Virus record (IMG/VR): IMGVR_UViG_3300037487_000968
Coordinates: 1 to 64,000 of that record
DNA: 64,000 nucleotides
Source of the DNA: a virus
Taxonomy: Duplodnaviria; Heunggongvirae; Uroviricota; Caudoviricetes
Reading direction: 5' to 3' (one strand)
Position 1 is the first letter of the stretch. Each line of letters opens with the position of its first letter. The notes below the pieces were generated by a model. The model worked only from the letters and a program-made list of their open reading frames with translations. It was not told the origin of the DNA and made no database searches. Below are positions 1 to 64,000 of the stretch, one piece after another. Both the position numbers and the translations under genes were made by a program.

Positions 1-689
1 GTTTCAAATCCAAATCTTATTGTACCGACACCCAACCATTGATATTCAATAACCAACTGTTGAGCTTTTGTAAAATCAAGTGTCACACCTGATGCACCTG
101 AGCCATTTAATTTGTCTTTATTCCACGCCGATTGTAATACACGTTCTTCTGCACCGGTACCACTTGTTGTCATATATCTACGGACTACACTTATAGATGC
201 ACCATCGGCTTCTAAATAAAGGCCATCACCTTGTGTACTAGGATATGTACCCTGATCTGTGAACATACCAACTCTTTGTCTAACATTTGTAATTAGTTCA
301 TTGAAGTTAAATGTAAATCTAAGCAGAGTACTGATACCAGGTGCATATCGTGTATGATTATATGCTTGAATCCAATATCCAGTACCATTTGTGGTTAGAG
401 TATTTAATTCGGTACCATATAAATTAGTTGTTAATGCTTGTGTACCTAATGCAACCGCAGTAGATTCCCATATCTGCGTTGAAGCAGATGTTAATTGCGA
501 TCCGAAAGTATATTCAAATGCAATTGCGGGTTCTGATACGCGAAGTCTTTCGAAACTGTCTAATGTAGCATCGGCTTCATTAAAATCTACCGTTGCTACT
601 CCTTCAACAACTACCTGGGCAGCATTATATGTTGAGTCTGCATTGATTGCGACACCATTATTGCCGCGAAGTGTTACATCTAGTGCCAT
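1..689 (-). CDS. Putative virion structural protein, running off the left edge of the window (not in the ORF track)
   Basis: Manual translation from the ATG at 689 (RBS GAGG upstream): MALDVTLRGNNGVAINADSTYN...DSFERLRVSEPAIAFEYTFG...WNKDKLNGSGASGVTLDFTKAQQLVIEYQWLGVGTIRFGF. It is open to the window edge. The D-x-F-x-RLRVS and QWLGVG motifs are typical of a common phage structural family. Confidence 0.75.
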   Translation of the reverse strand, partial: MALDVTLRGNNGVAINADSTYNAAQVVVEGVATVDFNEADATLDSFERLRVSEPAIAFEYTFGSQLTSASTQIWESTAVALGTQALTTNLYGTELNTLTTNGTGYWIQAYNHTRYAPGISTLLRFTFNFNELITNVRQRVGMFTDQGTYPSTQGDGLYLEADGASISVVRRYMTTSGTGAEERVLQSAWNKDKLNGSGASGVTLDFTKAQQLVIEYQWLGVGTIRFGFE

Positions 690-700
690 ATTATATCCTC

Positions 701-1678
<978 letters not shown>

Positions 1679-1735
1679 AAGCTCTCCTGTTCAGGTATTA
1701 CCCTGTCTGGTATAAATACCAGTCTTGCTTTGAAC

Positions 1736-1790
1736 TATTTATCATTGAATGAGTATATTACGAATTTATGCGAAGCACCTATGATAAATA
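1736..1790. promoter_or_regulatory. Divergent pair of T4-type late promoter boxes (GATAAATA)
   Basis: TATTTATC at 1736-1743 (minus strand) and GATAAATA at 1783-1790 (plus strand) lie between divergent structural genes. The box is a variant of the T4 gp55 box TATAAATA. Confidence 0.7.
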
Positions 1791-1808
1791 CTAAAACGGA
1801 GATAAGAT

Positions 1809-3026
1809 ATGAGTAGAATTTCGCTTTGGTCACCAGTTAAAGGTGCTGATTTTCAGTTCACTGACCGTACCGTTGGCGAAAATTTTCGTATAGCAGGTGA
1901 TGGTATATTGGTACATTTATACGAAGGACCTACCACAGATTCTACCGGTAATACAGATACATCACTTACAACAATTCAGGACGTATTATTTCTTGCTAAC
2001 AATAATAGAAAATACAATCCTAATGTGATAGAACTCCGTGGGCATCATCAACCCCAGGATGTAAATTACGATCTTTCACAGTTTGGTATCTTTTTAAGTT
2101 CTGATACTATTCGCATACAATTTCATTATACAGATATGATAGATTCTTTAGGTAGAAAACTTATTGCAGGTGATGTATTAGAATTCCCTAGTATGAGAGA
2201 TGTTCCTATATTTGATAATGCTGTCGGTATTAATCGCTATTATGTTGTACAGGACGCATTATATGCTGCTGCTGGATATGGACAAAAATGGTTTCCACAC
2301 ATTTGGCTGGTAAGAGCTAAATTAATGACAGCATCTACCGAATTTACAGAAATTATCGATCAGGCTGCTACCGGACAAACTGCAGGTGGTGTCGGACAAG
2401 GCATAGGTATTATGCCGGACGGATTTACAGATACATCTGTTGATGGTAATCCGGGATTAGGTAAAAACCCCGATATTACAAATTCATTAGATTTATTTTG
2501 TAAGATTATCAAAATCACTGACGAAGTTGTTGCCGAAGCTGAAAAGAATGCTTTCTTTGATCCAAAATTTTTCGAAAGTGCAAACTTATATATCTATATA
2601 GATCCTAACACAAATTATCCTGTAATAGGCAGCAATTATTTTAGTGGTGATGGTGATCCACCTAACGGCGGGCCGTTACTTGGTGCAGGTATAACTTTCC
2701 CGCCGGGAATGACAGATGGACAATATTATCTACGCATTGATTATTTCCCGGAACGATTATTCCAGAAGCAAGGACCGGTATATAAACTAATAGAGGAAAA
2801 TGTATTGAAAAATTGGACTGCATACAATAGAGTACTTGATACATTTATTGATAACAATAAAGATACTGTATTATCAGACGGGACTATTATACCGGAAAAA
2901 CAAGCTGTATCTCAAGTTGTAAAACAAAAAGTAGATTTATATGCTGATAGAAAAACAAGTGTCACCGAAGGCGAAGCTGTAAGATCTGCTGTTGCGAATA
3001 AACGTGCGAAGAAAAAACCTAATTAA
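1809..3026 (+). CDS. Neck/head-completion protein (T4 gp14-like)
   Basis: 405 aa, containing YDLSQFGIFLSSD...GRKLIAGDVLEFP; lies directly before the gp15-like gene and behind a late box. Confidence 0.6.
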   Translation: MSRISLWSPVKGADFQFTDRTVGENFRIAGDGILVHLYEGPTTDSTGNTDTSLTTIQDVLFLANNNRKYNPNVIELRGHHQPQDVNYDLSQFGIFLSSDTIRIQFHYTDMIDSLGRKLIAGDVLEFPSMRDVPIFDNAVGINRYYVVQDALYAAAGYGQKWFPHIWLVRAKLMTASTEFTEIIDQAATGQTAGGVGQGIGIMPDGFTDTSVDGNPGLGKNPDITNSLDLFCKIIKITDEVVAEAEKNAFFDPKFFESANLYIYIDPNTNYPVIGSNYFSGDGDPPNGGPLLGAGITFPPGMTDGQYYLRIDYFPERLFQKQGPVYKLIEENVLKNWTAYNRVLDTFIDNNKDTVLSDGTIIPEKQAVSQVVKQKVDLYADRKTSVTEGEAVRSAVANKRAKKKPN

Positions 3027-3040
3027 ACGAGGCACCTAAA

Positions 3041-4489
3041 ATAGATTATTTTTATGATGGCCAAACACGCCGATACCTACTACAGTTTATGCGAATATTT
3101 TCGGATATGAAATATCGAATGGGACCAGATGCTAATGGCCTATACACAATACAAAGAGTTCCTATCATGTATGGCGACCCTTCATCTATGGTAGCACAAC
3201 TCATTAAAGGTGCAAGTGAAAATACAATGTTGCCTGTACCTATGTTTAGTGCTTATATAGATGGCGTAAAAATGAATGAAAAGAGACGTCAAAGCCCCCA
3301 ATATGTAGGTAAAATTTCTACAGTTGAAAGAGAATATGATGCTTTAACAAAAACATACGGAACCGGTCCCGGAGTTAGGCAGGATGTAGAAAGATATATG
3401 CCTGTACCTTACGATTTTACCTTTAAGTTAGATCTGTGGACAACCAATACAGATATGAAGTTGCAGATTATAGAACAGATTCAAATGATTTTTAATCCGT
3501 CTTTACAACTTCAGCAGAATAGTAATCTTTTAGATTGGACAAGTATATTCGAAGTATGGTTAGAAGATCAGACTTGGACAAATCGTTCTATTCCTCAAGG
3601 CGGGGCAGAAGAACGCGATGTCTTTAGTTTTAAGTTTAAAGTCGAGGGGTGGATTAATCCCCCTGCTAAACTTAAAAGGAGCGGCCTTATTGCTGAAATT
3701 GTTACTCAAGTATTTGCAGTAGATGATGTTCAGAATATAGCAGGACAGTTAGACGGGGTTTATGATCCATTTGCTAATATCGGCAGTAATCCTATACAAA
3801 TTGTTACAACAGAAGGTAATTATAAGGTTTCTGTAGCAAGAAATAGTGTAACCGGTGATAACGAAATTACATTATTAAACGAATTCAGTAAGGTTGATCC
3901 TACATTAAGTTGGTTCAGCCTTATAGAGAAATATGGACAAATTACACCGGGCATTACTAATATTAGATTAAAACTAGACCCTAACCTTGATGTAACTGAT
4001 TCCGATATCATAGGCGGAATAATACAAGATCCTATACGGCAAAATGTGTTGTTATTTACACCAGACATAGATACATACCCTGCAAATACAATTTCACCTA
4101 TATCTGCAATTATTGACCCTATAGAAGTTACACCGGGGCATGGGTTACCAACTGCTGTCGCAGGCCAACGTTATTTACTTACTTCACATAATAGTACAAC
4201 AGAGGAACCTGCAATACCTATAAATGTACCTACAAGTCCGTGGGGACAAGATATTGTAGCATATGCAAACGATATTATAGAATATAATGGAATTAGTTGG
4301 ATTGTTATTTTTGATTCACGAAATGCTGTAGGTAAAAATTATGTAGTAAATAATAGCAATAGTTCACAATACACATTTGATGGAGTAGACTGGACTTATA
4401 CCTATTATGGAATATATAGTCCGGGGTATTGGCGTATAGATAATATAATTTCTGCACCAGACGGACTTACTATAAACAATTATGAGTGA
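3041..4489 (+). CDS. Tail sheath stabilizer / tail completion protein (T4 gp15-like); probable AUA start at 3041
   Basis: Motifs VPIMYG, MPVPYDFTFKLDLWT and QIIEQIQMIFNP are gp15-like. The in-frame N-terminal extension (I)DYFYDGQTRRYLLQFMRIF starts at ATA 3041, with GAGG 8 nt upstream. The ORF track starts at the internal ATG 3089. Confidence 0.75.
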   Translation: MDYFYDGQTRRYLLQFMRIFSDMKYRMGPDANGLYTIQRVPIMYGDPSSMVAQLIKGASENTMLPVPMFSAYIDGVKMNEKRRQSPQYVGKISTVEREYDALTKTYGTGPGVRQDVERYMPVPYDFTFKLDLWTTNTDMKLQIIEQIQMIFNPSLQLQQNSNLLDWTSIFEVWLEDQTWTNRSIPQGGAEERDVFSFKFKVEGWINPPAKLKRSGLIAEIVTQVFAVDDVQNIAGQLDGVYDPFANIGSNPIQIVTTEGNYKVSVARNSVTGDNEITLLNEFSKVDPTLSWFSLIEKYGQITPGITNIRLKLDPNLDVTDSDIIGGIIQDPIRQNVLLFTPDIDTYPANTISPISAIIDPIEVTPGHGLPTAVAGQRYLLTSHNSTTEEPAIPINVPTSPWGQDIVAYANDIIEYNGISWIVIFDSRNAVGKNYVVNNSNSSQYTFDGVDWTYTYYGIYSPGYWRIDNIISAPDGLTINNYE

Positions 4490-4914
4490 CATCGATAAGG
4501 TAGGAGTTGGTACATTATTTGCTTCTACAAAAACAAACAGAATTTTACTAAATCTACGAGCACCGCATAAGACACATTCTATGTGTTGGTCTCTGTGGGG
4601 TGGAATGGTAGAAGAGGGCGAGCAGGCTAAAGAAGCTCTCTTACGTGAATTAACAGAAGAAATGGGATTTGTACCCGATATTGAAAAAATATATCCATTT
4701 GATGTTTATCAAAGTAAAGATAAACATTTTAAGTATGTCAGTTTTGTCTGTGTTGTTGTTGACGAATTTGTCCCAGAATTAAACGATGAAAGTTGTGGAT
4801 ATTGCTGGATAGATCTTGGGCAATGGCCTAAACCAATGCATCAAGGTGCTAAAATAAGTTTTTGTAATACAAAAGCAATTGAAAAAATTAGACTTATATT
4901 AAGTCAACATCAAA

Positions 4915-4922
<8 letters not shown>
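4482..4922 (+). CDS. NUDIX hydrolase
   Basis: Nudix box [23 protein letters not shown]. Confidence 0.9.
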
Positions 4923-9915
<4,993 letters not shown>

Positions 9916-9937
9916 ATAGTTTACCTACCGTTTCATA

Positions 9938-9945
9938 TATTTATC
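9938..9945 (-). promoter_or_regulatory. Late promoter box GATAAATA for the large fiber gene
   Basis: TATTTATC at 9938-9945, about 22 nt upstream of the ATG at 9915 and just downstream of the gp23 terminator. Confidence 0.7.
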
Positions 9946-9971
9946 ATAAAGTTAATAAGATGTTTCGATCA

Positions 9972-9999
9972 TAAAAAAGCCCCTCGGAAGGGGCTCTTT
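9972..9999 (-). terminator. Rho-independent terminator after the major capsid gene
   Basis: Minus strand AGCCCCT-TCCG-AGGGGCT followed by TTTTT, about 26 nt past the gp23 stop. Confidence 0.9.
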
Positions 10000-10024
10000 G
10001 ATAAAATTTACTAACCCGGTTGGA

Positions 10025-11197
10025 TCAATAAAATTTCAACGTGCTGCTATTGATTCCTACTTTCGACAAGTAATCAGCTGCGTTACCGAAGCTGTTTGCT
10101 GTGTTAGTAAGTTCTAAGTATCCATAACGTGTCATGAACGAAACTACAGGCTCGAAAGTCTGTGGATCCATAACTGGACCAACGCTCATTAACGGAATGT
10201 ATGGGCAGTAGTAAGCTGCTGCGTCTGTTTCTGTTGGGCCTTTGTAGCCTAACAAGATTGGGTCGCCATCGCTTGCATATTGGTTAACGTAAACCCGCAT
10301 TGTGCTATTCAATGTACCAACAAACTTTGTGTTTGTAGGTGCTTCGAATGTACCTTCTGTGGTACGAGCAAACGAAGATGTTGTAGCAGACTGAAGAATT
10401 GTTAACGCTGTTGGCGAAACAACTGCCCAGTTAGCTGCGCCACGACGTGTGCGAGCTGCAATCAAGTTAGCTTGTTGGTTGATCATGACAGCAAGAGCAG
10501 CCATTTCGTCACCAACATAAGTTGCTGTACCAGATACAGCGGCTTGATTGAATGTAGTTGGAGCAACTGGAACTAATGAACCTAACTTGTAGATCATTTC
10601 CTGGTCGATTTCAACTGTGATTTCTTGTGCAAGTGCTTGCATGATTTCTGCTTCAATGTCAATACCATGAATAGCATTGGCATCTTGTGCAGCTTCAAAT
10701 GTCCAGCGAGCAGATAACTTACGTGTCTTAGCTTCCACTGTCTCTTTCAAGATTTGGATGCTTAACTTGTTACCTGGGATACCTTCCATACGTGCTGTAG
10801 CAGCAGCAGCAGGATCAGCAACAACTTCGTTACCCGAATATGCTTTAGCAATTTCGAATGGACCAAGTGCTTCTGTACCAGCTGTTACACCAGCTGCGCT
10901 ATTCGCATAACGAACACGCAATGTATGGATTTGGCCGACTGGGCCTGTCATAGGCTGAACGCCCATGATTTCATTTGCAATAACAGTAGGCATGACACGT
11001 CGAATTAACGGTAGCATAACCTTGTTAAGTACGGCAATGTTACCTGCCTGTGTAGCGCCTGCTGTTGCCGATTCTGCCAAGTATCTACGAGTGTTTTCAA
11101 ACACTACGTCCATTGATTGGCGACGGGTTCCTGTTAGGCCTTCTAATAGGGCTTCTTTTGTGGCGCCCCAGTTTGATTCAAATAGCTTTGTTGCCAT
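10025..11197 (-). CDS. gp23: Major capsid protein (T4 gp23-like)
   Basis: LIRRVMPTVIANEIMGVQPMTGPVG, TVEAKTRKLSARWTFEAAQD, YCPYIPL, TFEPVVSFMTRYG. Confidence 0.97.
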   Translation of the reverse strand: MATKLFESNWGATKEALLEGLTGTRRQSMDVVFENTRRYLAESATAGATQAGNIAVLNKVMLPLIRRVMPTVIANEIMGVQPMTGPVGQIHTLRVRYANSAAGVTAGTEALGPFEIAKAYSGNEVVADPAAAATARMEGIPGNKLSIQILKETVEAKTRKLSARWTFEAAQDANAIHGIDIEAEIMQALAQEITVEIDQEMIYKLGSLVPVAPTTFNQAAVSGTATYVGDEMAALAVMINQQANLIAARTRRGAANWAVVSPTALTILQSATTSSFARTTEGTFEAPTNTKFVGTLNSTMRVYVNQYASDGDPILLGYKGPTETDAAAYYCPYIPLMSVGPVMDPQTFEPVVSFMTRYGYLELTNTANSFGNAADYLSKVGINSSTLKFY

Positions 11198-11214
11198 TGT
11201 ATGTTTCTCCTAGA

Positions 11215-12333
11215 TTACTTTCTAATTCCGGCTAAGGACAAAATATGATTTAATTCCGAAGAATCGCTAGACTCTTCATCCTGAGTGACCTTCACTCTGT
11301 TACCTGTATTCGAAGACAATGTTGCTTCGTTCAACTGTGGCTTTGCAGCAGCAGGTTTACGTTCAACAGCCTCATTCAGAACGCTTGGCAAATACTTGTT
11401 GTATGCACCTTGCAAATTCTTTGTCTGTACTGATTCAAGTAACTCTTTCATTACTGACTTCTTGTCCTTAGACAATGGTGCTAGTAATTCGTTCATGACC
11501 TTTTGTCTTTCGACTAAGTCCTGTGTTGCTCTTAATTTGCCATCTAATCCTTCCATAACCGACTTGTTCTTTTTAACTGATTCAGTTAAAGTTGCAAGTT
11601 GACTATTCTTAGATTCGACAACCTTTTGTAGCTTCTTCAGCTCTGTACCTTCATTTAGATACGAAGTCATGAATTCAGCGGCTACACTTTCGAAAATCTT
11701 ACGTCCAAAATCATTTTCACGGGCAACACGAATGTCTTCCTTGAATTGACCAATTTCATTGCGTAAAGTCTTCTCAATGTTTGACTCAATAATTTGAGCA
11801 GCACGCTTGATAAACTGTGTTTTTGTTTCTTGTAGCTTTTGCTTACCTTCGGTAACCATTTTGACTTTTTGTTCCACAAGGGACTTCTTGTCTGCACGGA
11901 ACTCGCGAATTTCTTCGGCAAGTTGCTTTAATAGGAAGTTTTCAAGTTTTCCGAAGTTTTCCTTCATAGCCTTTTTCTCGGCATAAAACTCTTTCATTTC
12001 CTTTGCTACAGCTTCTGTAATGAACTTGTTTAGCATTCCTGTGTGTTCTACTAACTTGCCTTTATAGGCAATACGTTCTGCGACAAGTTTTCTCTTGTCA
12101 TCGGCGAATTCTTCGAGTTCAACGCGGACTTTGTCTGTTAAGAAACGATCCATCGATTCTACTAAAGTGCCCTTGTCGTGTTCAAATTTACGTGCGAATT
12201 CCTCACGGAGTGTTGCAGCAACTTCTTCACGAGCTTCGGATAATCTAGATTCCCAAAGACCAATAATTTGGCCTCTAGTTTCTTCGGATAGCCCTACGCT
12301 TTCGCTCAAGATCTCATCAATTTTTTTTGCCAT
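11215..12333 (-). CDS. gp22: Prohead core scaffold protein (T4 gp22-like)
   Basis: 372 aa E/K-rich coiled coil located between the protease and the capsid gene. Confidence 0.8.
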   Translation of the reverse strand: MAKKIDEILSESVGLSEETRGQIIGLWESRLSEAREEVAATLREEFARKFEHDKGTLVESMDRFLTDKVRVELEEFADDKRKLVAERIAYKGKLVEHTGMLNKFITEAVAKEMKEFYAEKKAMKENFGKLENFLLKQLAEEIREFRADKKSLVEQKVKMVTEGKQKLQETKTQFIKRAAQIIESNIEKTLRNEIGQFKEDIRVARENDFGRKIFESVAAEFMTSYLNEGTELKKLQKVVESKNSQLATLTESVKKNKSVMEGLDGKLRATQDLVERQKVMNELLAPLSKDKKSVMKELLESVQTKNLQGAYNKYLPSVLNEAVERKPAAAKPQLNEATLSSNTGNRVKVTQDEESSDSSELNHILSLAGIRK

Positions 12334-12345
12334 CTTGAGTTCCCC

Positions 12346-12987
12346 TTAAATTTTTAACTCTTGAATAAATCTCTGAATGTCTTTAACGAGCTGTCTCTGT
12401 GCAGCGGCTTCTGTTAATGCTTCCCTTGCGGTCCCCATTATCCTTGAGCCACCCTTCATGTTATAAAGACTTTCATATACTGTTCTCGGAAATGCATTTG
12501 GAGCACTAGGTTGTGCAACAATGTCAACGGTAATAATTTCAAAATCTGAAACAGAACCATCATCACCAACATTTCCTGAACCACGGGAAGATACACCCAA
12601 CTTTGCACCCGACTGTAACAATGTTTTTACAATGTTGCCCATCGGAGTTGGAACAATCTTCAACTTTCCGTATCCATCCGCACCGTCCATCCACATTTCT
12701 GTGATCAGGTGCGCTACGCGATCTAAGTTAATAGAAAGCTCTTCCGGGTGGTCGAGCTCGCCCATAACTGATTGACCGCTACTTAACTTTTCAGTAATAG
12801 AATTGACTGCCCTAGCAATTTCTCTAGCAGGATAAACTCGCTGGTTTTGGTTTCTTACGTCACCCTGAATAAAGATCCCTTTCATGCAGAGATCTTTACC
12901 ACCAGTTTTGTTATCTTCTTCTAGTAATTGAACGTGTGCCTTGTCAAAAGACAAGAACTCGTACAGTTTATTTGCTATAATTGCCAT
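12346..12987 (-). CDS. gp21: Prohead protease (T4 gp21-like)
   Basis: GIFIQGDVRNQNQRVYP, GELDHP, LGVSSRGSG, DIVAQPSAPNA. Confidence 0.95.
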   Translation of the reverse strand: MAIIANKLYEFLSFDKAHVQLLEEDNKTGGKDLCMKGIFIQGDVRNQNQRVYPAREIARAVNSITEKLSSGQSVMGELDHPEELSINLDRVAHLITEMWMDGADGYGKLKIVPTPMGNIVKTLLQSGAKLGVSSRGSGNVGDDGSVSDFEIITVDIVAQPSAPNAFPRTVYESLYNMKGGSRIMGTAREALTEAAAQRQLVKDIQRFIQELKI

Positions 12988-12994
12988 CTATTCC

Positions 12995-14032
12995 TTAGGC
13001 CGGTTTCTTTGTTAGAGGAGACTTACTAAATCCATCACCTGCTGTCTTACCACCGGTAAATTTAGCTGTTGTATCAGCTTTCACTGAAGAATTCTTTGGC
13101 TTAAGATTTACGTTATCAGTTGGTGTCTTGCTTGCTGCTGAATCACCATTGTACTTTCCGTATTCGCCGCCTGTACCGCCGTTGCCGCCGATCTTAGTAG
13201 GTTTTCCACCGTAATCTTTTCTTGCTGGAATATTAGTGAATGATGACTTGGTTTGTTCAGCACCTAATGGTGTGTCTTTACCAGTTCCAACTAACTTTGC
13301 TGTACCGCGTTGGCCTGTATCAGCAACTTTATTTAAGAACTTAGTTTCTTCTTCAACTTTCTTACCCTTGACTTTTTTCTTTGCCTGTGCAGCAACTTCA
13401 AGCTTCTTGGCTTTTTCTTCAAGTGCTTTCTTAGCTTGTTTCTTTTCAAACATGCTTGCAACAACTTCACCAACGACTTTTTCTTCGCCAGCACCGCCGA
13501 AATTAGGCATACCACCTGCTTCTGCATCTGTATCTATTGCTGGTTCGACTTCATCATCACCAAACTCGCCAGCTAAGTCAGCGTGCTCGGGTTCTTGCAT
13601 TTCGTCGCCCATTATTCTGTCAAAGTCTGCACGAAGATCAGCAAGTTGTGATTCTAGATCATCAACTCTCTCTTCTGTAGTTTCTTCGCCACCAAATTCG
13701 TCGTCTTCACCTTCGTCGTCGAATTCACCTTCTTCGTCATCGCTATCTTCATCATCGCCGGCTTCGCCGTCGTTCTGTTGATCAGCGTCTACTTCATCTT
13801 TGTCTGACGAAATTTCTTTAGTAAAATCTTGATCTGGTTCACCACCAACTTCATCGGATTCCTCTAGTTCGTCTTTTTCTTCTTCAACTGCATCATCTTC
13901 TTCATCGACGATGCTTTCGTAAATAGTACGAGCTTTTTCTACGATGATTTGATGGAGAAGTTCTGATGCTTGGTCAGAATCTTCGCTTAATAGCAGATCC
14001 AAAACCTTTTCAAGTTTCTTTTGTTGTGACAT
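12995..14032 (-). CDS. Acidic prohead core/internal protein
   Basis: 345 aa with a D/E-rich middle and K/G-rich C-terminus, at the position of T4 gp67/68 between portal and protease. RBS AAGGAGA. Confidence 0.65.
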   Translation of the reverse strand: MSQQKKLEKVLDLLLSEDSDQASELLHQIIVEKARTIYESIVDEEDDAVEEEKDELEESDEVGGEPDQDFTKEISSDKDEVDADQQNDGEAGDDEDSDDEEGEFDDEGEDDEFGGEETTEERVDDLESQLADLRADFDRIMGDEMQEPEHADLAGEFGDDEVEPAIDTDAEAGGMPNFGGAGEEKVVGEVVASMFEKKQAKKALEEKAKKLEVAAQAKKKVKGKKVEEETKFLNKVADTGQRGTAKLVGTGKDTPLGAEQTKSSFTNIPARKDYGGKPTKIGGNGGTGGEYGKYNGDSAASKTPTDNVNLKPKNSSVKADTTAKFTGGKTAGDGFSKSPLTKKPA

Positions 14033-14206
14033 GCCTAATCTCTCCTTGATTAATTAAAAAATATCCAATATACTATTTATTAGTATTCTAGGTATTTAAC
14101 TCATTGGGGAAGATTATGGCGGGAAATGGCTGTAAAAGATGCCATTTTTTAAAAACTCATTGCGTAGAGTTATTTAGTCTCTATAATAGGGAAATAAACA
14201 ACTAGT

Positions 14207-14434
14207 TTATAGGCTTCCCATTCCACCGGCATCTGGCTCGGCAGATTGCCCATACATATCTGGTAGGAAGTTAAGATGTTGTGCCTTTTCGTACTTTTCG
14301 GCGTCGCGAGATTTTCTTAATTTTTGAATATGAAGCATAGTTAATCTCGGACGGCGAGTATCATCCATTTTTGCCTGGCCTAATTGGTCATCAGCTGGAT
14401 CATAAAATTCTACTAAGATTTCTCGTGCTTGCAT
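14207..14434 (-). CDS. Small head-module protein (possible internal/core protein)
   Basis: 75 aa, containing DDTRRPRLT. An N-terminal L-V-E matches gp21-type cleavage sites. A GATAAATA box sits at 14440-14447. Confidence 0.6.
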   Translation of the reverse strand: MQAREILVEFYDPADDQLGQAKMDDTRRPRLTMLHIQKLRKSRDAEKYEKAQHLNFLPDMYGQSAEPDAGGMGSL

Positions 14435-14452
14435 ATTCTTATTTATCTCTTA

Positions 14453-16165
14453 TCAACTTCCGAAATTATCTACTTCGGTATCTGTTGCGCCGGTGTCTCC
14501 GCCGGGTGCTGCGCCTGCATCGGGTTCTTCACCTTCGGGTGCCATATCATCAATACCGGAACTTGTAATACCTACATCAGATAAGCCCGATGGTGCAGAA
14601 CCGCCTTGTGGCTCTGGAGCAAATGTTTTAGTTAGTCTACTACGCTCTTCTTTCCACATACGTTCATTCTCAGCTATCTGTTCCTCTGACCAATGCAGAT
14701 ATGTCTTTAGAATATATCTCTTTGATACAAACGGTACATCCATTAATGCGGTGAATGTATTAATACGTGCAGAGTCGAGCTCAAGCTGTCTATATTCTGA
14801 GAACGATTGCGGTGGAGTAAATTCTAATTCAAATAAACTATTATCAATTGTAATACCGCGGAACTTTAAGAATAACTTAAATTCCATATCAATTGGTTCA
14901 ATAACCTGCTGTTGATACCGTGTAACAACTTTAGAAAAACGAAACTCTTGAATAAATGCTGTGCCAATTTTGCCATCGCTCATTGCTGCTGTTCCATCTT
15001 CCGGTCCTGTCGGCAAGTACGAACTAGGGACTCCAAGGGCACGAAGCATCTTGTTATTGAAATAACGCAAGTCGTCAATATCACCCAGATTTTCACCACC
15101 TGGCAATACTTCAACTTTAGAACCACGTCCTTCGCTTGTTACAGCAAAGAAGTAATCTTCTAAAATAGACATAGGATTATATGTAGAGTCAACTACATTA
15201 GCACCGCCGCCGGTTCTACTCGGAATACGTTTTTGTTGCACTTCGTAGCGAATACGCTCAAGGTACTGTTGCGCCTTATTTGGTGGCATAGTACCAACAT
15301 CAATAAAGAACATACGGCGCTCTGGCGCACGATGTATGCGATAGATTAAGATAGCATCTTCTATAAGCTCTTTCTGCTTATAAACTTTGTATATTTGCTC
15401 TAGTATGCTAAGGCCGAAGGGCCACGCTGCATTCATGCCGTCTGTAAGCGATAATTGTACAATATGTTCGGCATCTACTGCTGTAGCACCACCGTCTTGA
15501 TAATTTGCTGTTCCGGCACCGCCATATCCACCGGATACATAATTCATATTACCTTGCATAGGTGGGGAAAATATAATACTATTGGAACCAAATGCTTCGT
15601 TTGAAAGCTTATTAAGTTGATTTGTACCAACTAAACTCTTCATATTAAGATCGATATCTTTAATAAAATAGCTTTCAATCTTTTTGCCATCGCTTTCATT
15701 CACAATAACTTTTTCTACTTTAGCAGGATCAACCCAGTAAAGTTTAAAGGATTCGGGATCACGCAAGAAGAATTGATCACCATAAACTAATACAGAACGA
15801 AACATTCTCCATAGTCTACGATTGATTTTATTAAGTCTACACCACTGACCTAACGATTTTTCTAATATCTGAATTTCAGAGGGAGTAGGATCATCATTAA
15901 ATTTAATAACAAGTGGTAGTTTAGATATTTCGTCACATTCTGTCCCGAAGTCAGCAATTGTGTCAATTGCTGCACTAATTTCGTGATCATAATTCATTTG
16001 ATCATATACAGCATATCGCTGTAAACGATCTGGCGGGCCAGAATATACTTCTGGTAACCAATTACTATATTTTGCCGTAGAAGCATAAGCAGATGTACCG
16101 TTGACAGCTCTCTGTGCTACAGGGAGGACTGAATTAACAGGGCGAAAAAACTTTTTCCAAGTCAC
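14453..16165 (-). CDS. gp20: Portal vertex protein (T4 gp20-like)
   Basis: IEDAILIYRIHRAPERRMFFIDVGTMP, SILEDYFF, LPGGENLGDIDDLRYF, ALGVPSSYL. GTG start. Confidence 0.97.
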   Translation of the reverse strand: MTWKKFFRPVNSVLPVAQRAVNGTSAYASTAKYSNWLPEVYSGPPDRLQRYAVYDQMNYDHEISAAIDTIADFGTECDEISKLPLVIKFNDDPTPSEIQILEKSLGQWCRLNKINRRLWRMFRSVLVYGDQFFLRDPESFKLYWVDPAKVEKVIVNESDGKKIESYFIKDIDLNMKSLVGTNQLNKLSNEAFGSNSIIFSPPMQGNMNYVSGGYGGAGTANYQDGGATAVDAEHIVQLSLTDGMNAAWPFGLSILEQIYKVYKQKELIEDAILIYRIHRAPERRMFFIDVGTMPPNKAQQYLERIRYEVQQKRIPSRTGGGANVVDSTYNPMSILEDYFFAVTSEGRGSKVEVLPGGENLGDIDDLRYFNNKMLRALGVPSSYLPTGPEDGTAAMSDGKIGTAFIQEFRFSKVVTRYQQQVIEPIDMEFKLFLKFRGITIDNSLFELEFTPPQSFSEYRQLELDSARINTFTALMDVPFVSKRYILKTYLHWSEEQIAENERMWKEERSRLTKTFAPEPQGGSAPSGLSDVGITSSGIDDMAPEGEEPDAGAAPGGDTGATDTEVDNFGS

Positions 16166-16169
16166 GATA

Positions 16170-16688
16170 TTATCCTTTATTTCTTAAATTTTGTGCATCA
16201 CGTCTTGCCTGTGTCCACGGTTTGCCTTTTTTAGTGATAGATATTTTTATATAACGGCCATCATCTTTTCTTCCAATATTTGCCTGACGAACTTTTTCAG
16301 CATGTTCTGCTGTTTTCGTCCCTTTATAATTTGCTCTTTGTTCTTCTGTCCTAATTTTTCCTAAGTTTCCTAGAGAAATTTTTAATTTTGTTTCTTCGTT
16401 CTGTTTCTTTCCTAACATGCCTCTAGGACTTGCATGTCCGCCGTGAATTTTATTTTCAAGAATACCAGTACCATCAATTAATAATCCAAATTTTTCTGTA
16501 AGTTGTCGTTCTAATACCAATGCATCAACTTCTGTCATACATTCTTGTATAAATTGTCTAAATGCTCTCTTAGGTAATTTATACCCAGGATGTGGATCAT
16601 TAACTCGTGTACCGTGTCCATACCCAATATAGTATGGAGATCCATCTTCTCGAATGTATTGATAGACATAAAAAATAGTTTCCGACAT
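16170..16688 (-). CDS. Free-standing GIY-YIG/NUMOD3-type homing endonuclease
   Basis: N-terminal FYVYQY…PYYIGYG…R, followed by NUMOD3-like GKKQNEETKLKIS and RTEEQRA repeats. Confidence 0.8.
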   Translation of the reverse strand: MSETIFYVYQYIREDGSPYYIGYGHGTRVNDPHPGYKLPKRAFRQFIQECMTEVDALVLERQLTEKFGLLIDGTGILENKIHGGHASPRGMLGKKQNEETKLKISLGNLGKIRTEEQRANYKGTKTAEHAEKVRQANIGRKDDGRYIKISITKKGKPWTQARRDAQNLRNKG

Positions 16689-16689
16689 A

Positions 16690-19600
16690 TTATGCTTGTA
16701 CTCTTGCGTATTTTAGGATATCTTTATTAACTGATACTAAGTTATTTGTACTTAGTAGAAGTTGCTCTAATAACGAACTTTGATAACCAAGTGCAGTATT
16801 TATGCCTGTGTCGGCACTTGTCTTCTCTATTCCGGCGCCGTTTGCTTGTATACTCTCTTTTGGTGTTGCTTGCTCACCTTTAGAACCCTCTGCTGTCGAT
16901 ACTTGAGACGGACTGTTAAGTTCGGATGCCTTTGGTGTATTTGGCGTGCTCACACCTGCAGTTGATGTTGGTGCCGGCAGAGATACTGATCCTATCTTAG
17001 CTAATGCGCCAAATGCTAATGCTTTTACTATATCAATACCATTAATGGTTTCTACAATAGATTTTAATGTATCTAGTCCTGTAAATGCGCCCAATGAACC
17101 CGACAATGTATCTAATCCCGTTGATAATGAAATAAATGCGTTAGCTGAAGATTCTAATCCCGGTGCAAGGACAGATAATACCGATGATAAAATTTGTATT
17201 CCACTACCGGCAATACCAGCGGCTAATCCAAATGCTAATAATGCCATAGCACTTATATCGGTTAGTGCTGTTATACCAAGCGCAACATCTGTTAAACTTT
17301 CTCCATCTAATTCACCTAGTGGAACTAAACCTGCTGCCAATTCTGCTATTCCCGGTGCCGCAATACCAGCTGTCACCCCAAATGCTAATAACGCTACAGC
17401 ACTTATATCAGTTAATGCTTTTATTCCCGGTGCAATACTTAATAAACTACTAGCATCTAATTCACCTAGTGGAACTAAACCTGCTGCCAATTCTGCTATT
17501 CCCGGTGCCGCAATACCAGCGGCTAATCCAAATGCTAATAATGCCATAGCACTTATATCAGTTAATGCTTTTATTCCCGGTGCAATACTTAATAAACTAC
17601 TAGCATCTAATTCACCTAGTGGTACTAGACCTGCTGCCAATTCGATTATGCCAGGTGCGGCCGTACCAGCTGCCAATCCAAATGCTAATAGTTTTATAGC
17701 ATTTATATTAGATAAAGCGTCAATACCGGGCACGACACCTAATAAACTCTCGCCATCTAGTTCACCAATTGGAACTAGACCTGCTGCTAATTCTGCTATT
17801 CCAGGACCAGCAATACCAGCAGCTAATCCAAATGCTAATAATGCTATAGCACTTATATCAGCTAATGCTTCTATTCCAGGCGCGACACCTAATAAACTCT
17901 CGCCATCTAGTTCACCAATTGGGACTAAACCTTCTGCTAATATACTTATTCCAGGCCCAGCAATACCAGCAGCTAACCCAAATGCTAATAGTTTCATAGC
18001 ATTTATATTAGACAACGAATTTATGCCAACTGAATTAACTATTAATGCAATACCGTTTAATTTACTAAGTGGTACAAGACCTGCTGCTAATTCTGCTATT
18101 CCAGGACCAGCAATACCAGCAGCTAATCCAAACGCCATCAGCTTTATGGCATTTATATTAGACAACGAATCTATACCTATTGCATTAATTATTAATGCAA
18201 CACCGTCTACTTTACTAAGTGGTACTAATCCTGTTGCTAATTCGATTATACCAGGTGCTGAAATACTAGCGGCTAACCCGAATGCCATTAACCGTATGGC
18301 ATTTATATTAGATAATAAATTTATACCAATGGCATTAAGTATCAATGCAACACCATCTATTTTACCAAGTGGTACTAGACCTGCTGCGAGTAATTTTATT
18401 CCTTCGCCTGCTTTATCACCTACATATCCTAACCCTAGTAATCCAATTACGCTCACACTTGAAAGTTCATTTATACCCATTGCAACTGTGAATAAATTAA
18501 ATCCATCTATTTCGTTGAGTATAGCAAGACCTTCTGCTAATGCTTTTATACCGGGTGCAGCAACTAATGCCGAAAGGCCAAATGCCATTAATTTAATTTT
18601 GCCGGCAGCGGTTAATGCATCTATACCTTTTGCAAGACTAGCTAGATTTGCACCTTTTAATGGCTCTAATAATGCGAGACCTTCTGCTAATAGTTTTATA
18701 CCCGGTCCTGCAACTAGTGCTGCTATACCAAACGCTAATAACCCTGGAGCACCTATTAATAACCCAATAGATGCAAGGCCTGCTGCTGCACCTAATGCTA
18801 TTAAACCTCCGGCAACTTTAAGCATATCAGTGAATCCAATGCCGGCAAAAGCTTGCATGCCTTCGCCTATTAATTTAAGGCCATATCCTACACCAATTAT
18901 TCCGGGTGTGGCTATTAATGCTGCTGTACCTAAAGCTAATAATCCTGCTGATGCTATCAACATAAACGGTAATGCTATTGCAAGAGTGACAGCTAATGCA
19001 GCAATACCTGCGCCTACTCCTACTAATCCTACAAACCCTACAGTGGCAAGATTTGAAATTGCTTCGCTCATTATTTTAAATGCAAGACTAACACCGAGTA
19101 ATCCGGGTGTAGCTATTAATGCTGCTACACCTATTGCTATTAAACCTACTGACCCTGCTATTAAAAACGGAGTTGCTAATGCTAATGCAATAGATAACCC
19201 TGTTAATCCTACTGCCATGCCTAATAAACCTGCAACACCTATTGCACTAAGTTTTTCAAGGCTCGATGATAACATCATTAAGCCCGGGCTGGCTATTAAT
19301 GCAGCCACACCTAGTGCTGTTAATCCAACTGAACTTACTACCAATAACGGTGCTGCCAATCCTAGTGCAACACCAAACATAGTTAATGATGCTGCCACAC
19401 CTAATAAATCGTTTGCTTTAATGTCTGTGAGTGACTTTAATCCCCATGCTAACATTTTAATTGGTATAGCGGCAACTAATGCTGCTGCACCAAAAACTAT
19501 TAATCCAGGTGCTGCCATTATCAACAGAGGTGTTGCTAATATAAGAGCCGCAGCAAGGCTAGATATTCCTAAAGCAATACCTGCTATTTGCAACCCACTA

Positions 19601-21885
19601 ATTTCACTTAATCCTTTAAGACCTTGTGCTAATAAAGCTATTCCGGGACCTGCCACTAGTGATGCTGCGCCTAACGCTAATAATCCTATTGATCCTATTA
19701 TTAAAGCTGGTGCTGCAATTGATAGTCCTACACCGAGTCCTATAAGGGCTGCTGTAATACCTAATATCTGCATACCACTAACATTTTTTAAAGAATCTAA
19801 TCCTTTACCTAACATTTCGAAACCCGAACCGATCGATTGTATGCCGGCACCCAATAGCCAAAGAGATGCACCCATTACTGCTAATGCAGCGGCACCTGCT
19901 AATATAGCAACAGTTCCTACGCCGGTGCTCATTATAGCACCTAATCCCATTACGGCTAATGTTAAGCCTACTATAGCCACGCCTGCTTTTGCTAAATCTT
20001 CCCAACTTACTTTAGTAAATTCAGCGACTGCTTTTCCTGTAATCCATAGAGCGGCTGCAATACCCGCTAATGCAGACACACCTAATAAAACTTTTGGATT
20101 GCCTAATGCTTTTAATCCATCTGCTAATCCTATTAAAAATCCTTTAACACCTTTACCTAATCCTTTACCAATATCGCCAATACCTTTGCCAATCTTACCC
20201 ATTAGGTTACTGCCTTTACTACTCTTACCACCGGCGCGATCTGCTAAACTTTCAGTGACATGTGTTGTACCTTTCTTACCTGCTCCACCAAATGCCTTAG
20301 CCTTCATTGCCGATGTAATAGCAGTTAATGCAGTACCGAATAAATCTAAACTCTTATATAACGCAATACCTATAACTCCGATACCTATCCAGGCAGTTAA
20401 ATCGATGCCATCCGCGACACCGAATACTTTTAATACCGCTGATAGCCCGTCTGATAATTTATTGAATCCCCAAATAATAAATTCTAGTGGTGCTATTATA
20501 AGTTTCAAAACAGTAGTAAGTGCATTTAACATGGTAGCGGTTGGGCCAAATGCTCTTTGTAATAGAGATTTAAGATTTTCCCATGCTGTTGCAAGGTCTT
20601 TACTTGCCTTATTACTTGCCATTAATCGCTGTACTTCTTCTTCTTTAAGCGGTTTAATTGCATCTGCCTGCTGTGTTAATCCTACAATAAAATCTAATGA
20701 TGCCCCAGCGCCTTCAACACCGGCTTGCTTTAGCATATTTAATCGTTGCTTTTCTGCTTCAAGTTCGCCGCGATGTGCTTTTATATATTCTTTCATTTGT
20801 TGAGCTTGCATTTCTTCAGGCATGCCTTTCAGCCCTTCAGCAAAGGAAGCAAATGATTGGGCAAACCCACCCATACCTACTTTCTGAAGATTCATAAATG
20901 TTTCATTCAGTGGTTTAATAGGGTCTGTCATTAATTTTAAGATCTGCTTTGCTATATTTTGATCTTTAAACGATGATAAGAAAGCACCAACTCCTTGCGC
21001 TGCTTTGCTGCCAATTTGCCCATTCAATAAGTTTGCCTCAGTGCTCTTCGAAATTGATTCTATGTTGGCCATAATAGCCGCCCGAGACATCCCAGTAGCC
21101 ATTGTTAATCTAAAAATACCTGCGCCGAACTTTTGTAAGCCTTCTGATGTTTCGGCAGCAGTTTTAAGATTTACATCTGCTGAATTCTGCTGCACACTTA
21201 AATATGAACCTAATAGATCAGCAGATTCCTTACTTGAAAATCCAAATTGAGTTAAATTAGCACTTGCCATACCTACTGTCTTAGCAAATTTTCCAACACC
21301 GAAAGAATTTACAGAGGAACTATACTTCGCCATTGATGCTGCAAGTTCTGTGAATCTAACCCCCGTTTCTGCTGTAAGTTGGCGCAATGATTGAAAACCA
21401 TCCTTGGCTCCAGCAAATCCACTTATAACATTAACACCAGCAGCAGTTAGCTCATCAAATGTTTTTACATTATCTTCAAAAGCCTGCTTAATTGCTAGGC
21501 CAGATTTAATTATAGCAGAATTAAGAAATATTTGACTGTCAAAGTTATCTTTTTCTGATCTCCAACGCTTCTTTTGTCTTTTAGATTCTTCATCTACTTC
21601 TCTATTACGTTTTTTACGTCTAGGATCTTCGGATTCCAAATCTTTAATTAATTTTTCAAGTTCGGTCCTTGCCTTCTTCATATCCTCCGGCGTAAGACCG
21701 GTACCGCCTGCTGTGGCTGTTTTTAATAATTGAGCAAATGTTTTGGAGTGAATTCCGAGAGATTTTCTGAGAATGGCTTCTATTGACTCTGATGTCTTTT
21801 CAGTAGCCCACGGAGGAAGTTTCTCTAATTCATCAGAAATTGCACCTTCTGCAATGCCAGTAATATAAACAGAATTATCAGCCAT
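16690..21885 (-). CDS. Tape measure protein
   Basis: 1731 aa with a helical N-terminal half and a long A/G/L/I-rich hydrophobic repeat region; divergent from the gp26-like chaperone. Confidence 0.8.
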   Translation of the reverse strand: MADNSVYITGIAEGAISDELEKLPPWATEKTSESIEAILRKSLGIHSKTFAQLLKTATAGGTGLTPEDMKKARTELEKLIKDLESEDPRRKKRNREVDEESKRQKKRWRSEKDNFDSQIFLNSAIIKSGLAIKQAFEDNVKTFDELTAAGVNVISGFAGAKDGFQSLRQLTAETGVRFTELAASMAKYSSSVNSFGVGKFAKTVGMASANLTQFGFSSKESADLLGSYLSVQQNSADVNLKTAAETSEGLQKFGAGIFRLTMATGMSRAAIMANIESISKSTEANLLNGQIGSKAAQGVGAFLSSFKDQNIAKQILKLMTDPIKPLNETFMNLQKVGMGGFAQSFASFAEGLKGMPEEMQAQQMKEYIKAHRGELEAEKQRLNMLKQAGVEGAGASLDFIVGLTQQADAIKPLKEEEVQRLMASNKASKDLATAWENLKSLLQRAFGPTATMLNALTTVLKLIIAPLEFIIWGFNKLSDGLSAVLKVFGVADGIDLTAWIGIGVIGIALYKSLDLFGTALTAITSAMKAKAFGGAGKKGTTHVTESLADRAGGKSSKGSNLMGKIGKGIGDIGKGLGKGVKGFLIGLADGLKALGNPKVLLGVSALAGIAAALWITGKAVAEFTKVSWEDLAKAGVAIVGLTLAVMGLGAIMSTGVGTVAILAGAAALAVMGASLWLLGAGIQSIGSGFEMLGKGLDSLKNVSGMQILGITAALIGLGVGLSIAAPALIIGSIGLLALGAASLVAGPGIALLAQGLKGLSEISGLQIAGIALGISSLAAALILATPLLIMAAPGLIVFGAAALVAAIPIKMLAWGLKSLTDIKANDLLGVAASLTMFGVALGLAAPLLVVSSVGLTALGVAALIASPGLMMLSSSLEKLSAIGVAGLLGMAVGLTGLSIALALATPFLIAGSVGLIAIGVAALIATPGLLGVSLAFKIMSEAISNLATVGFVGLVGVGAGIAALAVTLAIALPFMLIASAGLLALGTAALIATPGIIGVGYGLKLIGEGMQAFAGIGFTDMLKVAGGLIALGAAAGLASIGLLIGAPGLLAFGIAALVAGPGIKLLAEGLALLEPLKGANLASLAKGIDALTAAGKIKLMAFGLSALVAAPGIKALAEGLAILNEIDGFNLFTVAMGINELSSVSVIGLLGLGYVGDKAGEGIKLLAAGLVPLGKIDGVALILNAIGINLLSNINAIRLMAFGLAASISAPGIIELATGLVPLSKVDGVALIINAIGIDSLSNINAIKLMAFGLAAGIAGPGIAELAAGLVPLSKLNGIALIVNSVGINSLSNINAMKLLAFGLAAGIAGPGISILAEGLVPIGELDGESLLGVAPGIEALADISAIALLAFGLAAGIAGPGIAELAAGLVPIGELDGESLLGVVPGIDALSNINAIKLLAFGLAAGTAAPGIIELAAGLVPLGELDASSLLSIAPGIKALTDISAMALLAFGLAAGIAAPGIAELAAGLVPLGELDASSLLSIAPGIKALTDISAVALLAFGVTAGIAAPGIAELAAGLVPLGELDGESLTDVALGITALTDISAMALLAFGLAAGIAGSGIQILSSVLSVLAPGLESSANAFISLSTGLDTLSGSLGAFTGLDTLKSIVETINGIDIVKALAFGALAKIGSVSLPAPTSTAGVSTPNTPKASELNSPSQVSTAEGSKGEQATPKESIQANGAGIEKTSADTGINTALGYQSSLLEQLLLSTNNLVSVNKDILKYARVQA
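17210..18400 (-). repeat. 150-nt (50 aa) tandem repeat array inside the tape measure gene
   Basis: Anchor TTCACCTAGT at 17311, 17461 and 17611; TTCACCAATT at 17761 and 17911; TTTACTAAGT at 18061 and 18211; TTTACCAAGT at 18361. Confidence 0.9.
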
Positions 21886-21908
21886 ATGTTTCTTTGATTA
21901 AGTCCCGT

Positions 21909-21944
21909 GATAAATAAGATAAATAGTATTCGATACTATTTATC
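21909..21944. promoter_or_regulatory. Palindromic, face-to-face late promoters serving the tape measure gene (-) and the gp26-like gene (+)
   Basis: GATAAATA at 21909 and 21918; perfect 12-bp inverted repeat GATAAATAGTAT-TCG-ATACTATTTATC at 21918-21944. Confidence 0.75.
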
Positions 21945-21966
21945 AAATATTTTAAGAGGAAGAATT

Positions 21967-22812
21967 ATGGAAAAATTAACACACCAAAATCCGTTAAAAG
22001 GATATTTCAGACAATATAAACTATTTCTAAAATTGCCAAGTGGTACATCTTATTATGCGCCTAACGTAGTAAAATTCACCGATACAGGCGAAATTGGCAT
22101 TATGCCTATGACTGGTAAGGATGAACTTATTTTAAAAAATCCAGATGCATTATTAAACGGTGAAGCATTAACAGAAGTTATTAAAAGTTGTGTTCCCGAA
22201 GTTAGCGATCCACGATCATTATTAACAAATGACATCGATGCATTGATTACGGCTATTCGGTATGCTACATATAATGATGCACTAGAAACAGAATTGGCAT
22301 GCCCAGCCTGCAGTCATAAAAATCTATTTAAGTTAGATTTGCAGTATTCACTAGATAATATGTCTTTCTTGGATTCAGAATATGTTGTTAACCTAGATAG
22401 CGGATTGAGTGTGTTTGTTAAACCGTACGGTTTCCCCGAATTATTAAAGGGATTACATGCACAATTTGAGCAGAGTAAATTGACTCGTGCAATCGAAAAT
22501 GAAAATATTACCGAAGATCAAAGAATGAAACTATTTGCTACAGCATTTAAGGAACTTTCAGTCATTACATATGCGCTAATGGTAAATTCTGTACTAAAGG
22601 TTGTAGATGAAAGTAAAAATATTAATGTAACTAATAAAGACGATATTAAGGAATTCTTACAAAATATTGATAAGAAGAGCAGTGATAAAATTTCTGATTT
22701 GATTAAAGAAATAAATCAGATTGGTATCAAGAGATCATTTACAGCCGTGTGTGATAAGTGCAAGCATAGTTGGGAAAGTGAGGTTGATTTTAATCCTGTA
22801 AATTTTTCATAA
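21967..22812 (+). CDS. Baseplate hub assembly / tail chaperone (T4 gp26-like)
   Basis: NPLKGYFRQ…LKLPSG, PMTGKDELILKNPDALLNGEA, two CxxC motifs (CPAC, CDKC). ATG 21967 follows RBS GAGGA; the track's GTG at 21907 overlaps the promoter. Confidence 0.8.
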   Translation: MEKLTHQNPLKGYFRQYKLFLKLPSGTSYYAPNVVKFTDTGEIGIMPMTGKDELILKNPDALLNGEALTEVIKSCVPEVSDPRSLLTNDIDALITAIRYATYNDALETELACPACSHKNLFKLDLQYSLDNMSFLDSEYVVNLDSGLSVFVKPYGFPELLKGLHAQFEQSKLTRAIENENITEDQRMKLFATAFKELSVITYALMVNSVLKVVDESKNINVTNKDDIKEFLQNIDKKSSDKISDLIKEINQIGIKRSFTAVCDKCKHSWESEVDFNPVNFS

Positions 22813-22817
22813 GGTCC

Positions 22818-23039
22818 TTGATTTTTCTACCTTCCGATAAATTAGGTGACCTAATCCAATCTTATACTAGAGAGGCATTAGTGTTGAAAGAGCAAATAAC
22901 CGACATATGCTTCTTTATGAAGGGTGGGATTGAATGGAATTCAGCTTGGGGTATGAGTTTTGAAGATAGAGAGATTGCTATTCGAACTATCAATAAGCGA
23001 TTAAAAGAACAGAACCCAGGTGGTAAGGAATACATGTAA
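22818..23039 (+). CDS. gp51-like/GT-like chaperone segment, probably expressed as a -1 frameshift extension of the gp26-like gene
   Basis: ICFFMKGGIEWNSAWGMSFEDRE motif. Only a TTG start with no well-spaced SD. The frame is open back to the A_AAT_TTT heptamer at 22800-22806. Confidence 0.7.
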   Translation: MIFLPSDKLGDLIQSYTREALVLKEQITDICFFMKGGIEWNSAWGMSFEDREIAIRTINKRLKEQNPGGKEYM

Positions 23040-23048
23040 GGAATAATT

Positions 23049-23624
23049 ATGCATAAGAAACCAGACACGCAAGAACTCAATATCCCGAGAGATGATGTCG
23101 AGTGCTGGGAACGTTATCCTAAACATCGTTGGGTATATGATTTATCAAGACTTCTTGACGCTCAAAATATTAAATGGAGTCCGTACGAAACTGATTTATT
23201 AAAAGATAAAGAAGTAAATATGTTTCTTGATACCTATAATAATGTAGAGTACGAACCCGGCTATATCTATATCAATAGCCCTCACGGAATTCATGTGATT
23301 ACAGAAGTTTATATCACAAAGGGTGAGATTAAGTTAGCAAGATATATAGACAAAGATACAAATATAGAAATTCAAGATACTATCGGTAATATAGAATTGC
23401 GAATTAATGCATTTATATCTATGCATTTTTTAAAATTCACTGGCATCATTACTATAGAATCAATCGGCAACAATATAATGTCGATTCGTTTGCGTCCCTA
23501 TTCAGAATTCGGGCTTAATGTTAATCCAGACATTGTTAGATTAACAAAGAGAATCTATAAGAAAACTGATATAACAGTAAATGGTCTTACAGACCAAGTC
23601 CTTCACGAAACACTCGCTTCGTAA
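23049..23624 (+). CDS. Hypothetical protein
   Basis: 191 aa ORF with RBS AAGGA and an N-terminal DDVECWERYPKHRWVYD motif; function not recognised. Confidence 0.7.
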   Translation: MHKKPDTQELNIPRDDVECWERYPKHRWVYDLSRLLDAQNIKWSPYETDLLKDKEVNMFLDTYNNVEYEPGYIYINSPHGIHVITEVYITKGEIKLARYIDKDTNIEIQDTIGNIELRINAFISMHFLKFTGIITIESIGNNIMSIRLRPYSEFGLNVNPDIVRLTKRIYKKTDITVNGLTDQVLHETLAS

Positions 23625-24274
23625 ACTCCGCTTCGTTTTTCGTTCGTACTGTTTACTTCGTGATTTAATAGTTATATAGATTATTGACGGAGGAGTCAGA
23701 CCAAGGGTATCCAAAACCTGGATACTGGAAGCCTTGACGGTTTCGCAGACTGTTATATCGGAAAATTTCATAGTGTTGGATTGATTATGTCAACTATCGC
23801 TAATACATATTAGCGTTCCTGAAGGGGTCTAAGGCGTTTTAAAGGCCACACAGACTCAATGCATTGTTACCACTTATAACCAATGATAACGCATTTGGGA
23901 GGGCATACCCGTTTCACGTGCCTCCCACAAACTTAAACTTGATCATCTTACTAAGAACGTGCATAGATCTCTCTGATGCTCTTTTCTTATGATCTTGCCA
24001 CTGCACATTCAGTGGGCCTGGCTGTTGCGCTCCTCTCCGAACGACACGCCAGCGAAATATTAACTAGGCTCGCTAACCTTATAATGTGATATAGAAACTT
24101 TTTTTTGGATTGCTTGAGTAAGAATTGGGCTTGCTTGAATAAACCTATACGCTGTTGGTCATATATGTTCACAGGGTGCGTCAGTCCTGCTATCTTTGTA
24201 ATTTTGCTTGAACAGTTTTTACTGTTACACTATTTTAGCTGTAACAATCTTTTATCATACACAATCTTGATATA
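23625..24274 (-). ncRNA. Putative large structured non-coding RNA (alternatively a replication origin)
   Basis: About 650 nt without a credible ORF between convergent genes, with at least nine stems. Several stems pair G-U on the minus strand but A-C on the plus strand. Confidence 0.55.
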
Positions 24275-24844
24275 CTATGTTGTTTTGATTGAATTCAGTG
24301 AAAACGTCCGCATTTCCTCAATTCGGCGTAGCCAGCCTGCTATATACTTCGATTGAGTTGGTTTCCTTGTTACAATATCTTTATAAAATTGTGCTCGCTG
24401 ATCACATATTTGATTGCACATAGAAACTGCATCTAAACCAGCAATTGATGCTAATGTTTGCTGACCGATGTGCCCGTCATCTTCGGTGCCAGCAGCTCTC
24501 TGTATAAATTTGCTTGCCGTACCTACACCATGATTTACACACCCGTCAAACTGTAATAAAGCAACATGATTAGGAAGTTTATCACATGAGCCTGCTAGCC
24601 AGTATTCTTTATAATATATACTTTCCGCCATATCCCACGTCAGCCCAGCGATATCAATACTCTGATGAGAATTTTTTGCTATACCGTATTTTGTTTCTCC
24701 ACCGGGATCAATAGGATCATTACTATATCCACATTTAGAAAGATTAGTGCCATCTCGAACACCAGGTGCTTCTAGATTCCATGACCCGCCCACTTCGTAC
24801 AACATAAGACGATTTATTGCATTTTCGAATATTTTTGAATACAT
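24275..24844 (-). CDS. Glycoside hydrolase family 108 lysozyme with peptidoglycan-binding domain (endolysin candidate)
   Basis: GYSNDPIDPGGETKYGI, FDGCVNHG, DDGHIGQQT, GWLRRI. Confidence 0.9.
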   Translation of the reverse strand: MYSKIFENAINRLMLYEVGGSWNLEAPGVRDGTNLSKCGYSNDPIDPGGETKYGIAKNSHQSIDIAGLTWDMAESIYYKEYWLAGSCDKLPNHVALLQFDGCVNHGVGTASKFIQRAAGTEDDGHIGQQTLASIAGLDAVSMCNQICDQRAQFYKDIVTRKPTQSKYIAGWLRRIEEMRTFSLNSIKTT

Positions 24845-24853
24845 ATATCTACC

Positions 24854-25414
24854 TCATACGACAAAGTTCCCATAGAAACATTTTCCATAGCATCCGTTTT
24901 GTCCTGTTAATTCTGTTACCTTACCAGGCTGTCCTATCCACTTTTCTAAATTCTGCTGTGTCAGCATATGTGGGTGGCCTTCGTGTGCAGGTATATCAAT
25001 CCACTCAAACATTCGTAGCACCTTAGCAGCACGTTTGGCATTCTGAATAATCTTCTTTGGATTTTCCGAATGTTGCATAACATTGTAGATCCATACTTCA
25101 TCCCATCCGGTTTCTTTAACATCCTCGCCACCCACTACCTGAACTGAGATATTTTTGCTCTTATATCTATCTTTAGTCCATTGGGGATAATTTATAGGAT
25201 CACAAACTTTACCTTCGACAAGATTATATGTCTTTAATAACATAGAAGTAGGCCCACCGCCAATATCGAGTATTCTTTTATTCCCTGCATCATACGAAAA
25301 ATAATTACCTATTAACCCCATTAAATTACCATAGATAAAATGCTTTTGGTCTTCGCCAAACGTATTACAGCAATCACCCCAAAACCCCTGCTCAAATTCT
25401 AAATCATTATGCAT
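24854..25414 (-). CDS. Class I SAM-dependent methyltransferase
   Basis: Motif I ILDIGGGP; DEVWIYNVMQH; overlaps the GT4 stop. Confidence 0.8.
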   Translation of the reverse strand: MHNDLEFEQGFWGDCCNTFGEDQKHFIYGNLMGLIGNYFSYDAGNKRILDIGGGPTSMLLKTYNLVEGKVCDPINYPQWTKDRYKSKNISVQVVGGEDVKETGWDEVWIYNVMQHSENPKKIIQNAKRAAKVLRMFEWIDIPAHEGHPHMLTQQNLEKWIGQPGKVTELTGQNGCYGKCFYGNFVV

Positions 25415-26543
25415 GGGGATATTCCTTTTTTAACCAGTCTAAATCTTTTCTATTAGGATTAGGTTCATACCAGCCTTTCTTACCATGCACATTTAATACC
25501 GATTGAAAATATTCTTCGTACATAGGTGCTATTCTTTCCATAGAATAATTCTTTTCTGCATAATTTCTACAATCTGCTGGTTTAATATTACCAATATTTT
25601 TAGCTGCCCATACAAACTGTTCAAATGTTCTACCGCGATATCCTGTATAACTATGTATATTATTTTCAGCCAACGCACCCCAATCGGACGATATAACAGG
25701 TGTCCCTGACAACATAGATTCTATCTGCACTCCTGCGAACGGCTCGTTGTACATCGAGATAACAAATGTAGCACGAGCTTTACTCATTAGTTTTCGCCTT
25801 AATTCTGTATCAGCATGGCCAACTTCAGTGACATGACTAGGAATAGTCTTATATCCCATATCTAATAAACTACCTTGGCCTGCAATAATTAATTTTGCTC
25901 CAATTTCTCTAGTAATTTGTTCAGCAATATGAACACCTTTACCGTCATATACACGCCCTATATACAAGAAGTAATCATCTTTCTTCTTTGAATATGTAAA
26001 GTCATTCAAGTCAAAGTAGTTAGGTATCACAACTTCGTACCAGTCTTCGTTACATTTCAACACGCTATTTAATCCATAATAGGCAGAATGCATGGCATAT
26101 GACTCAAAAATCTTATACCGTGCCCAGTGCCCAGCAGGGTATCCAATACCAGGTTCAACTGTAATAAGATCGGGGTGAGCATCACACACAGGTCTAACAC
26201 CATGCCCCCAAAACGGTAATATGAAATCGTTTGGTTGTTTGCGTTTTCCAATTTCTTTAATAGCATTCTTAAAGAAAGTTTGATATGCCAGATCATTTAG
26301 ATCGTATTTAAAGAATGTCTTACGCCAGTCGTAATCACCATATGTTTGTTTCCAAACATCAGAAGTTAAAACTGTAACATGTTCATCGCAAACGACATCA
26401 GATTCTTCGTGGCCGTAGTGTATGATAGTATGTCCACGTCCTGCCATCATCTGACAAAACTTAACTACTTTTTGTGTGAAGGCACAGGCAGTAAATTCTT
26501 TACTACTAACCGTATGCGGAACGCCTAATACATGAAATCTCAT
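25407..26543 (-). CDS. Glycosyltransferase family 4 (GT-B fold)
   Basis: FLYIGRVYDGKG, EPFAGVQIESMLSGTPVISSDWGALAE. Confidence 0.9.
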   Translation of the reverse strand: MRFHVLGVPHTVSSKEFTACAFTQKVVKFCQMMAGRGHTIIHYGHEESDVVCDEHVTVLTSDVWKQTYGDYDWRKTFFKYDLNDLAYQTFFKNAIKEIGKRKQPNDFILPFWGHGVRPVCDAHPDLITVEPGIGYPAGHWARYKIFESYAMHSAYYGLNSVLKCNEDWYEVVIPNYFDLNDFTYSKKKDDYFLYIGRVYDGKGVHIAEQITREIGAKLIIAGQGSLLDMGYKTIPSHVTEVGHADTELRRKLMSKARATFVISMYNEPFAGVQIESMLSGTPVISSDWGALAENNIHSYTGYRGRTFEQFVWAAKNIGNIKPADCRNYAEKNYSMERIAPMYEEYFQSVLNVHGKKGWYEPNPNRKDLDWLKKEYPHA

Positions 26544-26564
26544 CTTTATTCCCCTTGCTTCCTA

Positions 26565-26586
26565 TATTTATAACGGGAGATAAATA
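26565..26586. promoter_or_regulatory. Divergent late boxes: TATAAATA (-) for the GT4 operon and GATAAATA (+) for the resolvase
   Basis: TATTTATA at 26565-26572 and GATAAATA at 26579-26586. Confidence 0.7.
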
Positions 26587-26618
26587 GCAGGTAAATAGTG
26601 ATAACAAGGGATTTAATA

Positions 26619-27167
26619 ATGCCGTCGAAAAGTAAAGCAAAAGGTAATGCGTGGGAATTAGATGTAGCTAAATTTCTATCAGCTACATATAACGAGTCAT
26701 TTATTCGTATACCTTCATCTGGCGCATTTGTAGGTGGCAAGAATAATTTTCGTAAGACACAAATCGATTCTGCACAGCTACAAGGTAAGAAGGGAGATAT
26801 TCATCCTCCAGAAGCGTGGAAGCATTGGAATTTAGAATGCAAAAGTTATGCAGATTTCCCCTTTCACCAATTATGGACTACAGATGTAAAGATACTTGAC
26901 GCATGGATTGCCCAGCAACACGATGTTGAGGATGTTGGAGACTTAAATCTAATACTAATTAAGATAAGTCGAAAAGACAAATGGGTAGTCTATCAAGAGA
27001 ATTTAGGATTTCTCTCAGATAGATCTATACATTATAAAGGTTGGTATTTTACAAGCTGGAACGATTTCTGGCTTAAACAGACAAACATTGATCTTGTGAA
27101 ACAACTATCGATTTCTGACTTAGTCGCTCAAGTTTCTTCGAAAATTTCCAGGCCTTCAGTTCTTTAA
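26619..27167 (+). CDS. Holliday junction resolvase (PD-(D/E)XK)
   Basis: MPSKSKAKGNAWELDVAKFL, RIPSSGAFVGG, GDI…NLECK. ATG 26619 follows AAGGGA. Confidence 0.8.
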   Translation: MPSKSKAKGNAWELDVAKFLSATYNESFIRIPSSGAFVGGKNNFRKTQIDSAQLQGKKGDIHPPEAWKHWNLECKSYADFPFHQLWTTDVKILDAWIAQQHDVEDVGDLNLILIKISRKDKWVVYQENLGFLSDRSIHYKGWYFTSWNDFWLKQTNIDLVKQLSISDLVAQVSSKISRPSVL

Positions 27168-27783
27168 GTTCGAGTTTCTTTGCAAGTTTTAGGGCCTTTA
27201 ATTCTTTAGCTTCTAAATTGGCACGTTCTTTGCGAATATATTCAAATTCAAATTCTGCGGCCGTATCACCTAATATACCGTTAAAATCCGGAACTTCAAA
27301 TATCCACCAATCTACATTTCTAATTTTTTTGGCGCCACGTTTAGGTGATCCGTCTAAATTAAAAGGTATTTCTATATTGCTTGATTTAGGAATATCTTTA
27401 TATGCTGCATGTGGTATCAAGAAATAATAAAATTTATTCTGTATTCTTTCATATGCTACTACCCGTAATAATCCGATCTTACTATGAATGCGATGTATCG
27501 GGGCACCATATGATTTACCTAAACCCGATATACGAACTGATGTTGATTTTGCATCTGACCCATCTGGAAAATCCATTTTCTCCGTATTAATACGTTTTAT
27601 ACCCTTCCTTATAGAAATTGCTTGTTCTAATAGTGTACCGGGTGATATAAGTTCGTTTTCTATAACAAGTCTCTCTCGTATGAATGTATAAATTTCTGAT
27701 TCTTCTGTTAAGTTAGGAAAAATCATCGGAAATAATAAATCAAAAAATGCATGAGTTAATGCAGGGTCTTTATCTTTAGCCAT
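27073..27783 (-). CDS. Hypothetical protein, possible PD-(D/E)XK nuclease
   Basis: LLEQAIS…DFPDGSDAK motif. ATG 27783 follows AAGGA. Possible sigma70 promoter TTGCTT-18-TACACT at 27812-27841. Confidence 0.55.
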   Translation of the reverse strand: MAKDKDPALTHAFFDLLFPMIFPNLTEESEIYTFIRERLVIENELISPGTLLEQAISIRKGIKRINTEKMDFPDGSDAKSTSVRISGLGKSYGAPIHRIHSKIGLLRVVAYERIQNKFYYFLIPHAAYKDIPKSSNIEIPFNLDGSPKRGAKKIRNVDWWIFEVPDFNGILGDTAAEFEFEYIRKERANLEAKELKALKLAKKLELKELKAWKFSKKLERLSQKSIVVSQDQCLSV

Positions 27784-27849
27784 CTTATCCTTTGTAATTG
27801 TCAAGAAGTTCAGTGTATGCTCGATATTCTTAGAAAAGCAACGATCTTC

Positions 27850-29625
27850 TTATATAATTTGCGTATCACTGCTCTCTATGCTAGTGAAACCACCTTCTTT
27901 CACTACTTTTAACACGCTCGATACACGGCCAACTAATTCATCCCTGTGAGAGATTAGATAAATGTTTCTTTTACTTTCTCTTCCCATTTTCTTAAGAATT
28001 GCTAGTGAAGCTTCAACACCACTTGTATCTAAACCGCCATCTATAAGTTCATCGATGAAAAGTAAATTTACTTTTGAATTCATATTCTCAAATACATCTC
28101 TAAACGACCAGCTTAACGAAAGTATTAATCTAGTTCTTTCACCGCGACTTAGATTATCGAAGTCAAATTCTTTACCATACATTGTTATCTCAACTTCAAG
28201 ATCTGATTTGAATTTAACAGAATGTGGAAGACCGATATCCGCCAGATAATGTGCTAAACGATGATTTAAGAATGCTAAATTCTGATCGATAATTTTCTTA
28301 CGAATAAAAGAATCTTTATTGGTTAGTAGTTTCATTAAAAATTCTTGATGATCCCGTAATTTCACAAGATTATTTAATTTTGTGAAATCTATTTCTTGTA
28401 ATCCATCTCGCTTTAATGATTCGATTTGATCTACATAAGGGTTAATTGCTTCTAATTCCGATGATAGATTATTACCTAATGTATCAAGGGTTGTCTTATG
28501 TCTGTATGCTTCATCAACCGTATCATAAAATGTCTCAGGCAGCTTAGGTATAAGAGAGGACACACTGCTCGCGAGTGCGCTTACTTCGTCGCGTTTTGCT
28601 GCTTTTTCGCGTAATTTAGCGTGAGCATCTTTGTGTTGTGCCTCGTACTCCGCATGAACCTTAGTATGCGTCTCTTTGTCCATTTCCCCGTTACACGTTG
28701 GACAGATTTTTTCAACTGAACTTGCTAAAACTTTATCTAATCTTGTAATTGTTCTAGTTGAATCATTAACATCTTTTTCTAAACCGCCCAACTCCTTTGT
28801 GAGAGATCTATACTCAGCAGTTAAATCTTCTACTTCTTTCTTAGATTTATGAAGGGCAATTTCGCTATCAATATCAACCTTAAGATATTCCATTATAGTT
28901 GATTGAATTTTATCTATCTTTTGTGTTTTTGCGCCATCCCACGCCGAAGATTTGGCTTCCAGCGTTGTAATATTTGTTTCAATTCTCTTATTCGCTTCGG
29001 TAGCTGCCGTGATCCGAAATTCCTCTTCTTTAATTTCATCTTTTGTTATCCGTGCCTCTTCTTTAAGCTTATCTGCTTTTTCAGAGAGTTTGGTAATACC
29101 GAGTAGCTGTTCGATGATAATTCTTTGTTCATTTGTTTTTAATGCTAAGAAAGGCTCGACATATGTATTCAACGCAAGTATATGTTTGAACATATCGTGA
29201 GATATGCCTATAATACGTTCAATCTCTACTTGTGTATGACGGCCTTCACCTTGTGATTCGTCTTCACCGGATGTATCTTCTTCGACATCATCCTTAATAA
29301 ACTTAAAGATACCTGGCCTACGCCCGCGCTCAATCTTATAATTTACTCCATTCATTTCGAATGTGAGAGTAACCAACATATTTTTCATATTGGTTTTATT
29401 GATTAAATTATCTTTCTTGATATTAGTTAAGGCAGAACCGTATAAGGCATAACTCAACGCATTAACAATGGTAGATTTACCTACACCGTTTCTATTGTCA
29501 TTACCACCCAAATCTAAATTCTCACCAAGAACAAGCACTAATTCATCAGTGCTAAAATTAAGAGATTGGGTAACATTACCTATACTCATGAAGTTCTTTA
29601 TTGTTAAACCTTGTAGTTTTAGCAT
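27850..29625 (-). CDS. gp46: Recombination endonuclease ATPase subunit (T4 gp46/Rad50/SbcC-like)
   Basis: KNFMSIG, Walker A NGVGKST, CPTC zinc hook, LSRGE signature, LLFIDE, ISH. Confidence 0.95.
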   Translation of the reverse strand: MLKLQGLTIKNFMSIGNVTQSLNFSTDELVLVLGENLDLGGNDNRNGVGKSTIVNALSYALYGSALTNIKKDNLINKTNMKNMLVTLTFEMNGVNYKIERGRRPGIFKFIKDDVEEDTSGEDESQGEGRHTQVEIERIIGISHDMFKHILALNTYVEPFLALKTNEQRIIIEQLLGITKLSEKADKLKEEARITKDEIKEEEFRITAATEANKRIETNITTLEAKSSAWDGAKTQKIDKIQSTIMEYLKVDIDSEIALHKSKKEVEDLTAEYRSLTKELGGLEKDVNDSTRTITRLDKVLASSVEKICPTCNGEMDKETHTKVHAEYEAQHKDAHAKLREKAAKRDEVSALASSVSSLIPKLPETFYDTVDEAYRHKTTLDTLGNNLSSELEAINPYVDQIESLKRDGLQEIDFTKLNNLVKLRDHQEFLMKLLTNKDSFIRKKIIDQNLAFLNHRLAHYLADIGLPHSVKFKSDLEVEITMYGKEFDFDNLSRGERTRLILSLSWSFRDVFENMNSKVNLLFIDELIDGGLDTSGVEASLAILKKMGRESKRNIYLISHRDELVGRVSSVLKVVKEGGFTSIESSDTQII

Positions 29626-29628
29626 GTA

Positions 29629-30639
29629 TTACAATCCGTTATAAATTTCTATTAGTTTGTTTGGATCAAAAGATCCACTATCAATTGCTGTTAATTGTTC
29701 TATTACAATTTGATCTACAGTTTTGAATGTAATATCACCTGCGAATTCTTTTGTTAAATCATCATCTGGATTTCGAATAAGTTTAAATTCTCTTACGCTA
29801 TACTGAGACATAAATGTTTCACGTAGAAACGCAGCTTCCTCGTAAGTTATGTCAATGTCTAGTGTGACTTGAAGATATGTTTTTGGCTTTAGGTAAATTT
29901 CGGGATTAGCCAATAATGCTGCTAAATTAATAGTTATGAAACGAGGGCCAGCTTCGTAATCCATAAATTCGGGCTCTTTATCCCATTCTAAATACATTGC
30001 CCCGCGTTCGAAGTCCCATACATCAGAATAGTTGTGTCCAAAAGGATTACCAATATAATTAATTTTACCTTTGGTTTGCCGTAAATGAAAGTGACCCGAA
30101 AATACATAGTCTTGATTTTCAAAATGCTCTGCGTTTAAAGTGCCGTGATCAGGCATTTCTACATTGGCATTCATTTTGAATCCAGGTAGTTCCAGGTGGC
30201 CAAATAGATACTTTGAGTTAATAACTGTAATATCTTTCCATTCTTCTTCTACAAGCCAGGGAATAAGTGCCACATCATCTTTAACCAATGGCTCATCGAT
30301 AAGCACAATGTTAGGAAACTCGCTACCTACCACCATAGAGTGTATTTCTCTCTTTTCCCGATAGAAAAGATCGTGATTACCGACTATTATATATACTTTC
30401 TTAAATGTATCATTTAGCATTCTTAATATCTTCATAGAATAATTTAATGATAGAATATTAATATTACTTCTGTGATGATGAAAGTCACCCATGAAGATAC
30501 ACGTTTCTGCACCCCTTATATTTGCTTCTTCTATAAACCATTCTATAAAATCAACACAATCTCTATTATGTTGTTCAGAGTTGTGCCTCAGACCAACATG
30601 CAGATCTGTGAATACCATAACTTTTTTAAATAAATTCAT
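29629..30639 (-). CDS. gp47: Recombination endonuclease nuclease subunit (T4 gp47/Mre11/SbcD-like)
   Basis: Metallophosphoesterase motifs DLHVG, GDFHH, GNHD, GHLE, SGHFH. Confidence 0.95.
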   Translation of the reverse strand: MNLFKKVMVFTDLHVGLRHNSEQHNRDCVDFIEWFIEEANIRGAETCIFMGDFHHHRSNINILSLNYSMKILRMLNDTFKKVYIIVGNHDLFYREKREIHSMVVGSEFPNIVLIDEPLVKDDVALIPWLVEEEWKDITVINSKYLFGHLELPGFKMNANVEMPDHGTLNAEHFENQDYVFSGHFHLRQTKGKINYIGNPFGHNYSDVWDFERGAMYLEWDKEPEFMDYEAGPRFITINLAALLANPEIYLKPKTYLQVTLDIDITYEEAAFLRETFMSQYSVREFKLIRNPDDDLTKEFAGDITFKTVDQIVIEQLTAIDSGSFDPNKLIEIYNGL

Positions 30640-30647
30640 TTATTTCC

Positions 30648-31307
30648 TTATGATCTGCAATCTATTACAGGATCTCTTAATTTGATACATTTAAATCCTT
30701 TAAATGAATCCTTTGTTTTACAGACTTTTAGTCCATACTGAACATCTATTCCTAATGCTCTTGATGCTAACCCACAAGAATTAAATATACTCTCGTTTCC
30801 AAATAGATCAATTATTTTTATCTTATACCCATACTTAGAATGTTGTTCTTTTTCTTTATCTGTGAATCCAGTGGTAGCAATCCGATGCAATCTTTTTTCT
30901 ATCTTAATCTTATAAGATTTAATTTCTTCTTTACTTAACCCATAATTTAGATGTTTTTCTCTAAGGGTAGCAGCCCTTTTATCTATATGTTGATTTGTAA
31001 TAAATGACCATCCTCCACATGCCTCATTCTTCTGATTATAGTAATTCGAATTAGATTTTATATCTGTTATAGAATCTAACCACTTCTGCTCATACTTTAG
31101 TGTCTCTTTATTATCGTCAACATTTATATATTCTAAGATATATCTAGTAAAATCAAAAGGTCTTTTTTTAATTGCTCGCAAGAACCTAGTATTTGATCCT
31201 TTATATCGATCATTTAAAGATCCATGATGAGAGCCTATGTAATTCATACCATTACTTAGATCTAACCATTTATACACGAACCCGTAATAATCTATTTTAT
31301 ATATCAT
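30648..31307 (-). CDS. Free-standing GIY-YIG (Seg-like) homing endonuclease
   Basis: GFVYKW…NYIGSHHG…YKGS, EQKWL, YYN; inserted between the gp55 and gp47 genes. Confidence 0.8.
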   Translation of the reverse strand: MIYKIDYYGFVYKWLDLSNGMNYIGSHHGSLNDRYKGSNTRFLRAIKKRPFDFTRYILEYINVDDNKETLKYEQKWLDSITDIKSNSNYYNQKNEACGGWSFITNQHIDKRAATLREKHLNYGLSKEEIKSYKIKIEKRLHRIATTGFTDKEKEQHSKYGYKIKIIDLFGNESIFNSCGLASRALGIDVQYGLKVCKTKDSFKGFKCIKLRDPVIDCRS

Positions 31308-31364
31308 AAGAAATCTCTTAGTATATTTATTCCTAGGGGATTGGCACGCACGATTATTTAGGAA

Positions 31365-32276
31365 TTACTCATTATCGTCTTTAGCAGATTCCTGAGCATC
31401 TTCTCTCAGTTGTCTGATTTCTGATTCGATTGCTAACTGTCTAGAGAAGCTTGGACTAGCACCGCTATCAATTAATAGATCATCACGTAGATCTTGATTT
31501 TTCTTTTCTAAGTTAAGAACTCTTGTAAAGCTATTCTGTAAAGATTGTGTATAATATGAGAATGGATTATCACTTTTGGATTCGTCAAACTGTAAACCCA
31601 TTTGCGCTAATTGAAGTAGAGCCTGCCCCTTCATTTCGTCGATATATGTATAGCCGCGCCAATTACCACGCTGACCATATTTGTTTACCATAAGAATAAA
31701 CATCTTAGCAAGTTTATTTGTTATAGAGCCTTTTTCTAAATTAAATTTACCACCTTTAGAATGTGATCTGCCAACTTCTTTTGTGGCACCGTTTTCAATA
31801 ATATAATGTTTAAACGGAAAGAAATTTAACTTCAAATGATTATCTGCGACATTCTTAGGATTCTTCTTTCTACCCGGTGCCAGAGGGATATGTTCAAAAG
31901 TTAAAACTCTATATACCAGATCGTCAACCGGTATAGTATCTGGTTTAATCTTGTATTCTGAAAGTTTAGGTCTTTCTGTCCTTGAAGTATTATTTGCTAA
32001 AGCTGTTGCAAATGCTGCCGCACTAAATCTAGCTGCCCTTGCTGCTTTTGCTTTATTTTGCGTTTCGACAAGAAATACTTCTTGAAGATTATCTACAATA
32101 ACATCATAATCACTATATTTCTGATCGGTATATTCACAAAAAGTATTCTTACTTTGGTGAATTTCCTTCAACATATCCTTATTATTTAAATAATTAATTT
32201 TCTTAACTGGAAAAACCGATGGGGCTTGCACCTCTGGTGTTTCATCTTCGTCTTCAAAATCTATAGAACCAATCAT
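31365..32276 (-). CDS. gp55: Late-transcription sigma factor (T4 gp55-like) with N-terminal insertion
   Basis: NYLNNKDMLKEI, NWRGYTYIDEM, FDESKSDNPFSYYTQ motifs; upstream of gp47/gp46 as in T4. ATG 32276 follows AGGAGA. Confidence 0.8.
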   Translation of the reverse strand: MIGSIDFEDEDETPEVQAPSVFPVKKINYLNNKDMLKEIHQSKNTFCEYTDQKYSDYDVIVDNLQEVFLVETQNKAKAARAARFSAAAFATALANNTSRTERPKLSEYKIKPDTIPVDDLVYRVLTFEHIPLAPGRKKNPKNVADNHLKLNFFPFKHYIIENGATKEVGRSHSKGGKFNLEKGSITNKLAKMFILMVNKYGQRGNWRGYTYIDEMKGQALLQLAQMGLQFDESKSDNPFSYYTQSLQNSFTRVLNLEKKNQDLRDDLLIDSGASPSFSRQLAIESEIRQLREDAQESAKDDNE

Positions 32277-32302
32277 ACTTTCTCCTAAATAGGGTTTTAT
32301 AT

Positions 32303-32331
32303 AGTATAGCAAAAGAACTTCGTTAGGTCAA
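32303..32331 (-). promoter_or_regulatory. Host sigma70-type promoter driving the gp55-gp47-gp46 block
   Basis: Minus strand TTGACC-17 nt-TATACT with a TGn extended -10. Confidence 0.75.
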
Positions 32332-32365
32332 GGGTTCCGTAATTAACATGCCAGTTTATGACCTG

Positions 32366-32373
32366 GATAAATA
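32366..32373 (+). promoter_or_regulatory. Late promoter box GATAAATA for the baseplate operon
   Basis: GATAAATA followed by AGGAGA and the ATG at 32395. Confidence 0.7.
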
Positions 32374-32394
32374 AGCAGATAGGAGAATAAATAA

Positions 32395-33069
32395 ATGGCA
32401 CAACAAGATATGCGAGCAAGGCTTCAGCCTAAATCCTTATATAATGAGGAAGTCCTCGGCCCACGAAATAGTTCAAATATTTTATTTCCTTTATGGTCAA
32501 CACGCGGTGTGGTGTTTCCTTATACTCCTTCTGTTGCTACAGGGAACGTTACTGAGTACGATCCTACTAGCTTCATACATTCTAACTTTGGTTACAATGC
32601 TTATGTTAGATCGTATCCAAAGCCTATCAGTATATCGGCTGAATTTACAGCACAATCAAACGATGAAGCATTGTATTTATTGGCGGTGATAAGCTTCTTC
32701 CGGTCCGTTACGAAATCTTATTTTGGTATCAATCCGTATAATAAAGCTGGCACGCCACCTCCCACACTTATATTCAACTATTTAGGAGACTATCAATTTA
32801 ACAATGTTCCTGTAGTTGTTAAGGAATTCTCTTACACATACGAAGCAAATATAGATTATGTACCAGTTAGCACAGTAAATAATCAGGCGTTTTCTGATAA
32901 CATAGGTGTAAATCTGCCAGCCGGCAATAATGGTGGATATACATGGGTTCCGACACATCTTACTGTGCAACTTGATCTAGATACACAATATATCCCTATC
33001 AAACTTAGAAATGAATTTAATCTTGACGAATTCCGCCAAGGGAAGATGATTAATAAAGGATATATCTAA
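32395..33069 (+). CDS. Baseplate/tail tube initiator-like protein (gp48/gp54-like)
   Basis: VFPYTP, GTPPPTLIFNYLGDYQFNNVPVVV, VDYVP-like motifs; first gene of the baseplate operon. Confidence 0.6.
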   Translation: MAQQDMRARLQPKSLYNEEVLGPRNSSNILFPLWSTRGVVFPYTPSVATGNVTEYDPTSFIHSNFGYNAYVRSYPKPISISAEFTAQSNDEALYLLAVISFFRSVTKSYFGINPYNKAGTPPPTLIFNYLGDYQFNNVPVVVKEFSYTYEANIDYVPVSTVNNQAFSDNIGVNLPAGNNGGYTWVPTHLTVQLDLDTQYIPIKLRNEFNLDEFRQGKMINKGYI

Positions 33070-33356
33070 TGGCTCAGAACTCTAAAGATACAAGTCAGTA
33101 TTCGTTGACTCCAACTAAGAATTGGTATTTAGATTTATGGATCCCAAGGACGGTATCTAAGAACGATTATGATAAAATTATTATTATTCCACCGGAATTT
33201 AACCAAAGGCCCGATTTATTAAGCCAACAAGAATACGGGACACCAAAATTATGGTGGGTATTCTGTCTTAGAAATCCCGATTTAATGTCAGATCCTATTA
33301 ACGATTTTGTTGCAGGATTAGAAATTTTTATTCCTAATAACATACTAAAGCAATAA
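33069..33356 (+). CDS. Baseplate wedge protein (gp53/LysM-like)
   Basis: RPDLLSQQEYGTPKLWWVFCLRN…DFVAGLEIFIP. Confidence 0.8.
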   Translation: MAQNSKDTSQYSLTPTKNWYLDLWIPRTVSKNDYDKIIIIPPEFNQRPDLLSQQEYGTPKLWWVFCLRNPDLMSDPINDFVAGLEIFIPNNILKQ

Positions 33357-33357
33357 T

Positions 33358-36015
33358 ATGGCAAAAGATTTCATGGCACCGCCATCTGATAAACATACCT
33401 ATACAGTTAATGGTCAGATAGTAGATAAAGCAACATACGATAAAAGTAAGGCAGCATTTGATCAAAGCTTTGCCGCAGCAAGTGGATCAACAACTACACC
33501 ACCTGATGTAATAACTACAGGTTCTGCACCGGTAATTAATAAAATAACTTCTGCACCGACAGCACCTGTAATTACCAAAGGTTCGGATACACCTGTTGAA
33601 AAGACAACATTCAATGCAGCAAAAGATTCCCAATCTGCATATGCGAATAATGGTACACCACCAGAACAAACAATATTAGAATTTTCGCCAAATATATTAG
33701 ACAACTATGATGTATATACATATCATTGGAAGTTATTTATTGTACCGTTGACCGCGTCAGCAAGCGGTAAGGTTCTTGATACCAATTTTCAAACAATTAT
33801 TGCAGAAAGTGGCGTGACAGATCTAACAATAGATAAGGTAGAGGTGCAGAGCATTGCTGGCCCCACAGTAGAGACTGGTACAGGCACCGCTACAAAGTTT
33901 AAATTTGAGATAGTAGAACCTTCGGGGGCAGGTCTTATAGATAAAATGTTCTATGAATCTATTGCATTAGGCATAGGTAATTGGATGGTTACTCCTTACT
34001 TTTTACAATTAGAATTTAGAGGTCGTGATCCTGCCACAGAAGATTCAATTATAAACGGCGCACCCAACGGGCTTGGTTCGCTAAGATGGGTATGGCCGAT
34101 AAAACTAACATCTTCTAAAATTAACGTAACGCAAGTAGGGACACGGTATGAATTTGATGCAATATTGTATGATGAATTACCGCAGACTAATTCATATTTT
34201 TCAATTCAGCATAATGTAGTTTTAAAGAAATTACAGACCTTCGGCGATGCCATGGTGGATTTAGAAAATAAATTAAATGCTGATTGCTATGAAAAATTAA
34301 TAGATAATTATAGCATACCTGATTCGTATAAAATTATAGTAGATCCTAAACTAGCAAAAATAAACCTTGTAAACCCAGACCATAATAAAAATACCGCTCG
34401 TGCATCTGATTATGTAGATTTTTCTAAGAAGGCCGCATCTTTCAATACAGGCACTTCTGTTGATAAAATTATTGATTCTTTATTAGGCAGTACATCAGCA
34501 TTTCAGAAAAAAGTCCAAGATTCTGCCACCCCTTCTTCTGAACCGCGGCCGTCAAACCAAGAAACAGACCAAATGAAGAAGCTTTGGAGAGTAGTTACTG
34601 AAGCAAGGCCTATTGCTTTCGATTCATTAAGACAAGATAATGCTGTAGCAACAACAATCTACGTAGTTGAATACGATATTGGCATATTAGATGCAACACC
34701 GGCACAGACAGGGCAAACACCCGAGACTATACCCTCGGCCCGGAAAAGATATGAAGAGTATGGTAAAAAGAGAATATTAAATAAAAAGTATAATTATATA
34801 TTCACTGGATTAAATGATCAAATAATTGCACTAGATCTTGATATGAAGTATTCTTTTGCTGCCGCTACTGCTAGATTTGGTGGTATATATGTTGATAGTG
34901 CCGGCAGTACCAAAGGTGTCTCTCAACAAAATCATCAAGAAGAAGAGCAGAAGGCTGGCGAGATTGTTAGAAAGGCTCTTCGATTTATTAACGACGCAGA
35001 ACCCGGGACAAATGTTGATGCAAAAGTTGCCGAAGCTAAAAAATCGATTGCCGCCACAAAAGTAGATCCTGTTGTATCTGCTAGATATGTGGCTCTCTTA
35101 GAAGGAGCTAAACCTGCTAATAAACAAGCATTTGTTAAAGATGCACAGACCAAAGGCGGCATAGATGCATCTGGTAATACAAGCCCATTAAATCAAGCTG
35201 CAAGTCAAGCAACATCATTAGCGACCTCTAACAACGGGTTAACATTTATTTCTGATGTAGATGCAGGCTCTCAGGCTGCGAAAAATGTTAAAGCAACTGC
35301 TGATGCTTCACGTAAAGGTAAATTAAGACCTATACCGTACAGAGAAGCAACACAAGAGGGTAATTTTACTGGTGTAGACCCGGCAAGCGATGCCGGTAGG
35401 GCAAGAACATCAAGTTTATTTGCAACTGCTTTATATTCGGGCTTAGATGGCAGTTTACAAAGCCTTAAATTAACCATTAAGGGTGATCCGTTTTGGCTAT
35501 TTCCTAGAAATATTAATACAGATGCTAAATCGTTACCTTATAAAGCTAATATGTCGGCAAGTGCTGCCATAGAAGAAATAAAATCAACGCATAAGAAGAA
35601 CACTGGTTCTGTAAATATATATGGTACAGATAATTTTATTGTTGTTCGCTTTAGAACCCCTAGAATGTTTAATGATGTTACAGGTTCTATTGATCCTTTT
35701 ACAGAGGTAGAGTCGTTTAGTGGTGTATATAAAGTTGTGCGAATTATAAATAAATTTGATACGGGAAAATTTACCCAAGATCTTGAATGTATATTAGATC
35801 CTGTAATTAATCTTACCGATTTTCTAACATCAATAGAAAATGCAAATAAAATTGCAGACCCGATGATAACATCTTTATATAGTGATGTTCCACCAACAGC
35901 TATAAAAACACAAAAAATAACAGGTGGCACAATACCGCCCAAGGGCGAAGTAAATACCGTACGCAATACTGCAGGTAATGTAGTGAATACACCAGCAGGT
36001 CCCGGTAAATCGTAA
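33358..36015 (+). CDS. Baseplate hub protein (gp27-like)
   Basis: 885 aa with LTIKGDPFWL and FSGVYKVVRIINKFDTGKFTQDL; sits between gp53-like and gp5-like genes. Confidence 0.65.
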   Translation: MAKDFMAPPSDKHTYTVNGQIVDKATYDKSKAAFDQSFAAASGSTTTPPDVITTGSAPVINKITSAPTAPVITKGSDTPVEKTTFNAAKDSQSAYANNGTPPEQTILEFSPNILDNYDVYTYHWKLFIVPLTASASGKVLDTNFQTIIAESGVTDLTIDKVEVQSIAGPTVETGTGTATKFKFEIVEPSGAGLIDKMFYESIALGIGNWMVTPYFLQLEFRGRDPATEDSIINGAPNGLGSLRWVWPIKLTSSKINVTQVGTRYEFDAILYDELPQTNSYFSIQHNVVLKKLQTFGDAMVDLENKLNADCYEKLIDNYSIPDSYKIIVDPKLAKINLVNPDHNKNTARASDYVDFSKKAASFNTGTSVDKIIDSLLGSTSAFQKKVQDSATPSSEPRPSNQETDQMKKLWRVVTEARPIAFDSLRQDNAVATTIYVVEYDIGILDATPAQTGQTPETIPSARKRYEEYGKKRILNKKYNYIFTGLNDQIIALDLDMKYSFAAATARFGGIYVDSAGSTKGVSQQNHQEEEQKAGEIVRKALRFINDAEPGTNVDAKVAEAKKSIAATKVDPVVSARYVALLEGAKPANKQAFVKDAQTKGGIDASGNTSPLNQAASQATSLATSNNGLTFISDVDAGSQAAKNVKATADASRKGKLRPIPYREATQEGNFTGVDPASDAGRARTSSLFATALYSGLDGSLQSLKLTIKGDPFWLFPRNINTDAKSLPYKANMSASAAIEEIKSTHKKNTGSVNIYGTDNFIVVRFRTPRMFNDVTGSIDPFTEVESFSGVYKVVRIINKFDTGKFTQDLECILDPVINLTDFLTSIENANKIADPMITSLYSDVPPTAIKTQKITGGTIPPKGEVNTVRNTAGNVVNTPAGPGKS

Positions 36016-36032
36016 CATATTAATAGGCACAA

Positions 36033-38597
36033 ATGGGATATATAGATACATCAACAAGAACAACTAAACCTACATCCAATGACAACTTTCAACCGGCTGG
36101 TAGATCGACTGCATTATTTGGAGTATTCTTAGGTTTCATAAAAGACGCCACTGATGTACAAAAAAACGGTAGACTGCGCGTCTGGATTCCGGAATTAGGT
36201 TCTGCGCCAGATAATGAAGACGGTTGGATTATTGTTAATTATTGTTCTCCGTTTGCAGGCGCCACAAACGTCGACACCATAAGCCAAACAGATACTCATT
36301 CCTTTGATAAAACGCAAACATCTTACGGTATGTGGATGATACCGCCCGATATTAATAACGAAGTATTAATAATGTTTATTAACGGAGATCCTTCAAGGGG
36401 AATATGGATCGGATGCTTATATAATCAGTTTATGAATAATATGATTCCGGGTATGGCAGCCGATTCTAAGAATTGGGAATATCCTGGAAAAACTATCCCT
36501 GTTGCAGAATACAATAAGTGGGATGAAATAGATAAGCCGGACCAGGCAAGTAAACCTTATGAAAAGACAAAATTTAAGGGTGTTGGAAATCAAGGACTTA
36601 TCACTGATAAAGGCCGCGGAATAACAACCTCTAGCGCCAGAAGAGAAGCACCTAGTAGGGTATTTGGTATTATTACGCCCGGACCACTTATTGACAGTAA
36701 CGTAACATCAGATAAATTCAGAAGAAAGGGTGGTTCATCTTTTATTATGGATGACGGCGATGGTACAGAATATGTTCAGTTAGTCACAAAGACAGGTGCT
36801 CAAATTAGGTTAGATGAAACAAATGGATTTGTATATCTAATTAATAGAGACGGAACAGCATGGGTTCAAATGGACCAGAAAGGTAATATTGATATTTTTA
36901 GTGCCATCGATATTTCTCTGCGCGGTCAGCGTGATGTTAATATTCGTGCAGATAGAAATGTAAATATCGAAGCTGGTCAAAACATTTATATGAAGGCAGC
37001 AAAAGACACCATACAAGAAACAACTGTCTTTACGTATGATGTAAATAATGTCCCTAAAACAAAAACTATACCTGTATGGAACTATAAAGGCGAGGGTGCA
37101 GGTCAGGGTGGTAACATTGTTATGCAGGCATTAAATAACTGGCATAGTACCACACAGAAAAGCGCATTTTTAACAGTTATTGAAAATAATATGGATGTAG
37201 ATATAGGTAATACATTTAACCTTGCTACACAAAGGGGCTGCCAGAATTATAACTCAAAATTAGGCATTAAGATGACAACAGATGCTGCATTTGATTTAGC
37301 TGCTACGGGTAATATACGAGCAGGATCTAATGGTACTATATCTGTTGTAGGTATTGGCGGTATAGTAATGTGTACCAATGCCGATCTTAGTTTAAATGCC
37401 ACCGGTAATATCATAGAAACTGCCGCCGGAACATATTCTTTAGATGCTGTATCTGTTGGAATAGGCACTAGTGTAAGCATTGACGGAAACTTAGATGTAA
37501 CCGGTAATATAACCGGCGGAACAATCGTAGGTAATTTTCCGGGATTGCGTGGCGGACCTGGCGCAACAACCGGGGGGCCTGGTGCTGCACCATCAATAAA
37601 TTCTCCCCTTGTTGCAGAAAAAGCACTTGCGGCAGCAATAGCTGTACCAGCAGAAGTCAAACAACTTGTTGAGAAAATTAATATTCTGGCAACATGGTTA
37701 CCAACTGTAACATACCCTAAATGGCAACAAAATATAGCATATAAATCCGGTGATCTTGTTACTAATAACAACATCATTTATATTTGCGATGCGGCAGGTG
37801 CACCAGCTTCGGCAACATTTGATGCATCAAAATGGACAATATTAATACCAGAAGACAAATTCAAGAGAAAATCAGAATCTTTAGAAACCACAGTGTCAAG
37901 ATTCCCTACGTACGAACCTTGTCCAGAGCACGAAACATTTAGCTTTGGTTCTATTTCGGGATATACACCTAAACAAACAGAAGGTGCTAAAACCTATCAA
38001 GGTTCGGGTGCTGCAGGTAGTACCACTACAAGTTCACCTGCACCTAATACTAATCCAGGTGCTAATAATAAAGATATTCCGCCTACACCGGCAGATGAAA
38101 GTGCAACTACCAAAGACTTTAATATGCAGGCATATGAATGCCAGTTAAAAATAAACGAAGGTGTTAAATATGTTTCGTACAAGGATAGTAGAGGCCTGCC
38201 GACTGGTGGCATAGGTCACTTATTAAGAACAAACGAAATTTCTCAATTCCCTGTACCGACGCCGATATCTGCAGAGCAGGTAACTGCTTGGTTCCAAGCA
38301 GACGCGCCAATCTCTATATCGGGTGCTCAAAGATTATTAGGCATGGATTGTTGGGGTAATCTAACAGATATTAGAAAACGTGCGTGTGCAGATTTAGTTT
38401 ATAATATGGGCGAAGGCGGCCTGTCTAAATTTAAGAACTTCTTAACAGCAATGAAGGCAGGTGATTACAATGCTGCAGGTGCAGCATTAAGGGATTCTGC
38501 ATGGTTCGGGCAGGTCGGACAACGTGGTCCCAGAATTATAACGATGATTGTACAAAATGTCGATCCTAATGGATGCGATAAAAAATTCCAAGGATAA
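36033..38597 (+). CDS. Baseplate central spike (gp5-like) with C-terminal T4-type (GH24) lysozyme
   Basis: N-terminal OB fold (GRLRVWIPELG, YGMWMIPPD), beta-helix repeats, a CBM-like WQQNIAYKSGDLV segment, and C-terminal EGVKYVSYKDSRGLPTGGIGH…YNMG…SAWFGQVGQRG. Confidence 0.85.
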   Translation: MGYIDTSTRTTKPTSNDNFQPAGRSTALFGVFLGFIKDATDVQKNGRLRVWIPELGSAPDNEDGWIIVNYCSPFAGATNVDTISQTDTHSFDKTQTSYGMWMIPPDINNEVLIMFINGDPSRGIWIGCLYNQFMNNMIPGMAADSKNWEYPGKTIPVAEYNKWDEIDKPDQASKPYEKTKFKGVGNQGLITDKGRGITTSSARREAPSRVFGIITPGPLIDSNVTSDKFRRKGGSSFIMDDGDGTEYVQLVTKTGAQIRLDETNGFVYLINRDGTAWVQMDQKGNIDIFSAIDISLRGQRDVNIRADRNVNIEAGQNIYMKAAKDTIQETTVFTYDVNNVPKTKTIPVWNYKGEGAGQGGNIVMQALNNWHSTTQKSAFLTVIENNMDVDIGNTFNLATQRGCQNYNSKLGIKMTTDAAFDLAATGNIRAGSNGTISVVGIGGIVMCTNADLSLNATGNIIETAAGTYSLDAVSVGIGTSVSIDGNLDVTGNITGGTIVGNFPGLRGGPGATTGGPGAAPSINSPLVAEKALAAAIAVPAEVKQLVEKINILATWLPTVTYPKWQQNIAYKSGDLVTNNNIIYICDAAGAPASATFDASKWTILIPEDKFKRKSESLETTVSRFPTYEPCPEHETFSFGSISGYTPKQTEGAKTYQGSGAAGSTTTSSPAPNTNPGANNKDIPPTPADESATTKDFNMQAYECQLKINEGVKYVSYKDSRGLPTGGIGHLLRTNEISQFPVPTPISAEQVTAWFQADAPISISGAQRLLGMDCWGNLTDIRKRACADLVYNMGEGGLSKFKNFLTAMKAGDYNAAGAALRDSAWFGQVGQRGPRIITMIVQNVDPNGCDKKFQG

Positions 38598-38600
38598 TAT

Positions 38601-39377
38601 ATGGCATGTAATGCACCAACAATAGTAGTAGGCGGTGAGACGATATCTACCAGTGACTTTGAAAATGCAAAAGAATTGCTATCTGTCAGTGGTGACGGTG
38701 GCGACCCTACTGCCGATGGATATGACGAAAATATAGCTGGTGGTAATAATACCACAGGAACAACAGGAGTACAAGTAGGCAATATGCCAACACAAACATC
38801 TTTACCCACACCTAGCCCTATACCCGGTACAGCATCAAATAATGTGCCTCCTCCGGGTGGCGACGGGACACCCGTGACCGGTTCCTTATGGAGCGGCGAC
38901 TATGATGCACAGTTAAGTCCAAATTTCAAGGTAAGTGCTTTCACTACTAAAGCACTATTCCCGAATCAACTTACTAACTTCGATACAAATTATACTACAG
39001 ATAAGAGATTTACCAATTTAAAGGCTTTGGCAGTTAATGTTGCCGAACCATTGCTTGCTAAATTTGGCGCGTTTAGAATTAATTCAGGTATTAGAAATGC
39101 AAATTCTACATCATCGGGTATTAGCCAACATGTGCAAGGTGCAGCAATGGATATACAGTTTTCTGGGTGGAATTATCAGAAATACTGGGATAATGCAGCA
39201 TGGGTTAAGGATAATATCCCGTATGATCAGTTCATATATGAGCATAGCGATTCAACGGGATTAGTATGGTATCATCTGAGTTTTAATAATGCAGGAAACA
39301 GGGCAGCATCACTACCAACTAAAGTCATGACAATGTATAGAAATCATTACGATCCAGGCCTACAAAAACACGGATAA
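38601..39377 (+). CDS. Peptidase M15-family (peptidoglycan peptidase)
   Basis: QLSPNF, INSGIR, SQHVQGAAMDI, YDQFIYE, WYHLSF zinc-binding motifs. Confidence 0.85.
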   Translation: MACNAPTIVVGGETISTSDFENAKELLSVSGDGGDPTADGYDENIAGGNNTTGTTGVQVGNMPTQTSLPTPSPIPGTASNNVPPPGGDGTPVTGSLWSGDYDAQLSPNFKVSAFTTKALFPNQLTNFDTNYTTDKRFTNLKALAVNVAEPLLAKFGAFRINSGIRNANSTSSGISQHVQGAAMDIQFSGWNYQKYWDNAAWVKDNIPYDQFIYEHSDSTGLVWYHLSFNNAGNRAASLPTKVMTMYRNHYDPGLQKHG

Positions 39378-39396
39378 TACTCTCTATAAAAACTCT

Positions 39397-39436
39397 ATAT
39401 AATTTTCTGGATAAATAACAGAAAGAGAATTATATG
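39397..39436 (+). promoter_or_regulatory. Late box GATAAATA (39410-39417) in the loop of a hairpin covering the gp25 translation start
   Basis: ATATAAT-TTTCTG / loop GATAAATAA / CAGAAA-(GAGA bulge)-ATTATAT; the stem includes the A and T of the ATG at 39434. Confidence 0.55.
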
Positions 39437-39853
39437 GCATCAAATCAACGCGGCTTAGTACAAAAGAATGTAATCACAAGGAAGCCCTATTTTGTTGGAT
39501 TCAACACAATAGGTCAGCCTAATCCGCCCTATTCATTAAATAATATTGAACTTGTAAAAAGAGACATATTAAATCAGTTTGCTACACCAATGGGTTCTAG
39601 AGTAATGCTCCCGGGCTTTGGAACAAACATTTATAGTTATTTGTTTGATCCGTTTGATGAATATACAAAAAATGCAATTATTGAGGACGCTGTAAGAGTT
39701 GTACAGGATGATCCTCGTGTTAAGTTTGTGTCTATCGACGTTTATCAGAAAGATCAAGCATTAACGGTTGCACTAGTATTATTATTTGTTCCAGAATCTA
39801 TAACAGATAGTTTGTTTGTTTCGTTCTCGCTCACCGATAAGGAATCGTTCTAA
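39434..39853 (+). CDS. gp25: Baseplate wedge subunit (T4 gp25-like)
   Basis: LVKRDILNQFATPMGSRVMLPGFGTNIYSYLFDP…DPRV. Confidence 0.9.
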   Translation: MASNQRGLVQKNVITRKPYFVGFNTIGQPNPPYSLNNIELVKRDILNQFATPMGSRVMLPGFGTNIYSYLFDPFDEYTKNAIIEDAVRVVQDDPRVKFVSIDVYQKDQALTVALVLLFVPESITDSLFVSFSLTDKESF

Positions 39854-42800
39854 TGTCAGAAAGTATTCGTCAATCAAACTTGTTCGCTGCAGAGGACTAT
39901 AAGAAGATCTTTAAGGCATATGCCTTCATAGATTATACTGCCTATGACTTCGACTCATTGAAACAAGCATTAATCAATTATATACAAACTTATTATCCGG
40001 AAGACTTCAACGATTATATTGAAAGTTCTGAGTTTATTGCTATTATCGAGTTGCTCGCTTATTTTGGTACAAGCCTAGCATTTAGAACTGATTTAAATAG
40101 TCGTGAAAACTTTATAGATACAGCTGAGCGTAGAGAAAGTATTATTCGTCTAGCGCAGATGGTTAACTATGTTCCTCGTAGAAACATAGCAGCTAATGGC
40201 TTATTTAAGATTACAGCAGTTCAGACAGATCAACCGTTAACCGATGCAAACGGGGTTAATATCGGTGACCATTCTGTCTACTGGAATGATCCTAATAATC
40301 CTGATTGGTTTGATCAATTCGTACAAATATGTAATGCATCATTCAGCACATTAAACCCGTTTGGTCGTCCTACAAAGAGCGGGACAATTGGCAGTATTCC
40401 TATCGATTTATACCAGCTTAATAGTATTTTAAGGTTGAATGTTACATATCCTGCATCTATTACTATTAATGGACAACAATACCCGATTGATATTTGTAAT
40501 CCAGATTTTGTTACAAATCAGACAATATTTGAAAGAGATCCTGATCCCGCTAATGCATTTAATTTCATTTATAGAAATGATAGCTTAGGTATGGCGTCAG
40601 CCAACACAGGTTTCTTCTTATATTTCAAACAAGGTAATCTAATCAATACAGACACTAATTTTGATTTTCCTGTACCAAATAGATTATTTCCAATTGATAT
40701 TCAAAATATCAATCAGGACGATGTCTATGTGCAAGAAACAGATCAGTCAGGCACTGTTATAAACAAATGGATTAAGGTGCCTGCATTATCGGGCGAGAAT
40801 ATTATTTATAATAGTATTCAGTTTGCACAAAGAAATATTTTTGATGTTTTAAGCGGTGCCAACGATACAGTAACTATCAGATTTGCCGATGGTAATTTTG
40901 GTAATGTCCCTACAGGCTTATTTAGATTTTGGACTCGTATTAGTGCAAATCAAGCTCTTGTAATTAGACCAAACGATGTACAGGGCTTACAAATCAGTAT
41001 ACCGTACGTTGGTGTAGATCAGCAATCGTACACTCTTAATATTACATTCAGTCTAGAACAAACAATAGGTAATGCTGCCGCAGCCGAAACTAACGATCAA
41101 ATAAAACTGCGTGCTCCGGAGGTGTTCTCTACACAATCGCGCATGGTTAACGGAAGTGACTATAATGTTTTACCATTGATATATGGTAATCAAATCACTA
41201 AGATACAGGCGTTAGATAGAACATATAGCGGTCAAAGTCGTTATATTGATTTAAACGATCCCACAGGTTTTCACCGAGACTTAATCATCTTCGGCCAGGA
41301 TGGTGCATTATTTAGAGATAATCAAAATATATTGTCTCAAGTTGTTAATGATTCTTCTAATTCGGCTACTATAGAGGTAATTCTTGTGAACACTATACAA
41401 ACAATGTTGCAAGATCCTAAGGTTAATAACTTCTTCTATGACGAATATCTACCTCAATTTGAGTCTAAGATTAGGGTTAATCCATCAACTTTATCCCCAA
41501 CAGGTAGATCATTATTAGATCTAGTTCCTACAACAGATGTATTTGGCACACTTAATCCGGCTATAGACCCTTCATCGCCGTTATACTGGAAGACAAGTCC
41601 TGTAAAATTTAAAAATACCACAGGGTATTTTTCTAACGACCCTTCATCTACAACACCTTTAGAATTAATAAATAGTCTTACAGCAGATAACATAGATGGT
41701 GAACAATACGAACCATGGACATTTATAAACAATGGGGCTGTGATACAATTTGCTAATCCGGCTACACCTACTACTATAATTGCAACATTAAATTCGGTAG
41801 GCATTAATAGTGTTGTTCAATCCGGTATTCCGCTAGTTATTAGTCTATTAAATCCGTTTGCTAATATAGGACCGGTAGAGTTAAGTGTTGAAGAACAAGC
41901 AAATTACCAAGCTCAAAAAATATACCCTGCGTTTAGAACTACACTAACAACTAGCGAGATAAGTGAAGTTGTTTTAGCAATAGAAGCTGGGCTATCGTTC
42001 TGGTTATATTATGATTTATTAACAAATGAATGGCATACATCTACTGCTTCTACCCCGAGCCTTACTAATCAGATCGATCAACCGTGGGAATATGCTCCTG
42101 CTGATGATATATTAGGCACACCGCAGATTTATTCTACCACGAATTGGCCGTTATCTGCCGCTGGCGGACTATTGTATATTTCTATAGCAAGTAACAGTCA
42201 GACAGGTACAACAACATATGATTTAACAGCAAGAGGTAGAGTATATGTGTTTGAATCTTATAGAGATGTTAGATTCTATTGGGAGCCAAATTTAACCATT
42301 ATTGATAATTCCACTGGCCTTGCATTACAAGATTCTATTGAAATTATGCCTTTTGTTAATACTACTAGTCTTATAGATAACAACGAACCTGTAATACCTA
42401 ATCCACCTGTAGATTCTTACCTTAGAACAAAGGTTAATTTTAATATTACAGGTGTTTACATTCAGGACGATGGATATCTAGATAGTGCTAAAGTTGAGGT
42501 ATCTTTAATAGATGCTAATGGCGATGGTATATCTGATGATCCAGCAGGATTTGATAAAATAGTGGCACCAGAAGACAGAGTTGTCTTTGAGTATTTTACA
42601 AACGAAATAACTGGATACCTGAGTACAAGGCCGTGGGTTGCTAGATGGAAAACTGATTTGCAAAATGAGATAGGAGACCTGTATGTTTATTTTCCTATAG
42701 CAGATCCGGGTGTTGATACGGGGTTATACGGATCCGGCCCATATATAGCAAATGTGCAATTTGATCCTATATCTGAATATAATTATATTTTAGAACCTAG

Positions 42801-43851
42801 CACATATCAAGCATTACATCCTTCCACGTTCTTTTATGTTTATATGGACGAGGTAGACCTATTGTTCATTAATAATTTGTCACAGATAAAATACACAAAC
42901 CCGGCTGGTGCAGACGGACCACCAGCTACTATTGCAAATCAATTGACTGCATTTTTTAATAATACAAATTTAGCAGATTATCCTTGGTTAATAGGTACAG
43001 ATATAATCGTAAATAAATCAAGTATTTTAACAACTTATTTTACAAATAAATCGTATTTGCTTTATACTGTTAGTCCTCCGGGGTTTGGTATCTATTATTC
43101 TTTACAATTTGCATCCACTATTGATACAGATTATGTAACAGGTAGTATTATCGAAAATATTATCGATAAGTATCATTATGATAAGAACGGAAAAGTATTT
43201 ACTCAAAATACAACTATCAATCAAATAGATAGACTACCGTTTTATTTTAAATGGAGTCATTATTCCCCTATTGATCAAAGAGTTGATCCATCGGCAACAA
43301 ATATTATAGATATGATTGTTATCACAGATAGTTATTATAGAGATGTTACTATCTGGAAAAATTCAAATGGAAGTTTATCTACCTTCCCTGCTGCACCTAC
43401 AACAGAAGAATTAAGAATTCAGTTCCAGGGCTTAGATCAGTATAAAATGGTCAGTGATTCAATGGTTTGGAATTCTGGTACATTTAAAATCTTATTCGGT
43501 ACACAGGCTGCGGTCGAATTACAGGCAACTTTTAAGGTGGTTAAAGCAGCATCAACTAGTATAAGTGATAATGAAGTAAAGACTTTAGTTATAACTGCAA
43601 TTGATCAATATTTTGATATTAGAAACTGGGATTTTGGTGAAAAATTCTTCTATACAGAATTGGCAGCATTCATACACCAACAACTTTCTAGAATTATTAG
43701 TTCTGTTGTTATTGTTCCTAGTAATTCTAGTTCGCAGTTTGGTAACCTATTTGAAATTATAGCAAACCCTAACGAATTGTTTATTTCTACCGCAACAGTG
43801 AATAATGTCTCTATAGTAGCAAACCTGACCGAACAGAATCTTCGTGCATAA
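39853..43851 (+). CDS. gp6: Baseplate wedge subunit (T4 gp6-like)
   Basis: YDFDSLKQALINY, ENFIDTAERRESIIRLA, FADGNFG, RMVNGSDY, WDFGEKFFYTEL. Confidence 0.88.
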   Translation: MSESIRQSNLFAAEDYKKIFKAYAFIDYTAYDFDSLKQALINYIQTYYPEDFNDYIESSEFIAIIELLAYFGTSLAFRTDLNSRENFIDTAERRESIIRLAQMVNYVPRRNIAANGLFKITAVQTDQPLTDANGVNIGDHSVYWNDPNNPDWFDQFVQICNASFSTLNPFGRPTKSGTIGSIPIDLYQLNSILRLNVTYPASITINGQQYPIDICNPDFVTNQTIFERDPDPANAFNFIYRNDSLGMASANTGFFLYFKQGNLINTDTNFDFPVPNRLFPIDIQNINQDDVYVQETDQSGTVINKWIKVPALSGENIIYNSIQFAQRNIFDVLSGANDTVTIRFADGNFGNVPTGLFRFWTRISANQALVIRPNDVQGLQISIPYVGVDQQSYTLNITFSLEQTIGNAAAAETNDQIKLRAPEVFSTQSRMVNGSDYNVLPLIYGNQITKIQALDRTYSGQSRYIDLNDPTGFHRDLIIFGQDGALFRDNQNILSQVVNDSSNSATIEVILVNTIQTMLQDPKVNNFFYDEYLPQFESKIRVNPSTLSPTGRSLLDLVPTTDVFGTLNPAIDPSSPLYWKTSPVKFKNTTGYFSNDPSSTTPLELINSLTADNIDGEQYEPWTFINNGAVIQFANPATPTTIIATLNSVGINSVVQSGIPLVISLLNPFANIGPVELSVEEQANYQAQKIYPAFRTTLTTSEISEVVLAIEAGLSFWLYYDLLTNEWHTSTASTPSLTNQIDQPWEYAPADDILGTPQIYSTTNWPLSAAGGLLYISIASNSQTGTTTYDLTARGRVYVFESYRDVRFYWEPNLTIIDNSTGLALQDSIEIMPFVNTTSLIDNNEPVIPNPPVDSYLRTKVNFNITGVYIQDDGYLDSAKVEVSLIDANGDGISDDPAGFDKIVAPEDRVVFEYFTNEITGYLSTRPWVARWKTDLQNEIGDLYVYFPIADPGVDTGLYGSGPYIANVQFDPISEYNYILEPSTYQALHPSTFFYVYMDEVDLLFINNLSQIKYTNPAGADGPPATIANQLTAFFNNTNLADYPWLIGTDIIVNKSSILTTYFTNKSYLLYTVSPPGFGIYYSLQFASTIDTDYVTGSIIENIIDKYHYDKNGKVFTQNTTINQIDRLPFYFKWSHYSPIDQRVDPSATNIIDMIVITDSYYRDVTIWKNSNGSLSTFPAAPTTEELRIQFQGLDQYKMVSDSMVWNSGTFKILFGTQAAVELQATFKVVKAASTSISDNEVKTLVITAIDQYFDIRNWDFGEKFFYTELAAFIHQQLSRIISSVVIVPSNSSSQFGNLFEIIANPNELFISTATVNNVSIVANLTEQNLRA

Positions 43852-43864
43852 AATGGATTTATAA

Positions 43865-46800
43865 ATGACTCAGTATATTACAAAACTACCGGCAATATTT
43901 CAAACAGTAACAGAAAAGAAATTCTTTGATGCTACTTTTGATCAGGTATTTTCTAAGAAAGATAGTGATCTTCTAGCAGGATATATAGGTCGTAGAACAC
44001 CTGGTGATTATAATCCAGTTACAGATTTTTATCTTCCTGAACCATCTAAGAACAGAACCTGGTGGCAATTAGAAGCAACAGCTTTTGCCAGGACAGAAGA
44101 TACCACAAAATCTAATATATTTTTCTATGAAGATCTATTAGAACGGTTGGGATACTATGGTGCTAATACACTTAATCAAGATAGATTATTTGAGTCAGAA
44201 TATTATAGTTTTGGACCACCGATTGATTATGATATGTTTATTAATTATCAGAACTATTATTGGGTAGAACAAGGATTATCTATAATCAGCATTAGTGGTG
44301 TATTAAGTACAGATATTATCGGCCAGGCATCTTATACTACACCACCTACCGCTACACCACCAAACTTTACAATATCAACAGGTATGACTATATCTTTAGT
44401 AGACGATCCGGTCTATGGTACACCGCACGTTGTAGAAAATATTGGTAGCTGTATAGGTATTCGACTAGTATCGCAATTCTCGGATTTTACACAAGGCACT
44501 GTATTTGAATACCTGCCATGGGACGGATCTATAGAATTATCTACAGGTAGAGTTATCAATAATTTAAATTGGGATATTAACACATGGGATACACAAACTC
44601 AGCCCGGATCCGGTGACTACATAACAATTGAGCGTGGCTCACCCGATAGAAATGCTTGGTCGAGAACAAATAAGTGGTTTCACATAGACACAATTATAAC
44701 AACCTCAACTATAACAGGCACCTCTTTTCCAACAAATGCTACGCGAGCATTAAGACCTATTATACAGTTTATCGCCGATCTAGATCTTTATAAATCAGGA
44801 ACACAATTTAGATCAGAGATTAACTACGGATTCAGAGATGATGCAATAAGTCAGCCTTTAAGATTAGCAGATTATCAAGGCCAGTCCTTATTATATATTA
44901 ACAGTACACTTGATACTGATTTACATGATAAAGATTTAGTATGCTTCTTCAATGATAATACTATTATATCAGTTGATATAATTCCGTGGGATATGTCGGG
45001 GTGGTCAACTTCGGAATGGGATTCTATTGTTGATACTGAAATAAATCATTATATACTACAAGCAAATTTACTGCTCGATGGTACTATTAATTTTACACCA
45101 TATACCGCGTGGTCTACTCCTGTACTCGAGGGCGATATAGTCTTTATAATAAGTGATGCACCTTACGATGGTGCGTTACGTGGGTCAACTTGGTATTTTT
45201 CTTTAGGTATATGGCTCGAAGCATTTAACGATAAAGTCTCCACTAATCAGTCACCTCTATTCCAACTATATGATCACAACGGTATAGAATTAAATGATTC
45301 TATAACTTACCCGCTGAGTACATTTAACGGTAGCAAAATATTTTCATATAAAATAAATGCAACACCAGGGGCCTCAGCTGATCCTGTATTAAAATTTCCT
45401 ATTATCTATACTGCTTTAGGTCAGGCATCTGACATTATTTTCCAGAATAATCTTATGACTAATAGATATACATACGGGTCTGCATTGATACCGATTGATG
45501 GCTATTATTACTATAAGACAGTAACAAATCCTGTATTATTTAATAATTGGAATTTATACCAACCGTGCCCGTGTAGTAATATTGTCCCACCGCCACCTGT
45601 TAATTGTTTAGAAACAAGCAAACAAAGGGTTATTGATAAATTTGTAGTAGGATATGGATCAGAGTATCAATTTAAGTTGAGTGTTGAACCATATGGCTAT
45701 CCAGAATCACCAGATTTAGTTGTATCTGTAAACGGCATTGAAGTTAAAAATAGTTCAGAACAAACAAACGGTTATACATTTGTCGAAATTAATAATGCCA
45801 TATATGTGGATCTAGCTGCATATCTTGCACCATTATTATTAACGACACAATCTCAGCCACCGGTTGTAGAAGTGCAAACATATACACACGGGCTACTAGA
45901 CCCTTCGGCAATTGGCTATTTTGAAATTCCACAACAATTAGAAGCTAATCCTAATCAACTCGAAGTATACGAAATTAGCGGCAGTAATTTAACACAGCAA
46001 TTTGCTTCTATTATTACTAATCAAATCGGCGCCACTGGTTCCGGATTTGGCGGTCCAAATAATTATAGAGATACAAGAAAGAATAGATCTGTAGGTGCAT
46101 ATATATTACAGAATACAGCACCATTATTAAAAACTATGTTGATATCATCATCTAATGATCTAGACTTTATTGTTGGAGAAAGATTTAGTCAGGATGAATA
46201 TACAAAGTTTAAAAATAAATATCTAAGAACTGCTCTGCAACTTATTAACAGAGGATTTGACCCTGTACAATATCATAATAATACCATTGTAGTTAGCGCA
46301 TGGGTGGATGAGATATTAAAGACTGTAAATGTTTCAAATGAATTTTCTAATGCATTTGCTTATTCTTATATGATTGCAAATGGTAGTCCGTATATGGACG
46401 AGTCGCAAGTTGTACCTATTAGTGGAGAAATATCTTTAACGAATTATATCGATTTATCAGATCCCAGAAATGCTTTATACACTTATGATACAACAGGTCA
46501 AGAAACATTATTAATTATAGGTGAAGATTACGAAATAGTATCTACCAATCTATCTATTGATATTCTTTTTAATCTAGATAGAGTACCAGCTGGCAGCACA
46601 GTATTTTTCGCACTATATAAGAATCCTCTACCGGCATATATTCCGTCTACACCTTCTAAGATAGGTGCATATGCCACGTATCTACCTCGTATCGAATTAG
46701 ACACATCATACATTGTTCCTACAAATGTAATAATCGGGCACGATGGATCTAAGACAATTGCGTACGGTGATTACAGAGATCAGTTATTACTAGAACTTGA

Positions 46801-49800
46801 AAAGAGAATTTATAATTTAATTCAATATAGATTTAGAAATCAGTATTATCTACCTCTACGTATAGAATCTGTGAAATCAGGGTATTTTAGGCAGACAAGA
46901 TATTCAAGACAAGAATATTTAGATATTACCAATTCGTACTTAAACAAGTGGTGTGCAAAGAATAAGGCAAATTATCGAGCCAATGATTGGTATTCGATGT
47001 ATGATAATCCGGCAGTGGTACCTAGCTTTACACCGGGTGTAGGTAATATATGGAAACTATATAATTATAGAAGTGCTGTTGATAATACTGGTCAATCACT
47101 AAATTTACCGGGAAATTGGAAGGGTATCTTCCAATATTATTATGATACATATTGCCCTGATACTCGCCCTTGGGAGATGTTAGGGTTCAACGAACAGCCG
47201 AGTTGGTGGGTAGCACAGTACGGACCTGGCATAACAAATTTAGCAGGACAAACAGTATGGCCTAATACACCAATATACGCACTAATGTGGGCCGATATAG
47301 AATACGGTATTATTCGCCAAGGCCCATCTGCAATATATGATCCTGTCACTACTTTACCACAAGAACAGCCGATGTGGGCAAGACCAGGTTTATCAGCAAT
47401 TATACCTGTTAATGCTGTTGGAGAAATTATACCTGTTCCTACGTTATTTAGTATGGCATTTTCGGGTAATTTCTACGAACCGTTTGATCACTTCGATGCA
47501 GAGTGGGTTTATGGTGACGGCGCACCTGTCGAACAAGCATGGATGTCTACATCAGCCTATATATTCAGTGTGCAAGAATTCTTGTATCTAATGAAGCCTG
47601 CAGTGTATGGCGAATTTATGTGGGATACACTTGGCACAGAATTATCACCGGGTAAAATAATAGTACCTGAAATAACTTCAGTGGGTCCAGTGTTTGAATT
47701 GGGAACTATGATCGGGGGTAGCTTATATACCAATGGGACATATAATAATGTAACCCTTCCTGGCGGAACTGGCCATCAGGCTAAGGCTACAATTATTGTA
47801 TCAAGTAACAGTATCTTATCTGTAACCATAACGAGTGCAGGATATAAATATACAGTAGGAGATATTCTTACTGCATTAGCAAGTGATATAGGGGGTACCG
47901 GTTCTGGATTCAGTATTTCAGTTGCCGCAGTTGTTGCAATCCCTGTAATATCAAATACAAATTGGCAATTTGTACAAAATGATACATTTACTAATAGAGA
48001 TCCATTCTTCGCATGGATGCGTCCCAAGAATGCAGACCAGGTTGTCCATGCCGAAAGTATTGATGGTACAATTCAAATCAGGTATGGATATCAAAGATGG
48101 ATCAGTGATAGAATATTATTCTTAGGCAAAGATGTTACATCTACCTTCGGACAAAAAGTTAGAACATTAGATGTAAATCTTGCGAATAAACTCGCAGGAT
48201 TCACCAATAAAGACACAACTAACACCTATATCGAATCTGTTAGCCCTGCTGCACTAACTAATAGTTTAATTATACCTTCGACTAATTTTAATGTTATTTT
48301 ACACAAGAGTCCTGTGGTAGACACATATTCTTACAGTGGAATTATTATTCGTGCTCTTGCAGATGGAACATTTGCGGTTTATGGCTACGATTTATTAAGT
48401 GCCGAATTTATTACATTGGCTCGTTCTAATGCTACCTTAATTGATATCTCAATAGGCGGCACACCAGCAGCATATCAATATTTTGCAACCGGCGCAACAT
48501 ATAACCCGGGTGATATTGTTAGATACAACGGTATTTACTATACAAGTTTAGTTACGCAAACTACTCAGAAATTTATATCAGATAATTATCAGAAATTAAA
48601 AAGTTTGCCAATCATTGGTGGCATCTCTGTAAGTTATAAACCAGTTTCTACAGATACAATTGTAAAGATTCCTTACGGTTCTGTTTTAAAGACAGCGCAA
48701 GATGTCTTTGACTTAATGATAGGATGGGGTTCTTATCTAGAATCACAAGGTTGGAAATTTGATGAAGTAAATCAAGATACAAATCAATTAAGCGACTGGT
48801 TAGCATCTGCAAAACAATTCTTATTCTGGTTGAATACAAGCTGGGCACCAGATGCATCAATTCAGCTAAGTCCGCTGGCTAATAAAGCAACGTTGGTTGT
48901 TTCTCGTGGTTATCCGAACGATGTAGAATCATTATCAAACGGTGTTTATAGTATATTAGATAAATTTGGTGTCGCTATTGCGCCAAATAACACATCTACA
49001 AATAGAGACGGTATGCTGATTACAGTAGAGCCTGCAACGCTTGCCTCTGGCGGAATTTATTATCTGCAAGTCAGCACATCAGAGATAGAGCATGTTCTTA
49101 TGTTTGATAATATAACAAGCTTCAACGATACTGTTTATTCTCCATTGCTAAGAGCAAGACAACAGAGATTACGCTTCAATGGTTTTAGAAGTAATGCGTG
49201 GTATGGAAAAATGGAGGCTCCTGGCTATCTTGTGATTGATAGTCAGCTGGTACCTAATTTTGATACCATTGTAGAAAGTATGCGATACTATTATGATCCA
49301 AATACAACTATTGATAATCCAAGTCTCGAAGACCTTGGTAGACATTTAATTGGTTATGAAAGCAAGAGTTACCTTGATAATCTTCAGGTAGCAAACGATG
49401 TCCAGTATTTGTTCTATCAAGGTGCTATTAAACAGAAAGGTACAGCACAAGCATTTGATAAGTTGTTTAGATCTACAAAAGTTCAGAGTAACGAGATTAT
49501 TGAAGTATACGAGGAATGGGCGTTAAAACTCGGTAAATTTGGAAATACAATTGAGCAAGTATCAACTGAATTTGTTTTACAACCTGAACAAAATACAGGC
49601 GAAGTTATTGTTGCTAGATTAAACTTCATACCTTCGACTATAGGTTTTGTAAGGCAAATTAATATATTGAATGCACAAAACATATACACATCAGTTCCTA
49701 AGATTATAGTATCTCTGCCAGATGCAACACCTAGTACATGGTCTATATTTGATCCACTTCACCAATACGATAAAGATGATGTAGTTAGATACGATGATGT

Positions 49801-52800
49801 GCAAGGTAATCCAGTATATTATTCTAGTAACGACTCTGATAATACAGGAAATGCACCCTCTTCTACTAGTGCATATTGGACAATTGTATTAAAAACATGG
49901 GTGACGAAAGCATATATAGTATTAGATGCTGCCGGCCGAATTTCTCGTGTAGATATTACTGAACCCGGTTATGGTTATTTAAAGGCACCTACTATAGGAA
50001 TCAATTCTGGTACCGAATTACACGACCTTGACAAACTATATAGTATATGGCAGGGTGAAATTATTAATGATACATCACTTGATAATATTATTGATATCGA
50101 TATAGATCAAACAGATGTATGGACTGTACGCCCAAATGATCCTTCATATTCGCTAGAATTTCCGACCACAGATAAGATAGATTATTCATTACCAAATGCC
50201 GGATATGTGAATTTTAATGATGTTACTTGGTCATCGTTTGACGTAACGCAAACAGCAGTGGGGTGGGGTACTTCGGCTTTAAATCCGGCAGAATCAGACA
50301 CACTTTGGATTGCTAAAACGTTTACCGAAGACTGGTCTGTTTATAAGATGGTAGCATTCAATAATACATGGAGTGTGACAAAAGATACTGATAATAATTT
50401 ATTGCTATTAACTGAACAATCAGCTGATGCTACATTAAATATAGCGCCGCAAGGCCCGGCATCTATCACAGCAAAACTTGTTAACGGATATATTTCGGCG
50501 ATAAATGTGGTCACCGGCGGTAGCGATTATGATGATGCGTTAAATATGACTGCAGGGTTCATAACAATTACTGATTTAGTGTCGGGTGCACCAGACGAGG
50601 CTGCAACAGCCGTGGCCGCAATTAGTAACGGTACTATCACATCTATTATAATAACACATGGTGGCGCAGGCTATATTCTGCCCGTTATTAATATTCCTGC
50701 CCCGACCGACATAATCGGAATTCAGGCTGTAGCTACAGCAGAAGCATTATTCCAGGTCGAAATTGATGCCATAGTAAACGGCGGCGGATTCTACTCATCT
50801 GCACCTACTATAAGTTTTATAGGTGAAGCAATAGTACCGGCAGAAGCAACAGCAACTATTACCGATGGTATTATTACTGGTGTAACAATTGATATATTAC
50901 ACCCGGGTGCGTATTCAGTCCTTCCTACCATTTCTGTATCACAGGCAGATAACATTAGTACCGCTATATTGACGCCTGTAGTCAACCAGATAACAGGTGC
51001 TATTGAATCAGTCGATATAGCTAATGCAGGTACCGGATATACGGTGGGTGCTACAATAACAGCAACTCGTGTTATTGATCCAGATCCGGCCTTTATTGAT
51101 GCTGTCTTTGAGATTACATCAATAGAAGCAAATGGTGAGATAATCAGCATAGATGTTACAGTGCAAGGCACCGGCTATCAATCAACTAATCCAGGTATAA
51201 TTATTCCGCAACTATCGGATTCAGTAATAGGTGATAAAACTGATTTTGGAAATATGGTTGTCTTACAACAAGTTGTTAACAGTAAGGTAATTGCTGAAAA
51301 TAATTATACAGTCGGTATTTTACCATATACAACGACAGATTATACCAGTCCGGGTACATATACAGATCCTACCACGCTTGTGACATATAACGCATATTAT
51401 CTTACAACACTCGCCGGCATACCGATTACAACAGACGATATTGGTAATTATGCTGATTTTACTAATTTATTATTATACAAAACAATGCGTTGGTATACTA
51501 TGCCAACAACGCCCGCGTATATAGTTGCCAATGATAAAATCTGGGTAGACAATATAAACAATATATGGTCTGTACAAAAATATAATGGCGCTACATATTC
51601 GACATTCAGACAGCAAGAATCTTTAATTGACTCTTCTTTGTTCGAAAGTGCTAGTGTATTCGCTACAAGCTCTAAGGATGAGCTAGTACAATTACCTATA
51701 TATGATCCATTTAAGAATATTTTACCAGGTCCTGCAAAACAAAATATCACATATATTTCAATGCAAGATCCTGCCAGCTATAATGTAACAGCTGATGCAA
51801 GTCTGTTCAGTGAAAATATAAAATTTGCCGAAAGACAAGTGGGGCAATTATGGTGGGATATATCTTCTACGCGGTATGTCTATTATGAACAGCCGATTGC
51901 ATTAGATGGCAGCGAAACTAATACAGATAATATTATTTACAGACGTAATCATTGGGGGCAAATTTTCCCAGGAAGTTCTGTTGCCATTTACGAATGGGTT
52001 AGGAGTTCAGTGCCACCTGCCTTATATACAGGCACAGGTGTACCAAAAGACACTACTACATATGTGCAGGCCCGAACATCAAATAGATTTACTGGTAATA
52101 CAGAAACTAATTATTATTTCTGGGTATTAAATACAACTGATAAGCCTAATAAAGAAAATAGAACTATGGCGGCAATAGATGTTTCCCGCATGTTACAGGC
52201 ACCTAAGAGTCAAGGATTTGCATTCTTCTGCCCAATACAACAAACATCTACAAATAATTGTTATATGTTCTATAATATACAACAGGTATTAGCATATCGT
52301 GGTAATAATGTTCAAATTAAGTATAGACTAACAGAAAGAAACGATCAGGAACACGTACAGTGGGCATTCTTCAGGGAAGGCGATACAGGTTCAATAATAA
52401 CAGACCAGTTCTGGAATAAGATGGTAGACAGTTTGTGTGGATATACAAAAGTACTCCCGATATCAGACGAATATAACGGTATAGTAGTTGCAGGTAATCC
52501 GTGGGATATGTCAACCTGGGATATGTTAGAATGGGATACATATGGAGAGATTCTGCCTGTACCTGATTCTACTTTAAGCGAAGGTGAGAAATATGGTATC
52601 GATTATCGTCCACGTCAGAGCATGTTTGTATTACTTAATGCTGCAAGAAAAGTATTTGTTCAATCAGCAAATGCATTATTAAAATATATTGCTATACGTG
52701 ATAATAATCCAAGTTGGAATAATAATGTATCTCTCGGCAATTATTGGACATATACTGACTGGTATGCCGTGGGATATGAAAATGCAACGCCAAATATAGT

Positions 52801-54592
52801 ATTTCAAACTCTTACGCAAGCTAACGATGCTTTAGTTGCTGGTAAACTAAATGTTGGTGATATTGTTGAAGTTTCCAATGGTACAACCGATGGTCGATTC
52901 ATATTATATGCAGTGGTTCAGCTTAACCCTAATGTCCCTACACTCAGCCTAAACGAAATAGGTATCGAAAATAGCGCAATTAAATTACTAGATACAATTT
53001 ATGTCGCAAATAATTTATATAGTTTACCACAAGAATTAAGACAATTATTAAATGCATTCAGGACAGAAGTTATGGTAGATGCATATCTTGTAGACCAAAA
53101 CGAATTATTCTTCTCGATGATAAACTATGTTATGAGTGAGCAGAGAAATCCTAATTGGGTATTTAAGACCTCTTACATTTATATCAAGGAAAATAATTTA
53201 CCTTTATCACAAGATCAATTGTATGTACCGGATCAGATTAGTAATATTATTCAATATATCACTGATTCTAAACCATATCATACACAGATAAGAGATTACA
53301 CAAGTTCGAACGTAACATCCGATATTGCTGCTGGCAGTGCAACTGATAGTTATAATTGGAATATAAAGGTACAGTTTGGTCCAGATTATGCCGGTGAACA
53401 ATATAATACCCCGGTAGGTAGTTTAGATGCCCTCACCTTTATTAATAACCCAGATCAGTTTGTTTCAAGAGACGATGTATACTCGGTACCACTAACTTTC
53501 TTTGATTCAAGTAAAGTAGGATATTCTCGATTATACCCGTATACCTTTGATTTTAGTAGTTTAGGTTCTAGTGGATTTATTTCTACACAAGATGATATTT
53601 TTAAAATAGTCGGTGTACAGATAGGAGAGGTGGCACTTATCGCCGAGCAAGATTTCTATGCTGAGTATAATGCTGATACAACCTATACCATTTACTTCTA
53701 TAATGATCCCGGAACTTCACCGGTGCCTGTTGCTCTTGTATGGTTCGGTGGAGGTCAATTAGCAACAATTAATAGTGATACATATAGAAACGAAACTGCT
53801 AATGGTATCGAGAGTACTGATGATCTAGTTATTAATGTTGATACAAAATTACCTGCCAATATAGATAGCGGGGTATATTCTGCGATTAACGATATGTGGG
53901 ACCTAAATGACCCAGTTATAAAACAAATAATTGAGGCCGAAGGCGGCGAAGTAGGGTTCGGGAATAGTTTTTGGGATCAAAATACAACAAACCATATTCA
54001 ACTTTTAAATAATACCATAAGCTTCAATGAAAATACAAACGCCAACGATGGCCCTAATTTCTATAGAAATGCAGAAATATATTCCGGTATCCTGGTATTA
54101 GATTTACCTGCCCCTACAGCAGAAACAGAAAATCTTGATGTTATAACAGTAGCAGCAGCTTCTGACATTTTCCCAGATCCGGATAATACACACGGAACAA
54201 TCTGGATCAATGGAGAACGCATCCAATATAGAATGAAAACTCCACACCCTACGTTAGCTAATACATGGGAATTGAGATTAATTCAGCGAGGAACAATGGG
54301 TACTGCCGCCGTCGCACATATTGTATCAACATACGGATATGCACCGTGGGGAAGTCTACTATGGACTATGCCATCGCAGGTGGTATGGGTTGAAAGAGCC
54401 AATATTATGCCAACAGAATCTAATACCATAGTATGGAATGCAGCAGATGCAAATGCCGACCCACTAACCGAAACCACACCTGGTTCGGGCGATTATACAA
54501 ATATTTCTCTTGTACCACTCGGTGGTCTATGGTATGCACAAACTCCAGAAGCCACTTTCTTAAAACAAGGTCAAGGCATAAGTATACCATAG
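43865..54592 (+). CDS. Giant baseplate wedge/structural protein (gp7-like)
   Basis: 3575 aa directly after gp6. LPAIFQT start, INYQNYYW, FYQGAIKQKGT, YEEWA, KPYHTQIRDY, INGERIQY…RGTMGT. Confidence 0.75.
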   Translation: MTQYITKLPAIFQTVTEKKFFDATFDQVFSKKDSDLLAGYIGRRTPGDYNPVTDFYLPEPSKNRTWWQLEATAFARTEDTTKSNIFFYEDLLERLGYYGANTLNQDRLFESEYYSFGPPIDYDMFINYQNYYWVEQGLSIISISGVLSTDIIGQASYTTPPTATPPNFTISTGMTISLVDDPVYGTPHVVENIGSCIGIRLVSQFSDFTQGTVFEYLPWDGSIELSTGRVINNLNWDINTWDTQTQPGSGDYITIERGSPDRNAWSRTNKWFHIDTIITTSTITGTSFPTNATRALRPIIQFIADLDLYKSGTQFRSEINYGFRDDAISQPLRLADYQGQSLLYINSTLDTDLHDKDLVCFFNDNTIISVDIIPWDMSGWSTSEWDSIVDTEINHYILQANLLLDGTINFTPYTAWSTPVLEGDIVFIISDAPYDGALRGSTWYFSLGIWLEAFNDKVSTNQSPLFQLYDHNGIELNDSITYPLSTFNGSKIFSYKINATPGASADPVLKFPIIYTALGQASDIIFQNNLMTNRYTYGSALIPIDGYYYYKTVTNPVLFNNWNLYQPCPCSNIVPPPPVNCLETSKQRVIDKFVVGYGSEYQFKLSVEPYGYPESPDLVVSVNGIEVKNSSEQTNGYTFVEINNAIYVDLAAYLAPLLLTTQSQPPVVEVQTYTHGLLDPSAIGYFEIPQQLEANPNQLEVYEISGSNLTQQFASIITNQIGATGSGFGGPNNYRDTRKNRSVGAYILQNTAPLLKTMLISSSNDLDFIVGERFSQDEYTKFKNKYLRTALQLINRGFDPVQYHNNTIVVSAWVDEILKTVNVSNEFSNAFAYSYMIANGSPYMDESQVVPISGEISLTNYIDLSDPRNALYTYDTTGQETLLIIGEDYEIVSTNLSIDILFNLDRVPAGSTVFFALYKNPLPAYIPSTPSKIGAYATYLPRIELDTSYIVPTNVIIGHDGSKTIAYGDYRDQLLLELEKRIYNLIQYRFRNQYYLPLRIESVKSGYFRQTRYSRQEYLDITNSYLNKWCAKNKANYRANDWYSMYDNPAVVPSFTPGVGNIWKLYNYRSAVDNTGQSLNLPGNWKGIFQYYYDTYCPDTRPWEMLGFNEQPSWWVAQYGPGITNLAGQTVWPNTPIYALMWADIEYGIIRQGPSAIYDPVTTLPQEQPMWARPGLSAIIPVNAVGEIIPVPTLFSMAFSGNFYEPFDHFDAEWVYGDGAPVEQAWMSTSAYIFSVQEFLYLMKPAVYGEFMWDTLGTELSPGKIIVPEITSVGPVFELGTMIGGSLYTNGTYNNVTLPGGTGHQAKATIIVSSNSILSVTITSAGYKYTVGDILTALASDIGGTGSGFSISVAAVVAIPVISNTNWQFVQNDTFTNRDPFFAWMRPKNADQVVHAESIDGTIQIRYGYQRWISDRILFLGKDVTSTFGQKVRTLDVNLANKLAGFTNKDTTNTYIESVSPAALTNSLIIPSTNFNVILHKSPVVDTYSYSGIIIRALADGTFAVYGYDLLSAEFITLARSNATLIDISIGGTPAAYQYFATGATYNPGDIVRYNGIYYTSLVTQTTQKFISDNYQKLKSLPIIGGISVSYKPVSTDTIVKIPYGSVLKTAQDVFDLMIGWGSYLESQGWKFDEVNQDTNQLSDWLASAKQFLFWLNTSWAPDASIQLSPLANKATLVVSRGYPNDVESLSNGVYSILDKFGVAIAPNNTSTNRDGMLITVEPATLASGGIYYLQVSTSEIEHVLMFDNITSFNDTVYSPLLRARQQRLRFNGFRSNAWYGKMEAPGYLVIDSQLVPNFDTIVESMRYYYDPNTTIDNPSLEDLGRHLIGYESKSYLDNLQVANDVQYLFYQGAIKQKGTAQAFDKLFRSTKVQSNEIIEVYEEWALKLGKFGNTIEQVSTEFVLQPEQNTGEVIVARLNFIPSTIGFVRQINILNAQNIYTSVPKIIVSLPDATPSTWSIFDPLHQYDKDDVVRYDDVQGNPVYYSSNDSDNTGNAPSSTSAYWTIVLKTWVTKAYIVLDAAGRISRVDITEPGYGYLKAPTIGINSGTELHDLDKLYSIWQGEIINDTSLDNIIDIDIDQTDVWTVRPNDPSYSLEFPTTDKIDYSLPNAGYVNFNDVTWSSFDVTQTAVGWGTSALNPAESDTLWIAKTFTEDWSVYKMVAFNNTWSVTKDTDNNLLLLTEQSADATLNIAPQGPASITAKLVNGYISAINVVTGGSDYDDALNMTAGFITITDLVSGAPDEAATAVAAISNGTITSIIITHGGAGYILPVINIPAPTDIIGIQAVATAEALFQVEIDAIVNGGGFYSSAPTISFIGEAIVPAEATATITDGIITGVTIDILHPGAYSVLPTISVSQADNISTAILTPVVNQITGAIESVDIANAGTGYTVGATITATRVIDPDPAFIDAVFEITSIEANGEIISIDVTVQGTGYQSTNPGIIIPQLSDSVIGDKTDFGNMVVLQQVVNSKVIAENNYTVGILPYTTTDYTSPGTYTDPTTLVTYNAYYLTTLAGIPITTDDIGNYADFTNLLLYKTMRWYTMPTTPAYIVANDKIWVDNINNIWSVQKYNGATYSTFRQQESLIDSSLFESASVFATSSKDELVQLPIYDPFKNILPGPAKQNITYISMQDPASYNVTADASLFSENIKFAERQVGQLWWDISSTRYVYYEQPIALDGSETNTDNIIYRRNHWGQIFPGSSVAIYEWVRSSVPPALYTGTGVPKDTTTYVQARTSNRFTGNTETNYYFWVLNTTDKPNKENRTMAAIDVSRMLQAPKSQGFAFFCPIQQTSTNNCYMFYNIQQVLAYRGNNVQIKYRLTERNDQEHVQWAFFREGDTGSIITDQFWNKMVDSLCGYTKVLPISDEYNGIVVAGNPWDMSTWDMLEWDTYGEILPVPDSTLSEGEKYGIDYRPRQSMFVLLNAARKVFVQSANALLKYIAIRDNNPSWNNNVSLGNYWTYTDWYAVGYENATPNIVFQTLTQANDALVAGKLNVGDIVEVSNGTTDGRFILYAVVQLNPNVPTLSLNEIGIENSAIKLLDTIYVANNLYSLPQELRQLLNAFRTEVMVDAYLVDQNELFFSMINYVMSEQRNPNWVFKTSYIYIKENNLPLSQDQLYVPDQISNIIQYITDSKPYHTQIRDYTSSNVTSDIAAGSATDSYNWNIKVQFGPDYAGEQYNTPVGSLDALTFINNPDQFVSRDDVYSVPLTFFDSSKVGYSRLYPYTFDFSSLGSSGFISTQDDIFKIVGVQIGEVALIAEQDFYAEYNADTTYTIYFYNDPGTSPVPVALVWFGGGQLATINSDTYRNETANGIESTDDLVINVDTKLPANIDSGVYSAINDMWDLNDPVIKQIIEAEGGEVGFGNSFWDQNTTNHIQLLNNTISFNENTNANDGPNFYRNAEIYSGILVLDLPAPTAETENLDVITVAAASDIFPDPDNTHGTIWINGERIQYRMKTPHPTLANTWELRLIQRGTMGTAAVAHIVSTYGYAPWGSLLWTMPSQVVWVERANIMPTESNTIVWNAADANADPLTETTPGSGDYTNISLVPLGGLWYAQTPEATFLKQGQGISIP

Positions 54593-54610
54593 TAAACTAG
54601 GTAGATAATA

Positions 54611-54763
54611 ATGAAGATAAATAAAGAAAACGATGATAAAGAACAAAAACCCGAACCTAAAAAAGATGACGGGTTTATTGATATAGCATACATGGATGTT
54701 CAATGTCATTTGATAATAAAAGATAAAGATACTGGTGAAATACTAGTAAATAAAAGGGGTTAA
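54611..54763 (+). CDS. Small 50 aa protein (below the ORF track cutoff)
   Basis: MKINKENDDKEQKPEPKKDDGFIDIAYMDVQCHLIIKDKDTGEILVNKRG*. It fills the gap exactly, and its C-terminus resembles the N-terminus of the next gene. A GATAAATA box lies inside at 54616-54623. Confidence 0.6.
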   Translation: MKINKENDDKEQKPEPKKDDGFIDIAYMDVQCHLIIKDKDTGEILVNKRG

Positions 54764-54764
54764 G

Positions 54765-55517
54765 ATGCTAGATACATATCGTGCTTCTATACAAGGGTTT
54801 GTTAAGATCAGAGATAAAGATACTAATGAAATATTAGTAGACACACATAATGATGTACTATATGGAAATATGTCTGCTGCATTGGCACACTCTCTTATAG
54901 GTAATTCTAATAGTTTCTTATACTATATGGCCTTCGGCAATGGCGGAGCATACATTGGCCCAACAGGCACAATTTCATATAAACCTTCGTTGGGTGGTGC
55001 CGGCAGTCTAATTAAAAACCCTACGGCTAATTTGTATAACACAATTTATGTAAAAAAACTATCTAACGATGCAACAGACATAACTAGTTATGATCCGTTA
55101 TCAAGAGCATATATTTCTGCAGAAAATTATGCAACAAATTATGAAGATATTATTGTAGATGTTACAATAGGATATAGCGAACCACCTGCATCAATATCTT
55201 CCAGTGCTATTCAACAATCTTCAATTGATAATTCTACTTTTGTGGGTACACCGGACACATTAACAGTAACTTCTAACACACTTGTATTCAACGAAATAGG
55301 TTTATTCTCAGGTTCAAATAATTTATTTACAGGTGGTTTTACAGCAGATACAGCTGATGTAGATAATTTTGTTATACAAACTCCTAACTTTTCAGGAATT
55401 GCTGGATCAAAATCAAAATTAATGTTAACACACGTAATTTTTCACCCTATACAGAAATCTGCTAATAGATCTCTTGAAATTATTTATACACTTAGAATAC
55501 AAATGGGTGCATTATAA
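54765..55517 (+). CDS. Putative baseplate/structural protein
   Basis: 250 aa with MAFGNGG, FNEIGL and LTHVIFHPIQKSANRSLEIIYTLRI. Confidence 0.7.
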   Translation: MLDTYRASIQGFVKIRDKDTNEILVDTHNDVLYGNMSAALAHSLIGNSNSFLYYMAFGNGGAYIGPTGTISYKPSLGGAGSLIKNPTANLYNTIYVKKLSNDATDITSYDPLSRAYISAENYATNYEDIIVDVTIGYSEPPASISSSAIQQSSIDNSTFVGTPDTLTVTSNTLVFNEIGLFSGSNNLFTGGFTADTADVDNFVIQTPNFSGIAGSKSKLMLTHVIFHPIQKSANRSLEIIYTLRIQMGAL

Positions 55518-55520
55518 TTT

Positions 55521-56623
<1,103 letters not shown>

Positions 56624-56624
<1 letters not shown>

Positions 56625-58150
56625 TGCGTGAATATATTATTACAGTTAATGATCCAGCAATATGGGATACCGGCCTATGGAAAGAACTAACAGTTGATGG
56701 TCTAGGCGATAACTTTATCCCTGCACGAGCAATTGAAGTTTTAAATGAGAGACCTTTTAATGACTTTTCTGCTCATTTTAATTTAACAGACGAAGAGGCA
56801 ATTGCAATTAGGCAAGATTCGCGTATTGCATTTGTCGAATTACAGGCTGATTTACAAGAAGGTGTTATCAAAGAACACTTTGGAACAAGAACAACATATA
56901 CATACGATAAAAGCAATTCAACTACAAATACAATGAAAAATTGGGGATTACTTAGGGCAAATGGTCTAACCAATCCTTTTGTTTCCTCAACAGCGATAAG
57001 TACTGGTCTTACTTATAATCTAGACGGAACAGGGGTTGATATTATTGTTGTTGACTCAGGTGTGGAAGCAGGCCATCCAGAGTTTGCTGTCAACACTGAC
57101 GGTACTGGTGGATCTAGAGTAGTAGACTTTGACTGGGCAAGCCTTGGTGTTCCAGGCACACCCTCGGGCCCAAGCATTGGTGGCTACTTAGGTGACGGAA
57201 ATGGCCACGGATGCAATTGCGCTAGTATTTCTGCCGGTAATACATGCGGCTGGGCTAGTGGTGCTGCAATTTATAGCTTAAGAATCTTTGCCGGCAACAG
57301 TATTATGAATGGTGCATATCTAGGGGCAATCAGTTCCGATATTTGTTTTGATATAGTTCGTGCGTTTCACCTAGCTAAAGTAGCCGCAGGCAATACTCGC
57401 CCGACTATTTGTACAAATAGCTGGGGATATCGTTCTACTTATAGTTATATGGTTTCAACTGTATGGCGAGGAAGCACATATGTCGGGACATCGACTAATA
57501 CAGCATATGGCCAGGTTAATTATGTCCACCCTTATGTTGTGAATTATTTAGATATTAGTGCCACGAATTGTGTTAATGCCGGCGTTATCTTAGTCGGTGC
57601 CGCTGGGAATTATTATCACAAAATCGATGTTCCCACCGGTGTTGATTACAACAATTATTATAATAACTCAGTGTACGGACTGACCTATTATCATCGCGGA
57701 AGTAGTCCAACTCGGGCCGATGGATTTATTAATATTGGCGCTGTTGATAATACCACAACCGAGCAGAAAGCAACCTTTAGCGAAACAGGCCCACGTGTTG
57801 ACATATATAGTCCCGGCGTAATGATTATGGGTGCATATGCAAATAAAGCATATAATACTGCTGCTGTGCAAGATTCGAGAAACCCTATATATTATCTTAA
57901 TAAAATCTCTGGAACAAGTCAGGCCACACCGCAGGTTACCGGGCTGTTGGCATGCGTGCTACAGGCACGCCCTGGTATGACACCTGCACAGGCTAAGCAG
58001 TTCTTAATAGAAAATAGTACACAAGGGATGTTAGATGAAAATGCGGCGGGAGGTACAGTATATACGAATACTCGTTATCTGCAAGGTGGTGTAAATCGCT
58101 ATCTTTACCAGCCGTTTAATAATTCAATTCGGGGATCAATTGTTAGTTAA
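56624..58150 (+). CDS. Subtilisin-like serine protease (S8)
   Basis: Catalytic motifs IIVVDSG, GHGCNCAS, AAGN, SGTSQATP. The probable start is ATG 56624, overlapping the previous stop (TAATG). Confidence 0.9.
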
Positions 58151-58169
58151 ATGATATCTTACATAAAAT

Positions 58170-58177
58170 GATAAATA
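58170..58177 (+). promoter_or_regulatory. Late promoter box GATAAATA
   Basis: Followed by GAGGA and the ATG at 58202. Confidence 0.7.
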
Positions 58178-58201
58178 ACAAAACAGAGGAATTTTAAGTA
58201 T

Positions 58202-58780
58202 ATGTCATATACAATTCACAAATCAGATGGACAATTAGTAACAGTTGCCGATAATTCGCTTGACACGACATACTATGTTGATTCAGTACCGCCCGGTACT
58301 GGAGCAGGAACTATACTTGTCGGCAGAAACACAATCGATTACGGTGCATCTATTGCACAGAACTTCTTGCAGATGACTGAGAATTTCGCAAGTATAACAG
58401 GCACATTTCCAAGCGATACTAAGGCTTTACAAGGTCAGCTATGGTTTGATAAAACTATAAGAAGTTTGTATGTAAGAGTAACAGCTACAACATCCGGTGG
58501 TTTGGCTAATTGGGAAAAGATTGTTACGGTAGATAACAGTGGAAATGCACAAGTCGATGGTGACCTTACAGTAACAGGCGATACACACTTAGAGGGCGGA
58601 TTAACAGTTGATGGTGCAATTACTGCAGAAGGTGGATTACACGTACCGGTTACCTTTACTGCGTTTCCTCTTGTACCACCACAGGTAGCACAAAACGGAG
58701 ATCTGCTTGTTGTAGGTTCTGTAGTTTCTATATATGCTGGTGGTGCCTGGAAACAAATATTCCCACCAATTTACTCTTAA
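58202..58780 (+). CDS. Structural protein, paralog of the N-terminal domain of 55521..56624
   Basis: [32 protein letters not shown] and GLANW are shared with the 55521 ORF. Confidence 0.75.
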   Translation: MSYTIHKSDGQLVTVADNSLDTTYYVDSVPPGTGAGTILVGRNTIDYGASIAQNFLQMTENFASITGTFPSDTKALQGQLWFDKTIRSLYVRVTATTSGGLANWEKIVTVDNSGNAQVDGDLTVTGDTHLEGGLTVDGAITAEGGLHVPVTFTAFPLVPPQVAQNGDLLVVGSVVSIYAGGAWKQIFPPIYS

Positions 58781-58795
58781 TAGGCAGGCCAAAGA

Positions 58796-60073
58796 ATGAC
58801 TTATCACAAGTATGGTTTAATACAGGCTGCAACATATAATGCATATGCAGCTCTTATAAATAGTATATATGCAGATACAAATGCAGGTTCTGTCACTGAA
58901 ACGTCGGCAGATTATGGATACGGACAAGCAACTACCATACCTACAGTAGCAGTTGGTAACAATATTACCGCTGCTCAATGGACCGCACTCTTTGGCAAAA
59001 TCACACTTTGTGGTACACACCAGGGTGTTAGTGTTTCCCCAATACCGTCTTCGGTATCTACAGGTAATTTAATTACTGCATATAATGAATATCTAACAAC
59101 AACTACATTAACAGATGTGGTCAGTAGACTAATTGCAAATAGAATGATTGTTGCTGTCGGCGATCTTGCTAGTGCATCTCAACCAACGCAAACTTCTGCA
59201 TTAACTTGGACAACCGGCCTTCAATACACGTTTAGCATGGATTTCAGTACATGGGATAATGCAAGACACTATTTTAATACCGGGGGTTCCGTAGTAATAG
59301 GTGGCGCACATCCTACTGGCGATCCCGATAATGCTTATTGGTCGGCTATCTTTACCGCTATGGGATCTCTTAAGTTTACCTGGCACGATACAATCCCAGC
59401 AAATGGTTCGGGGCCTGGATCGAATAAAGGATTTTACGATTTAACAACAACCTATGCTCGAATCTATCAAAGATCAAACACAACAGGTTATCCTAGTTAT
59501 ACAAATAACTATATAGCAATATATGCAAAATTAAATGCTGCGGCTGGTACTAATGGTAGAATTGATTTCCTAATTCAACTAATCGATAATGACCCAACTC
59601 CCAATACAAAGACTGTTGGCACACAATACTTTATTAGTAATTTAACCTCAACCGGTATCCTTAGCACTATAAGTTATACCGGCACAACATCATTTATTGC
59701 AGGATCATTCTCGACAATAGCTAGTATTGCATACCCAGGCGTACCTTTAGCATTAAGTATGACACCGACTACAATAGCAGCAGTTGTAACGGGTGGTGGC
59801 GCCGGAACTGCCACAACATCATCAGTAGCTGTAACAGCATCGGGTGGTACAGCACCTTATACATACGCATGGACAAATGAAGCTGGAACTGTATCTTTCT
59901 CTGCTCCTACATCAGCGACTACTACATTCAGTAGGGTAATGACTAGTGGTGAGATTGCATCAGGTACAGCAAGATGTACAGTAACAGACTCTGCTTTACC
60001 AACACACAATACCACTTATATGCCAATTAACTGGTCAATGAATAGTAATGCGCTAAACGATACGAGTGCGTAA
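58796..60073 (+). CDS. Putative tail/virion structural protein with Ig-like C-terminus
   Basis: GYGQ, ITAAQW and ARHYFNTGG motifs; C-terminal ASGGTAPYTYAW Ig-like repeat. Confidence 0.7.
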   Translation: MTYHKYGLIQAATYNAYAALINSIYADTNAGSVTETSADYGYGQATTIPTVAVGNNITAAQWTALFGKITLCGTHQGVSVSPIPSSVSTGNLITAYNEYLTTTTLTDVVSRLIANRMIVAVGDLASASQPTQTSALTWTTGLQYTFSMDFSTWDNARHYFNTGGSVVIGGAHPTGDPDNAYWSAIFTAMGSLKFTWHDTIPANGSGPGSNKGFYDLTTTYARIYQRSNTTGYPSYTNNYIAIYAKLNAAAGTNGRIDFLIQLIDNDPTPNTKTVGTQYFISNLTSTGILSTISYTGTTSFIAGSFSTIASIAYPGVPLALSMTPTTIAAVVTGGGAGTATTSSVAVTASGGTAPYTYAWTNEAGTVSFSAPTSATTTFSRVMTSGEIASGTARCTVTDSALPTHNTTYMPINWSMNSNALNDTSA

Positions 60074-60093
60074 ACAGCCTAAGTTCTAAACTA

Positions 60094-60139
60094 AAAACCT
60101 CTGTTAAAACTATAGATAAATAGTGTTAACGGAGGTTTT
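60094..60139 (+). promoter_or_regulatory. RBS-sequestering hairpin with the late promoter box at its apex
   Basis: AAAACCTCTGTTAAAACTA (60094-60112) pairs with TAGTGTTAACGGAGGTTTT (60121-60139): 19 positions, one G-U, one mismatch. GATAAATA lies at 60115-60122 and the GGAGG RBS is in the 3' arm. Confidence 0.8.
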
Positions 60140-60141
60140 CC

Positions 60142-60501
60142 ATGGAAGAAAGATTACAAAAAGCACTCGAGTTTGCTAACTATAGACAAACTCTCAACAA
60201 TCAACTACATAAGATAAAAATTCGAGCAGAAGGATTACTTATATTTGCTAAGAACGGTGGCAATTTTAATGTCAATCAGGAATTAATTTGCTTCTTAGAT
60301 TATCTTGTTCGCACTGGCATAACTGAAACAAGTATCCTCGATAGTGATAATATCCCTGTACAAATTGCCGATGTGGCTGAATTTCTTAAAGAAATCACAA
60401 GACGCTATTTTGAAGTGACAGATGACTATCTGAAAGAATATCAAGATATACGAAAATTAAGAAATGTTAAATCTATTGTTGACCTAAAGGATGACGAATG
60501 A
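60142..60501 (+). CDS. Hypothetical protein (first gene of the glycosyltransferase cluster)
   Basis: 119 aa starting MEERLQKALEFANYRQTL; GGAGG RBS. Confidence 0.75.
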   Translation: MEERLQKALEFANYRQTLNNQLHKIKIRAEGLLIFAKNGGNFNVNQELICFLDYLVRTGITETSILDSDNIPVQIADVAEFLKEITRRYFEVTDDYLKEYQDIRKLRNVKSIVDLKDDE

Positions 60502-61403
60502 CACGCGGTGTATTAATGTTCGCACATAATAATACTGAGATTGATTATCTCAAAATTGCCTGTGCGAATGCGTTAATGGTGAAGAAAAATCTAAATGTAC
60601 CTGTTACTTTAGTAACAGATATAGACACATTAAAATGGGGAAGAACATCTCTCGGTAAAGAATTACTGGATAGTTGTTTTGAAAAAGTCCGTGTAGTTCC
60701 TAGAGATTATAAATTTAATAATAGTAGAAACTTCTCAGACACTGCATTTAACACCAAACCTCTACAATTCTACAATTGCAATCATTGGACCGCATATAGA
60801 TTTTCACCATACGATGAAACACTATTCATAGATTGTGATTATTTAATAATGAGTTCTGCGCTTAGTAATTGTTGGGGAAGTAATTATGATGTAATGATTA
60901 ATAGTAATATCTATACACCACTTAATGAAACTAATCCATTCTCTAAGAAAGTAGACGAATTAGGTATTACACTATATTGGGCAACTGTGATTTATTTTAA
61001 GAAATCGTCTTTAGCAGAGCATATGTTTTCTTTAGTTAAACACATTCAGAGCAATTACGGGTATTACAGAGATCTATACGGATTCTCTAGTGGAATGTTT
61101 AGAAATGACAATGCATTCAGCATAGCAGTCCATACATTAAATGGATTCAATACAGAAGAGCCGAGTATTCAACAATTACCTATACCGGGATTATTAATGT
61201 CCTGGGATACAGATGATATTCAAGATGTCAATGGGATAAACGATATCACTCTTTATTCAGAAAAGACAGGTAAAACAGGTGAATATATTCTAACTAGATT
61301 AAAGGGTATGGATGTTCATATTATGAATAAATGGGCAATTAATCGCCATGCTGATAAATTAATTAATCTCTATAAGGATGATACATGTCACGCGGATATT
61401 TAA
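60498..61403 (+). CDS. Glycosyltransferase-like protein (GT-A/GT8-like)
   Basis: SPYDETLFIDCDY (DxD motif), WATVIYFKK, FRNDNAFSIA. Confidence 0.7.
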   Translation: MTRGVLMFAHNNTEIDYLKIACANALMVKKNLNVPVTLVTDIDTLKWGRTSLGKELLDSCFEKVRVVPRDYKFNNSRNFSDTAFNTKPLQFYNCNHWTAYRFSPYDETLFIDCDYLIMSSALSNCWGSNYDVMINSNIYTPLNETNPFSKKVDELGITLYWATVIYFKKSSLAEHMFSLVKHIQSNYGYYRDLYGFSSGMFRNDNAFSIAVHTLNGFNTEEPSIQQLPIPGLLMSWDTDDIQDVNGINDITLYSEKTGKTGEYILTRLKGMDVHIMNKWAINRHADKLINLYKDDTCHADI

Positions 61404-62236
61404 TTTTAGCACAAGATACAAAGAAACATGATTATACAAAACTTGCGTATGCGCTGGCGTTAAGTATAAAAAATTCTCAAGGTATGGTAAACAAGGTAGC
61501 ATTGGCCACAACATCAGACAATATACCCGATAAGTATCATGAAGTTTTTGATGCTGTGATAGATGTACCTTGGACAGATCAAGCAGAATATTCTAAATGG
61601 AAAATCGAGAATAAATGGAAGTATTATTATATGACTCCGTTTGACGAAACCATTATATTAGATGCTGATATGTTATTCCCAACAGATATTAGCCATTGGT
61701 GGGATATCTTATCGCAGAAAGATATATGGATCACGGATAAACCCAGGACCTATAGAGGAGAAATAATAACCTCAACAGAATATAGACCGACCTTTGTTGC
61801 AAACAATTTGCCCAATGTTTATACAGCATTTATGTATTTTAAGAAGAGCCAAATTGCAGCAGAATTATTTAAAATGGTAGAAATAATTTTCGAAAATTGG
61901 GAAAGATTCTTCTACAACTATTTAGACGAAACTCGACCTAAGCACCTATCGGGTGATGTTGCCTATGCTTTAGCAATCAAATTATTAGGCATCGAAAACG
62001 AGTGTTTTGGTAATTCTTCGTTTGTACCATCGTTTGTACATATGAAATCGTTATTACAAGATGTAGATGAAAAATATATAACCGAAGATTGGACAGAACA
62101 CTTCCCTACACACTTTGCAGACAATGGGACTTTTAAGATTGGTAACTACGAACAAACATTGCCCTTTCATTATCAAATTAAATCTTGGTTAAAAGATGAT
62201 ATGATTACAACTCTAGAAAAAAGGCTCGATATATGA
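61385..62236 (+). CDS. Glycosyltransferase-like protein (GT-A/GT8-like), paralog of the upstream gene
   Basis: TPFDETIILDADM (DxD motif), LPNVYTAFMYFKK, DVAYALA, FVHMK. Confidence 0.7.
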   Translation: MSRGYLILAQDTKKHDYTKLAYALALSIKNSQGMVNKVALATTSDNIPDKYHEVFDAVIDVPWTDQAEYSKWKIENKWKYYYMTPFDETIILDADMLFPTDISHWWDILSQKDIWITDKPRTYRGEIITSTEYRPTFVANNLPNVYTAFMYFKKSQIAAELFKMVEIIFENWERFFYNYLDETRPKHLSGDVAYALAIKLLGIENECFGNSSFVPSFVHMKSLLQDVDEKYITEDWTEHFPTHFADNGTFKIGNYEQTLPFHYQIKSWLKDDMITTLEKRLDI

Positions 62237-62841
62237 AACCTTTAATATTAATGTATGTCTTCTATGATAAGAATGGAGATATTAAAGCAATCACACCTGT
62301 ATTAAATGATACCTATGCGGCTGACTTTTCTGTGGCAACTTTTCCACTGTCCGAAGTAGAAATGTTTTTAACCGCACAGAAAAACACGTTCGATTATCAG
62401 GTAAAGGTAGTTGAAAAAATAACAGGTATAACCTATTCCCTTGTTAAGAAGCAATTAAATATTAATTATACAAGAACATTAAATACATATCTTACCAAAG
62501 TCGATGAAGTATTACCTAATGGTAATTCCGTTATTATTACTAACGATACAGTTAGGGGCGGTGTATTTATTGAAGTGAACAAGGCATTAAAAGAAGTGCA
62601 TAAGCAGATAGCATCTTCCGAAGAGCAAGAAGATGTTGTTAATAATTTCTTCAATAGTGGTCCATCAATTGTGTACCTTACTAAAGAAAATAATCCTTAT
62701 CATTTATTATTTTCGTTTTCATTCTTGCCGAAAACATTATTCAGTGTAGATAAATTGTATTTTCCTTATAAAGGGTCATATACTAATACAAGTGCCTATA
62801 CGAAAAAAATAATAGTCGGGTACGGATTTAAAGAAAAATAA
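62233..62841 (+). CDS. Hypothetical protein
   Basis: 202 aa ORF translationally coupled (ATGA) within the cluster. Confidence 0.7.
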   Translation: MKPLILMYVFYDKNGDIKAITPVLNDTYAADFSVATFPLSEVEMFLTAQKNTFDYQVKVVEKITGITYSLVKKQLNINYTRTLNTYLTKVDEVLPNGNSVIITNDTVRGGVFIEVNKALKEVHKQIASSEEQEDVVNNFFNSGPSIVYLTKENNPYHLLFSFSFLPKTLFSVDKLYFPYKGSYTNTSAYTKKIIVGYGFKEK

Positions 62842-62857
62842 CATAGGAATAAACCAA

Positions 62858-63862
62858 ATGGCATTTACACCAATGAGCGAATTATCAGTTATTTTTATCA
62901 GTTATGATGAAGATAATTGCGAAGAAAATTGGGCTGATTTACAGAACAAGGTGCCCTGGGCGCAACGTGTCCACGGTGTAAAAGGATCTGATGCAGCACA
63001 TAAGGCTGCTGCAAATTTATCAGATACAAGTAGATTCATTTCAGTTGATGCCGATAATATTGTTGATCCTAATTTTTTCGATATGGAATTAGATTATGAT
63101 CATCCTAAATTATCAGGTAAGGCAGTCAGCTGGGCAGCAAAAAATTATGTAAATGGTTTAGAATATGGCAACGGTGGCCTAAAATGCTGGCCTAAACAAT
63201 ATGTTTTAGATATGCGTACTCACGAAAATTCCGATAGTACTGATGAAAGAAATCAGGTAGATTTCTGTTGGGAAGATAGTTATGTACAGATGGCAAATCA
63301 GTACAGCACTACCTACCCAAATGGTAGTCCACGGCAGGCCTTCCGCGCAGGATTCAGAGAAGGTGTTAAGATGAGTTTAGATCAAGGTGGTAAAGTGCAT
63401 CCAGATAATTTCAAGAAAACCATCTGGTGGGGAAATTATAAACGTCTTATCACATGGTGCAGTATTGGTGCCGATGTAGAAAACGGCTTATGGTCTATGT
63501 ACGGTACTCGTTTAGGTTGTCAAATGACTAATCTAACAGATTGGAATTATGTAAATGTTAGAGACTTTGATTATCTAAACAATCTATTTACAAACGAAAT
63601 AATGCCTAAATTCGAAACAAAGGCAGATGTAACTACCGCGGAAAAATGCTATAAGACTGGCTATGTCTGGGATACACATAAATTACAGAATTCAATTAAC
63701 GAGTTAGGTGTTGATTTAAGAAAATGTCTTGGATTAGAACTTGCTGAATTAGACAAAATCGGTAGCAAATTCTATAAGGCAGCTCAATATAACACTCCTC
63801 GAATGAATAAAATGTTCACAGAAGAAGAGTTATACGAACTTCGAAGAATTAATAGCAAATGA
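62858..63862 (+). CDS. Glycosyltransferase-like protein (GT-A fold)
   Basis: VIFISYDE, RVHGVKGSDAAHKAAA, FISVDAD (DxD motif), YGNGGLKCW, AFRAGFREGVKM. Confidence 0.65.
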   Translation: MAFTPMSELSVIFISYDEDNCEENWADLQNKVPWAQRVHGVKGSDAAHKAAANLSDTSRFISVDADNIVDPNFFDMELDYDHPKLSGKAVSWAAKNYVNGLEYGNGGLKCWPKQYVLDMRTHENSDSTDERNQVDFCWEDSYVQMANQYSTTYPNGSPRQAFRAGFREGVKMSLDQGGKVHPDNFKKTIWWGNYKRLITWCSIGADVENGLWSMYGTRLGCQMTNLTDWNYVNVRDFDYLNNLFTNEIMPKFETKADVTTAEKCYKTGYVWDTHKLQNSINELGVDLRKCLGLELAELDKIGSKFYKAAQYNTPRMNKMFTEEELYELRRINSK

Positions 63863-64000
63863 TAGATTCTTCGTTTATTATTAAATACACAAATGCATTA
63901 TATTCTACTCCTGCAGAGTTTGCACCCAGATATGACGAATTTCGTGATATGTTTAGTTCGGGTCAGGTTCTTAGTAAAGAATGGATTGTAGAACAACTCT
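63859..64000 (+). CDS. Partial CDS running off the window (possible methyltransferase-like protein)
   Basis: ATGA overlap with the previous stop; MIDSSFIIKYTNALY…DMFSSGQVLSKEWIVEQL is open to the edge. Confidence 0.55.
   Translation, partial: MIDSSFIIKYTNALYSTPAEFAPRYDEFRDMFSSGQVLSKEWIVEQL

Follow-up and report, generated by a model that had tools for sequence, protein, structure and literature searches.

Type III antitoxin RNAs and RNA anti-CRISPR mimics carry repeated units that are read or cut by one protein, and phages employ such RNAs as decoys. At a larger scale, the phage-borne RNAs ROOL and GOLLD are several hundred nucleotides long and combine many covarying helices with a variable linker and 5′ region (accessible part of PMC12286853). 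A third point of comparison is ncRNA004 of phage PA5oct, which spans 246116-246734, accounts for 0.02-0.08% of phage reads and is uncharacterised in the accessible part of its description (Lood et al. 2020, PMC7318152). Here, we describe a candidate RNA gene in the window, our term for the whole 64,000-nt stretch of DNA analysed. The predicted RNA shares all of the listed traits with ROOL and GOLLD; it differs in having no sequence or covariance-model match to them, no tRNA alongside and no covarying kissing loops seen, and in belonging to lytic-type jumbo myophages. It also carries two short 3′ words that change in concert, which is undescribed for ROOL and GOLLD in the accessible part of PMC12286853. 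Unlike the type III antitoxin and anti-CRISPR RNAs, it has just two short words, no tandem array and no Rfam match, and no toxin or Cas gene was found among the 39 window proteins scanned.

The window covers the structural region of a jumbo myophage, with genes for the portal, major head protein, baseplate, gp46/47-like nuclease subunits and a gp55-like late sigma factor; its parent contig measures 210 kb and is 55% complete. The baseplate hub is 43% identical to the hub of PA5oct and ~30% identical to those of GAP32-like phages. A GATAAATA box recurs upstream of the genes at 1809, 9915, 14434, 32395, 39434, 58202 and 60142, and is likely the late promoter that the gp55-like sigma factor recognizes. 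Homing-endonuclease-like genes of PHROG 314 stand alone at two places, 16170-16688 and 30648-31307, and a 1285-codon antisense ORF on the plus strand (16946-20803), which overlies a repetitive 1731-aa tape-measure-like gene, is probably a shadow of that gene's repeats. The methyltransferase-like and GT4 gene pair at 24854-26543 is 96-97% identical in L002, L003 and L005, where its neighbours reach 55-82%. Given this excess and the absence of the pair from most relatives, it is best read as a recently moved cassette. Outside the window (G000:C1:85000-156000), many stretches of 0.5-2 kb lack ORFs of at least 90 aa, some of them GC-richer, and could be small genes or further RNAs.

As the preliminary description had observed, the gap at 23625-24274 is the longest ORF-poor stretch of the window, the others being 1-390 and 14033-14452. 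The genes on either side are intact and convergent:

24275..24844, minus strand: GH108 endolysin, upstream neighbour of the RNA (Pfam PF05838 + PF09374, PHROG 315)
23049..23624, plus strand: 191-aa protein, downstream convergent neighbour (no Pfam or PHROG family)

For the 191-aa protein, the nearest named Atlas clusters are ATP-grasp/PurP-like at 0.90, and an ATP-grasp-like identity is a lead only; INPHARED held no match, and the AlphaFold model (pLDDT 46) was unreliable and was not used.

Homologues were collected along two routes. Using the 191-aa neighbour, we found 34 IMG/VR loci, 31 with the element in the same place and on the same strand, two with a different core and one cut short. 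Pattern scans that were independent of the neighbour yielded 30 true loci of 35, 44 of 44, and 63 among the 80 matches listed; chance matches (5 of the 35 loci, and 17 among the 80 matches listed) were dropped before counting, and 14 further loci lacking the motif or sufficient flank were left out. With chance and truncated loci removed, clustering at 97% identity reduced 158 sequences to 57, window included; these derive from uncultured PA5oct/GAP32-like jumbo phages. We found no cellular copy in GTDB, since each of the seven pattern-scan matches there is confined to the 21-nt pattern. Blastn searches of INPHARED with the gap, a stretch of L055 and a copy from a second locus beside phoH returned chance matches or nothing, and the window's contig contains no second copy of the RNA or of its bipartite word. 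Genes are occasionally inserted nearby, namely glycine-rich ORFs between endolysin and RNA in L034 and L040, and GIY-YIG-like ORFs, recognized by eye, after the RNA in L053 and before it in L138 and L155.

The aligned core consists of six hairpin arms, a three-way junction and a 3′ module, the last of which is itemized further below:

23683..24080, minus strand: conserved RNA core of ~400 nt (57 sequences; homologues 355-453 nt; mean pairwise identity 68%)
24020..24050, minus strand: hairpin with internal bulges, whose loop-closing G.G / A.A pair (24038-24033) covaries
23998..24015, minus strand: covarying hairpin
23941..23994, minus strand: covarying stem with a conserved purine-rich internal loop and a variable apical hairpin
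23896..23927, minus strand: most strongly covarying stem (7 pairs formed in 57/57 sequences), with a near-invariant apical loop region
23858..23895, minus strand: covarying bulged hairpin
23825..23857, minus strand: covarying stem with a length-variable tip
23760..23819, minus strand: three-way junction (closing helix 23819-23816/23763-23760, hairpins 23815-23798 and 23797-23770)

The junction's closing helix forms in every one of the 57 sequences, position pair 23818-23761 occurs as three different pair types, and hairpin 23797-23770 displays a near-invariant 12-nt loop. Such invariant unpaired motifs suggest a tertiary core.

Covariation across these homologues provides the principal evidence for a structured RNA. 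In a G-test with a tree-based null on all 57 sequences, 16 pairs scored above every null value, 15 of them nested and Watson-Crick and the last a G.G/A.A pair in a loop. In a 30-sequence subset of the 57, both sides had changed in 49 of the 76 consensus pairs, and 97.7% of cells pair compared with 33-48% for slid partners, a figure favoured by the consensus structure having come from the same 30-sequence alignment. For the 68 pairs predicted on both strands, 269 G-U cells versus 73 A-C cells occur on the minus strand, which confirms the strand that had been deduced from G-U pairing in the window itself. Over 10 homologues, core identity to the window is 0.61-0.86, while four-fold codon sites of both neighbour genes mostly give 0.3-0.55, making the core the more conserved in most of the 10 comparisons. 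A protein-coding role can be excluded, with just 95 of 699 indels in multiples of three and no Pfam match for the three small ORFs in the gap. On this comparative evidence, we consider the gap to be RNA structure under selection rather than a decayed gene, and a real structured RNA gene is nearly certain to lie within it. The proposal that the minus strand encodes a large RNA, structured and non-coding, is thereby upheld, as is its GOLLD/ROOL-class scale.

Details of the proposed fold required revision. The nine stems reported in the preliminary description are all where it placed them, and each folds on at least one strand, but two were described wrongly and one is unconserved. The stem at 23702-23736 is present with a 6-nt bulge that had been omitted; 23941-23994, depicted as a multiloop enclosing two hairpins, instead folds as a single nested stem with internal loops; and the stem at 24223-24246 exists, although it extends across the -10-like box (24237-24232) and its pairing is not kept among the relatives. 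The preliminary description had missed conserved helix 24050-24020, the long-range pairing of 23819-23816 with 23763-23760, a 5′ pseudoknot and the 3′ twin word. The folding energy of the gap is no better than chance (z -0.67 on the minus strand and -1.57 on the plus strand, 20 shuffles), and one of 37 sliding windows of 120 nt lay beyond z -3. The conserved unit (~24225-23683) is narrower than the gap.

Searches against known RNA classes gave no match. Rfam searches of the window, the gap, 14 loci and L055 returned nothing at the gathering score; specifically, GOLLD, ROOL and OLE gave nothing at that score in the window and 14 loci, and no hit at E up to 10 in the gap. The earlier judgement that the RNA is not a tRNA, tmRNA, RNase P RNA or intron holds: ARAGORN detected no tRNA in the window (the contig's four all lie beyond 97 kb), neither ARAGORN in the window nor Rfam revealed tmRNA features, and Rfam contained no covariance-model match to RNase P RNA, group I/II introns or ribozymes. 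A few short loop words resemble the RNase P specificity domain, which we treat as a lead only. Covarying loop-loop pairs in the core did not reach significance in a test to which invariant pairs would be invisible, and the sole pseudoknot lies in the optional 5′ module. The accessible parts of the literature, including PMC10690425 and PMC13282480, hold no description of this RNA family that we could find, and the family's terms do not occur in the accessible part of bioRxiv 10.64898/2026.09.15.751765. Four supplementary files of Fremin et al. 2023, which concerns IMG/VR candidates of at most 151 nt, contain no match, and fragments may be listed in the remainder of that source, probably including its alignments. 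With neither an Rfam match nor a description found in the literature, the family is uncatalogued.

Upstream of the core, we identified promoter-like and accessory elements:

24263..24270, minus strand: putative TCAAnATT-type element of a promoter-like motif, lying upstream of the -10-like box with constant spacing
24232..24237, minus strand: -10-like hexamer TAAAAT (predicted start near 24225)
24223..24246, no strand assigned: hairpin overlapping the promoter, present in the window, unconserved as a stem
24125..24195, minus strand: optional 5′ module, with hairpin 24190-24171 and its loop 24181-24178 pairing with 24152-24149 (pseudoknot)
24081..24124, minus strand: A-rich linker of variable length

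The two-part promoter-like motif is found in 42 of the 54 loci with enough upstream DNA and spans 39 nt in total in 38 of 41. It occurs once in the 210-kb contig, is unlike the late box GATAAATA that precedes structural genes, and was not picked up by a sigma-70 scan. Its conservation suggests that the RNA is likely transcribed from its own promoter, with a predicted length of ~540 nt and predicted ends of ~24225 and ~23685. The RNA had been proposed to be selected as part of a GT4-MTase-lysozyme late operon; this own motif, a terminator-like hairpin immediately before it in 11 of 41 loci, and the lack of the GT-MTase pair in most relatives argue otherwise. Because the hairpin at 24223-24246 overlaps the -10-like box and is unconserved, it probably lies outside the RNA. 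In the 5′ pseudoknot, the loop can base-pair with its partner in all 34 pattern-matched loci, with three variants (30/3/1), the search pattern itself having limited the variants allowed. This module is missing from L028, L048, L148 and the phoH-locus copies, and is kept in L053 and L055 despite their different core.

RNA-library contigs match the window at 99% identity or more over 23688-24038 (freshwater run X1) and 24104-24254 (X3); they indicate presence, neither strand nor ends, and DNA carry-over is possible. The X1 contig also spans neighbouring genes and stops at 23688, inside the last conserved word, a weak hint of an end. Extension of the X3 contig ~30 nt upstream of the predicted start fits read-through or DNA. 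Run X2 covers the neighbours and not the RNA, and 11 of the 14 listed runs contained almost none of the words, neither of which is evidence of absence. No joint was found within three RNA-library contig sets, a result compatible with processing.

A bipartite word is present twice at the 3′ end of the RNA:

23735..23750, minus strand: copy 1 of the word (GTCTG ... CCGTCA), second half within a hairpin loop (hairpin 23744-23728)
23703..23725, minus strand: hairpin between the two words, ending in an invariant ATACCCT motif
23685..23701, minus strand: copy 2 of the word, at the 3′ edge of conservation

The two copies change together. At nine positions, picked after inspection and with two registers set by hand, parsimony on a tree from the same alignment counted 19 same-branch, same-base changes, out of 25 in copy 1 and 24 in copy 2, against 1.4 expected from branch lengths. 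Adding two flanking positions, again by parsimony on that tree, gave 25 concerted changes of 52/43 against 6.1 expected. Matching is confined to word halves of only 4-6 nt; the enclosed middle differs between copies in 57 of 57 sequences, and position 2 of the second half is unmatched (19/57 identical versus 17 expected). The interval between the words was neither deleted nor duplicated in any of the 57 sequences. The hairpin whose loop contains the second half of copy 1 has five or more stem base pairs in 44 of 57 sequences compared with 30% for shuffled flanks, while copy 2 can close a local 4-bp hairpin in 45 of 57 and on that account is perhaps unexposed. In a search for a cis partner of the variant words, no alignment column within -400/+175 paired with them and no common position emerged within -750/+330. 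We also considered pairing with the conserved F-D-G codons of the endolysin and rejected it, as the gene does not follow the variant words. Identity covariation without a cis partner leaves two explanations, a single external factor reading both copies or copying of one from the other, of which we favor the former.

Other properties of the word bear on what such a factor might be. The central triplets are GTC, GTT, GGT, GGC, GTG, CCC and TTC, each followed by a purine, with ATC occurring too, and copy 2 mostly lacks a preceding U; anticodon mimicry is a lead. Two copies of the RNA in one genome can bear different words (L012 versus L093; L063 versus L206), which argues against a single fixed host target. 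Separately, a T-box-like tRNA sensor was rejected, given that UGGU and UGGC accompany the same triplet, the window type has no UGG and Rfam gives no match.

Upstream of phoH lies a diverged second copy that lacks the 5′ module; this arrangement accounts for 6 of the 57 sequences and is found in 3 of the 4 complete genomes. The phoH-locus copies (L089, L093, L105, L138, L149, L165, L206, L207) sit just before a convergent phoH-like gene and downstream of HAD-like and kinase-like genes, named by eye from translations; the neighbouring genes differ between the endolysin and phoH loci. Elsewhere, the slot itself holds two RNA families that cannot be aligned to the window's core, one related to PA5oct ncRNA004 and the other a multicopy RNA of RaK2/GAP32-like phages. 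Since L053 (4200-4878) and L055 (3574-4367) share the promoter and 5′ pseudoknot module of the window RNA with another core behind them, cores in this position look exchangeable. The replacement core has a 26-30-nt word in common with the PA5oct slot stretch, which is itself homologous to ncRNA004 (126 nt at 82.5%, E 2e-31) and lies between resolvase and baseplate hub. A pattern scan for this core gave 94 loci, of which the profile scored only two known contigs; L259 and L275, two further loci of the scan, adjoin a hub gene and are grouped with L053 and L055 as a second RNA family in this slot. The PA5oct stretch (L204:8860-9730 minus; NC_071039.1, about 75980-76850) is annotated as the small CDS gp338-gp340. 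It looks like a non-coding RNA and can form a 25-nt long-range helix to its 3′ end. The window RNA thus resembles ncRNA004 through this homologue in the same slot and the word shared with the replacement core, but it differs in that its core has no detectable homology to ncRNA004, in which a twin word is not evident.

In GAP32, the slot is occupied by a third RNA of ~0.5 kb, present in 72 INPHARED records and in five copies in GAP32 itself. Copies at L205:8230-8830 and L215-L218 (GAP32) and at L345-L349 are unannotated or mis-annotated as small CDS. A word is repeated around a hairpin in 10 of 10 RaK2/GAP32-type copies examined, and in one GAP32 copy and the RaK2 copy both words had changed together; L053, L055 and L275 repeat other words, likewise ending word-hairpin-word. 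This RNA is similar to the window's in slot and strand in GAP32, in its ~0.5-kb size, and in having a 3′ word-hairpin-word module, a CGTCA core and concerted change. It differs in that the profiles are mutually blind, its promoter is of the extended -10 type, and it occurs in 4-5 copies versus 1-2. Reciprocal profile HMM and covariance-model searches found no link between the window core and either the ncRNA004 or the RaK2/GAP32 family. Common descent of the word-hairpin-word module is plausible.

We favor a reading in which the twin 3′ words would be docking or cutting sites for a single trans partner, with the RNA a decoy or scaffold, and assign it a probability of roughly 0.4. The minus-strand gene would yield a folded non-coding RNA of the predicted size from its own promoter, and the fold would present the two word copies as twin sites. 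One trans partner, such as a host or phage nuclease, an RNA or an RNA-binding protein, would read both, and in infected cells the RNA would serve as its decoy or scaffold. Our inferences are the activity of the promoter, where the transcript starts and stops, and that a partner exists for which the RNA is a decoy; the twin-site reading draws on the concerted change of the words, the lack of a cis partner and the placement of copy 1 in a hairpin loop. It also draws on the recurrence of the layout in a family that is not alignable to the window core and on the second, diverged RNA copies that 3 of the 4 complete genomes carry. Against it, concerted change could arise without function if repeats 50-90 bp apart were copied into each other at the DNA level.

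Alternatively, the RNA may assemble with itself, without protein, into an oligomer or cage as ROOL and GOLLD do, with the twin words incidental or engaged in inter-subunit contacts. Similar size, phage origin, a multi-helix core, an unconserved linker and a variable 5′ part (accessible part of PMC12286853) agree with such an assembly, as does the lack of a dedicated protein partner, the neighbours differing between the two loci. We nevertheless find it doubtful, given that homology to GOLLD, ROOL or OLE, a significantly covarying core loop-loop pair and a nearby tRNA are all missing, and that two identical words cannot form Watson-Crick pairs with one another. Quite unlikely is an RNA that is catalytic or processes itself, the words being equivalent sites of cutting or joining at which the hairpin between them would be excised or circularised. 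Two equivalent sites do lie on either side of a single conserved hairpin, the invariant ATACCCT motif has alternative pairings around it, and the invariant unpaired motifs would suit a catalytic tertiary core; however, an internal guide ought to covary with the words and none does, and Rfam offers no ribozyme or intron match.

Repeat-hairpin-repeat layouts are known slippage substrates, and slippage or gene conversion at the DNA level could have made the words concerted, with the RNA working in some other way. This would require no partner, but slippage should delete or duplicate the interval, which was seen in 0 of 57 sequences, and the matching halves are just 4-6 nt around a middle kept non-identical in all 57; we judge it improbable. 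Template realignment between repeats occurs in telomerase and in some defence-associated RT systems. A template for reverse transcription would, through template jumping, predict identity covariation without a cis partner. Against this stand a mismatched repeat centre and the absence of RVT_1 (PF00078) from the window's contig (55% complete) and from five related records (0/5; four complete); even with a host or very diverged RT being possible, a template role is very improbable. By the same Pfam result (0/1 and 0/5 records), an RT-associated RNA of the retron, DRT or DGR type was not supported. Least probable of all is a DNA element, such as an origin of replication or packaging, or a 3′ UTR that regulates the endolysin operon in cis: the site between convergent genes, direct repeats that could bind protein and the one RNA-library contig running upstream of the predicted start are outweighed by strand-biased G-U pairs, an own promoter-like motif, copies beside phoH without endolysin, unrelated genes between endolysin and RNA in L034 and L040, and a skew that tracks gene orientation with no inflection at the gap, which also counts against the replication origin raised in the preliminary description.

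Large phage RNAs of unknown function, such as GOLLD and ROOL, are an open problem, and the present family supplies a clue that those RNAs lack, namely a short word kept twice and repeatedly changed in both places at once. A concerted twin word points at a specific partner. In a broader and, in our view, unlikely scenario, PA5oct/GAP32/RaK2-related phages would keep a superfamily of interchangeable ~0.5-kb RNAs with twin-word ends, present at one ancient locus and as extra copies, in which unrelated-looking cores all end in the twin-word module. The word would then be a re-programmable address, for instance a decoy that resembles an anticodon and diverts a host tRNA nuclease, or a pair of cleavage sites releasing the enclosed hairpin. 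If true, this would amount to an RNA-based counter-defence, or an RNA machine, of a novel type. Word-repeating RNAs occupy the same slot in cultured phages (GAP32, RaK2, 121Q), alongside a relative of the transcribed PA5oct RNA, which makes the question testable in the laboratory even though the window's phage and host are uncultured.
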